DNA from: a bacterium
GTDB taxonomy: Bacteria > Patescibacteriota > Patescibacteriia > CAZCGY01
Assembly (NCBI GenBank): GCA_043807225.1
Contig: JAZDGG010000090.1
Location: 1 to 45,423 of the forward strand
Reading direction: 5' to 3'
DNA length: 45,423 bases
The notes beneath the pieces are model-generated. The model was given only the letters and a program-made list of their open reading frames with translations, was not told the origin of the DNA and did no database searches. This document shows positions 1-45,423 of this stretch, piece by piece. The stretch's first letter is position 1. Each line of letters opens with the position of its first letter. The position numbers were made by a program, and so were the translations under genes.

Positions 1-1617
1 GTTCCTCAATACACCGAAGGTCTGATACAAACGTGGACAGGCCCAACCAGTCCCCTAAACAAAGGTGAGCTTTTAAAACTCTCCTCGGATGAATTAGGTA
101 AGTACCTTCTTTCATGGCAACCAAAAAAGGGATGGGCGGAAGCGTCCCCGGATGGACTTGGCAGAATGCTGTCCGAAATCGTCTCGGAAAACCCCTTGAA
201 GTATAAAAACTTAGCAGAATCACTCTTCGAGCAGAAAGCTCGCCCTATATATCTCTACGATCTCTTTTGGGGGCTTGAACTGGGGCTAAAAGCTAAAGGG
301 AGCATTGATTGGACGGCCACACTAGCCACAGCAAAAAAAATAGTGTTGACGGAAAAGTATGAAGGGTTCCCAGAACCACTAGACGACCATGAATCAGGTT
401 GGCGTTCAGTTCACCAAGCGATTGTCAGCCTGATCGGGCTAGGACTTCTTCGTGAAGAATATCGAATTCCGTTTGAATATCGGGAAACGGTCTGGGCCGT
501 GGTCGAAAAGCTGTGTTCTCATGAAGAGCCGACGCCAGAATTTGAACAGAGGTATGGCGGGAAAAACATGGACCCATTAACGATGGCCATAAACACTGTC
601 CGCGGTGAGGCCTTCCACGCTCTAATCCGGTACGCGTTGTGGTGCAACGACAACTTACACGGGATTGATGATTTGGAGAAAAGGACGGATCGTATGGCTT
701 TAGAAGTAGAGCGAGTTCTCAATGAACATCTTGACCCCGGTGTCGATCCCTCGGTCACAGTGCGTTCTGTATATGGCCAATACCTTCCACAAATATCATA
801 CCTAAACTCTGAATGGTTAACCGCGAATATCACCAAGATCTTTCCAGCCGAACCAGATCTTGATGACCTCTGGAAGGCGGCTATTGGATCGTACTTCTAT
901 AATCGAGTTTACCGTGACCTATTTGCATTACTTGTCCCCGTTTTGAAAACCGGAATCAATAAGCTACTTCCGCATGAGGGCGACGAAGAGTATGAGAAGT
1001 GGGAAGAGGGTTTGGCGCACCAAATCATGCTGGGCTTCGCACATGGTTTTGATGGCGGTGAAGAACTCGCTAAACTATTTTTCCAGAAAGCGTCTTCATT
1101 GGTTAGTGGCAAAGCGATTTGGTTCGTTGGAGCAAATATACTCAACAAGTTTTTAAAGGAATCAGTGGATGGTTTGGGTGTGCAAATTCAAAAGCTGAAA
1201 AATCTGTGGTCAGAGTTTACGGCCAACGATAATCTTAACCCGGAAGTACTAGAGGGTTTTGGATGGTGGTTTGTGAATAGCCCGTTTGAAAAATTGTTTA
1301 CGATACAGCAACTTCTCAAAACACTGGAAAAAACCAAGGGACGGATCGAATGGTCTAACAAGGTTCTTGAAGAGCTTCCGCAATATGCGAAGGAATTTCC
1401 CGAACTTACGATACAATGTGTCAAGCTGCTCCTCGAAGGGGAAGATTCGTTTGGTTCGCTCCAATATAAAGCGCCAACCTACATTCAGGTCATTAAGCTG
1501 GTTCAGGCTACAAAAAGCGTTCGGGCAAAGAAAGTAGCTGATGTGCTAAATGAGCTAGCGGAAAAGGGTCTGGAAAAAGAAGTAGAGGCTGCCTCAGGGG
1601 AGCTACCGATTGGATAA
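1..1617 (+). CDS. Large alpha-helical protein, 5'-truncated by the window edge; function unknown
   Basis: Frame 1 is open from base 1 (VPQYTEGLIQTW...) into the listed ORF 166..1617. At least 538 aa are therefore visible and the true start lies upstream of the window. The sequence is helix-rich and W/L/E/K-rich, with no catalytic motif I can name. Confidence 0.6.
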   Translation, partial: VPQYTEGLIQTWTGPTSPLNKGELLKLSSDELGKYLLSWQPKKGWAEASPDGLGRMLSEIVSENPLKYKNLAESLFEQKARPIYLYDLFWGLELGLKAKGSIDWTATLATAKKIVLTEKYEGFPEPLDDHESGWRSVHQAIVSLIGLGLLREEYRIPFEYRETVWAVVEKLCSHEEPTPEFEQRYGGKNMDPLTMAINTVRGEAFHALIRYALWCNDNLHGIDDLEKRTDRMALEVERVLNEHLDPGVDPSVTVRSVYGQYLPQISYLNSEWLTANITKIFPAEPDLDDLWKAAIGSYFYNRVYRDLFALLVPVLKTGINKLLPHEGDEEYEKWEEGLAHQIMLGFAHGFDGGEELAKLFFQKASSLVSGKAIWFVGANILNKFLKESVDGLGVQIQKLKNLWSEFTANDNLNPEVLEGFGWWFVNSPFEKLFTIQQLLKTLEKTKGRIEWSNKVLEELPQYAKEFPELTIQCVKLLLEGEDSFGSLQYKAPTYIQVIKLVQATKSVRAKKVADVLNELAEKGLEKEVEAASGELPIG

Positions 1618-1753
1618 ACAAGTCACCGACTACAGGAATCAGTATCCTACGACATACTTACTAAATAGTCATATGAATCACTCGCAAGAAAAAATAATTT
1701 CAAAGACAATATTCCTCGAGTTTCTCAAGTGTACAATAAATACTTAGCAACAT

Positions 1754-2506
1754 ATGTCCCAATACTATAACCCCCAACGTACGCGTAATCTCTACGATCC
1801 GGACAGCACCAAACCATACCGCTTGAGCCGGTCGAATATCGACCTCTTCCTGAATTGCCCACAGTGTTTTTATCTTGATCGTCGGCTCGGTGTAAAACGC
1901 CCGCCGGGGTATCCCTTCGCCCTCAATACGGCCGTAGACAAGCTACTCAAACGCGAGTTTGACATCCACCGCGCCAAAGGCACGAAGCATCCGCTCATGA
2001 AGAAGTACAGAATTGACGCGGTGCCATTTGCCCATGAAAAAATCGATGAGTGGCGAGACTCCTTACGACGCGGCATTGCCTATCACCACGCTGATACGAA
2101 TTTCAGGATCACCGGCGGCGTTGACGATGTCTGGGCTAAACCGTCAGGCGCACTGATCATTGTCGACTACAAAGCTACGTCAAAGAGTGAGGAGGTCAAT
2201 CTCGATGCGGACTGGCAAATCGGCTACAAGCGACAGATGGAGGTCTACCAGTGGTTATTCCGTCAAAATGGCTTTCACGTATCGGATACTGGGTATTTCG
2301 TTTATTGTAACGGCAATAGCGATGCAGAAGCGTTCGATGGCAAGCTTGAGTTTGATGTGAAAGTTATTCCATATGAAGGAGATGACTCATGGGTGGAACA
2401 AGCTATTCTGGATGCACATGCCTGCCTGAATGGGTCAGCCATTCCCAAACCGAACCCAGACTGCGACTATTGTAACTACCGCCGATCGGCTAACGAAAAA
2501 AAGTAA
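1754..2506 (+). CDS. Cas4/RecB-like PD-(D/E)XK nuclease with a Cys cluster
   Basis: N-terminal FLNCPQCFYL, GGVDDVW...IIVDYKATSK (D...D/ExK core), RQMEVYQW (QxxxY) and C-terminal HAC...CDYCNY. This is the Cys arrangement typical of 4Fe-4S Cas4/AddB-type nuclease domains. ATG at 1754. Confidence 0.75.
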   Translation: MSQYYNPQRTRNLYDPDSTKPYRLSRSNIDLFLNCPQCFYLDRRLGVKRPPGYPFALNTAVDKLLKREFDIHRAKGTKHPLMKKYRIDAVPFAHEKIDEWRDSLRRGIAYHHADTNFRITGGVDDVWAKPSGALIIVDYKATSKSEEVNLDADWQIGYKRQMEVYQWLFRQNGFHVSDTGYFVYCNGNSDAEAFDGKLEFDVKVIPYEGDDSWVEQAILDAHACLNGSAIPKPNPDCDYCNYRRSANEKK

Positions 2507-2566
2507 CGATCAACATCTTCTTCTTTGAGCTCGAACCCTATATCGCAAAGTAGCATTTGGGCATAC

Positions 2567-3277
2567 ATGACCAGAAGAAAACGCACACAGGCAGACGCAC
2601 AGCAAGGAATAATAGCTCTAGGGTTTATTATTCTTTTCCTTATTGGCTTGAAGAACCCCGGCGCTCTTTGGGCGCTCGTCATCCTTGGAGTAGTTATGGT
2701 TGGAGTTGTGGTGGTTATCCAACGGAGAGCGAGGGCCCGCTTTTTTCAAGAACAAGACACGTTAGAAAAACTCCGAAGATTGACTCCCGGTCAGTTTGAG
2801 GAATACGTCGTCGATCTCTTCCAGCAGCTCGGTTATAAGATGGAACGAGTGGGCGGAAGCTATGACGGCGGTATTGATGTGATTGCCACCAAAGGCGGAG
2901 TGAAACACTTCATCCAGTGCAAGAAGTTTATTACCCGCCAAGTGACGGTCCATGATGTTCGAGATTTCTATGGTGCAATCGTGGATGATCATTCCATGGC
3001 GAGGGCGTTCTTTATTACAACCAATATCTTCACATTGGAAGCGGAGAAGTTCTGCGAGGATAAACCCATCGAGCTGATTGACGGCCAGAAGCTTATGGGC
3101 TATGTGCGCCAAGCCGGAGTTGCCGTCCCAATAATTAATCAGGCAGAGACTGAGCGATGCCCTCGTGATGGAGGAGTCATCGTGAAGCGTGAAGGCAAGT
3201 TTGGCCCTTTTCTTGGTTGCAGCAACTATCCTCGGTGCGCGTATACAAAGTCACTTGAGGTCAATAACAAAGAATAG
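2567..3277 (+). CDS. Membrane-anchored Mrr-type restriction endonuclease with a C-terminal topoisomerase-type C4 zinc ribbon
   Basis: Two hydrophobic helices (IIALGFIILFLIGL, LWALVILGVVMVGVVVVI). Mrr_cat-like core FEEYVVDLFQQLGY...YDGGIDVIA...FIQCKKF. C-terminal CPRDGG...GPFLGCSNYPRC. The track starts at TTG 2525; the first ATG is at 2567, so the start is uncertain. Confidence 0.75.
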   Translation: MTRRKRTQADAQQGIIALGFIILFLIGLKNPGALWALVILGVVMVGVVVVIQRRARARFFQEQDTLEKLRRLTPGQFEEYVVDLFQQLGYKMERVGGSYDGGIDVIATKGGVKHFIQCKKFITRQVTVHDVRDFYGAIVDDHSMARAFFITTNIFTLEAEKFCEDKPIELIDGQKLMGYVRQAGVAVPIINQAETERCPRDGGVIVKREGKFGPFLGCSNYPRCAYTKSLEVNNKE

Positions 3278-3278
3278 T

Positions 3279-3767
3279 ATGCCCAAGATCCTCATTTTTG
3301 AAGACGATCGGATGCTCCGATCCATGTATGAAACCAAATTTACCATGGAAGGTTTTACCGTGGTCGGAAACGATCACCCAACAGAAGATCCGGTCGGCCT
3401 TATCATCAAAGAAAACCCCGCCATCATCATATCGGGTGTTGTTATGCCGGTCATGAGCGGATTTGATGCAGCAAAACTGTACAAAACCGATCAACGGACG
3501 AAAGGCATCCCGCTTATCTTCTTAACCAATCTTGGGCAGAGCAAGGATGTTGAGATGGGTAAGGAACTAGGCGCGGCTGCATACCTGATCAAAGCAAACC
3601 ACATGCCGATCGAGATCGTGAACGAGGTTCGCAGGGTACTCAGATTACCGATACCTCCGGAAAAGCCGATCCCACCGCCTGGCGACGCTTGGCATGGGCC
3701 ATCGGTTGGCGATCTGCCGCCGGATAAGCCGAAATCGTGGTGGCAGAAGTTATTCGGTCCAAAGTAG
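3279..3767 (+). CDS. Stand-alone response-regulator receiver domain lacking the phospho-acceptor Asp, with a Pro-rich tail
   Basis: MPKILIFEDD (acidic pair), IFLTNLG (Thr) and YLIKA (Lys) are conserved. The CheY D57 position reads IISGVVMPVMSG, so Gly replaces Asp. ATG 3279 lies 1 nt after the TAG (3275-3277) of the Mrr-like gene. The track ORF 3189.. is an upstream extension overlapping that gene. Confidence 0.75.
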   Translation: MPKILIFEDDRMLRSMYETKFTMEGFTVVGNDHPTEDPVGLIIKENPAIIISGVVMPVMSGFDAAKLYKTDQRTKGIPLIFLTNLGQSKDVEMGKELGAAAYLIKANHMPIEIVNEVRRVLRLPIPPEKPIPPPGDAWHGPSVGDLPPDKPKSWWQKLFGPK

Positions 3768-3773
3768 ATCGAC

Positions 3774-4847
3774 CTATCGTTGGCCCAACCGCTTAAGGAG
3801 AAGCTCGAACGTTTTTCTGGAGAATTGGCTGAGCTGCCACTTCGCCAATTTGCTGTATGGCTTTTCTCCAATATCGGTTGATGTCTTGATGGTTGGGAGA
3901 ACCGCAGTGACCGCCTCATTCGCTTTTACCCAAGCCGCGTGTGTCCATGTCCAAACTTGAATGCCGCCACCCTCATAGCTCGGATCAATACATAATTGGA
4001 AACTTGTTCGCCCGCTATCATGTTCGGCGGTAATGGTGAAATACTTTGGTGTTTTGGTAGCGACGACGCCTTGAATGGATATTCTGTCTTCTCGTAAGTC
4101 ATTGAAGAGGTCGAGAAACTCCTGTACTGGTCCCTGTTGTCCGACAGTGGTATAGGCTTCAATCAGTTCCTTGTCTGAAGGGAGCGGCGGCCTGGTTTTC
4201 TGAGTTAAATCTTTCTTCGTCTCGGCGCCGAAAAGGTGAGGGATAACGATCTCGAAGGATTCATGTTTGTAATACTTGAGTTCTACTGCGTATACGTCAA
4301 ACTCGCTGTTCTGGTTCAGATAGACAATCAGATTTTTTAATTGCTCATGGAGTGTATCCATGAGCACCACGAACTTGAAACTTCCGTCCTGAAAGTTCCG
4401 CTGGATTTGTTGCAATAATTGACCTCGAGCTTCGTTGTTTAAACCAAAGTATTGTTGGGCACGTTCGCTGAAGTTTGGTTGCCCCTGTTTTTCCAGAGCA
4501 CCGTCAATCTGATTGACAAACAGTTGGTAATCGCGCATTTCGCGCCAGAGAGCGGCCCCGTAGTCGAGGACTTGGGCCACAACAAGCCGCTTGTCCGCGT
4601 TGCGGAACAACTTGGTCTCGATCAGATAAATATTCCCGGCATTATCGATGCCGATGGCATCAATCGGGCCGCTTGAGGTCGAAAACTCCCGCGCGAGGAT
4701 CAGCAGTTTGATGTCTTCACGGATATCATAGATCGGAACCGTTTCGGGATTATTGAAGATAAATTCCTGGAGCGGATCTTCGTGGGGAAATGGTGTAGGA
4801 TCGACTTTCGTCGCCCGAGAACCTTTTTTTGTGATGATGATGGACAT
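3774..4847 (-). CDS. NucS/DUF91-like PD-(D/E)XK nuclease-domain protein with an uncharacterised C-terminal half
   Basis: GPIDAIGIDNAGNIYLIETKL gives a D...ExK pattern in the N-terminal third, as in NucS-type endonuclease domains. ATG at 4847. The gene is convergent with the receiver gene, with a 6-nt gap. Confidence 0.55.
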   Translation of the reverse strand: MSIIITKKGSRATKVDPTPFPHEDPLQEFIFNNPETVPIYDIREDIKLLILAREFSTSSGPIDAIGIDNAGNIYLIETKLFRNADKRLVVAQVLDYGAALWREMRDYQLFVNQIDGALEKQGQPNFSERAQQYFGLNNEARGQLLQQIQRNFQDGSFKFVVLMDTLHEQLKNLIVYLNQNSEFDVYAVELKYYKHESFEIVIPHLFGAETKKDLTQKTRPPLPSDKELIEAYTTVGQQGPVQEFLDLFNDLREDRISIQGVVATKTPKYFTITAEHDSGRTSFQLCIDPSYEGGGIQVWTWTHAAWVKANEAVTAVLPTIKTSTDIGEKPYSKLAKWQLSQFSRKTFELLLKRLGQR

Positions 4848-4889
4848 GGTGGTGGGTGATCCCGCTTGATTGTATCTATTGCATCGCCA

Positions 4890-5429
4890 TTACACTCGGT
4901 GGTGTGCTTTGCTAATCATTTCACGGCCAAGTTTTGTGGCTTCTTGAAATACTTCGGACATCTTCCGGTTTTTGAAGGTCACAATGTTGTCTGCCCTAAT
5001 TGCACTATTATTCCCAATGCCCCAATACGTTTTTTGTGAATTTTGAGTAGCTGGCGTGAGGACTTCGATGGTTCCGGTCATGACACCCTTATTGATTTCA
5101 AGACTGACGATCTGACTGTATTCGAAGGCGTTACATCTGCCGCCGAAGGTACTTCCGGCTTGAAAACCCCACTTGAGGATATAGAGTCGACGATCAGTGA
5201 TCACCAGGCCTTCACCCCACGATCCTTTTAGCTTAGCGAGCACTTTCTCGTTGGCTTGCAGGTTTTTCTGCAACAACTTTTCTCCCCGTCTACCCAAATC
5301 ATGTGAGAGTGTATTCATGGTTTTCGGATTAATATATACACAAAGCTCCGCCCCAGCCGGCAGCCTTTCGACCACCCATGCCCCTTTCGAGACATGACCC
5401 ATCGCTGAGTAGCTGAGCACGGAGCTCAA
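4890..5429 (-). CDS. Hypothetical protein, bacterial PH-domain-like
   Basis: GLVITDRRLYILKWG...FEYSQIVSLEINKGVMTGTIEV resembles bacterial PH (bPH/YokE-like) folds. The start is uncertain: TTG at 5429 or ATG at 5402. No clear RBS. Confidence 0.45.
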   Translation of the reverse strand: MSSVLSYSAMGHVSKGAWVVERLPAGAELCVYINPKTMNTLSHDLGRRGEKLLQKNLQANEKVLAKLKGSWGEGLVITDRRLYILKWGFQAGSTFGGRCNAFEYSQIVSLEINKGVMTGTIEVLTPATQNSQKTYWGIGNNSAIRADNIVTFKNRKMSEVFQEATKLGREMISKAHHRV

Positions 5430-5583
5430 TATCAGCGATGGGATTTATTGCCATGCCGTTCCGAAGAACGGTTTAGGCAACATAGTTATTAGTGAAAGAA
5501 CGTTCGGGCAGAATACCTTGGTCCGGAGGCCTCGAACTGCACTAAGTTTACTCGTATTCCAGGCCTTCTGCAAAGGTTTTATC

Positions 5584-6969
5584 TTACGTCATGGGTTTCT
5601 CCTTTGGTAAGTCGGTAAGAATATGTCGGTCTTTCAGGTAGAGCTTTGTCTTCAGGCATGACAGGAGTTCGCGCTTTTCTTCCCGTGATCCCTCTTGAAG
5701 GATGTACTTGGCGAAGCTCCGCAGATCGATATGACCGATCCTGGTCTTTATCAGACTGTCTCCGAGCACGCTCTCGGTGAACCTCCGAAACCGTTCCATC
5801 TCTTGCTGCAACTTTTCACGGGCGGTGATCTGGTTTAGCGGCAGCTTGTCCACGGTTCGCAGGAGTTCTGCGACCAACTCCTCCTCGCGGATGTACGGCT
5901 CGCCGCAGTCTATGCTTCGCGATTTGGTGCAGTTATAGTAGACATAGCGGCGGGTGGTGCCATTCTTGAATCTCTTGAACTTCTCCTGGGCGGTGATGCC
6001 AGATCCACACGCACCGCAGAGGAGCATGCGGGTGAAGTCGAATTCCTTCGTGCCTGGTTTCGTTTTCGGATGGGTGCTCATGCGGATTTGCACCTCTTCG
6101 AACAACTCTTTCGTGATAATCGATTCGTGGTTGACTGGGTGCCAATTGCCGCTCTTTTCTGGATACTCAAACATTCCGCAGTAGTAGGGTTGGTTGAGGA
6201 TGCAATAGACCGTGCTTAAGGTGAGGAACTTCCCGGTTCGGCTCCGCAGTGGCGTATCGCGGCGTAGCCAGCGGTATATTTCACGTCCGCTGTAGCCGTG
6301 GTAGGCGACTTTCTCAAACATCTCCCGGATGAGCGGCGCACGTTCTTGATCCAAGAATATTTTCTTCTTGCCTTTGACTCCCTCAGGCTGGTTCAAGTAT
6401 CCCAAGGGCGTCACTCCTGGCCGATACCCCATCTGCGCTTTGGCACGCAACCCGCGTTTGACGTTTTCTCCCCGGTTGTCATTCTCCAGCTTCGCTTGTG
6501 AACAGAGGATCATTAGGAGAAATTTGTCGTTCGGCGTATCGGCAAAGGTCTGGCCGTGCGTCCGGATGGCTTCTAGGTATCCGCTGTCCATGAGATCGAC
6601 CAGAATGCCAAGATCACCAGCGTTGCGGCTCAGACGATCTGGCGCCCACGTAAGGATGCCGTTGAACGTGCCTTTACGGATGTCGGTCAGAAGTTCGTTG
6701 AAGATTGGGCGCTGGCCAGACTGTTTGGCCGAGAAGCTCTCTTGTCGGACGTCTTTTACTTTCAGCTTCTCAAGCTTGGCCCGATCCAGCATCTCCTGAA
6801 TCTGTGAATCGATGGAGAGTGCCTGTCGTTCGTCGTCCTCGCTGGACTTTCTGGCATAGAGGCAGTAGGTGACGGGTTTCGTCCGCATAATCGGCAGATC
6901 TGATTTCTGAATCACGCCGTTGATCACCTGCGGTAGTGCGATGGGGGCGGTGTTGGTGTAGATGGGCAT
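5584..6969 (-). CDS. Large serine recombinase (phage/ICE-type integrase)
   Basis: YCLYARKSSEDDERQALSIDSQ (catalytic Ser region) and WAPDRLSRN. A recombinase domain is followed by a zinc ribbon, CGACGSG...YYNCTKSRSIDC. ATG at 6969 is preceded by AGGAA. Confidence 0.9.
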   Translation of the reverse strand: MPIYTNTAPIALPQVINGVIQKSDLPIMRTKPVTYCLYARKSSEDDERQALSIDSQIQEMLDRAKLEKLKVKDVRQESFSAKQSGQRPIFNELLTDIRKGTFNGILTWAPDRLSRNAGDLGILVDLMDSGYLEAIRTHGQTFADTPNDKFLLMILCSQAKLENDNRGENVKRGLRAKAQMGYRPGVTPLGYLNQPEGVKGKKKIFLDQERAPLIREMFEKVAYHGYSGREIYRWLRRDTPLRSRTGKFLTLSTVYCILNQPYYCGMFEYPEKSGNWHPVNHESIITKELFEEVQIRMSTHPKTKPGTKEFDFTRMLLCGACGSGITAQEKFKRFKNGTTRRYVYYNCTKSRSIDCGEPYIREEELVAELLRTVDKLPLNQITAREKLQQEMERFRRFTESVLGDSLIKTRIGHIDLRSFAKYILQEGSREEKRELLSCLKTKLYLKDRHILTDLPKEKPMT

Positions 6970-7091
6970 AATGTGGTTCCTTTCTGGCGCTTGGGCGCCA
7001 GCCACACCATACCGCCCCGGGGTGAGGAGTCTAGTTGGTAAGCTGTAGGTAACTAAAGCCCCAGTAAGGCTCTAAAATACTCCCAAATGAG

Positions 7092-8606
7092 CTACCAACG
7101 GCTCCGGCGGCGAGAGGGGTCTAAGTCGTCTAATGTGACCCCGCAGCGATCGTACATCGCTCTGGCGTTCCCAACGACCCTGTGGGGTCGAGGTTTATCA
7201 CTCGCTCGAATTTTGAAGAGCAATGTGGAAAAGGCATCAGCGAGGTCATCGCAACGCTCGAACCCAAATCCCGTGATCTGGGCAATCAATTCCTCAGCTC
7301 CACGTTTCGGGAATAACACCTTTTTCGTCTCTACCAGCGTGCTGACGAGGGACAGTCTCTCCCGTTTATCCATCGAGCCGACCGCAACGCTTTCTGCCGG
7401 GAACCCATCGTCCTTCAGTTGCTGAATAATGGACGCCTGGTACGCCACATCCTCAATAAACAGTTTTGACAGCTCCTGTCCGGGTGCCAGGGTTCGTGAC
7501 AGGCATTTCGCCTTCTCGAGCGTCCTTGGGAAATCAAGCCGCTCATTGACGGGATTTGGGAGGATCATGATTCGCAGCGTGTCCTTATTTCCGTAGATTT
7601 TCGCTGAGACCATCGCCGTTCGGTTCGCTGTCTCCCGCAGCGAGATAGCCAAATCGATGCCAGTTGCGGTGTGGCGATAATTAGGAATCTCTGGAGGTGC
7701 TGCTGGATCGTAATATTCGAGCCATTCCGGTTTAATCACCTGGTTACTGGGACTGAGGATTTTAAGCAAATACTCCCGGTACCAGGTCACTTCATCGACA
7801 ATGGTTCGGCGCAAGGTTTCCACTGCCTCCATATTCGGAAACTTGCTTTTCCACAAAATTTGACCCTGCTCATCGACTAGGGGATAACGGCGGACGATGC
7901 CGCTTCGTTTATTCTCGTCAATTTGTCGGCTCAGACGCATGAGGAGCGAATCCTCATGCAGCATATTTCCGATCATGATAATTTTCGTTCCGAGGTCACC
8001 GAGAGGAATGATCTCTCCCGTGAACCAGGCATAATCCTTGTCACGCTGTTCTAGTGTTTTGACTGATTCAAGACTCTCGACATCGTCGGCGATAATCAGG
8101 TCAGGACGATTCTCCCAATGTCTGATACCCCGAATCGCTTGTTCGCTCGATGCCACCATAATCCTGGCTCGATACTTCGGTATCACGACGGACATCGCAC
8201 CCCATTGATCACCGTCCTCAAACGGTCCAAGTTCCCGCTTCAGCATTTCGTTATAGTCCATTTCGTTTCGTAGATTAGCCATCAGGATACGGGCTTGGTC
8301 TTTATTCTCGGTGAGGATCAGGACGAATTTGCGTCGCTGTCGGCCGATGATACTCCAGATCGGGTAGGCCAGACTGAAGATGGTTGATTTTGCCGATCCC
8401 CGAAAAGCTAAAATGATCGCCAGTTGAATCGTATCCGATTGTCCAATCCGGAACATTTCGCGGTGGAAGTCAGCCGTTTCGTGTTTCACGTAGTGGCCGA
8501 AGTATGTTGGGAAGAACCAGGCGAAACTCTGCGGTGCGACGCTTTGTCGGACTTCTGGGTCGTCGATCATCGCGTCGATGATGGATTGATCTTCATTTTT
8601 GGTCAT
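7092..8606 (-). CDS. terL: Phage terminase large subunit
   Basis: Walker A-like AFRGSAKST, Walker B-like LIIADDVESL, and a C-terminal RNaseH-like nuclease region (TGIDLAIS). AAGGAGA RBS lies 8 nt upstream of ATG 8606. Confidence 0.85.
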   Translation of the reverse strand: MTKNEDQSIIDAMIDDPEVRQSVAPQSFAWFFPTYFGHYVKHETADFHREMFRIGQSDTIQLAIILAFRGSAKSTIFSLAYPIWSIIGRQRRKFVLILTENKDQARILMANLRNEMDYNEMLKRELGPFEDGDQWGAMSVVIPKYRARIMVASSEQAIRGIRHWENRPDLIIADDVESLESVKTLEQRDKDYAWFTGEIIPLGDLGTKIIMIGNMLHEDSLLMRLSRQIDENKRSGIVRRYPLVDEQGQILWKSKFPNMEAVETLRRTIVDEVTWYREYLLKILSPSNQVIKPEWLEYYDPAAPPEIPNYRHTATGIDLAISLRETANRTAMVSAKIYGNKDTLRIMILPNPVNERLDFPRTLEKAKCLSRTLAPGQELSKLFIEDVAYQASIIQQLKDDGFPAESVAVGSMDKRERLSLVSTLVETKKVLFPKRGAEELIAQITGFGFERCDDLADAFSTLLFKIRASDKPRPHRVVGNARAMYDRCGVTLDDLDPSRRRSRW

Positions 8607-9012
8607 TTGGGTTGTCTCCTTCGGTGAGATTTGATAATTTCAATGCTCGTCGAATCAGCGCTTGCTGTTCGGGCGTAAGCGTGAGATCGTGAACGGTCGC
8701 TTCGACTTCGACTTTGGTTGAATACGCCTTATGCCGATGTTTCAACCAGAAGATGATAGCCGACAAGTTCTTGTTTTGAATCGCTGAAAGTAGATTCGCT
8801 TCGGCCATATCATTCATCTTGTCGATACCTTCCTGTGAGGCCTCTTCTGCGAGCTTTGAGAACTCTTCGTCGTTGTTTCGAAACCTGTAGTAGGTTGCGC
8901 GAGAGACACCGCTCTTTCCACACGCGACTTCGATATTCGGAAACTTACGGAGCATTTCGATCAAGAGTTCCTTTTGTTTCTTTTGACGACGCTGGATAAT
9001 CGAGCTAGACAT
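8593..9012 (-). CDS. Terminase small subunit-like HTH protein
   Basis: The 139-aa protein has an N-terminal HTH (ACGKSGVSRATYYRFRNNDEEF). It sits immediately upstream of TerL and overlaps it by 14 nt. The call is mainly positional. Confidence 0.55.
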   Translation of the reverse strand: MSSSIIQRRQKKQKELLIEMLRKFPNIEVACGKSGVSRATYYRFRNNDEEFSKLAEEASQEGIDKMNDMAEANLLSAIQNKNLSAIIFWLKHRHKAYSTKVEVEATVHDLTLTPEQQALIRRALKLSNLTEGDNPNDQK

Positions 9013-10336
9013 GGTTGATCCTTTCCGGTTTATACCCTGTTAATTTTTCCCACCGCCGAAGGATAACCTGGGCGTATGTGGGTGATTTCTCCATCAAGAA
9101 GCATCGACGTTGCATCTTGGTGGCAGCGATGAGTGTTGATCCACTCCCACCGAATGGTTCGAGGATTAAGTCGTGTCGTTTCGTGAGAACCTTGATGTAT
9201 GGAATAAGGATTTCCAGCGGCTTGGTGCCGAAGATAATTCCTTGTCCCGAACTCTTCTCGTCTGAGGCGTGGTACTCGATGAAGTCCGTCGGAAGATACT
9301 TCTTGCCCTTTTCGTAGTGCTCCCAGTGCGGTTTTCCCGCGATGGCATAAAGCGCCGTTTCGTATTCGTTCTCGAGCAGTTCCAGTTCCTTCGTGTTTAT
9401 TAGGCCGCGATGCTGAGTGGAGGTGCCGACCATTGCAATATCGTGCTTTGAGAAGAAGCGGTACTTGCCGGAGAAACCCTGCTGACGATTATTCAGATGC
9501 CACACTATCATGTTTTTGATTTTCCAATGCTTTTCCATCGCGCCCCAAATAACCCTGATGTTCTTCCAATTTTCGTAGATGATAATGGAGAAGTCTGGCT
9601 TCTGAACTTTCGCGACGTTGGCCATCCACAGCTCGCTGAAGTTTTCGGGCAAGACATCAGTTTCAAGGTAGCGGCGATTTCTCTTTGCGCCGAATCCAGT
9701 GGTGGCGTTGCTGTGTCGCTTTCCTTTGAGATAGTCCAAGATGTATGGCGGGTCCGTGAAACACATGTCCGCCCGCTCTCTTCCCATGAGCTTCAGCATG
9801 TCCGATTCAACCGTCGAGTCACCGCACATCAAGCGTGATTCGCCGAGGCGATAGACATCACTTTTCTTGATGGTGATTTTCTTGATATCGAGCTTGGCGA
9901 GTTCTTTCGATAAATCAAACATTTCCGGAACTTCTGGAGTTTCGAAGACTTCGTCGAGTTCCTCGCTATTGAACCCTATGTTTGCGAGAAAACTCTCATC
10001 GAACTTGGCAAGGAGGCTAAGGTCGAACGCCCCCGTATTTTTATTGAGACGAACATTGAGCTCTTTTTCTTTTCCAAGGTCCGGAATATTAACGAACACA
10101 CATGGTATTTCCTTATAACCCAGCTCTTTCGCCGCCTTTAAGCGCATGTGGCCACCGATGACCACATTTCTTCTCTTTGGGGCTGAATTCACGATGATCG
10201 GATCGACTAACCCGAATCGCTTGATTGATTCTTTGAGCTGACCCAGTTGCTCCGGCGAGTGCGTTCGGGGATTGTACATCGCCGGACGCAAATCCTTGAT
10301 CGAAACTTGGTGGATGGTGAGTTGTTGATTGTTCAT
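9005..10336 (-). CDS. ParB-like nuclease domain fused to an N6/N4 DNA methyltransferase (beta class)
   Basis: ParB N-terminal motifs are IKDLRPAMYNPR and GGHMRLKAAKELGYKEIP. The catalytic motif is CFTDPPY and the AdoMet motif ILEPFGGSGST lies C-terminal to it. This fusion is typical of phage-borne methyltransferases. Confidence 0.85.
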   Translation of the reverse strand: MNNQQLTIHQVSIKDLRPAMYNPRTHSPEQLGQLKESIKRFGLVDPIIVNSAPKRRNVVIGGHMRLKAAKELGYKEIPCVFVNIPDLGKEKELNVRLNKNTGAFDLSLLAKFDESFLANIGFNSEELDEVFETPEVPEMFDLSKELAKLDIKKITIKKSDVYRLGESRLMCGDSTVESDMLKLMGRERADMCFTDPPYILDYLKGKRHSNATTGFGAKRNRRYLETDVLPENFSELWMANVAKVQKPDFSIIIYENWKNIRVIWGAMEKHWKIKNMIVWHLNNRQQGFSGKYRFFSKHDIAMVGTSTQHRGLINTKELELLENEYETALYAIAGKPHWEHYEKGKKYLPTDFIEYHASDEKSSGQGIIFGTKPLEILIPYIKVLTKRHDLILEPFGGSGSTLIAATKMQRRCFLMEKSPTYAQVILRRWEKLTGYKPERINHV

Positions 10337-10343
10337 ACGCGTC

Positions 10344-10727
10344 TTATTTCTTAATAATGAGAACTTTTCTAAGGGAATTTACTTTGCTCAGGAGCGACGA
10401 CTTGAGCTTGATGAGGTTGATTTTTTCTTTAGAGTACGACCTCGGATGCGCCTCAATATCTCGTAAGGTCGCTTGATACCATTGAATTTGCGCCATGAAC
10501 TGATTTCGTGATTCGTCATTCCAAACTCGAACAATTTCATCGATAAGCCTTCTCGTTGTTTGACGTGATAGCCCCAGTTTTGAGGATATTTCTGACACAT
10601 TGAGATACCCCGTTTGTTGCAGATGAGTTTTGATTTCCTGTATGATGCGCTCCCGGACTTCGGGAAGGAGATTCCCATCCAGCGTTCGTTCCTCGGGTTT
10701 GATAAGGGAAAGTTCTGAATTTGCCAT
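10344..10727 (-). CDS. Small HTH protein, putative regulator or packaging accessory
   Basis: LNVSEISSKLGLSRQTTRRLIDEI looks like an HTH. It is the first gene of the minus-strand phage-like block. ATG at 10727. Confidence 0.45.
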   Translation of the reverse strand: MANSELSLIKPEERTLDGNLLPEVRERIIQEIKTHLQQTGYLNVSEISSKLGLSRQTTRRLIDEIVRVWNDESRNQFMAQIQWYQATLRDIEAHPRSYSKEKINLIKLKSSLLSKVNSLRKVLIIKK

Positions 10728-10775
10728 ATGATTAGTGATTAATTCGCTTACCAGTCTAAAGTTTGTAAGTAAGTG

Positions 10776-10806
10776 GATAAAAAACCGCCCAGTCGGTCAG
10801 ACTGGG
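10776..10806 (-). terminator. Rho-independent terminator on the minus strand with no ORF upstream of it
   Basis: The minus strand reads CCCAGTC-TGACC-GACTGGG-CGG-TTTTTT. It lies upstream of the HTH gene start, so it would end a transcript coming from 10.8-11.2 kb. Confidence 0.55.
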
Positions 10807-11282
10807 GGATTCATTAAGGATAGATACCTAATAATAAGGTGTCGTGAACGACGCGTGTCAGAAACTTTTCGCCCATGGTATGTAGGTGGGGCGAAGCTGC
10901 CCTCTGACGAGAGCACCACGAATAAATGGCTCTATCCTACTCTGCCTCTTTCGGGTAAGTTGTGGAGAACGTTTTTATCTGTCTCAACGGTAGCGCTCTT
11001 GGAGAAAAAGTCAATCCTAGATATCCACTCTCGAAGACGCTGGATCACTCATGATAACTCTTGACTGGCTGATGGTTGTTAATAAATTCCTAATTCTCTT
11101 TGAGCAGAAATACTTGGTAATGAATCCCACCACTCTCAGCCAAGATATTGAGATAAGGAACCACCAACTTTCATGGCCGAGAGCATGAAGGATTTTCTCT
11201 CAGATGCTTCTCATGAACAAACGAAACCTTGATTATATCGTCGAAGCGTGCGACAATGTGGTCGATAAATTTTTTGTTGATC

Positions 11283-12143
11283 ATGCCCAAACGCCGTCAA
11301 AAGAAACGAATAGTGAAGCGCGCGTCTGCGCCAAAACGATCGATAAGCGCCGTGAAGATCCAAACTCTCCGTACGCTTACCGATCAAATCGGAGAGATTA
11401 TCCCCGCTACATCTTTTAATAACCGAGGGCTCTGTTTTGCTCGCATCGCGAAAACCAATGGATTAAAGAAGATGTGGCCCGAAGACGGTTCGAAGAAGGA
11501 TCGAATCTTCACTTTCCTTCAGAAAGTATATCGGAGTCATCCGAGGATGTTTTATAAAATCTTCCGTGAAAATTTGCCCCTGGGAATTGAGCGTCGGCAC
11601 AAAGCTGGTAGTCCGGTACTAAAAGCGGAGATTGAAGAACTCAACAAAACATTGAAACTGCTCAACGTGAATCTCTCGACTGAAATTCATGGGTTAGATT
11701 TGCCCGCCGAACGCCCCTCTATTGTGCCGCCTCCGTACGAGTTCAAAAAGATGGTGGATAATATGTCGTTGCACCCGATACTGCAGCCGCAATGCATCAA
11801 ACTTTTTACTGATGGTCATATTAACGAATCGGTACGAAAAGCACTTGAGAAATACGAGAAACACGTTCAGCAGCTCTCCGGTCTGATTGATCCGATCGGG
11901 AAAGGATTGATGGCGAATGCTTTTTCTGAAACCAGCCCCAGGATTCGTATTGGCGATATCACAACCAAGCGGGGTAAGTCGCTACAAGAGGGGATCAAAT
12001 TTCTGTCGATGGGAGCAATGGAATTTTGGAGAAACCTTCTGAGTCACGGTGACGAAAAGCAAATGCCCCACATCGACGCAATAGCCATTTTAGCCACCGT
12101 CAGTCATTTGTTGTATTACATCGAAAATAATCGGATGGCATAA
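11283..12143 (+). CDS. TIGR02391-like (Hypoth_Ymh) C-terminal domain protein with a basic N-terminus
   Basis: LHPILQPQCIKLFTDGHINESVRKALEKYEKHV...GLMANAFS...QEGIKFLSMGAMEFWRNLLSHGDE follows the family pattern, including the RNxxxH motif. ATG 11283 (MPKRRQKKR). The track ORF starts earlier at an alternative codon. Confidence 0.65.
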   Translation: MPKRRQKKRIVKRASAPKRSISAVKIQTLRTLTDQIGEIIPATSFNNRGLCFARIAKTNGLKKMWPEDGSKKDRIFTFLQKVYRSHPRMFYKIFRENLPLGIERRHKAGSPVLKAEIEELNKTLKLLNVNLSTEIHGLDLPAERPSIVPPPYEFKKMVDNMSLHPILQPQCIKLFTDGHINESVRKALEKYEKHVQQLSGLIDPIGKGLMANAFSETSPRIRIGDITTKRGKSLQEGIKFLSMGAMEFWRNLLSHGDEKQMPHIDAIAILATVSHLLYYIENNRMA

Positions 12144-12144
12144 T

Positions 12145-12483
12145 ATGCAAATCACCATTTCTTTTAATTGGCCGCCAGCAACCGAATCCGCACGCGTATT
12201 CTTCGGTTCATTCAATATAGAAGATCCTAACTTCTTGGTAAAAGTGGGCGTTATCACGAAGGCCGATCCGGTACACGTGCGTTGGTTGAAGGCTCAGTTT
12301 CTTGATAATGACATGCTGAATGACCTTACATTCGATGTGAAACGAGGCGATAAAGTAGTCGTGGAAAAATATGCGAAAGAAAATAAGACCACGCCTGTCG
12401 GAAGTTATAGCTGGGATACGGGCGAGAAATGGCCACCGGAAGCCAATGGCGGTACGAGCACTGATATTCCATGGGCATTCTGA
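12145..12483 (+). CDS. Hypothetical 112-aa protein, tightly coupled to the TIGR02391-like gene
   Basis: ATG 12145 lies 1 nt after the TAA at 12141-12143. I recognise no motif. Confidence 0.5.
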   Translation: MQITISFNWPPATESARVFFGSFNIEDPNFLVKVGVITKADPVHVRWLKAQFLDNDMLNDLTFDVKRGDKVVVEKYAKENKTTPVGSYSWDTGEKWPPEANGGTSTDIPWAF

Positions 12484-12747
12484 TTTGTAAACTTTCGATG
12501 AAAAAACGGCTAGTATCGTGCCCGGGTGCATCCTCAAAACCATCGAAATGAGACATGAAACGCAACCCCTTAAGGTCTGTCTCATTTGTCTCAAATCTCC
12601 CTGAAAATCGCTAAAGACCCACAAACCCCTTCAAAGGGTTGGTTCTAGACCGGAGTGGCGAGCCAATCATCAACGCTGCTTCCCAACCGACCCCTCTCCG
12701 GTTCGGTTGTGGTGGGTTGTGATACAATCTCTGCGTAGCACGTTACT

Positions 12748-13398
12748 ATGCAGGCAACTCATCTCCACAAAAAAGTGAACGACCTCCAAACGCAGTTTGG
12801 GGATTCTCGGCTTGCACCAATCTATGGAGCGGGGTGTATCAAGCATCCGGTGCTGATGCTGGTTTTTATGAATCCGACGGGAAAGAACGTTGCCGCAAAG
12901 AAGTCCTGGCGAGGTTTACGGGCGCCATGGCTTGGAACAAAAAATGTCTGGAAGTTGCTCCATCGCATCCGTGCCATCTCGACGGCTCATTTTCGCGCGA
13001 CACAGCAATTGAAACCAAGTGAGTGGACGCCGGCGTTCTGCAAATCGCTCTATAGCGAAATAGCAACACATCGGATTTTCATTACGAATTTAGCGAAATG
13101 CACCCAACAGAATGCACGGCCGCTCGCAAACACCATTTTTGAAAAATATCTGAAAGTTTTTCAAGAGGAAGTACAATTCGTCAAACCGGAGAAAATCATT
13201 CTTTTTGGTAATCAAGTAAGCTCAATTCTTCTGCGCAAGCGGATTTCTGTTCGCGATTATCCAGGTATACAATATGAAAGAATCACCATCAGCAATGCCC
13301 AGTATCTCGCATATCCAACGTGGTATCCTGTTGGTCAGGGGATGAGGAATCTTCATTTGGCAATTCAAAGAATCCGCAAGATTATTGCAGAGATATAA
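12748..13398 (+). CDS. Uracil-DNA glycosylase superfamily protein
   Basis: LMLVFMNPTGKN resembles motif A of MUG/SMUG-type enzymes (G-I/M-N-P-G). FITNLAKC and ILFGNQVS are typical of the UDG fold. I did not assign a subfamily. Confidence 0.55.
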   Translation: MQATHLHKKVNDLQTQFGDSRLAPIYGAGCIKHPVLMLVFMNPTGKNVAAKKSWRGLRAPWLGTKNVWKLLHRIRAISTAHFRATQQLKPSEWTPAFCKSLYSEIATHRIFITNLAKCTQQNARPLANTIFEKYLKVFQEEVQFVKPEKIILFGNQVSSILLRKRISVRDYPGIQYERITISNAQYLAYPTWYPVGQGMRNLHLAIQRIRKIIAEI

Positions 13399-13456
13399 CG
13401 ATGCCCCCGTCCCTTGTGGGGCGTCATTGCCTGTCTCTTTGGAGAGAGAATCTCTC

Positions 13457-14809
13457 CTACCTCAGCGAAACCAGCGTTGCGACGGCGACGATGAAGAGGA
13501 AAATCGTAATGACCCAGCCGAACGTTTTCAACACCGGGCCGTTTGCATGGCTCCCCATAATCTTCTTGTTGCTCGAAAGAAGAACGATCATGACCAGAGC
13601 GACGGGCGCCACGATGCCGTTCAGCACCGCAGCGTAAATGAGCGCCTTGATCGGGTCGAGGCCGAGAAAGTTGATAAAAAGCCCCACAGCCATCGAGACG
13701 ATGATGACGCCGTAAAACGCGTAAGCATCCTTTAACTTTCGGTAGAGCCCCTCCTTCCAGCGGAAGCTTTCTGAGAGCGCATACGCGGCGGAGCCGGCGA
13801 GCACGGGAATCGCGAGCAAGCCGATGCCGATGATACCGACGGCGAACAGAAAATAGCTCGCGGCACCCGCAAGCGGGCGAAGTGCCTCCGCGGCTTGCGC
13901 GGCGGTCTGAATGCTCGTGATGCCTGAGGCGTGCAGCACTGCCGCGCATGCGAGGATGATGAAAAACATCACCGCGTTTGAATAGAACATGCCCGTCCAG
14001 ACGTCCACGCGCATAGAGTGGATATGCAGGGAATTCACCGCATGCACGCGCTGAGCAATCGTTGTCTTTCCATGAAGGATTTCTTCCTCCACCTCCTGCG
14101 ATGTCTGCCAAAAGAAAAGGTATGGCGAAATCGTGGTCCCGAGAATCCCGCAGATGAGAATAATCTGATCTTTCGAGAATGTTATTGTCGGGATAATGGT
14201 GTGGTGCAGAACGCTCCGCAGATCAATTCCGCGGATGGTGATCGCAGTGACGACATACGCGAGCAGCACCAGAGACAGCCACTTGAGATATCGGGAATAG
14301 ACGGAGTATGACGTAAAGATTTGAAGCAGCACACAAACGACGGTAAATGCGATCAACAGCAGCCCATAGCGAAGCTCAGGGCTCAGAAGCCGCGTCGCTT
14401 CTGCCATCGCGCCAAGGTCCGCGCCGATATTGAATGTATTGGCGATGAAAAGCAAGAAGGCGCTGAGATAGAGCACCCACCGCGGAAAGTGCAGACGGAT
14501 ATTTGACGCGAGTCCGCGTCCGGTCACCAGCCCGATGCGCGCGCACATCTCCTGAACGATGGCCATGAACGGGAATGTGAACGCCGCGAGCCACAGCAAC
14601 TGAAAACCGTAGCGGCTGCCCGTTTGTGAATAGGTTGCAATGCCCGAAGGATCGTCATCCGCGGCGCCGGTCGTCAGTCCCGGCCCAAGCTGATGCCAGA
14701 ACTTCCCCGCTTTTCGTATCGGCGATTCTTGGGCAATCTTCTTCTTGATGGATCGGTGATGTTCGGCAGGGGAGAGCGTCGGTTGCTCCGTCGGGGTCGG
14801 GTGAGCCAT
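13457..14809 (-). CDS. mntH: NRAMP-family divalent metal transporter
   Basis: LGPGLTTGAADDDPSGIATYSQTGSRYGFQLLW, followed by about 11 hydrophobic segments. ATG at 14809 (MAHPTPTEQ). The track ORF extends to an alternative start at 14884. Confidence 0.85.
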   Translation of the reverse strand: MAHPTPTEQPTLSPAEHHRSIKKKIAQESPIRKAGKFWHQLGPGLTTGAADDDPSGIATYSQTGSRYGFQLLWLAAFTFPFMAIVQEMCARIGLVTGRGLASNIRLHFPRWVLYLSAFLLFIANTFNIGADLGAMAEATRLLSPELRYGLLLIAFTVVCVLLQIFTSYSVYSRYLKWLSLVLLAYVVTAITIRGIDLRSVLHHTIIPTITFSKDQIILICGILGTTISPYLFFWQTSQEVEEEILHGKTTIAQRVHAVNSLHIHSMRVDVWTGMFYSNAVMFFIILACAAVLHASGITSIQTAAQAAEALRPLAGAASYFLFAVGIIGIGLLAIPVLAGSAAYALSESFRWKEGLYRKLKDAYAFYGVIIVSMAVGLFINFLGLDPIKALIYAAVLNGIVAPVALVMIVLLSSNKKIMGSHANGPVLKTFGWVITIFLFIVAVATLVSLR

Positions 14810-15049
14810 GGTTGATGGAGAAAAGAGAGTACCTGTAGTGTACCAGAGCCCGGCGGAGACCGGCCAGCGCGCCTTCGCTTGCATTTTTTCGCCATTCCTC
14901 TATACTATGAAATTGCCCGTTGGACTGTGCGAAAAGGGGGGAGAGTCGTCAGTCCAAGCGAGCAGATTCGACGCATTCGGCTTCGTTCGAGGAGGCCGAG
15001 AGCGAATGAGCAACATCCTCGGACGAGAGATTATTAACGGGATTCAACC

Positions 15050-15358
15050 GTGGCAAAGAAGTTATATGTTGGTGGTCTGTCCTACGATACCACCGAAGAT
15101 GGTCTGCGCGAGGCATTTGCTAAGGCAGGCTCGGTGGTTTCAGCCACCATCATTCTGGACCGGATGTCGGGTCGCTCCAAGGGTTTTGGATTCGTGGAGT
15201 ACGGTGCCGACGAAGAGGCTCAAGCCGCCATTGATATGTGGAACGGCAAAGAGCTCGACGGCCGGCGTCTTACCGTCAACGAAGCACGCCCAATGACCCC
15301 ACGCGCACCGCGCAGTGGTGGTGGATTCGGCGGCGGACGCAGCTCCTCGAACTGGTAA
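15050..15358 (+). CDS. RRM-type RNA-binding protein with a Gly-rich tail
   Basis: KLYVGGLSYD (RNP2), KGFGFVEY (RNP1) and a SGGGFGGGRSS tail. GTG start. Confidence 0.85.
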   Translation: MAKKLYVGGLSYDTTEDGLREAFAKAGSVVSATIILDRMSGRSKGFGFVEYGADEEAQAAIDMWNGKELDGRRLTVNEARPMTPRAPRSGGGFGGGRSSSNW

Positions 15359-15378
15359 TTCACTTCGAGAAGATGAAG

Positions 15379-15427
15379 CTCGCCCCTCGGCTCACCCCGC
15401 TCAGCGGGGTCGCTCGGGGCGAGTTTT
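15379..15427 (+). terminator. Compound rho-independent terminator after the RRM gene
   Basis: Outer stem CTCGCCCC / GGGGCGAG encloses inner ACCCCGC-TCA-GCGGGGT and is followed by TTTT. Confidence 0.7.
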
Positions 15428-15512
15428 GGTTTCTCGACTTTTTTCTCAAAACAGCGTAGGATGCTTCTACTGTTCTTTTCGGCAGGTAATGCATCGCTTC
15501 AAGGAGGAAGTC

Positions 15513-16196
15513 ATGCGTCGAACACGGGGTTGGTTGTTGCAGTGGTTCGGTCTCCTTCTGCTCTCATCGCCGCCGGGCACCGTTCGGGCGACGCCTCCTG
15601 GCGTCAATTGGAGCATCCGTCTTCAACACGCCATTGTTTCCCATCCGTGCGAGGGGGTTCGCGATACGCTGAACACCCTTATCATCAACGGGGATGTCCT
15701 GCTCAACTTCGAGGAGGGTCTTGCGGGTGCCGGATCCGGCGACGCGACCATCTTTTTGGCGGCGATCGATGGTGGCGACATCCGTCCGGTGCTCAACGTC
15801 AGCCCGTCGGTTCTCGACGATGCCGTCGACGACACCTACCGGTATCGGGTGCTCTGGCACGAATATGTGCTTCTGCGCAAACTGCTTCTTGGCCAGACGT
15901 CGGCGGAGTACTTCTCTCTCAAGGAACGAGGGACGATCTACACCGAGGAAGAGCTTCGTACAGTTTTTGTGAATGAAGTGGATGCGACGTGTGCAGAGTG
16001 TCAGCTCGCGATAAGCAAGAACTGGCCAATTCAAGATTCGCTCTGCGCTGCCTTTCTGGCAGACGGGAAGCGCGGCGTTCGTCGGGAGCTTGCCAGTCGA
16101 TACGCCACAATGCCGCAATGGGAGCGCCTGCTCCCACTACTCGAGCAGCTCTGCCGTGGCGTGGCGGTCTCCGCTTCTCCATCATCGTTCTTCTAA
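15513..16196 (+). CDS. Secreted hypothetical protein
   Basis: AAGGAGG lies 5 nt upstream of ATG 15513. The N-terminus MRRTRGWLLQWFGLLLLSSPPGTVRA is signal-like. The track ORF from 15315 overlaps the RRM gene and its terminator. Confidence 0.6.
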   Translation: MRRTRGWLLQWFGLLLLSSPPGTVRATPPGVNWSIRLQHAIVSHPCEGVRDTLNTLIINGDVLLNFEEGLAGAGSGDATIFLAAIDGGDIRPVLNVSPSVLDDAVDDTYRYRVLWHEYVLLRKLLLGQTSAEYFSLKERGTIYTEEELRTVFVNEVDATCAECQLAISKNWPIQDSLCAAFLADGKRGVRRELASRYATMPQWERLLPLLEQLCRGVAVSASPSSFF

Positions 16197-16217
16197 GACC
16201 CCATCTGGGGTCTTTTT
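16196..16217 (+). terminator. Rho-independent terminator
   Basis: AGACCCC-ATCT-GGGGTCT followed by TTTT, directly after the stop codon. Confidence 0.75.
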
Positions 16218-16263
16218 CCTATAAAAAATAATATCGAGAAATGAGTCCGGAAGCATTTCTGTG

Positions 16264-16292
16264 GAAAAACAAAACCGCCTCTGTTCGGCGGC
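16264..16292 (-). terminator. Rho-independent terminator of the small peptide gene
   Basis: The minus strand reads CCGCC-GAACAGA-GGCGG-TTTTGTTTTT, 22 nt after the TGA. Confidence 0.65.
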
Positions 16293-16313
16293 CCTGTTTC
16301 GCTGCCCCCCACC

Positions 16314-16469
16314 TCATTTGCAGCGCGGGTTGAACTGACACTTGATGCAGCCCCAGGTCTTGCAGATCACCTCCGGTGCCGGTTGACTGATGGTATATGC
16401 GGAGACGAGCGGTGTCGCGATGAGCGCGAGAAATGCTGCAATGACGAGACCGAGAAGAAGTTTTTTCAT
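16314..16469 (-). CDS. 51-aa secreted Cys-rich peptide, below the ORF-track length cutoff
   Basis: My hand translation of the minus strand is MKKLLLGLVIAAFLALIATPLVSAYTISQPAPEVICKTWGCIKCQFNPRCK*. AAGGGGGTGA RBS lies 5 nt upstream of the ATG. It has a classic signal peptide with a VSA cleavage motif, a 27-aa mature part with 4 Cys, and its own terminator. Confidence 0.65.
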   Translation of the reverse strand: MKKLLLGLVIAAFLALIATPLVSAYTISQPAPEVICKTWGCIKCQFNPRCK

Positions 16470-16502
16470 CGAATCACCCCCTTACGTTGATTATTGTTCA
16501 CT

Positions 16503-16539
16503 CAAGAAAAACCTCGTCGATCGGCTGTGACCGACGAGG
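16503..16539 (-). terminator. Rho-independent terminator after the C25-like gene
   Basis: The minus strand reads CCTCGTCG-(12 nt)-CGACGAGG-TTTTTCTTG. Confidence 0.7.
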
Positions 16540-16559
16540 AAGAACTTGAAAGAACCGCC

Positions 16560-19490
16560 TTACCGGATGAGGATCATCCGGCTGGTCTGTTTTTGATCGC
16601 CGATGGTCCCTCGCGCAAAGTACACGCCAGCGGCCACCGGTCGGTTCTGCTGATCAACACCCTTCCAGAGCACCGAGTGCGCACCGGCCTCGACCACCTC
16701 GTTGCAGAGGGTCGCGACCAGACGTCCAGACACATTCAGCACCTCGATCGTTACTCTGCCCCTCGCCGCAAGGCGGTACCACAGACACGTTTCGTCCTTA
16801 AAGGGGTTGGGGGCGGAGGCAGCCCAGCTGGTCACGTGAAGTCCTGCAGATCCTGCAACGCCGGTCGGACCGGGCATCTGTGGAAAGTCTGCCAAACCGA
16901 CCGGCCAGCCGTAGACATGCGCCGTGCTTAGGTAGTCGATCAGTCCGGGATGTTTGGCGGCCAGCGAACGGATTGCTTGATACGCCACGTCGTAGGTATC
17001 AAGGCACTGCCCGCTGAAGCGCCACTCCATTATCTCGCGCATGAACAAGAGATGTGCCCGGCCCCAGGCACCGCGGCCGTGTGAGATCCAGAATGAGGCC
17101 GTGGTTCCGGACGGCGGCGCGGTTGTCCACATCTCGACCATTGAGGTGTTTCCGGTATTGATCCGGTCAGCGTCCCCGAAGTCGCAGCCCGGGAACCACG
17201 CAACGATCCGTTGCTGCCGTGGGACCAGACTCATCGTCCAGGAGGGCGAGAAGTCGTTCTGAATGAGCAGCGCCGGACTTCTCTGGCGAGTCGAGATATA
17301 GCCGCTGCCGACCATCTCTCGAATGCCGCCTTGGACAACATTCACCGCTGCCGCCCGCCGAACCGCCAGGTCGTAACAGTCGGTAAACTGCGAATCCTTC
17401 ACCAGGATCGAGGATATGCCGTGCGCCTCGTACAGACCGCGAACGGTCTGCAGTGTGGCATCCGGCTCGGTGACGGGCGTACACCAATCCAGGTCACCGT
17501 CCAAGATGAATGTGCTCGGCGAACTGATGTGTTGATGGTTGAGCTCGTCGAGCATCGTCTGGACGGCGTTCTGCACCTCTTGCAGATTATCCGCGGGGAT
17601 TCTCCCCAACGGAAGGTCAGGAATCCGGTCGAAGTCGAAGTCGACGAGCCAGGCGTCATGCACGCACGAATTGCCGAAGTAGCAGATGCCGGTTGAGTCC
17701 GGTGAGTAGTACGTCCCCAGTACGTTCTTGGGTGAATTGACGTCCTCATACGCTTGGCCGACCAGGACCACGCGTGGCTGTACCCCCACGGGGTTTTCCT
17801 GCCACAGTCACCCGTACGGCTCAAGCGCTATCCAGATGTCATTAGGATCGTTTGTTGTCAGAAGCGTCGCCGCCGGTCTGCCCATGCTCGCGAACTTATC
17901 GATCACGGGCTGGCAGGCCAACAAGAATTCCGGCTTGCTCGAGACGAAGATGTACCAGGGGCGTTCCGTTCGGCTGCCGCCGTTGCCGCAGATCGGTTGT
18001 CCGCGGTACGGCGGACGCATCGTGAGCTGCAGGTCAGGCGGGTAGTCGTTCCCAACGCTCATGATCGTTGCGAAGTTTTCAGGTTTCGCGCTGACCATGA
18101 ATGGTCGGGAGCGGGTTTCTTTTCCCGCCTGATCGTGCTCGACGATTTCGAACACCGTATCGTCCGTGCCAGCGAGTTCTACAAAATACGCCGCCGGGCG
18201 GTTCTCATCGATGATCGCCGCCGCTATCGTGGCGCATTTCGTCAGGTCGCGCCCATTTCCGGACAGAACGTCGTAGCCGATACTCCCGTGCTGGAACTCC
18301 ACCTGCCAGTAGACGGTTGTGCTCCCGTTCTCAGGAAAAGCACCGCAGGAAGCGAAGCTAGCAGCCCAGTTGTCGCACTCGGCCTGACTCGCGTCCGTAT
18401 AGAATTCCCAGTCGAAGTCGTCGCGATTCGGTCCCCGCCCGATGCCTAATGAGATAATGCCGCCATCGAGCTGGTGCCCGCCGGTGTTGCTGACCGCCTT
18501 TTTCGCATCGGCATAGGCGTATACGCGAGCCGGACAAGTCAGAGGGACGACATTCGCGGTGATGGTGTGGTCGTCAAGCCACTGAGGTCCGTTGACATAA
18601 GGAATTTCTCCATTTTGGATTACGTAGCCGTCGGTGACTCTGATGATGTCATTGGGGTCATTCGCCCTCATGCGCGTGTCAAACTCCAGCGAGACGGTAA
18701 ACGGTCCGGCGTCGTGGTACATCCGCCCGGCCGACGGCTCCCAGGAGACGACCGTCGGCGCCAGCACCCAGTGCCCGCCGCCTTCATGCCTGATCGTATC
18801 GCATCCGGCGACCGCGTTGACCAGTGTGCGGCAGGCCACCGACGTCCCGTCATATCCGTCGAGATGACGAAAGATGATATAGGATTCGGTTCCGATGCGG
18901 CCGTTCGTAACATGAGCGGGATAGGACAGTGTTGCATACGATCCCCAGCGGGGTGACAGAAACCAGCTGTCGCAGCAAGCGGTGTACACAAGACCCGAGC
19001 GGTTCAGGGCGTGGTATCCGCTGTACTTGCTCACCCACAGGTCCATGAAGTAGATCTTGTAAGCGTCCGACTCGACCCAGGCCTGACACTCGGTCAGACC
19101 ATTAAGGCCGTAGGCCCCGGTGAGTTCATTGAAGTCGTCCGTCCAGTTCTGCAGACCAGATTCGTCTTTCTTGTACGTCGCGACGAGAAGCGCCGCGGCG
19201 CTTCCGTGCGTGTCAAGGATCAGCAAACCGACGCCCTTCTCGATGAAGTCGATCAGTTTCTGCGGCCGGCACTGTGGGGAAGAGGAAAGATTCGAATCCT
19301 TCTTGTAGTCGAAGTCGTATCCTTGGTGGGTGACCGTCGTGTTCATATTGCCATATGTCGCACTGCCGAACTGCCAGGCGCAGGGGAACCAGCCGATCGC
19401 ATTGTTCGACTCCGGCGCATCATTGAGCGCAAACGCGGATGAAGAGAACAGAAGAAGGAGAAGCGCCGCGAGCACAATGTGCTTGCTCAT
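16560..19490 (-). pseudogene. Clan-CD/C25 (gingipain-like) peptidase with a T9SS/FlgD-Ig-type C-terminal domain, interrupted by one in-frame TGA at 17808-17810
   Basis: ORFs 17808..19490 and 16560..17789 are in the same frame, because 19490-17789 is divisible by 3. They are separated by a TGA plus 6 sense codons. The signal peptide (MSKHIVLAALLLLLFSSSAFA) is only on the upstream part and the sorting-type CTD (VTIEVLNVSGRLVATL...GVYFARG...MILIR) only on the downstream part. The C25-like segment YIFVSSKPEF...GRPA...DPNDI...[TGA]...PRVVLVGQ...LPLGRIP spans the stop. The upstream part also carries ILDTHG and VYTACCDS, a His/Cys dyad-like pair. Confidence 0.6.
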
Positions 19491-20215
19491 CGCCCTCCTC
19501 CTTCTTTGATGATGTCCTGAAGCGCCTCCTTGTTGAGCGGGCCAATGATATCCATCAGGCCGCTTTTAGCTGCTTCGATCTGCCGTTCAGCTTCGTCAAT
19601 GGACGATACGGTCTGGGCATAGCCCGAGCCAATGAATACGATCCGGTTCCATTTCCATGCATTGAGTAGAAGCTGCTCCAAGTCCAGCGCCTCGGCGTAC
19701 GGGTCAATGGGCATTTCGCTGTGTCGCGAATCAACACCCGGAGGGCTCCCAACGCCGATGGGATACCGCTGCGAATAGAATTGCACCCGCAGCTGCCCCT
19801 GTTCGTCGAACCAGGCGTTCGCGACAAGGGGAGAAGTGCGGTATACCGATCGCATGGCTTCGAACGCCTCTCGGGATGTGTACGGCCGACCGGTGGCTCG
19901 TGCGGCGGAATCCGCTCGGCAATCAAGCGCGAAGCGATCGCGTGATGCGAACGACGGCTCAAATGCTGGGGCGGACGGCATCGGACAGATCGGAATTCCA
20001 TGGCAGAACAGTACCTGCCCTGACCAATCGAGATCATGCGGCGGTGGGTACTTCACACCATGAAGGTAGACCGGGACTGTGGCTTGGAAGGTACCCGGCA
20101 GACCTGCCGTCAGCACGCTGTCGGCCTTCGATGCCACGAGAGTTCCTGCAGCGGACGGCGGCGCCAAACTGATCGTTGCCGCCAGCACGGTGAGCATGAT
20201 CGACAGACGTTTCAT
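19487..20215 (-). CDS. Secreted hypothetical protein, translationally coupled to the C25-like gene
   Basis: Signal peptide MKRLSIMLTVLAATISLAPPSAAG. AGGAGGA RBS. Its TGA overlaps the next ATG (ATGA at 19487-19490). Confidence 0.6.
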   Translation of the reverse strand: MKRLSIMLTVLAATISLAPPSAAGTLVASKADSVLTAGLPGTFQATVPVYLHGVKYPPPHDLDWSGQVLFCHGIPICPMPSAPAFEPSFASRDRFALDCRADSAARATGRPYTSREAFEAMRSVYRTSPLVANAWFDEQGQLRVQFYSQRYPIGVGSPPGVDSRHSEMPIDPYAEALDLEQLLLNAWKWNRIVFIGSGYAQTVSSIDEAERQIEAAKSGLMDIIGPLNKEALQDIIKEGGGR

Positions 20216-20595
20216 CGGTCGTTCCTCCTCTTGGGTTGATCATTTCCTTCCAGTATCTGAGATGGGTTGTCAATGACCGGCGAGATCGCGTTGAGCGTCC
20301 CGTCTCTCTCGTTCGTGACGAACGGAAGAGACGCAGAAGCCGAACAGCCAAAGATGCGTTCCGATGGTATGGGAGCGCGCGCGGTTTTCTGGCCGTGTCG
20401 GTTTCGCTACTCGCTCCCGGCAGTCCTCGTCCAGCCCCGCTCGAGGGGCTTGCGCAAGCGACCAACATCCAGACTGCCATTCATCGCATCATCGTGGTTT
20501 CTCTCCGCTTTTTCTATGCGGCGAAACCGATAGTAAAGAGTGTTCGGGGGAACCTTATTCCCTGAAGAATTCTTTGTCAAGACCCGCCAGAATAT

Positions 20596-20624
20596 GCAAA
20601 AAAACACAGCCGACTGCGGCTGTG
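20596..20624 (-). terminator. Rho-independent terminator
   Basis: The minus strand reads CACAGCCG-CAGT-CGGCTGTG-TTTTTTT. Confidence 0.75.
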
Positions 20625-20633
20625 CGGTGACTG

Positions 20634-21124
20634 TCAGTGCGAGAGAGGGCACGTGGCGTTCTTGGGATAGATCTCCTGCATTGGTTGCGGGTCGTCGCTG
20701 GTACTCACCGTCCATCGCAAGGAGTTCTCTGCCACTGCACACGCGATCGCCGTAGAATCTCCTCGGGCGACCGACCTGCGAAAGAGGGTGGTGATCCTTG
20801 TCGTGTCACTGATGACCCCCGCCTGGCCGAGTGAATCAAGCTGCAGATACGTTCGTTCCTTCTCGCGATCCAAAGAAAGGGCAAAGGTAATCTGCTCGAT
20901 CGCCAGCCATCCGGGGCGGTTGGCGAGCGGCCGTCCGACGGTCGCTTCATTGAACCAGATGACGTGAGGATCCAGGTGGAGTGAGTCGACCGTCGCTGTT
21001 TCCAGCGGTACGGAGCTTGCGGCATTCGAGAAGCCCGTGTTGATCGGTTGACCCAAGAGGAACAATGCAAGCGTAACGACGACTACGATCGCCACAGAGA
21101 GTATCCAAAACCAGAAGAAGCGCA
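20634..21124 (-). CDS. Membrane-anchored hypothetical protein
   Basis: GGGAGGAA RBS precedes ATG 21124. The N-terminal TM segment is MRFFWFWILSVAIVVVVTLALFLL. The track ORF to 21539 is an upstream extension that overlaps truB on the other strand. Confidence 0.6.
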
Positions 21125-21339
21125 TAGTTTCCTCCCGTGGATTGAAAGAACGCATAGACGGGGCAACACTAACCCTCGAAACACTTTGTGTCAACCCCGC
21201 TACTTGCGAGTCATTCTTCCGGATCGTATTCGCGAGTAACAGGGTCAAGCCAAGCGGGATGCCGTAATCATCGTTCCACCGAATGGCGGGACGACCGTGT
21301 GCGCTGGGAACTTTGAAGTAAATCCGGTAGACTGCGTCC

Positions 21340-22038
21340 ATGCGCCCAGGAATTCTTCTCGTCAACAAACCCTCCGGCATGACGTCGCACGATGTTGTCG
21401 ACGCTGTCCGCCGCATGACGGGCGAACAGCGCGTCGGCCATGCAGGCACCCTCGATCCGTTTGCGACGGGCGTACTTGTGGTTGGCGTCGGGCGGGAGGC
21501 GACAAAAACCCTCGGGTGGATTACGGCAAAGACGGACAAGCGGTATCACGCAACCGTCCGACTTGGCGCAGAAAGCGATACCGGGGATCCCGAAGGGGTG
21601 ATCCGAGAGCGAGAGAATGTTCAACCGCCGAAGAAACAAGAGATTGAGCGCGTTCTTCAGACATTTTCGGGTATGCACGAACAAGTTCCACCCGCGTACT
21701 CGAGTGTCAAAGTGCATGGAGTCCGGTCGTATGATCGAGCGAGGCGCGGAGAGCATGTTGTGTTGCCGCCGCGCACCATAACCATCCACTCTCTCTCCAT
21801 CCGGCGTTTCACCTGGCCGGAACTCGAGATCGATGTAACCTGTTCCTCCGGCACGTATATTCGTTCGCTTGCACGTGATATTGGCGAGAAGCTCCGAACG
21901 GGCGGATATCTCACGATGCTGTGTCGAACGGCGGTTGGAGACTACATTCTTGAGCACGCGCATACGCTTGAGGAGATTGCTGCGGCACCAGAACAATTTC
22001 TGCTTCCTGTGCCGCGGAATACCGACAGCGTTACTTGA
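21340..22038 (+). CDS. truB: tRNA pseudouridine(55) synthase, short form
   Basis: GILLVNKPSGMTSHDVV and RVGHAGTLDPFATGVLVVGVG, which includes the catalytic Asp motif. At 232 aa it has no PUA domain. Confidence 0.9.
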   Translation: MRPGILLVNKPSGMTSHDVVDAVRRMTGEQRVGHAGTLDPFATGVLVVGVGREATKTLGWITAKTDKRYHATVRLGAESDTGDPEGVIRERENVQPPKKQEIERVLQTFSGMHEQVPPAYSSVKVHGVRSYDRARRGEHVVLPPRTITIHSLSIRRFTWPELEIDVTCSSGTYIRSLARDIGEKLRTGGYLTMLCRTAVGDYILEHAHTLEEIAAAPEQFLLPVPRNTDSVT

Positions 22039-22315
22039 AGCATCATCGTACGGTCAACTTAGTCATCACAAATTCCAAGTGGCATTTCGTTCCTGCCGCT
22101 TTTCTTTACCCCGGATCAAGTCCGGGGCAGGCTCCAGAAAAGCGATGAATCGAAAAGTCCGGCTGAGTCTCGTGCCGAAGGCAGACTCGCCGTACTTGAT
22201 GTATCAAGGGAGGCGGGCACTCGGATACCGCAGCAACGTTGTTTGCCTACACGTTCAGATTTCCCCCAGACCCCAAAACCGCTTGGCAAATTGTGCAAAT
22301 ATTCTTGCCATAGCC

Positions 22316-22369
22316 TTGACCGTCCTCACGATCCGTTCTATAGTAACTCCTACTTGGTTTGTAGGAGTT
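22316..22369 (+). promoter_or_regulatory. Sigma70-like promoter plus a perfect 9-bp inverted repeat, the likely Rrf2 operator, upstream of the SUF operon
   Basis: TTGACC (22316-22321), a 17-nt spacer, then TATAGT (22339-22344). This is followed directly by AACTCCTAC (22345-22353), 7 nt, then GTAGGAGTT (22361-22369). Confidence 0.55.
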
Positions 22370-22382
22370 TCGTGTTTTTCAT

Positions 22383-22802
22383 ATGATACACGTCTCAATG
22401 AAACTGGATTACGGTCTGCTCTTTCTCGTCGCGCTTGCAGAAGAGAAAGGCCGTAAACCGCTCCCGCTCCGTCGCATCGCCGCGGAACGGCATCTTCCGT
22501 ATCGATTCCTGTCCCAGATTGCCGCGCCGCTGCGCAACGCGGGGCTTATTGAGGCAAAAGAAGGCGCACGGGGAGGATATAGATTAGCGAAAAGTCCGCG
22601 AAGTATTCCCGTGGGCAATATCCTGCGCATCCTTGAAGGAGGCGTTCGCCTCGTCCGTTGCAACCCGGGAACACAACGGGACTGCCCGAGCGCAGGCGCA
22701 TGTTCACTTGCACCATTTTGGCACGGAGTGAATACACGTCTCACGAGTTCACTCCAGGCGCTCACGCTTGCCGATCTTCTCCACTCGCGACGCGAGAGAT
22801 GA
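22383..22802 (+). CDS. Rrf2-family transcriptional regulator (IscR/SufR-like, Cys-containing)
   Basis: MKLDYGLLFLVALA...LPYRFLSQIAAPLRNAGLIEAKEGARGGYRLAK. Candidate cluster ligands are in VRCNPGTQRDCPSAGAC. An alternative ATG is at 22398. Confidence 0.85.
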   Translation: MIHVSMKLDYGLLFLVALAEEKGRKPLPLRRIAAERHLPYRFLSQIAAPLRNAGLIEAKEGARGGYRLAKSPRSIPVGNILRILEGGVRLVRCNPGTQRDCPSAGACSLAPFWHGVNTRLTSSLQALTLADLLHSRRER

Positions 22803-23548
22803 AACCCCTGCTTTCCATCACCAACCTTCATGCGAGCGTTGAGAGCAAGGAGATTCTCCGTGGCGTGAATCTTGTCATTCCGCGCGGAGAAGTCCATGTG
22901 CTCATGGGTCCGAATGGGTCTGGCAAGAGTTCGCTCGCATTGACGCTCTTTGGCCACCCGAACTACGTCGTCACCAAGGGTTCCGTTGCACTCGACGGTA
23001 CCACCATCCTCCATATGACGCCCGATGCACGAGCGCGGCTTGGCCTGTTTCTCTCGTTCCAACACCCTATTGCGCTCCCCGGTGTATCAATTGCGCAGCT
23101 CACCCGAGTCACGGCAAAGCATCTCGCGGGAAACCAGAAGGTCGATGTTCGTACATTTCGTGCACAGATGAACAGCGTGCTCGCAGATCTTCAGCTCCCA
23201 GCGACATTCCTCGATCGGTCGGTGAACGACGGTTTTTCCGGCGGGGAGAAAAAGCAGTCAGAAATTCTCCAAATGGCATCGGTTGCCCCGCAGTGCATCA
23301 TTCTCGACGAACCAGATTCTGGTCTCGATGTTGATGCACTGAAGCGTATTGCCAACGTCATCAACGCCATGCGTACGCCAGAGCGGGGATTTTTGCTCAT
23401 CACGCACTATCAGCGTTTGCTGGAGCATATCCGCCCTGATGCCGTACACATCTTTCTCGACGGCCACATTGTCCGGTCAGGGGGACCGGAGGTTGCGAAA
23501 GAGGTTGAGCAAAAAGGATATGCTGATATGAACGAGGTCTCTGCATGA
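22799..23548 (+). CDS. sufC: Fe-S cluster assembly ATPase SufC
   Basis: LMGPNGSGKSSL, FSGGEKKQSEILQ and IILDEPDSGLDVDAL. The ATG overlaps the Rrf2 stop (ATGA). Confidence 0.95.
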   Translation: MKPLLSITNLHASVESKEILRGVNLVIPRGEVHVLMGPNGSGKSSLALTLFGHPNYVVTKGSVALDGTTILHMTPDARARLGLFLSFQHPIALPGVSIAQLTRVTAKHLAGNQKVDVRTFRAQMNSVLADLQLPATFLDRSVNDGFSGGEKKQSEILQMASVAPQCIILDEPDSGLDVDALKRIANVINAMRTPERGFLLITHYQRLLEHIRPDAVHIFLDGHIVRSGGPEVAKEVEQKGYADMNEVSA

Positions 23549-24933
23549 CGAAACGATCAGCAAACGCCGCTGGCGACTTCTTGGAGCCAGAACGGTATGT
23601 CTATAAAAGTGGCAAAGGGCTCTCTCGGGCAATTGTCGAAAAAATTTCTGCTTTGAAGAATGAACCGGAATGGATGCGCACATTCCGTCGTGAAGCACTC
23701 AAAATCTTCCGATCGAAACCGTTACCAACATGGGGTGCTGATCTTTCTGGTATCGATTTTCAGAACCTTCACTACTTTCTTCGTACAACGGATCGGCAGA
23801 GCAGGCACTGGGAGGATGTGCCGAAAGAGATCAAAGACACTTTCGACCGGCTTGGCATTCCTGAAGCCGAAAAGAACTATCTCGCTGGGGTTGGCGCGCA
23901 GTATGAATCTGAGGTGGTCTACCATCACCTTCAGGAGTCGCTTGCCAGGCGCGGCGTCATTTTTTGCGATATGGAGACGGCGGTTCGCGAACATGCAGAG
24001 ATTGTCCGCAGGTATTTTTCTACCATCGTTCCGCCAAGTGACAACACCTTTGCCGCACTCAACAGCGCTGTGTGGAGCGGCGGAAGCTTCGTCTACGTTC
24101 CGGCCGGCATCCACGTCGACCTTCCACTGCAGGCGTACTTTCGCATCAACGCCAAAAACATGGGGCAGTTTGAGCGCACGCTCATCATCGCGGAGAAGGG
24201 GAGTTCGGTGCACTACGTCGAAGGGTGCACAGCGCCAACGTATGCATCCGCTTCGCTCCACGCGGCGGTTGTCGAAATCATCGTCCAAACACGAGCGCGC
24301 GTCCGGTACACCACCATCCAAAACTGGTCGAAGAATGTGTATAATCTCGTGACAAAGCGCTCGGTCGTCCACGAAGAAGGGGTGATGGAATGGGTCGACG
24401 GGAATCTCGGAAGCAAGCTCACGATGAAGTATCCGTCGGTGTACCTCGTCGGCAGAAAAGCTCGCGGGGAAATCCTCTCGCTCACGTATGCCGGTGACGG
24501 ACAGCACCAAGATGCCGGAGGAAAGGTCATCCACGCCGCACCGGAGACGTCATCCATGGTCACTTCAAAATCTATCAGCCGCGGTGCCGGCCGAACGAGC
24601 TTTCGCGGGCTTGTCGACGTCCAGCCCAGCGCGGAGCAGAGCACGTCGAACATCCGCTGCGACGCGCTGTTGTTGAATCCGGCGTCCCGATCCGATACTT
24701 ATCCGACATTGAAGATTGAAAGAGCGGATGCACGTGTCGAACATGAGGCAACCGTGAGCAAAATCGGAGAGGAACAACTGTTCTACCTCATGACGCGCGG
24801 GTATACACAGGATGAAGCGCGAGCGGCAATCGTCAATGGTTTTGTTGAGCCGATTGTCAAAGAGTTGCCGATGGAATATGCGGTTGAACTCAACCGGCTT
24901 CTTCAAATGGAGATGGAAGGATCCGTCGGATGA
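23545..24933 (+). CDS. sufB: Fe-S cluster assembly protein SufB
   Basis: The 462-aa protein has the typical SufB C-terminal region (VHYVEGCTAP...RCDALLL...ATVSKIGEEQLFYLMTRG). ATGA overlap with sufC. Confidence 0.95.
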   Translation: MTKRSANAAGDFLEPERYVYKSGKGLSRAIVEKISALKNEPEWMRTFRREALKIFRSKPLPTWGADLSGIDFQNLHYFLRTTDRQSRHWEDVPKEIKDTFDRLGIPEAEKNYLAGVGAQYESEVVYHHLQESLARRGVIFCDMETAVREHAEIVRRYFSTIVPPSDNTFAALNSAVWSGGSFVYVPAGIHVDLPLQAYFRINAKNMGQFERTLIIAEKGSSVHYVEGCTAPTYASASLHAAVVEIIVQTRARVRYTTIQNWSKNVYNLVTKRSVVHEEGVMEWVDGNLGSKLTMKYPSVYLVGRKARGEILSLTYAGDGQHQDAGGKVIHAAPETSSMVTSKSISRGAGRTSFRGLVDVQPSAEQSTSNIRCDALLLNPASRSDTYPTLKIERADARVEHEATVSKIGEEQLFYLMTRGYTQDEARAAIVNGFVEPIVKELPMEYAVELNRLLQMEMEGSVG

Positions 24934-25613
24934 ACCAACCCTCCTTCAAAAAGACCAACGATTTTCCTGAGCATCTTGTGATAATCCCAAACGAACATCT
25001 GGTGATTGTTGAAAACGGACGAGAGGCAACCGGCATACGCCACACGCACATCCGCGTTGGCAGAGATTCGTCATTGATCTGCGTTCTGCTTCTTCCGACA
25101 ACGGGAGAGCTCCAGCGATCAATCACACTCGAGCTCGATGCGGGAGCACGCGCGGAGCTATTCGGGTTTATTGCCGGTGCCGGCCAAGGAAAACTCACGC
25201 TCTCGCTCACCGAACTTCACACGAAAGGCGCCTCGTGGGCGCGAACAACCGTGTGCGGTCTTCTTCATGACGCGTCTTCCCTTCACCTTCAAGGTCTCAT
25301 TGCCGTACATCCGTCCGCGCATGGGTCAGACGGGCTGTTTGAGGCGCGGGCAATGCTTCTGAGCGATGCCGCTCGGGCAACCATCATCCCCAATCTTGAA
25401 ATTCAGGCGCGCGATGTACGAGCCACGCATCGCTGTGCGATTGGCCCGCTTGATCTGGAACAGCTGTTTTATCTCCAGACGCGCGGGTGTACACTTTCTG
25501 ATGCGCGGAAACTCCTTGTGGATGGTTTCGTTGAGCAGCATCTTGGGCGTCTCTCTGACGCATCCCTTCGCGGATCTATCAGCCGCGAGTATCATTCACT
25601 TTTTTCACTATGA
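24930..25613 (+). CDS. sufD: Fe-S cluster assembly protein SufD, short form
   Basis: SufB/D beta-helix tail (ATHRCAIGPLDLEQLFYLQTRG). ATGA overlap with sufB. Confidence 0.8.
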   Translation: MNQPSFKKTNDFPEHLVIIPNEHLVIVENGREATGIRHTHIRVGRDSSLICVLLLPTTGELQRSITLELDAGARAELFGFIAGAGQGKLTLSLTELHTKGASWARTTVCGLLHDASSLHLQGLIAVHPSAHGSDGLFEARAMLLSDAARATIIPNLEIQARDVRATHRCAIGPLDLEQLFYLQTRGCTLSDARKLLVDGFVEQHLGRLSDASLRGSISREYHSLFSL

Positions 25614-25945
25614 GTTTTTCACCCGTTCTCAACGTATCCGATCTTCCCATTGGGAAGAAGCGGCATGTCAAGATTGACGGGAGCAATGTCTGCGTTTATC
25701 ATCTCCCCGACGGCTTTATTGCCGTTGAGAACCGGTGTTCCCACGCGGGTTCTCCGCTCTGCGAAGGCAAGCTCCTTGATGATGGCGTCATTCAGTGCCC
25801 ACTCCACGGTGCAAAATTTTCCGTCCAAACAGGGCAAGTTCTTGGTCTGCCAGCAACATCACCAATCCGCACCTATCCGGTGAAGGTTGAGGACGATAGA
25901 GTTTTTGTTGATACCCATGAAGAACATCCACAACAGCAGAGCTGA
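25610..25945 (+). CDS. Rieske [2Fe-2S] ferredoxin-like protein
   Basis: CSHAGSPL...CPLHGAKF gives the CxH...CxxH motif. ATGA overlap with sufD. Confidence 0.85.
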   Translation: MSFSPVLNVSDLPIGKKRHVKIDGSNVCVYHLPDGFIAVENRCSHAGSPLCEGKLLDDGVIQCPLHGAKFSVQTGQVLGLPATSPIRTYPVKVEDDRVFVDTHEEHPQQQS

Positions 25946-27179
25946 TTTCCCCATTCTCCGTCAGCGCGTCCACGGCAGACCGATCGCGTATCTGGATAAT
26001 GCCGCGACAACCCAGAAACCACAATCCGTCCTTGACCGGATGATGGAGTTTTCTTCAACGACAAACGCGAACGTCCATCGCGGCATGTACCAGTTTGGCG
26101 AACAGGCAACGGCGGCATACGAAGGCGTCCGCGAACAGGTACGGGGGTTTGTGCGCGCCCGCCGTGTGCAGGAGGTCATCTTCACGCGTGGCACGACCGA
26201 ATCCATCAACCTTGTGGCCGCGACCTGGGGACGGGCGAACGTCCACGCAGGGGACGCCATCCTCGTCACCGAAATGGAGCATCACTCCAATCTCGTCCCG
26301 TGGCAGCAGCTGGCAAAACAGGTTGGCGCCGAACTCCGATTCGTCCCCGTGACAGATGACGGCCGTCTTGATCTTTCCTTGCTGCCACAACTCTTGGATG
26401 GCAAAGTGAAACTCTTTGCATTCACCGCATTTTCCAACGTTCTCGGCACGATCAACCCCGTGAAAGAGCTGGTGAAAAAGGCGCACGCGGCGGGCGCGCT
26501 CGCGCTGGTTGATGCCGCACAGTACGCCACGCACCTTCCCATCGACGTTGAGAGCTGGAACTGCGATTTCTGCGCGCTCTCCGCCCACAAAATGTATGGC
26601 CCGACCGGCGTGGGGGTTCTCTACGGAAAGTCTGAGATTCTCGAAACGATGCCGCCGTTTCTGTTTGGTGGCGATATGATCCTCGACGTGAAGAAGGAGG
26701 ACTCGACCTGGAACGAACTTCCGTACAAGTTTGAAGCCGGTACGCCGAACATCATGGGCGTTATCGGTTTTGGTGCGGCACTTGTGTATCTCGCGCAGAT
26801 CGGATGGGAAGCCATCGAGGCGCATGAAAGCGATCTCACTGCGCACGCTCTCGCCGTTCTCTGTGGAATAAAGGATATGCATCTCTACGGTCCGCGAGAA
26901 CGTGAAAACCGCGGCGGCGTTTTTTCTTTCACCGTTGACAATATCCATCCGCACGACCTCGCGACGATCTTCGATGAGCAGGGGATTGCCATCCGCTCCG
27001 GCCACCATTGTGCGCAGCTGCTCATGGAGCGGTACAACGTTCCAGCGATGGCGCGGGCGAGCATTGGCCTCTACACGACGAAAGAGGATATCGACCGGAT
27101 TCCGAAGGCAATCGGGCGGGCGAGGGAGATATTGGGGAAGGTGAAAGATCAAGAGTTAAGGGTTAAAAGTGAAAGGTGA
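25917..27179 (+). CDS. sufS: Cysteine desulfurase SufS
   Basis: ADFPIL...YLDNAATTQKP, SAHKMYGPTG (PLP Lys) and RSGHHCAQ (catalytic Cys). ATG 25917 overlaps the Rieske gene by 29 nt. The last ~9 codons lie inside a palindromic repeat element. Confidence 0.9.
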   Translation: MKNIHNSRADFPILRQRVHGRPIAYLDNAATTQKPQSVLDRMMEFSSTTNANVHRGMYQFGEQATAAYEGVREQVRGFVRARRVQEVIFTRGTTESINLVAATWGRANVHAGDAILVTEMEHHSNLVPWQQLAKQVGAELRFVPVTDDGRLDLSLLPQLLDGKVKLFAFTAFSNVLGTINPVKELVKKAHAAGALALVDAAQYATHLPIDVESWNCDFCALSAHKMYGPTGVGVLYGKSEILETMPPFLFGGDMILDVKKEDSTWNELPYKFEAGTPNIMGVIGFGAALVYLAQIGWEAIEAHESDLTAHALAVLCGIKDMHLYGPRERENRGGVFSFTVDNIHPHDLATIFDEQGIAIRSGHHCAQLLMERYNVPAMARASIGLYTTKEDIDRIPKAIGRAREILGKVKDQELRVKSER

Positions 27180-27232
27180 AGAGTTAAGGGAAAAAAGCAT
27201 TCCTTCACTTTTCACCCTTAACCTTTAACTAT
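27152..27232. repeat. Palindromic intergenic element, copy A
   Basis: The left arm GTTAAGGGTTAAAAGTGAAAGG (27155-27176) pairs with the right arm CCTTCACTTTTCACCCTTAAC (27202-27222). It overlaps the sufS 3' end. Confidence 0.7.
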
Positions 27233-27247
27233 CAACCTTTCTCTCCC

Positions 27248-27622
27248 ATGGATCTCTACCGCGAAATCGTCCTTGACCACTTCCGCGATCCTCGCAATAA
27301 AGGGCATCTTGACCATGCCACCTGCGTCGGCGACGCGACGAACACGACGTGCGGCGACAAGCTCACGCTTGAGTTCCAGCTTGATGCTGACGGCAAGGTC
27401 TCCAGCATTGCGTTTGACGGGCAAGGGTGTGCAATCAGCCAAGCATCCGCATCCCTCCTGACTGAAGAAATGAAAGGGAAGACGCTCGAGGAAATCGCCG
27501 CAATCAGCAAAGAGGATGTCTTTCGGCTTCTTGGCGGGCCGGTCAGCGCGGGGAGAGAAAACTGCGCCCTGCTTATCCTCCGCGGGCGCGATGAAGCACT
27601 CAAACACGGTCATCATGGTTGA
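27248..27622 (+). CDS. sufU: SUF-type NifU-like scaffold SufU
   Basis: LYREIVLDHFRDPRNKG, NTTCGD, GQGCAIS and RENCALL. Confidence 0.9.
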   Translation: MDLYREIVLDHFRDPRNKGHLDHATCVGDATNTTCGDKLTLEFQLDADGKVSSIAFDGQGCAISQASASLLTEEMKGKTLEEIAAISKEDVFRLLGGPVSAGRENCALLILRGRDEALKHGHHG

Positions 27623-27917
27623 GCGAAGCGACGTCATTGAGAAGCTCTTCGAGGTGCTCGATCCCGAACTTGGAGTGAGCATCGTTGATTTGGGACTTCT
27701 CTATGGCGTGGCAATTGATGATCGCGGCGTCCATGTTGCCGTGACACTCACATTCCCCGGCTGCCCGTTCGGTTCGGTGATTGTCGCTGAAATAGAAAAG
27801 AAACTCTCTCAATTCAATCCGGTTGAAGTCACGATTGTCTGGGAACCGCCATGGAGCAGGGGGATGATCGCGGAAGAAACGCTCGAAGAGCTGAGATTTT
27901 TAGGAAGAATTCGATAG
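27615..27917 (+). CDS. sufT: DUF59/SufT-type Fe-S assembly factor
   Basis: VLDPELGVSIVDLGLLY...TLTFPGCP. ATG 27615 overlaps sufU by 8 nt. The track ORF starts earlier, at 27516. Confidence 0.8.
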   Translation: MVERSDVIEKLFEVLDPELGVSIVDLGLLYGVAIDDRGVHVAVTLTFPGCPFGSVIVAEIEKKLSQFNPVEVTIVWEPPWSRGMIAEETLEELRFLGRIR

Positions 27918-27954
27918 ACTTTTTCTTGCACACATCGTATTATTCCGACGAACA

Positions 27955-28905
27955 ATGAAGACCTCGTCTCAACAATCCCTCCTTGACCTCATCATCATCG
28001 GCGGATCGGCTGCCGGCGTGACTGCGGCGGTGTACGCGGCGCGGCGCACTCTGAACTTCCTCATGGTCACCGGCGATATCGGGGGCGAAGTCGCCACCTC
28101 CGGGGAGATTGATAATTTTCCCGGCATCCCGCATACCGATGGCATTGCGATGACCGAGAAATTTACCGAGCAGCTCACGCGGTACAACGTCCGCATTGAA
28201 CAGCCCGTGCATGTTGAGTCCGTCCAAAAGACCGAAAGTGGTTTTCGCGTTCTTGGGAAGCATGTGAGCGCTCCCATGTCGTGGGAGGCGAAAAGCGTTA
28301 TCGTCGCCACCGGCATCCATCCAAAACCGCTGCCGGTTCCGCACGAGCAACAATTCCGTGGGAATGGGCTCACGTACTGTACTACCTGCGACGGGCCGCT
28401 CTACAAGGGGAAGGTGGTTGTGACTATCGGCGGCGGCAACTCGGCGCTCGAATCCGCGCTCATGCTGTCAGAACTCTGCCCGAAGGTCTACCTCATCAAC
28501 AAGAATGAAACGTTCAAAGGGGACGACACGCTCATCCAAAAAGTGCACGAACATCCGAACATCGAAGTGATTCTTCAGGCAATGACCACCAATCTTCTCG
28601 GTGACGGACAGGTGTCAGGAATTGAATACACTACGGTCTCCGGCGGAACAAAGCAGATCGACGGTATCTCAGGTGTCTTCGTGCACATCGGCAACATCCC
28701 GAATTCCGCCATCGTTCCTCCTGAAGTGCGCAAGGATGCATACGGAAACATTATTGTCGACAAGGAGTGCAGAACGGACGTCCCAGGGCTTTTTGCGGCC
28801 GGCGACGTCACCGATGTTCCCTTCAAACAAATCGTCATCGCAGCCGGCCAGGGAGCAACCGCAGCGTTAAGTGTCGTCGCGTACCTCAACCGGCTGAAGA
28901 AGTGA
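27955..28905 (+). CDS. trxB: Thioredoxin-disulfide reductase-like flavoprotein
   Basis: IIIGGSAAGVTAA (FAD), YCTTCDG (CxxC redox centre), TIGGGNSALE (NADPH) and FAAGDV. Confidence 0.85.
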   Translation: MKTSSQQSLLDLIIIGGSAAGVTAAVYAARRTLNFLMVTGDIGGEVATSGEIDNFPGIPHTDGIAMTEKFTEQLTRYNVRIEQPVHVESVQKTESGFRVLGKHVSAPMSWEAKSVIVATGIHPKPLPVPHEQQFRGNGLTYCTTCDGPLYKGKVVVTIGGGNSALESALMLSELCPKVYLINKNETFKGDDTLIQKVHEHPNIEVILQAMTTNLLGDGQVSGIEYTTVSGGTKQIDGISGVFVHIGNIPNSAIVPPEVRKDAYGNIIVDKECRTDVPGLFAAGDVTDVPFKQIVIAAGQGATAALSVVAYLNRLKK

Positions 28906-28911
28906 GGAAGA

Positions 28912-28990
28912 GGTTAAGGGTGAAAAGTGAAAGGGTAAGAATGAAGGGAAAAGTGTATTCTCTCATTTTTCACCCTTAACCCTTAACCTT
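28912..28990. repeat. Palindromic intergenic element, copy B; likely also the trxB terminator
   Basis: GGTTAAGGGTGAAAAGTGAAAGGG pairs with TCATTTTTCACCCTTAAC and is followed by a T-rich run. The 22-nt core differs from copy A at one position. Confidence 0.7.
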
Positions 28991-29022
28991 TTATTTTATC
29001 GTTGTATTCGCTCGCAACGTGG

Positions 29023-29051
29023 TTGACAGGAAAAATCGGATGGTCTACAGT
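29023..29051 (+). promoter_or_regulatory. Sigma70-like promoter
   Basis: TTGACA (29023-29028), a 17-nt spacer, then TACAGT (29046-29051). Confidence 0.5.
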
Positions 29052-29115
29052 TTGCCTCGCACTGCTTCTTTGTCTTCAACAGAAGGATGGAGGAAGCATC
29101 CAGGAGGGAGGAAAG

Positions 29116-29331
29116 ATGATCGGCACGTTCTTTGGCTTTACAGAAAGCGTTGCTCCGACTGATGAGCGGGTTCTCCGTTGTACGTCATGCGGGCGGGTTC
29201 TCGGTGATCCCTCCAGCGGGGTGAAACCCAAGGAGCCCTGTCCATTCTGTGTCCAGGGGCGGGTAACCATCGACCATGATCATTCTGTTGCCGAGCTCTT
29301 CGGAGCGACGGCACCATCGGTTGCCGCCTGA
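29116..29331 (+). CDS. Small zinc-ribbon protein (71 aa)
   Basis: GGAGGGAGGAAAG RBS precedes ATG 29116. CTSCGR...CPFC gives two CxxC pairs. Confidence 0.55.
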   Translation: MIGTFFGFTESVAPTDERVLRCTSCGRVLGDPSSGVKPKEPCPFCVQGRVTIDHDHSVAELFGATAPSVAA

Positions 29332-29358
29332 GCGGCAGCCTTTTCTTTTTGACACGAT

Positions 29359-30186
29359 ATGAAACGCACCCTTTTTGGTATTTTCCTTCTCTTCCTCCTC
29401 GCGGCGGGATGGCTCTCTCGCAGCGCTCTTCGCGACGCGTATGACGGATTGACCAGGCCACAGGTACCGACGGCACAACCCGCGTCATTAGAGCATGCCG
29501 AGAGGGCGGATATCGGATCAAGTGCCAACAACGTTTCTGCAGAGACCGCGAGCGCCGGAGCGGTCAACACTCCGGCAAACACCAACGCAGACGACGCACC
29601 GTTACTCCCCGCGGAGGTTAACCTTGACGTTCCGTTCACATCGCAAGCGCCTGATGCGAATTGGAACTTGCCGTATCAAGAGGCATGCGAAGAAACGGCG
29701 GCGCTCATGGTCCATCGTTTTTGGCACAATCAAGCATTCGCATCGAAGGAGGATGCTGACACGGCGATCCGGGAAGTCGTCGACTTTGAAGAAAAACAGT
29801 ACGGTTCGTACAAAGATACGACCGCAGACGAAACGGCGCGGTTCATCCGCGATCTGTGGGGGTATACTCGCGTTGATGTCTTCAAGGGATCCGAAGTGAC
29901 GATCGACCGTATCAAGCGCGAAGTCGCCGACAGCAACCCGGTCATCGTTCTCGCGAACGGTCGTGAGCTCTACAATCCGAATTACCGACAGCCAGGGCCG
30001 ATCTATCACGCACTGGTCATCAAGGGGTATACCAAGAGGGGAATGATCATCACGAACGATCCGGGAACACGAAAGGGTGCCGATTACCTTTATGATCCGA
30101 ACGTACTCCTGAACGCCGTCCACGATTGGAATGACGGTGATGTGGCGAGCGGGCAGCGAGTGATGTTGATAATCCGCGGACGGTAG
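29359..30186 (+). CDS. C39-like (Peptidase_C39_2 type) cysteine peptidase, membrane-anchored or secreted
   Basis: N-terminal hydrophobic helix. NLDVPFTSQAPDANWNLPYQEACEETAALMV supplies a candidate catalytic Cys. YHALVIKGY...ITNDPG supplies a candidate His and Asp. Confidence 0.65.
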   Translation: MKRTLFGIFLLFLLAAGWLSRSALRDAYDGLTRPQVPTAQPASLEHAERADIGSSANNVSAETASAGAVNTPANTNADDAPLLPAEVNLDVPFTSQAPDANWNLPYQEACEETAALMVHRFWHNQAFASKEDADTAIREVVDFEEKQYGSYKDTTADETARFIRDLWGYTRVDVFKGSEVTIDRIKREVADSNPVIVLANGRELYNPNYRQPGPIYHALVIKGYTKRGMIITNDPGTRKGADYLYDPNVLLNAVHDWNDGDVASGQRVMLIIRGR

Positions 30187-30256
30187 TATTGCGCAAATGT
30201 GTGGAATCATCTACAGTAAGAGGGCAAAGAACAATCAACGAAGGGGGGTGAGATGA

Positions 30257-31210
30257 ATGAATAAAACTCTTGGACGCAGCATTGTCGTCTCGATTGTCGC
30301 GCTCGTCGTGACCAGCGGTGTCGTCTGGGCTGCATCGGTCCGTGATATCACGGGCAAGCTCGGCGGGAACACCGGTGACTTTTTCGACCTCAACGGTACG
30401 ATCCTTGTTGATTCCATCAAGGTTGGTGCTCAAGGCGTTGGCGGAGTGACGTTCTTCAACGGGACAATCCTCAACAACACGACGGATGCGAACAACAACG
30501 GCATCCCGGTCACGTTCGGCGATGATGTTCGTATCGACGGAGCCCTCTGGCGCGGAGCGACACAAGGCCCGGGCGACACGAACTACCTCAAGTTGAATGA
30601 TGACGTCCGTGTGTACGGAAACTTGACGATCGATTCCGGCAAGACCGTTACGGCGACGGGCGTGAATTGGACGGGCGTCTCATGGTCGTCGGATCAAATC
30701 GCCGACGTGACCCAAAAGATCACTCTTCCGCTCACGTCGTTCCTCACGGATGCCGACGGCACACCGGCGCAACTGACCGCGCTCACCACGCCAAAACTGC
30801 AGTACACGGCAACGCAAGGACTCTTCCTCCAGTATGCGGAGGACGATACGGCGGATATCGGCACGCAGTTCGTCGTACCCGACGACTACGCGTCGGGTGG
30901 CACCATCAAGGCGGTCGTCGACACCTCGGCTGCCATTGTGACGAACTGGGATCTCGACTTCAAGGTCGCCATCAGCCAGGCGACTGGCTCTTCCAACGCC
31001 TGGGATACCGATACGGATGATGAAACTGCCGTCGACCTTCCTGACACGCCAGGGAAACCAAAGGTTATCACCTTCACGCCGACGGATCAGGCCGATCTCT
31101 CTGCGGGAGACACTGTCTTCTTCGACCTCTTCCCGGCGAGCAACACAGGGGCGGGCGAACCGAACGTCGAAATCTACAGCGTGTGGTTCGAGTACACGGC
31201 AAAGCAATAA
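30257..31210 (+). CDS. Membrane-anchored surface protein, hypothetical
   Basis: N-terminal anchor IVVSIVALVVTSGVVWAAS. The rest is T/D/G-rich and predicted beta-rich. Confidence 0.55.
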   Translation: MNKTLGRSIVVSIVALVVTSGVVWAASVRDITGKLGGNTGDFFDLNGTILVDSIKVGAQGVGGVTFFNGTILNNTTDANNNGIPVTFGDDVRIDGALWRGATQGPGDTNYLKLNDDVRVYGNLTIDSGKTVTATGVNWTGVSWSSDQIADVTQKITLPLTSFLTDADGTPAQLTALTTPKLQYTATQGLFLQYAEDDTADIGTQFVVPDDYASGGTIKAVVDTSAAIVTNWDLDFKVAISQATGSSNAWDTDTDDETAVDLPDTPGKPKVITFTPTDQADLSAGDTVFFDLFPASNTGAGEPNVEIYSVWFEYTAKQ

Positions 31211-31225
31211 CATCAACACGCAGCA

Positions 31226-31257
31226 AACGAGATCCGAAGGTGTTGGATCTCGTTTTG
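31226..31257 (+). terminator. Rho-independent terminator
   Basis: ACGAGATCC-(9 nt)-GGATCTCGT followed by TTTG. Confidence 0.7.
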
Positions 31258-31320
31258 CGATCTTGCGTTGAAGAAAAAAAGTCCGTATACTTTTCTCACC
31301 AGATCCGTAACATCTACGTT

Positions 31321-31560
31321 ATGAAAGTAGTCGTTGACCGAAACGTTTGTATCAGTGCTGCCGACTGCGTCGCGTTAGCGCCAGAGACGTTTGAACTCGA
31401 TGCAGAAGGAAAAGCGATCGTCAAAAACCCGATCGGGAACGATCTCCCGACCATCCTTGAAGCGGCAAAGGCCTGCCCCGTCGCGTGCATCTATGTGTAC
31501 GACGATGCAGGAAAGCAGCTGTGGCCGGAACAGGGGAATCCTCCTTCGGAAGCGAAATAA
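31321..31560 (+). CDS. Small ferredoxin
   Basis: MKVVVDRNVCISAADCVALAPETF...AAKACPVACI. ATG 31321 is internal to track ORF 31183... Confidence 0.7.
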   Translation: MKVVVDRNVCISAADCVALAPETFELDAEGKAIVKNPIGNDLPTILEAAKACPVACIYVYDDAGKQLWPEQGNPPSEAK

Positions 31561-31615
31561 CAACACAACACCGCACCACCGGAAAAAGTGTGCTTTTTCG
31601 TCCGCGCAGCACGGC

Positions 31616-32197
31616 TCAGAGCACCTTCAGCACGTTCCACCAGTTCAAGACGTATTCTGCGCGCCGGTTCTGGTATTTCAGGTAGTATGCATGCTCCCAG
31701 ACGTCGATGCAAACGATCGGTGTATGGCCGATCGACAGCGGCGAATCCTGATTTGGCAGTGAATAGATTTTCAGCTTTTCCGCTTCGTCGCGAACCAGCC
31801 ATGCCCATCCGCTGCCGAAATGGTTTAATGCCGCCTCCCCAAGGAGACGCTTGCACTCCTCGACGGAACCGAAAGCTTCTTTTACCTCTTTTTCGAGTGT
31901 GCGATCGATGTGTTTCTCCTGAGCCATCACGTTCCAAAAGAACGCATGGTTGGCATACCCTCCGCCATGGTTGCGGAGCGCAACCCGGTCTTTCTCGTCT
32001 ACACGGATCGTGGAGAGGTTCTTGAGCACGTCTTCAATGGGCATTCCGGAGAGCTCCGGATATTTCTCTGCGACGGCATTGAGTTTCTCCGTGTATGTCT
32101 GATGGTGCATATCGTGGTGGAGGTGCATCGTTTCTGCGTCGATGTACGGCTCAAGCGCGTCGTAAGGATATGGGAGCGGGGGAAGTTCGTATTTCAT
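31616..32197 (-). CDS. Fe/Mn superoxide dismutase
   Basis: LPPLPYPYDALEPYIDAETMHLHHDMHHQTY and DVWEHAYYL. Confidence 0.95.
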   Translation of the reverse strand: MKYELPPLPYPYDALEPYIDAETMHLHHDMHHQTYTEKLNAVAEKYPELSGMPIEDVLKNLSTIRVDEKDRVALRNHGGGYANHAFFWNVMAQEKHIDRTLEKEVKEAFGSVEECKRLLGEAALNHFGSGWAWLVRDEAEKLKIYSLPNQDSPLSIGHTPIVCIDVWEHAYYLKYQNRRAEYVLNWWNVLKVL

Positions 32198-32287
32198 AGG
32201 TTTGTACGTAAGGAATCAAGACGGTGTAGCATACAGAGTATTCCCACTTCCGTCCAGTCACCCCCGTGGCGTGGGCGTCTGCGTCTC

Positions 32288-32818
32288 TCACTGGTTGTTC
32301 GAAAGTGCAACCCGCCCGATGAGCGAAATCACGATAATCAATCCCTGGAGAACGAATCCCTGAACGAGCGAGAATTCCCAGGCAAGAGGATTGTGGATGT
32401 GCTCATGCAGCAGGTCGTGTTTTCTCAACATTCGGCCGATACTTCCGCGACGGAATAACCCTCCTGATGGAAAGAGAGAACGAAACCACCGTGTTTCCCG
32501 ATGAAGAAACGGGAAGATGTTTGTGATGAAATCTGGGAGCAGCGCTCCAAAAATACCAGCAAGGAGGAGGCCGATGGTTTCGTTGCGCTGCGTGCCAACG
32601 ATAAACGCGATCAACAGCATCAGCATCGTCGCATCAAGAATGCCAACGACAAATCCTTTTTTGGGTTGGCGTGTTACCCATCGCGCAACACGCTCATCCC
32701 CATGCGGGATGGCGTCGAGAACGAAGTGAGAGAGAAAAGCAACCGGCAATGCGAGTGCTGGGGTTCCCATCGCTTTGCTGATCACCACGCCGACTGCCGC
32801 GTGCGTCGTGAGGTACAT
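32288..32818 (-). CDS. Membrane-bound metal-dependent hydrolase-like protein (DUF457/YdjM-like), paralog 2
   Basis: MYLTTHAAVG...LSHFVLDAIPHGDE with 4-5 TM segments. It is a paralog of the adjacent gene. Confidence 0.5.
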   Translation of the reverse strand: MYLTTHAAVGVVISKAMGTPALALPVAFLSHFVLDAIPHGDERVARWVTRQPKKGFVVGILDATMLMLLIAFIVGTQRNETIGLLLAGIFGALLPDFITNIFPFLHRETRWFRSLFPSGGLFRRGSIGRMLRKHDLLHEHIHNPLAWEFSLVQGFVLQGLIIVISLIGRVALSNNQ

Positions 32819-32820
32819 CG

Positions 32821-33342
32821 TCAGTGAATTTGGATCGCGACGGTGACGGCCACAATCACGATGATGGACTGGAGAATAATTCCTTGCTTGATGGAAAGAT
32901 GTGCCTTCGTCATATTATGTGTCACACGGTGGAACCAATCGTGAATCCGGACGAGCTGTTTAAATTGCAACTTGTCGAATCCGGTGTGGATGAGTCGGAC
33001 GAGAAAGAACCAGTTTGTGTATTGATGAAGAACGGGAAAAACGTTTGAAAGAAGATCCGGCAGGACGGCGCCGAGCACGCCGGCGGAAATCAATGCCATC
33101 TGCGGCAAGCTCTGGGTGGAATACAGAATGACCAGCATAATCACGAGCAGGCCAGTATCAATACCGCTCATCACGAACGCGTTTCTTGGGCGTTTGCGTA
33201 CCCAATCACCGACCGCTTCGTCTCCGTGGGGAGTAAAATCAAGAACGAAATGCGAAAGAACCGCCAGTAGAAGCACGGGGAGCGGCTTGTCGATGGTTTG
33301 GCTGATAAGGACCCCGACCGATGCGTGGGTAGTGAGGTACAT
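32821..33342 (-). CDS. Membrane-bound metal-dependent hydrolase-like protein (DUF457/YdjM-like), paralog 1
   Basis: MYLTTHASVG...LSHFVLDFTPHGDE. It is separated from its paralog by 2 nt. Confidence 0.5.
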   Translation of the reverse strand: MYLTTHASVGVLISQTIDKPLPVLLLAVLSHFVLDFTPHGDEAVGDWVRKRPRNAFVMSGIDTGLLVIMLVILYSTQSLPQMALISAGVLGAVLPDLLSNVFPVLHQYTNWFFLVRLIHTGFDKLQFKQLVRIHDWFHRVTHNMTKAHLSIKQGIILQSIIVIVAVTVAIQIH

Positions 33343-33422
33343 AGTGTGTTCTGATTGTATCCACTCCCCATAGATTTTTCAATATGAGAAGTCAAGAGGG
33401 ATGAGATTTTTCGCATACATAC

Positions 33423-33451
33423 TTGACGCAGGCCCTTTTTTCACGTATTGT
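33423..33451 (+). promoter_or_regulatory. Sigma70-like promoter of the tRNA pair
   Basis: TTGACG (33423-33428), a 17-nt spacer, then TATTGT (33446-33451). The tRNA begins 6 nt downstream. Confidence 0.55.
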
Positions 33452-33456
33452 CCTGA

Positions 33457-33531
33457 CGCGGGGTGGAGCAATGGCAGCTCGCAAGGCTCATAACCTTGAG
33501 GTTGGCGGTTCAAGTCCGCCCCCCGCAACCA
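33457..33531 (+). tRNA. tRNA-Met (CAT), initiator-like
   Basis: Hand-folded 75-nt cloverleaf. The acceptor CGCGGGG/CCCCGCA has a C1:A72 mismatch, the bacterial initiator hallmark. The anticodon loop is CTCATAA, the T-arm is GGCGG-TTCAAGT-CCGCC, and CCA is encoded. Confidence 0.85.
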
Positions 33532-33547
33532 GACGTCGCTCTCGCGT

Positions 33548-33622
33548 GGCAGGGTAGCTCAGTGGTAGAGCAAAGGACTCATAAGCCTTAGGTCGTGGGT
33601 TCGACTCCCACCCCTGCTACCA
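33548..33622 (+). tRNA. tRNA with CAT anticodon (elongator Met or lysidine-modified Ile2)
   Basis: 75 nt. The acceptor is GGCAGGG/CCCTGCT with G1:U72, the D-arm is GCTC-AGTGGTA-GAGC, the anticodon loop is CTCATAA, the T-arm is GTGGG-TTCGACT-CCCAC, and CCA is encoded. Confidence 0.8.
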
Positions 33623-33965
33623 GTGGCTTATGGTGGTGAGGAAAATCCGAGAACCTGTCCCGAAATTGATTCAGGATCGATGGTTCTCCGCTACAATGCA
33701 CATCCGAAGGATTCAATGAAAGGCGGACCCGCCGTAGGCGGAGAATCCCTCCCCTGGTACCAGTTTGAAAATGAGAGAAGACCCGTTGTTCGCGGCAACG
33801 TTGGTTTTGTGTACGTACGTCAGGAGAAATTCTTTAGAATCATAGTTTTTGAACATGCTCTTGCCTCTTTCTTGGTACTAGTGCTAATGTATGCCGAAGA
33901 AAACCGGGTCAGTGCTTGGTTGAGTTTGTTCACTGAAAATCCAGTAAATGGAAGGGGGTACGGGC

Positions 33966-35072
33966 ATGGCGGATCGTTTCTCCTCATATCGGTGCTGTGA
34001 AGGCAGAACGGGGATTGGTCAGATGGTCGAGTTTACCTGTCCGCCTGACGTGGCAGATCGGGTGCGTGAATTCCTTCGCGAAAACGTCCGCACGATTGAC
34101 ACACCAACCACTGGTCGTGTTCATATCCCTCACGGGGGATATGGCAGATACACCCGCTACGATGTGAAACAGCACGATTACGCTGGCGGAGGACACGGAG
34201 GTGGCGGGGGCTTCATCGAGGTTTTGGAAATCGCAAATCCACCAGATGGTCGCTGGGGAATTGTCATCCACGAATGGGCAAGCGGCGAGGGTTCCATCTT
34301 CACCGAGTGGGAGACAATTGAGTGTGCTCGAGCCGCCTTTGCCCGATACTGGGGAAACCGTGATACTGCCGAGAGGTTCCCGCTTTGCCCCGGGTACAGA
34401 CGTCGTATCGTCTGCGGAGCACTCACACCCTGGTTCTACGCAGTCGGTGATGAACAACTCCTCGGTGACTATGCGTTCCCGGAGGGTCTGCAGGATGATC
34501 CGGTGTATCGCTTTGGTCGCCAATTCATTGTTATCGATGCGGATGGTATCCCGATGGTGAAGACGTGCATGGGGACACGCTTCATCACACGGAAACAGAG
34601 AGACTATCCGTATGAGGATGTGCAGCGACGACTTGTCTACTGGGATGACGGGAGCGTTTGGGATGAGAGTAGGTGGGGGAGTAGTCTGCCTCGACCAGTT
34701 GAGGACGGCGAGATGTGGATTACTGAGGCGCTTCAGCAATTCAGGCAGCTGATCGCTGGCGAGCACACAACATTCACCCTCCCATTCACTGACGGTACCG
34801 TGTTTGTCGGGGAGGTAAAGAGGCCGAAGCCTCGCGTTCCTTGTGCAGAAGGCGCCTACTTCCTCATCGTTCAACTTGAGGGAGAGAGAGAACCGAAACA
34901 AGGATGGGTGCACGACTTCAAACCCTCGCCGGGGGCTCCTGATATTGTTCAGTATGTCACCCAACGCTACACGGACCTTGGAAAGGTGGTGGATCGCATC
35001 GAGATCAGGGAATGTCGAGTGAGGAAAGGTGGAAAGAAGTGGTCGGGTGTCTTCCTTCATCCACCACGCTAA
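33966..35072 (+). CDS. Hypothetical Trp/acidic-rich protein (368 aa)
   Basis: GGAAGGGGG lies upstream of ATG 33966. Codons are GNN-rich. A strong terminator follows on the + strand. The longer antisense ORF 33984..35228 is judged to be a shadow ORF. Confidence 0.6.
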   Translation: MADRFSSYRCCEGRTGIGQMVEFTCPPDVADRVREFLRENVRTIDTPTTGRVHIPHGGYGRYTRYDVKQHDYAGGGHGGGGGFIEVLEIANPPDGRWGIVIHEWASGEGSIFTEWETIECARAAFARYWGNRDTAERFPLCPGYRRRIVCGALTPWFYAVGDEQLLGDYAFPEGLQDDPVYRFGRQFIVIDADGIPMVKTCMGTRFITRKQRDYPYEDVQRRLVYWDDGSVWDESRWGSSLPRPVEDGEMWITEALQQFRQLIAGEHTTFTLPFTDGTVFVGEVKRPKPRVPCAEGAYFLIVQLEGEREPKQGWVHDFKPSPGAPDIVQYVTQRYTDLGKVVDRIEIRECRVRKGGKKWSGVFLHPPR

Positions 35073-35089
35073 GATAGTTCCGGTCATCT

Positions 35090-35133
35090 GGCCGCGGGGA
35101 TGTTCTCCTGGGAACGACCCGCGGCCCTTTTTT
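35090..35133 (+). terminator. Rho-independent terminator
   Basis: GGCCGCGGG-(19 nt)-CCCGCGGCC followed by CTTTTTT. Confidence 0.8.
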
Positions 35134-35295
35134 GTCAAAACGAAGCAAGAATACACTCCCGCCGAAAAATGATTCTCTCGATGTTCCATCACATCGAGCA
35201 TCCTTATATTGGTTTTGTGATAGTACAATAATCGAACATTACTTGAATTTTCTCTGAAAATGTGCTAGGATAGAGAAAAGGAAAACAAAAAAACG

Positions 35296-36483
35296 ATGAG
35301 AACGGTTGGTTCTATCCTTTTGTTGCTGATCCTGGTTCCAACGACCGTGGTCGTTTTTCTCGTCCTCTCACTCCAATTCAACATTCTCACGGCAAAGTTC
35401 ATCGAACGTGAACTTGCAGACCACCAGGCGTATGCGATTGTTGAAGATCAGATAGCACAACAGATCGCAAAGCTCGAAATCAACGATCTCCCCATCGAAG
35501 CGTCCGACATCCAAATTCTCGCAAAGCGCGTTCTCCCCGGCTCGTGGTTTCAGCAGAGCGTTGAAGGAGTTCTCGACCATACGTATGCGTGGTTCAATGG
35601 ATCGCCGGAGATGGTTCTTTCGCTCCCCGTCGATCTTCGCGGGCCAAAAGCGGAGCTGACTCCAGCCCTCGACGTCCTCATCGAGTCGGCGATACCACGA
35701 ATGCCAGAATGTTCCCGCCAATCTTCGCCTGATACGCTCTGCCGTACAGAGAATATGACTGTTGCACAGGTGAAGGATGTTCTCAAAAGCGGGGGAGTTG
35801 ATCTGACATCCGCCATCGCACAGCTCCCTGATACGCTCGATCTCGCGAATCCCGTTCTTCCGTCACTACAGCTCGGCACAAACGACCAGGCGTCAACTCA
35901 AGCATCGTCATCCCAGAGAGATCAATCAGTCACTGACGCCCGAGCCAAGAGCCAAGACGAGCAACAAAAGAAGGATGAACAACAGAAACAAGAGGCACAA
36001 ACCTCAACCAATCCTCCAGAGCAAAAGCAGACGTTCAACCAGCAGATGAAAGGGGTCGTCGACCAACTCACGAACGCCAAACAGCAGTATCATCGCGGCC
36101 TCCAATACTGGATGGACGCGCTCATGACGTATGGCGTGCTCATTCTTCTGTATCTGGTCATCAATATCAAGGGGTGGCGAAGATTCACCAGGTGGTCGGG
36201 CGTGCTCCTTCTGGTCATCGGGATACTCCCGCTTCTGATCAGCATTGCCAGCGGGATTGCGCTTGAACAGGTGATTCTCCCCGGCCTCCACGTTGAAGGG
36301 AATCTTCCAAAAGAAGTTCAGGCAGCGATCCCCGCGAGTATCCGAGATGTTCAACACGCACTCTTTTTCCCGATCCTCGTCCTGAGTGCGGCACTGGTCG
36401 TTCTTGGGATCGGTGCGATCATCGGTACGCATTTTATCCCACAGCCACAAGGGAAGAAACCATTAAAGCCTAATAAGGCATAA
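35296..36483 (+). CDS. Membrane protein with a Q/K-rich low-complexity linker, hypothetical
   Basis: One N-terminal TM helix and about 3 C-terminal TM helices. The central region is SQDEQQKKDEQQKQEAQ. Confidence 0.6.
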   Translation: MRTVGSILLLLILVPTTVVVFLVLSLQFNILTAKFIERELADHQAYAIVEDQIAQQIAKLEINDLPIEASDIQILAKRVLPGSWFQQSVEGVLDHTYAWFNGSPEMVLSLPVDLRGPKAELTPALDVLIESAIPRMPECSRQSSPDTLCRTENMTVAQVKDVLKSGGVDLTSAIAQLPDTLDLANPVLPSLQLGTNDQASTQASSSQRDQSVTDARAKSQDEQQKKDEQQKQEAQTSTNPPEQKQTFNQQMKGVVDQLTNAKQQYHRGLQYWMDALMTYGVLILLYLVINIKGWRRFTRWSGVLLLVIGILPLLISIASGIALEQVILPGLHVEGNLPKEVQAAIPASIRDVQHALFFPILVLSAALVVLGIGAIIGTHFIPQPQGKKPLKPNKA

Positions 36484-36590
36484 AACGACCATCTCGTATC
36501 TGTCTTTCATACAAAACACCCCTCCGCAGATTCGTTGAAGGAGTGTCAAATATGATATGCTAGAAACACCGATATAATATCCGTGGGAAC

Positions 36591-37472
36591 ATGAAAAAAA
36601 ACTATCTCTTGATTCTTCTTGTCGTTGTCCTCAGCCCGCAATGGGCTGTCGCTGCATCTGCAGAAACATGGAAGACTTACACGGACAGTGCAATATCATT
36701 TCGCTATCCTCTCTGGCCGCAGGCCGCAAAGGACATCGTTCCTCAGACAGCAACTGCTGCCATTCCATCAATCGCTGTCAATAAAGAAGGGTATTGCGCG
36801 TTTACCATGGCTGTCGAGAACAAGGGGGTGACGGGGGATTTTACAAAAACGATTTCTTCTCGCCTTGCGGAACGGGCTGCGGCAATGAATGGCACGGTCA
36901 TTTTCAAGAATATTTCTTCTTCGACCTTTGAATCTCAAGTATCCTATTCCTCTCCGAACGCGCTCTCTCCACTCATCCAATATACATATGGCGTCCGAGC
37001 GCTTAACGGAAAAGCATACTATCTTGCCTACACCTCCGACATGCTTAATTTTGAGGGGTATTGTAAACAGCTGATGTTGACAACAATCGCATCTGTTCAA
37101 CGACGAGTGAGTTTAGGTGATCCAATCAATACGAAGATTGCCAACGCGACGATTGTGAATCCACGCCTTGGAACAATTGTGAGTACAAAAAATCCGCAGC
37201 TTATTCCGAAAACAACGTTCAAGAATAAGCAACAGCTCTGTATTTCATTTGATACCAAGAAGTCCATCGCCAAAGGGACACTCAACCGACGATGGGTGAA
37301 CACGCGAACACGAGGAATTGTCAGCGAGCTTCTCAATCCAAAAAAGGTCCTCAAAGGGAGCATGACCGGATGCGAGACAATTACCAAATCAACACTTCCA
37401 GCAGGAGGCTACCAGTATCGACTCTACCTCAATGAGAAGCTGATTGCGAAGCTTGCGTTTACGGTAAAATAA
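36591..37472 (+). CDS. Secreted hypothetical protein, AT-rich gene
   Basis: Signal peptide MKKNYLLILLVVVLSPQWAVAASA. The GC content is visibly lower than in neighbouring genes (one hand-counted line is about 37%). Confidence 0.6.
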   Translation: MKKNYLLILLVVVLSPQWAVAASAETWKTYTDSAISFRYPLWPQAAKDIVPQTATAAIPSIAVNKEGYCAFTMAVENKGVTGDFTKTISSRLAERAAAMNGTVIFKNISSSTFESQVSYSSPNALSPLIQYTYGVRALNGKAYYLAYTSDMLNFEGYCKQLMLTTIASVQRRVSLGDPINTKIANATIVNPRLGTIVSTKNPQLIPKTTFKNKQQLCISFDTKKSIAKGTLNRRWVNTRTRGIVSELLNPKKVLKGSMTGCETITKSTLPAGGYQYRLYLNEKLIAKLAFTVK

Positions 37473-37537
37473 ATACTACACAGCCTTCCTCGCTGGAATG
37501 CTCTGTGGTGTTTTTTTATACGCTTGTCCGGCACACA

Positions 37538-37624
37538 TGGTGCCGCCGGTCGGACTCGAACCGACATGGCCTTGCGGCCACGGGATTTTGAGTCCCGCGT
37601 GTCTACCAGTTCCACCACGGCGGC
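37538..37624 (-). tRNA. tRNA-Leu (CAA)
   Basis: The reverse complement is GCCGCCGTGGTGGAACTGGTAGACACGCGGGACTCAAAATCCCGTGGCCGCAAGGCCATGTCGGTTCGAGTCCGACCGGCGGCACCA. It has a long variable arm, anticodon loop CTCAAAA, and CCA encoded. Confidence 0.9.
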
Positions 37625-37714
37625 CTCATGTGTGCGGGATACATCTCTTTCTCTCCGCCACTCAGGCAAACAAAAGTCGTTCCCATCCTATCCTTAGAAT
37701 ACCCTTCGCGTCAA

Positions 37715-37743
37715 TTGTGAGTAGAGTCGCCATTTGCTATACT
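37715..37743 (+). promoter_or_regulatory. Sigma70-like promoter of parAB
   Basis: TTGTGA (37715-37720), a 17-nt spacer, then TATACT (37738-37743). Confidence 0.45.
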
Positions 37744-37756
37744 TGCCACGCAGCAT

Positions 37757-38548
37757 ATGGCGAAAATTATCTCAGTCGTGAATCAGAAAGGGGGAGTCGG
37801 GAAGACGACAACGGCGGTGAATCTCGGCGCGTACCTTGCCCAGCACGGAAAGTTCGTTCTTCTCGTCGACATTGATTCGCAAGCAAACGCCACCTCGGGT
37901 CTTGGTATCGATCCGCAGACTATTCGCCGAGGCCTGTACCATGTTCTGATGGGAGAGCACGACATTCACGACGTGGTCGTCCCGACAAAGATTGAGGGGT
38001 ATCATCTCGCCCCTTCATCCGTCGACCTTGCTGGCGCAACGATTGATCTTGTGCCGATGGAGCGGCGCGAGTATCGGCTCTACGACTCTCTCCTCGGAGT
38101 GAAGAACGATTACGACTATATTCTCATCGACTGTCCGCCGTCCCTCGGTCTTTTGACGGTGAACGGGCTGGTTGCTGGCGATGAAGCGCTCATCCCTGTG
38201 CAGTGTGAGTACTATGCTCTCGAAGGACTCGGGCAGCTCCTCAAGACCATCAATCTCGTTCGCGAGAACCTCAAACCCGAGCTCACCGTCCGCGGTGCCG
38301 TCATGACCATGTACGACGACCGGAACAAACTCAGCGAAGCGATCATGCACCAGCTGTACCAATATTTCCCCGGTCATATCTATCGAACGGTCATCCCGAG
38401 AAACATCCGGCTTGCCGAGGCACCAAGCCACGGGAGTACCATCTTTGAATACGATCCAAAATCTCGCGGCGGCCGCGCCTACGAACGGTTTGCGAGAGAG
38501 TTTCTTGAACACGATCTGCACGCCTTATCCTTTGCTTCAACTGCATGA
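37757..38548 (+). CDS. parA: Chromosome partitioning ATPase ParA/Soj
   Basis: KIISVVNQKGGVGKTTTAVNLG (deviant Walker A) and LLVDIDSQANAT. Confidence 0.95.
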   Translation: MAKIISVVNQKGGVGKTTTAVNLGAYLAQHGKFVLLVDIDSQANATSGLGIDPQTIRRGLYHVLMGEHDIHDVVVPTKIEGYHLAPSSVDLAGATIDLVPMERREYRLYDSLLGVKNDYDYILIDCPPSLGLLTVNGLVAGDEALIPVQCEYYALEGLGQLLKTINLVRENLKPELTVRGAVMTMYDDRNKLSEAIMHQLYQYFPGHIYRTVIPRNIRLAEAPSHGSTIFEYDPKSRGGRAYERFAREFLEHDLHALSFASTA

Positions 38549-39402
38549 GTACCGTTTCTCGTCTGGGTCGCGGCCTCGGGTCGCTGATCCCGTCAAAAAC
38601 TGCTGCTGATTCGCAATCCGAGGGGCCGTCAGGATCGGTGCAGCGTATTCCCGTCTCACGGCTGCGAGTGAATCCGCGGCAACCGCGAGCAGCCATTGAA
38701 CACGGAGGGCTCGAAGAGCTCATTGCCTCCATCCGCGAGCACGGGATCCTCCAGCCGCTCATCGTGATGCCGTCAAAGTCCGGCGGGTATGAGCTGATCG
38801 CCGGCGAACGGCGCTATCAAGCGGCAAAGATTCTCGGTCTCAAAACTGTTCCCGTCGTCGTTCGCGAAGCCACGGAACAACAACAGCTCGAACTTGCCCT
38901 CGTCGAGAACGTCCAGCGAAAGGATCTCAACCCGTTGGAGGAGGCGACGGCGTACGAGCAACTCGTGAACGAGTTCAATCTCACGCAGGAGTCTCTTGCC
39001 AAGCGCGTTGGGAAAAGCCGAAGTCATGTCGCAAATACGTTGCGTCTTCTTTCCTTGCCAGACGAAGTGAAGAAAGCTATACTCAACGGCAAGATTACAG
39101 AGGGCCACGCAAAGGTCATCCTGAGCGTTGAGACGCCGTCGGAACAGCTGGCGCTCTTCGAGCGGATGGTCAAGCAAGGATTGTCCGTCCGCGCCGGCGA
39201 GGCAATCGCCCGCGCGCACCACGGTTCACACCGCCCTCGTGCACCGGTTGCTGATCCCGAAATGCGATCGAACGAAGAGGCTATGCAGCGACATCTTGGA
39301 ACGAAAGTCCGCATCGAGCGTCACGGTCAACACGGCACCATCACGATTACCTTTTACTCCTTTGAAGAGCTCAAGGGACTCATCGAACATTTAACGCACT
39401 AG
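38545..39402 (+). CDS. parB: Chromosome partitioning protein ParB/Spo0J
   Basis: LRVNPRQPR, GILQPLIV and GERRYQAAKILGLKTVPVVV, plus the HTH QESLAKRVGKSRSHVANTLRLL. ATGA overlap with parA. Confidence 0.95.
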   Translation: MSTVSRLGRGLGSLIPSKTAADSQSEGPSGSVQRIPVSRLRVNPRQPRAAIEHGGLEELIASIREHGILQPLIVMPSKSGGYELIAGERRYQAAKILGLKTVPVVVREATEQQQLELALVENVQRKDLNPLEEATAYEQLVNEFNLTQESLAKRVGKSRSHVANTLRLLSLPDEVKKAILNGKITEGHAKVILSVETPSEQLALFERMVKQGLSVRAGEAIARAHHGSHRPRAPVADPEMRSNEEAMQRHLGTKVRIERHGQHGTITITFYSFEELKGLIEHLTH

Positions 39403-39403
39403 C

Positions 39404-41737
39404 ATGGCTTTCACTCTCCCGCGAATTGGCATCAAGCACAACGCGCAATCGACGCCGTATGACGTCATTATTCGCACCTGTCTCTGGCTGGCCGTCTTTT
39501 TCGTTCCATTCTTCTTTCTCCCGCTGACCACCGATCCGCTCGAAATGAACAAAGCCCTCCTCTTTTACCTTCTCGTCCTTGTGGGCGGAATTGCGTGGCT
39601 GATGAAGCTCGTTCTCCGGCGCGAAGGAGGGTTCCTGCGGACGCCGTTTGACGTTTTTCTTGCGATTTTTCTTCTCTTCTCGATCCTTGCAACGATCTTC
39701 TCTCTTTCCCACTACCAGAGCGTTGTTGGTCTCAGCGGATATTACTCAGGGTCGCTCGTCAGCTTGCTCTTCTTTCTCTTTTTCTTCTTTCTCTTCGTCA
39801 ACAACGTCCGTCGAGAGCAGCTGGCGACGTTTCTCAACATCTTCCTCCTCTCGGGAGCGGTCATCGTTCTGCTGAACTTTCTCCAGGTCTTTTCGTGGTA
39901 TGTTTTTCCGTGGGACTTTACCAAGATTGTCACTTTCAACGCCGTCACAAATTCACCGACGGCATTTTCTGTTTTGCTCGCCGTCCTTGTCTGCCTGTGC
40001 ACGTTCCGGTTCCTCTCGGTCGTACGAAAGGACGGGCGCCATCCGCTTGAACGGGGACTTATCGCAATTCTCGGCATTATGAGCATCTTCGTGATGATGG
40101 TGTACGATCAACCGTTCGGCTGGATCGCGCTCGTCATCGGGCTCCTCGTCTCCATTGTCCTCCTCACCGCCACGTCGCAGCGATACGCGCCTCTTGCACT
40201 GGTACTCCCAACCGTCCTCATCGGACTTTCGCTCGTCGGTCTCTTTGTGAATACACAATCGCTTCTGCAGGCGAAAATCTCGGGCGATCTCCTCCTCCCG
40301 CAGCGTACCGGTTGGACGATCGCACAATCATCCTTGAAGGCGAGTCCATTGGTCGGGTTTGGACAAGAAACATTTCAGGCAACGCTCGCGCGGTTCCGGC
40401 CGTTATCGTTGAATAATGCATCGGTGTGGAACCTGCGTTTTCTGAAGTCGTCGAACGAGTGGTTCCAGCAGCTTTCCTCGATCGGTTTACTTGGGACACT
40501 GGCATTTTTCGTTGTGGTCATCCTGTATGTCCGGCTGCTGTTCCAGGCCGCGCTGAAGACCCCACCAGAAGATCCTCAGTGGTGGCTCCGCATGAGCATT
40601 CTCGCCGCAGGGTTCCTCTTTGTCCTGCTGCTGTTTGTTCTCCCGTCCTCCTTTCTCACCAGCTTTTTTCTCTGGGTCTTTCTCGCTGCCGGCGTAGTGA
40701 ATTGGCGCGAGAAGGATCCGCAGACGACAAATCGCGTTGCCCGAAAGACCGGGACAAGCTTTGCTGCGTCGCTGGGGTTTTCGCTGGCCGTTGTTCTTGG
40801 GATCGTCTTTCTGTATTTCGCTGGCCGTTTTTGGATCGCTGACGTACAGGTACAGCGAGCGGATGTTGCCGTCGCGAACAAAGAGGATTTGAAAAACGTT
40901 CAGGCGCTCTACGCGAATGCGATCTCCCTCAATCCATATGAGCAGTCAACCTATTTCAGTCTCGCGCAGGACCTTTTTACGCAGGCCCAGCTCGAGGCAC
41001 AGAAAAAGGATCCGAATATCGAACACATTCGAACGCTGATTGCGGCAAGCACCGCTGCGGGGCAGAGCGGCGTCGGCAAGTTCACACAATACGCAGGATC
41101 CTATGAAGCGCTCTCGCAGCTCTACCAGAGCATTGACACGCTGACGGGATCCCCAAGTGATGCAGCGAAGGAAGCGTTTCAGAAAGCCATCGATCTCGAT
41201 CCGAACAATCCTCAGGTTTTCATGAATCTCGGGCAGTACTATTTTTCTGTGGCAAAAATCAAGAGTGACCAGGCGAGCGCGCAGCAGAAGGATGGAGCTC
41301 CTGATGCACAGCTGACGAAAGACGCACAAAGCGCCATCATCTCCGCGCAACATGCATTTGAGAATGCGTCCAAGAAGAAGGACAACTACATCGACGCGCA
41401 GCTCAATGTCGCCCTCGCCCTTCGGCTTGCGGGGGATGGAGCGAAAGCGGTGCAGATGCTTGAGGATCTTGCGGCGAAGAACCCCTTCAGCACAGATGCC
41501 CTTTTCAACCTAGCCGAGAATTATCTTGTTGATAAACGATCGGCTGATGCCGAGGTAGTGTTTCTCCGCGTGGTTTCTATCTACCCTGGATACTCCGATG
41601 CGCAGTATCGTCTCGGACAAATCTATGAGGATCGCGGTGAAACGGCAAAAGCCATTGCACGGTTCGAGATCGTCCAAAAGCTTAACCCCGACAATGCAAC
41701 GGTTCGGGAGGAGTTGAAAAAGCTGCGAGCGAAGTAA
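39404..41737 (+). CDS. O-antigen ligase-like polytopic membrane protein fused to C-terminal TPR repeats
   Basis: About 12 TM segments are followed by TPR-like repeats (AISLNPYEQSTYFSLA, AIDLDPNNPQVFMNLG, VSIYPGYSDAQYRLG). It starts 1 nt after the parB stop. Confidence 0.7.
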   Translation: MAFTLPRIGIKHNAQSTPYDVIIRTCLWLAVFFVPFFFLPLTTDPLEMNKALLFYLLVLVGGIAWLMKLVLRREGGFLRTPFDVFLAIFLLFSILATIFSLSHYQSVVGLSGYYSGSLVSLLFFLFFFFLFVNNVRREQLATFLNIFLLSGAVIVLLNFLQVFSWYVFPWDFTKIVTFNAVTNSPTAFSVLLAVLVCLCTFRFLSVVRKDGRHPLERGLIAILGIMSIFVMMVYDQPFGWIALVIGLLVSIVLLTATSQRYAPLALVLPTVLIGLSLVGLFVNTQSLLQAKISGDLLLPQRTGWTIAQSSLKASPLVGFGQETFQATLARFRPLSLNNASVWNLRFLKSSNEWFQQLSSIGLLGTLAFFVVVILYVRLLFQAALKTPPEDPQWWLRMSILAAGFLFVLLLFVLPSSFLTSFFLWVFLAAGVVNWREKDPQTTNRVARKTGTSFAASLGFSLAVVLGIVFLYFAGRFWIADVQVQRADVAVANKEDLKNVQALYANAISLNPYEQSTYFSLAQDLFTQAQLEAQKKDPNIEHIRTLIAASTAAGQSGVGKFTQYAGSYEALSQLYQSIDTLTGSPSDAAKEAFQKAIDLDPNNPQVFMNLGQYYFSVAKIKSDQASAQQKDGAPDAQLTKDAQSAIISAQHAFENASKKKDNYIDAQLNVALALRLAGDGAKAVQMLEDLAAKNPFSTDALFNLAENYLVDKRSADAEVVFLRVVSIYPGYSDAQYRLGQIYEDRGETAKAIARFEIVQKLNPDNATVREELKKLRAK

Positions 41738-41767
41738 GAACCTGCTGGTCGTGATGAGACGCTCCCG

Positions 41768-42889
41768 TTATCCGGTCGCGTAAAGCGTTTCAATATCTCG
41801 CGCGATCGTGTGCCAGTTAAACGCGCGTTCAACCACTTTTTGTGCGAGCGCACCGCGCTGCTTGAGCTGTTTCGGCTGTCGCATGAGCTCACGGAGTTTT
41901 TTCGTCAGGTCAACCGTGTCTTTATTGCGGAACGTGTAGCCGAGCACCTGGCCGTTTGCCCGTATCACTTCGATATTTTCCGGGATGTTGCTTGCAAGAG
42001 CGCACGTGCCAAAACTTGCCGCCTCGAGCAGAGAAATCGGGAGACCCTCCGCCTCTGACGGCAGAACAAAGAGGTAGGCGTTCGCGAACAACTCCGCGAG
42101 CATGCGTCCCTTCTGAAAGCCGGTGAAAATGATCCTCGGGTCGTTGCCGGCCAGCTTTCTGAGCTGCCGGACGTAGTCGTCGGTGTAAAAGGCATCCCCG
42201 ACGATGACGAGATTTTTCTTTGTCTCGAGATTCTTGTACGCCTCAATGAGGTAGTGTATCCCCTTGTGCGGAATGAGGCGTGAGACGGCGAGGATGTACT
42301 GGTCGGTCATCAAACCAAACCGACGCCGGATCATCGACGTTGAGTGATCTCCAGAAAGGTTTTCACTGACGCCGTTCGGGATATACACCGTCCGTTTTTT
42401 AAAGACGTGTTGACAGTATCGCCGAATGGTTTGGGAGACGCTGATGGTTTCATCGGGGAAACTGACAATTGCCCATTCGCCAAGCCAGAGGAAGTACCGT
42501 GCGATCGGTCCCCATTTTTTATGCTTGCGATCAACGGAGTGAAACGTCGCAACCACTTTCGCCCGCGATCCGAGCAGTTTTGGGAGAAAGGAGATGAGCG
42601 AAGGTCCGACGCCGTGGAAGTGGATGACGTCGTATTTCTTGCGGATGGCATCAAGCGTCGACAGGAACGTATGTGTAATGGCGTCAAAATGTTTCGACTT
42701 GAGTGAGGGGATACTGATGAGTTGCACACCACGATACGACCGTCGTGTGGCGGGAGTGTAGTACGGTCGGGTGTAGACGGTGACATGATGGCCGCGACAC
42801 ACGAGGCGAATGGCGAGTTCTTCCACGTGCCGCTCGACGCCGCCGTAGATTGCTGGTATTCCTTTTTGGCCTATGAAAGCGATTCTCAT
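41768..42889 (-). CDS. Glycosyltransferase family 4 (GT-B fold)
   Basis: MRIAFIGQKGIPAIYGGVERHVEEL and C-terminal FVLPSEAEGLPISLLEAASFG (EX7E-like). Confidence 0.85.
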   Translation of the reverse strand: MRIAFIGQKGIPAIYGGVERHVEELAIRLVCRGHHVTVYTRPYYTPATRRSYRGVQLISIPSLKSKHFDAITHTFLSTLDAIRKKYDVIHFHGVGPSLISFLPKLLGSRAKVVATFHSVDRKHKKWGPIARYFLWLGEWAIVSFPDETISVSQTIRRYCQHVFKKRTVYIPNGVSENLSGDHSTSMIRRRFGLMTDQYILAVSRLIPHKGIHYLIEAYKNLETKKNLVIVGDAFYTDDYVRQLRKLAGNDPRIIFTGFQKGRMLAELFANAYLFVLPSEAEGLPISLLEAASFGTCALASNIPENIEVIRANGQVLGYTFRNKDTVDLTKKLRELMRQPKQLKQRGALAQKVVERAFNWHTIARDIETLYATG

Positions 42890-42970
42890 CGTTGAAATGG
42901 GGTCATCTGAAAGATTCCCGAGGTTACCACATCAGGGGGAATTGTCAAGAGGGCGTTATCGTAGCGTCAA

Positions 42971-43022
42971 GCAGGCGAGGATGGCCCCTGCATCGCGTGC
43001 GGGGCTGGCCATCCTCGCCTGC
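42971..43022 (-). terminator. Perfect 16-bp GC-rich hairpin between two minus-strand genes, with no U-tract
   Basis: GCAGGCGAGGATGGCC (42971-42986), a 20-nt loop, then GGCCATCCTCGCCTGC (43007-43022). It lies 17 nt downstream of the stop of gene 43039..44430. Confidence 0.5.
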
Positions 43023-43038
43023 GGGCTTCTCATTGTTC

Positions 43039-45423: not shown

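Follow-up and report, generated by a model that had tools for sequence, protein, structure and literature searches.

Prophages and phage satellites carry hotspots of defense genes, such as the P2/P4 hotspots and PICI-borne immune systems. Defense-associated sirtuin 1 (DSR1; Gao et al. 2020, Garb et al. 2022; PADLOC Dsr1) consists of one protein and defends by depleting NAD. Sensors of the Dsr1/Avs7 type bear diverse, interchangeable N-terminal effectors and also occur in split forms, and their trigger, the phage major capsid protein, has been shown only for E. coli Dsr1 (EcDsr1) and Salmonella Avs7 (SeAvs7) (PMC12803255, a preprint of January 2026). The effector classes in that preprint include "unknown" and "HEPN-like."

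The window analyzed here is an entire contig of 45,423 bp, so the cut 5′ end of ORF1, its first gene, is the contig end. Positions 1–3767 hold the following features:

1–1617, + strand: ORF1, 538 aa, 5′ end open; putative sensor fragment
1618–1753, no strand assigned: AT-rich spacer between ORF1 and ORF2, 136 nt
1754–2506, + strand: ORF2, 250 aa; PD-(D/E)XK nuclease
2525 (TTG) or 2567 (ATG) to 3277, + strand: ORF3; Mrr-type nuclease
3279–3767, + strand: ORF4, ATG start, 162 aa; receiver domain

A sequence-only reading of the window had described these four close-set plus-strand genes, and the open reading frame list and our reading of the sequence give the same gaps: 136 nt between ORF1 and ORF2, 18 or 60 nt between ORF2 and ORF3, and 1 nt between ORF3 and ORF4 (ORF3 stop TAG at 3275–3277, ORF4 ATG at 3279). 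Pfam-type domain matches also bear out its identifications of ORF2 as a Cas4/RecB-like PD-(D/E)XK nuclease with a Cys cluster, of ORF3 as a two-TM Mrr-type endonuclease with a topoisomerase-type zinc ribbon, and of ORF4 as a receiver that has lost its phospho-acceptor Asp. The spacer contains TGTACAAT, an extended −10-like string at ~1729–1736, and a consensus scan of 1618–1753 found neither promoter nor terminator; it is possible that ORF2 has its own promoter there. No terminator was predicted between the four genes, and the 1–60 nt gaps and common strand would allow co-transcription of ORF2–ORF4.

We read 1–3767 as a defense-cargo array of independent cassettes plus one backbone gene in a phage-like element, with a probability of roughly 0.8. 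In kind, it is an ordinary defense-cargo hotspot of known kinds of genes. The stretch would form the right-hand end of a variable array whose carrier is a small, integrated, phage-like element that encodes a serine recombinase, TerL, TerS, and a ParB-methylase, and the genes of the array would be separate cassettes, not subunits of one machine.

Element backbone, ORF4, and ORF2

The cargo lies in an AT-richer island adjoining phage genes (TerL, TerS, and ParB-methylase, 7092–10336), as the sequence-only reading had proposed: GC content is 48.4% in 1–13400 vs. 55.3% in the remainder, and the chromosome begins at ~13.4 kb. The anti-phage-island setting that it suggested was also right, while its remark that no methyltransferase adjoins the genes needs the correction that a phage-type ParB-methyltransferase is 5.7 kb away. 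Beyond ORF4, the element carries:

3774–4847, − strand: ORF5, NucS-like PD-(D/E)XK protein, 357 aa (PADLOC candidate PDC-S11, E 8e-15)
5359–5479, − strand: LOOT RNA (Rfam RF03000; 90.4 bits vs. gathering score 46.4)
5584–7005, − strand: large serine recombinase (Resolvase, Recombinase, Zn_ribbon_recom; CcrB-like, 4e-35)
7092–8606, − strand: terminase large subunit, TerL (PHROG 38, 8e-69)
8593–9012, − strand: terminase small subunit, TerS (PHROG 4044, 2e-9)
9005–10336, − strand: ParB-DNA methyltransferase (PHROG 498, 7e-83)

Across the three or four related elements compared, the ORF4 receiver (REC), ORF5, TerL, TerS, and the ParB-methylase are common to the window, L093/L104, and L095/L103, with homologs of the last three in L093 and L095, and the cargo differs. 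ORF5, which is convergent with ORF4 and has weak NucS_C and NucS matches, likewise has homologs in L093 and L095, at 62–79% identity in related elements. LOOT RNA, present in L093, L095, and L097 as well, marks the border of the variable region and likewise belongs to the conserved backbone. The parts of the element that were read contain neither capsid nor tail genes. As judged from these sequence comparisons, the backbone defines a family of ~18-kb elements with a pseudo-receiver, NucS-like nuclease, LOOT RNA, TerL, TerS, and ParB-methylase, and the family gives LOOT, an orphan Rfam motif, a genomic context. As in the P2/P4 and PICI hotspots, a conserved backbone flanks a slot of varying RM, Abi-type, and nuclease genes. 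The family differs from them in its components, namely a serine recombinase, TerL/TerS, ParB-methylase, NucS-like nuclease, pseudo-receiver, and LOOT RNA.

ORF4 matches Response_reg (PF00072) at E 1.4e-11 and 45 bits, vs. a cut-off of 30.2. It shares the receiver fold with two-component response regulators but differs from them by a Gly at the phospho-acceptor Asp (end of β-3), which aligns to CheY D57 and Spo0F D54; more distant homologs retain the acceptor Asp. As a receiver, the protein would be incapable of phosphorylation, and its conserved tail, rich in Pro and Trp, ends in SWWQKLFG. Its homologs in related elements (56–70% identity) lie behind six different upstream genes, which differ in each related element, and in the contexts examined the receiver sits 1–17 nt behind a co-directional gene that changes from context to context. 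ORF4 is best seen as part of the mobile element's backbone, and it would merely close the cargo array, whatever gene stands upstream.

ORF2 matches PDDEXK_1 (PF12705) at E 9e-17 over residues 23–244. In keeping with Cas4/RecB nucleases, it has the PDDEXK_1 fold, the (D/E)xK and QxxxY motifs (VDYK and QMEVY), and one N-terminal plus three C-terminal Cys positions typical of an Fe-S cluster, with five Cys in all (35, 38, 224, 237, and 240). We considered and rejected a CRISPR Cas4, given a score of 33.5 bits vs. the TIGR00372 cut-off of 65 and the lack of cas1, cas2, and a CRISPR array; no cas-type matches occurred among the scanned ORF2 neighbors, and no repeat array was found in the window, in agreement with the earlier view that this is not CRISPR-Cas. 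Instead, ORF2 differs from Cas4 as a solo gene in defense/cargo arrays of mobile elements. Three contexts and one plasmid were available for it. Relatives at 63–83% identity stand behind different genes in L006 (DUF3644), L007 (SMODS-SLATT), and L095 (KAP-PycTM), and those at 63–64% have neighbors unlike the window's. ORF2 is best described as a solo Cas4/RecB-like Fe-S nuclease that recurs, tightly packed, downstream of unrelated defense genes in these three mobile-element contexts beyond the window.

ORF2 and ORF4 are the only two of the four genes to stand side by side elsewhere, and in a single related element (L095/L096); there they are 3 nt apart and ORF2 identity is 81–83%. Because the pair recurs in this second element, a functional link between ORF2 and REC is conceivable. 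It could be that both genes serve element housekeeping rather than defense, with ORF2 acting in recombination, replication, or anti-host-defense, ORF4 as a regulator, and ORF3 as a recent insert. We consider this unlikely, though it has several points in its favor besides the recurring pair: REC is kept in all related elements, phage exonucleases are among the PHROG matches of ORF2, and L006 and L007 share the ORF2 homolog, a downstream SAM riboswitch, and metK despite varying upstream genes. Still, L093 lacks ORF2 while keeping REC and all of the backbone, ORF2 found no match among 50,697 GenBank phage records, and none of the recombinase partners RecT, Erf, and SSB was seen adjoining it.

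The ORF1 sensor family and its N-terminal modules

The sequence-only reading had called ORF1 all-helical with no nameable motif. The first part is upheld by an AF2 model, an all-helical solenoid (pLDDT 88.9) for which Foldseek returned only generic HEAT/ARM solenoid matches. The second part is not, as ORF1 matches PADLOC Dsr1 (PDLC04166) at E 2.7e-35 over profile positions 726–1057 of 1227. The nearest relatives are 1113–1121 aa long, with residue 2 of the window's ORF1 aligning to their residue ~583. We conclude from these alignments that ORF1 represents the last 538 aa of an alpha-solenoid sensor of the Dsr1/Avs7 type, and that ~580 N-terminal residues, probably with the effector domain, fall past the contig end. 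The full-length homologs match the Dsr1 profile only at ~310–1126; domain scans found no NTPase domain and no Pfam SIR2 in them. ORF1 is an added, divergent member of the Dsr1/Avs7 capsid-sensor family, and its nearest genome relatives are mostly candidate-phyla bacteria. The earlier statement that the locus maps to no named system does not stand for this gene, which belongs to the Dsr1 sensor family, with swapped effectors of the kind described in PMC12803255.

To describe the N-terminal side, we tallied 86 ORF1-family loci, with the near-identical L001–L004 counted as four. A helical type A module was a separate upstream gene in 35 and fused in 17, a type B module was fused in 15, and a separate SIR2_2 gene was present in 8, so that an A, B, or SIR2 module lay N-terminal to or upstream of the sensor in 75 of 86. 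The two types are remotely homologous (hhalign probability 95.9%). The A/B domain spans ~200 aa with invariant H, R, E, E, K, and HH; its best Foldseek match in the PDB had E 0.41, and PF18165 matches were weak. It occupies residues ~10–210 of the nearest full-length relatives. In a neighbor-joining tree, effectors are swapped along the sensor phylogeny, and all members of the clade that includes the window's ORF1 have fused A or B. This sensor clade is most often partnered by an uncharacterized helical domain in which His, Arg, and Glu residues are invariant, rather than by SIR2, and, whether fused or encoded upstream, that domain offers a tractable target for biochemistry.

These comparisons would put the real partner of ORF1 beyond the contig end, N-terminal to the sensor, and not among the downstream nucleases. 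Because the ORF1 N-terminus is off contig, we infer its effector from relatives at only 35–43% identity. By family analogy, the ORF1 solenoid would bind a structural protein of the phage; in tested family members this is the major capsid protein, which may likewise be the trigger for the ORF1 clade. Binding would switch on the N-terminal effector and abort the infection. That effector, missing from this contig, would be the ~200-aa all-helical domain of the nearest relatives rather than SIR2.

Like the Avs7/Dsr1-sensor proteins, the ORF1 family lacks a STAND NTPase, has a helical-repeat sensor with varied effectors at the N-terminus, occurs in split forms, and shows effector exchange along the sensor tree; its membership there is suggested by the match to the Dsr1 model of PADLOC rather than by comparing it directly with the sequence set of PMC12803255. 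A more ambitious reading would make ORF4 no passive backbone gene but the dedicated regulator or gatekeeper of the defense-cargo slot in an undescribed family of ~18-kb phage-like elements; as a separate point, it would count the A/B domain as an effector class new to the capsid-sensing receptors of the Dsr1 type. We regard this reading as doubtful and clearly improbable.

ORF1 resembles DSR1 in its homologous C-terminal sensor domain, and its family resembles DSR1 in consisting of a single large protein without a conserved downstream partner. Some relatives also keep SIR2 as a separate upstream gene. By contrast, the nearest relatives carry the uncharacterized helical domain in place of the N-terminal SIR2 NADase. 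ORF1 could nonetheless be a classical DSR1 whose SIR2 NADase domain was cut away by the contig end, given that Dsr1 is its best PADLOC model and that the separate SIR2_2 proteins of eight related loci match Dsr1 profile positions 14–290. This is very unlikely. Among the best 149 library representatives, 62 were long, and fused SIR2 occurred in none of these, whereas A was found in 40 and B in 21 (61 of 62 together). The wholly A/B-fused clade and the A/B position in the nearest relatives also argue against it. On the evidence of these 62 long relatives, a fused SIR2 is probably absent from ORF1.

Co-occurrence of the four genes and ORF3

The sequence-only reading had treated the four genes as one uncharacterized system, in which ORF1 as sensor or scaffold would activate the nucleases ORF2 and ORF3 via ORF4 as a receiver-type adaptor. 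Although the common strand, the tight spacing down to 1 nt, the defense-compatible domains in all four proteins, and the absence of predicted terminators between them would suit such a system, we judge it extremely improbable because the co-occurrence tests failed and contradict it: co-occurrence and order are not conserved, an ORF2 homolog was found in 0 of 86 ORF1-family loci, the same loci gave a single weak, isolated match each for Mrr (ORF3) and REC (ORF4) and no conserved gene family downstream of the ORF1 relatives, the ORF1-family effector is N-terminal or encoded upstream, and relatives of ORF2, ORF3, and ORF4 each occur without the others. For island mining, this means that tight, co-directional, nuclease-rich strings in AT-rich islands can be arrays of independent cassettes, and that a co-occurrence test quickly tells a cargo array from a single system.

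Within the proposed array of independent cassettes, ORF3 matches Mrr_cat (PF04471) at E 4.2e-27 and Zn_ribbon_Top1 at 6e-12, with PADLOC matches to mREase_IV (2e-16) and PDC-S02 (1.8e-14). It shares with Mrr/type IV enzymes an Mrr_cat domain with D...QxK (IQCKK) and a stand-alone arrangement in which a cognate methyltransferase is unneeded. It differs in having two TM helices in place of the N-terminal winged-helix DNA-binding domain, for which no Pfam match was found; residues 1–70 instead hold two hydrophobic helices (~28–42 and 47–65, by hydropathy). An extra C-terminal topoisomerase-type zinc ribbon of three Cys and one Asp (C3D; C212, D215, C232, and C238) is a further difference. From its domains, ORF3 appears to be a membrane-anchored, stand-alone protein similar to type IV restriction enzymes, and it would most likely act alone as a membrane-tethered, type IV-like, modification-dependent nuclease. 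Its five relatives (48–70% identity), on five short contigs, have different neighbors, without ORF2 and ORF4. Plasmid records with a match to the catalytic-plus-ribbon part number 597, and among the matches listed, most are annotated as "restriction endonuclease."

Gene content of the island

The locus is a typical defense-cargo hotspot, and no new system architecture is supported. Each part is of an already known type, namely a Dsr1/Avs7-type sensor for ORF1, a Cas4-like nuclease for ORF2, a type IV-like Mrr nuclease for ORF3, and a pseudo-receiver for ORF4. ORF calls bore out the four forward-strand genes that the sequence-only reading had placed at 1-3767, along with the gaps it gave between them (ORF1-ORF2, 136 nt; ORF2-ORF3, 18 or 60 nt; ORF3-ORF4, 1 nt):

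1-1617, +: ORF1, 5' end open, 538 aa visible
1754-2506, +: ORF2, 250 aa
2525 (TTG) or 2567 (ATG) to 3277, +: ORF3, 250 aa counted from the TTG
3279-3767, +: ORF4, 162 aa

The window spans its contig from end to end (45,423 bp), so a contig end truncates ORF1. Pfam searches agreed with the earlier calls of a Cas4/RecB-like PD-(D/E)XK nuclease for ORF2 (PDDEXK_1, E 9e-17), an Mrr nuclease with a topoisomerase-type ribbon for ORF3 (Mrr_cat, E 4e-27; Zn_ribbon_Top1, E 6e-12), and a receiver domain for ORF4 (Response_reg, E 1.4e-11). The Cys cluster claimed for ORF2 was present as a Cas4-like Cys pattern, and the two transmembrane segments claimed for ORF3 corresponded to two hydrophobic helices at its N-terminus. 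ORF4 had indeed lost its phospho-acceptor Asp, with a Gly at the position aligned with the CheY/Spo0F acceptor. A promoter and terminator scan found no sites between the four genes, with counts at or below shuffle expectation.

The surrounding island was AT-richer, as had been noted (48.4% GC vs. 55.3% across the remaining contig), and its phage-gene neighborhood was confirmed by TerL, TerS, and a ParB-methyltransferase within it. A serine recombinase also lies within the island, and chromosomal genes (Nramp, SufBD, SufS, and glycosyltransferases) begin at ~13.4 kb. Two genes at the chromosome-proximal end may be further island accessory genes:

11229-12143, +: Hypoth_Ymh/TIGR02391-domain gene (E 1.8e-22)
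12748-13398, +: gene weakly similar to family-4 uracil-DNA glycosylase

Elsewhere in the window, we observed a tandem pair of tRNA-Met (CAT) genes separated by 17 nt (33457-33622, +). Close to the right-hand contig end, a minus-strand ORF contains a 153-nt tandem duplication of 2.2 copies (44617-44960).

Conserved backbone and variable cargo around ORF4

ORF4 homologs at 56-70% identity pointed to related phage-like elements, in which a conserved backbone contrasted with variable cargo upstream of the receiver gene (REC).

Backbone genes (identity, related elements vs. window) and cargo upstream of REC
Backbone, REC (ORF4): 59-63%
Backbone, NucS-like ORF5: 62-79%
Backbone, TerL: ~45%
Backbone, TerS: ~38%
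Backbone, ParB-methylase: 64-75%
Cargo, window: Dsr1-like, Cas4-like, Mrr
Cargo, L103 (extended locus L095): methylase, ResIII/SNF2, KAP NTPase, PycTM, Cas4-like
Cargo, L104 (L093/L104 element): SNF2/PLD helicase, MmeI-type RM, three unknown genes
Cargo, L097: methylase, T5orf172, ResIII
Cargo, L098 and L100: different genes again

In L104, Macro and NERD genes follow REC. Because the backbone is shared while the upstream genes differ per element, ORF4 is a backbone gene closing a variable cargo array. It is not an adaptor dedicated to the Mrr gene. The position of a pseudo-receiver as a conserved cargo-array terminus retains some interest. ORF2 and ORF4 homologs are adjacent in one other element, a point for the alternative that both are housekeeping genes of the element; we consider this alternative unlikely, although it is the strongest of those weighed here. 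In our preferred reading, ORF2 would be an autonomous nuclease carried as cargo.

More distant ORF4 homologs retain the acceptor Asp, and its loss is confined to the subclade nearest the window (ORF4 alignment A3). The window protein would not be phosphorylatable at the canonical site, and any action would run through its conserved Pro-rich, Trp-rich tail. The C-terminal tail conserved in ORF4 and its close homologs reads LPIPPEKPIPPPGDAWHG..PPDKPKSWWQKLFG in the same alignment. Among other homologs, a transmembrane segment replaces the tail in P0024, and P0017 and P0018 carry a HisKA-like extension at the N-terminus.

Positions 1-17600 of L103 hold a complete related element of ~17-18 kb, with a serine recombinase at one end and chromosomal genes beyond the other. 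It contains a defense cargo array, REC, an ORF5-like nuclease, LOOT RNA, TerL, TerS, and ParB-methylase, and no capsid or tail genes were found in it; it looks like a satellite or cryptic element. Recombinase placement differs, lying between LOOT and TerL in the window but at the element end in L103.

The LOOT RNA was common to the window and related elements. It and ORF5 were located as follows:

Window 3774-4847, -: ORF5, 357 aa, NucS-like PD-(D/E)XK domain at the N-terminus, convergent with ORF4
Window 5359-5479, -: LOOT RNA (Rfam RF03000), 90.4 bits vs. a gathering score of 46.4
L095 8151-8267, -: LOOT RNA
L093 9720-9839, -: LOOT RNA
L097 529-649, +: LOOT RNA

In the window, LOOT sits just past the 3' end of the serine recombinase gene, overlapping ORF6 at its annotated start. 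In related elements, it falls between TerL and the ORF5 homolog, and in L097 it is immediately upstream of the RM cargo array. LOOT may act as a leader or mark the border of the variable region; it also remains of interest as an element marker. ORF5, a third nuclease adjoining ORF1-ORF4, was better conserved across related elements than the terminase; in PADLOC, it matched candidate PDC-S11 at E 8e-15.

ORF1 and the N-terminal partner of its family

The sequence-only reading could name no motif in ORF1, which held for Pfam (no match) but not for PADLOC, whose Dsr1 model matched at E 2.7e-35. On sequence grounds, ORF1 is homologous to the Dsr1 sensor. DSR1 is a single-protein defense that depletes NAD. 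ORF1 homologs were ~900-940 aa or ~1100-1200 aa long, showed no domains in a Pfam scan, and covered only ~310 to 1126 of the 1227 Dsr1 profile positions, which correspond to the sensor part and exclude SIR2. The family is large: a cutoff of E <= 1e-3 gave 3295 representatives and a cutoff of E <= 1e-30 gave 1092, and the closest match among 185,579 species representatives was 43% identical. AF2 modeling of the 538 visible residues gave a confident alpha-solenoid (pLDDT 88.9). The Foldseek comparison proposed earlier was run on this visible part and cannot separate families because only generic HEAT/ARM solenoids were matched in the PDB. Searching solved structures by sequence returned no Dsr1 or Avs7 entry and none for ORF2 or ORF3.

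According to a preprint of January 2026, the Dsr1 sensor is common to Avs7 and non-STAND proteins with diverse N-terminal effectors, split forms included; the phage major capsid protein triggers the sensors of Dsr1 from E. coli and Avs7 from Salmonella, and defense depends on the effector (PMC12803255). By scanning one genome per species with the ORF1-family alignment, we obtained 80 loci from many phyla, or 86 with the earlier loci (L001-L004 share one and the same gene in almost identical surroundings). Across the 86, the conserved partner of the sensor sits at its N-terminal side, which is the effector position in ORF1 relatives.

N-terminal modules of ORF1-family sensors
Type A helical module, ~220 aa, separate gene directly upstream: 35 loci
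Type A fused to sensor: 17 loci
Type B (remote relative of A) fused to sensor: 15 loci
Split DSR1, with a SIR2_2 protein of ~300 aa (Dsr1 profile 14-290) encoded by its own upstream gene: 8 loci
No module class assigned, locus truncated: 10 loci

An hhalign comparison showed types A and B to be remotely homologous (probability 95.9%). In a neighbor-joining tree, every member of the window ORF1's clade had a fused A or B domain, and the 62 long proteins among the best 149 library representatives carried A in 40 cases, B in 21, and SIR2 in none. The nearest relatives are 1113-1121 aa long, and their residue ~583 aligns with window residue 2, so ~580 residues of ORF1 are absent from the contig. 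Clade, long relatives, and nearest relatives all point to a fused domain, and the missing residues probably include an A or B helical domain. It is possible, but quite improbable, that the contig end truncates a classical DSR1 with a SIR2 domain. In our preferred reading, ORF1 would bind a phage structural protein and activate its off-contig N-terminal helical effector.

Stand-alone type A proteins share invariant H53, R56, E57, E60, K61, H174, and H175. An AF2 model of one (pLDDT 84) had no Foldseek match in the PDB (best E 0.41), a Pfam scan of this ~220-aa all-helical family gave no family above threshold, and the sole sequence hints were weak matches to PF18165 ("predicted pPIWI-associating nuclease"). 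This uncharacterized family is a candidate effector, and its dominance in ORF1's sensor clade is of residual interest. HEPN identity was rejected for the type A partner, given the absent Rx4-6H motif and only weak matches to PF18165 and HEPN families. Members of the family were seen at L001 7351-7995, L005 410-1120, L026 8077-8748, and at ~50 more (proteins P0032-P0088).

Co-occurrence of the four genes and relatives of ORF2 and ORF3

Using the window proteins as queries against six-frame ORFs of the 86 ORF1-family loci, we found an ORF2 homolog in none, a weak Mrr match in one (L086), and a weak, distant REC match in one. Clustering all ORFs <=3 kb downstream of ORF1-family genes recovered no shared family except among closely related Nostoc genomes. 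The four genes do not co-occur across genomes, and the proposed single four-gene defense system, contradicted by every co-occurrence test, is the least probable alternative and very unlikely indeed.

Two ORF2 relatives at 63-64% identity were both in viral contigs, one following DUF3644 and DNA methylases and preceding a T5orf172 gene (L006), the other behind HsdR and a SMODS-SLATT pair (L007). Just downstream of the variable defense genes, these contigs carry a SAM riboswitch (L006 7597-7709, L007 7613-7714) and then metK (SAM synthetase). A closer relative (81-83%) lies behind a KAP NTPase and PycTM in L095/L096. ORF2 had no match in GenBank phages, and in contrast to CRISPR Cas4, its score falls under the Cas4 cut-off.

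For ORF3, viral contigs yielded no relatives, and five relatives from metagenome contigs (48-70% identity) had different neighbors, without ORF2 or ORF4 homologs. ORF3 would work alone, as a membrane-tethered, modification-dependent nuclease. It matched the PADLOC models mREase_IV and candidate PDC-S02, and its zinc ribbon residues are three Cys and one Asp. Its catalytic-plus-ribbon part matched 597 plasmid records, with those listed mostly annotated "restriction endonuclease".
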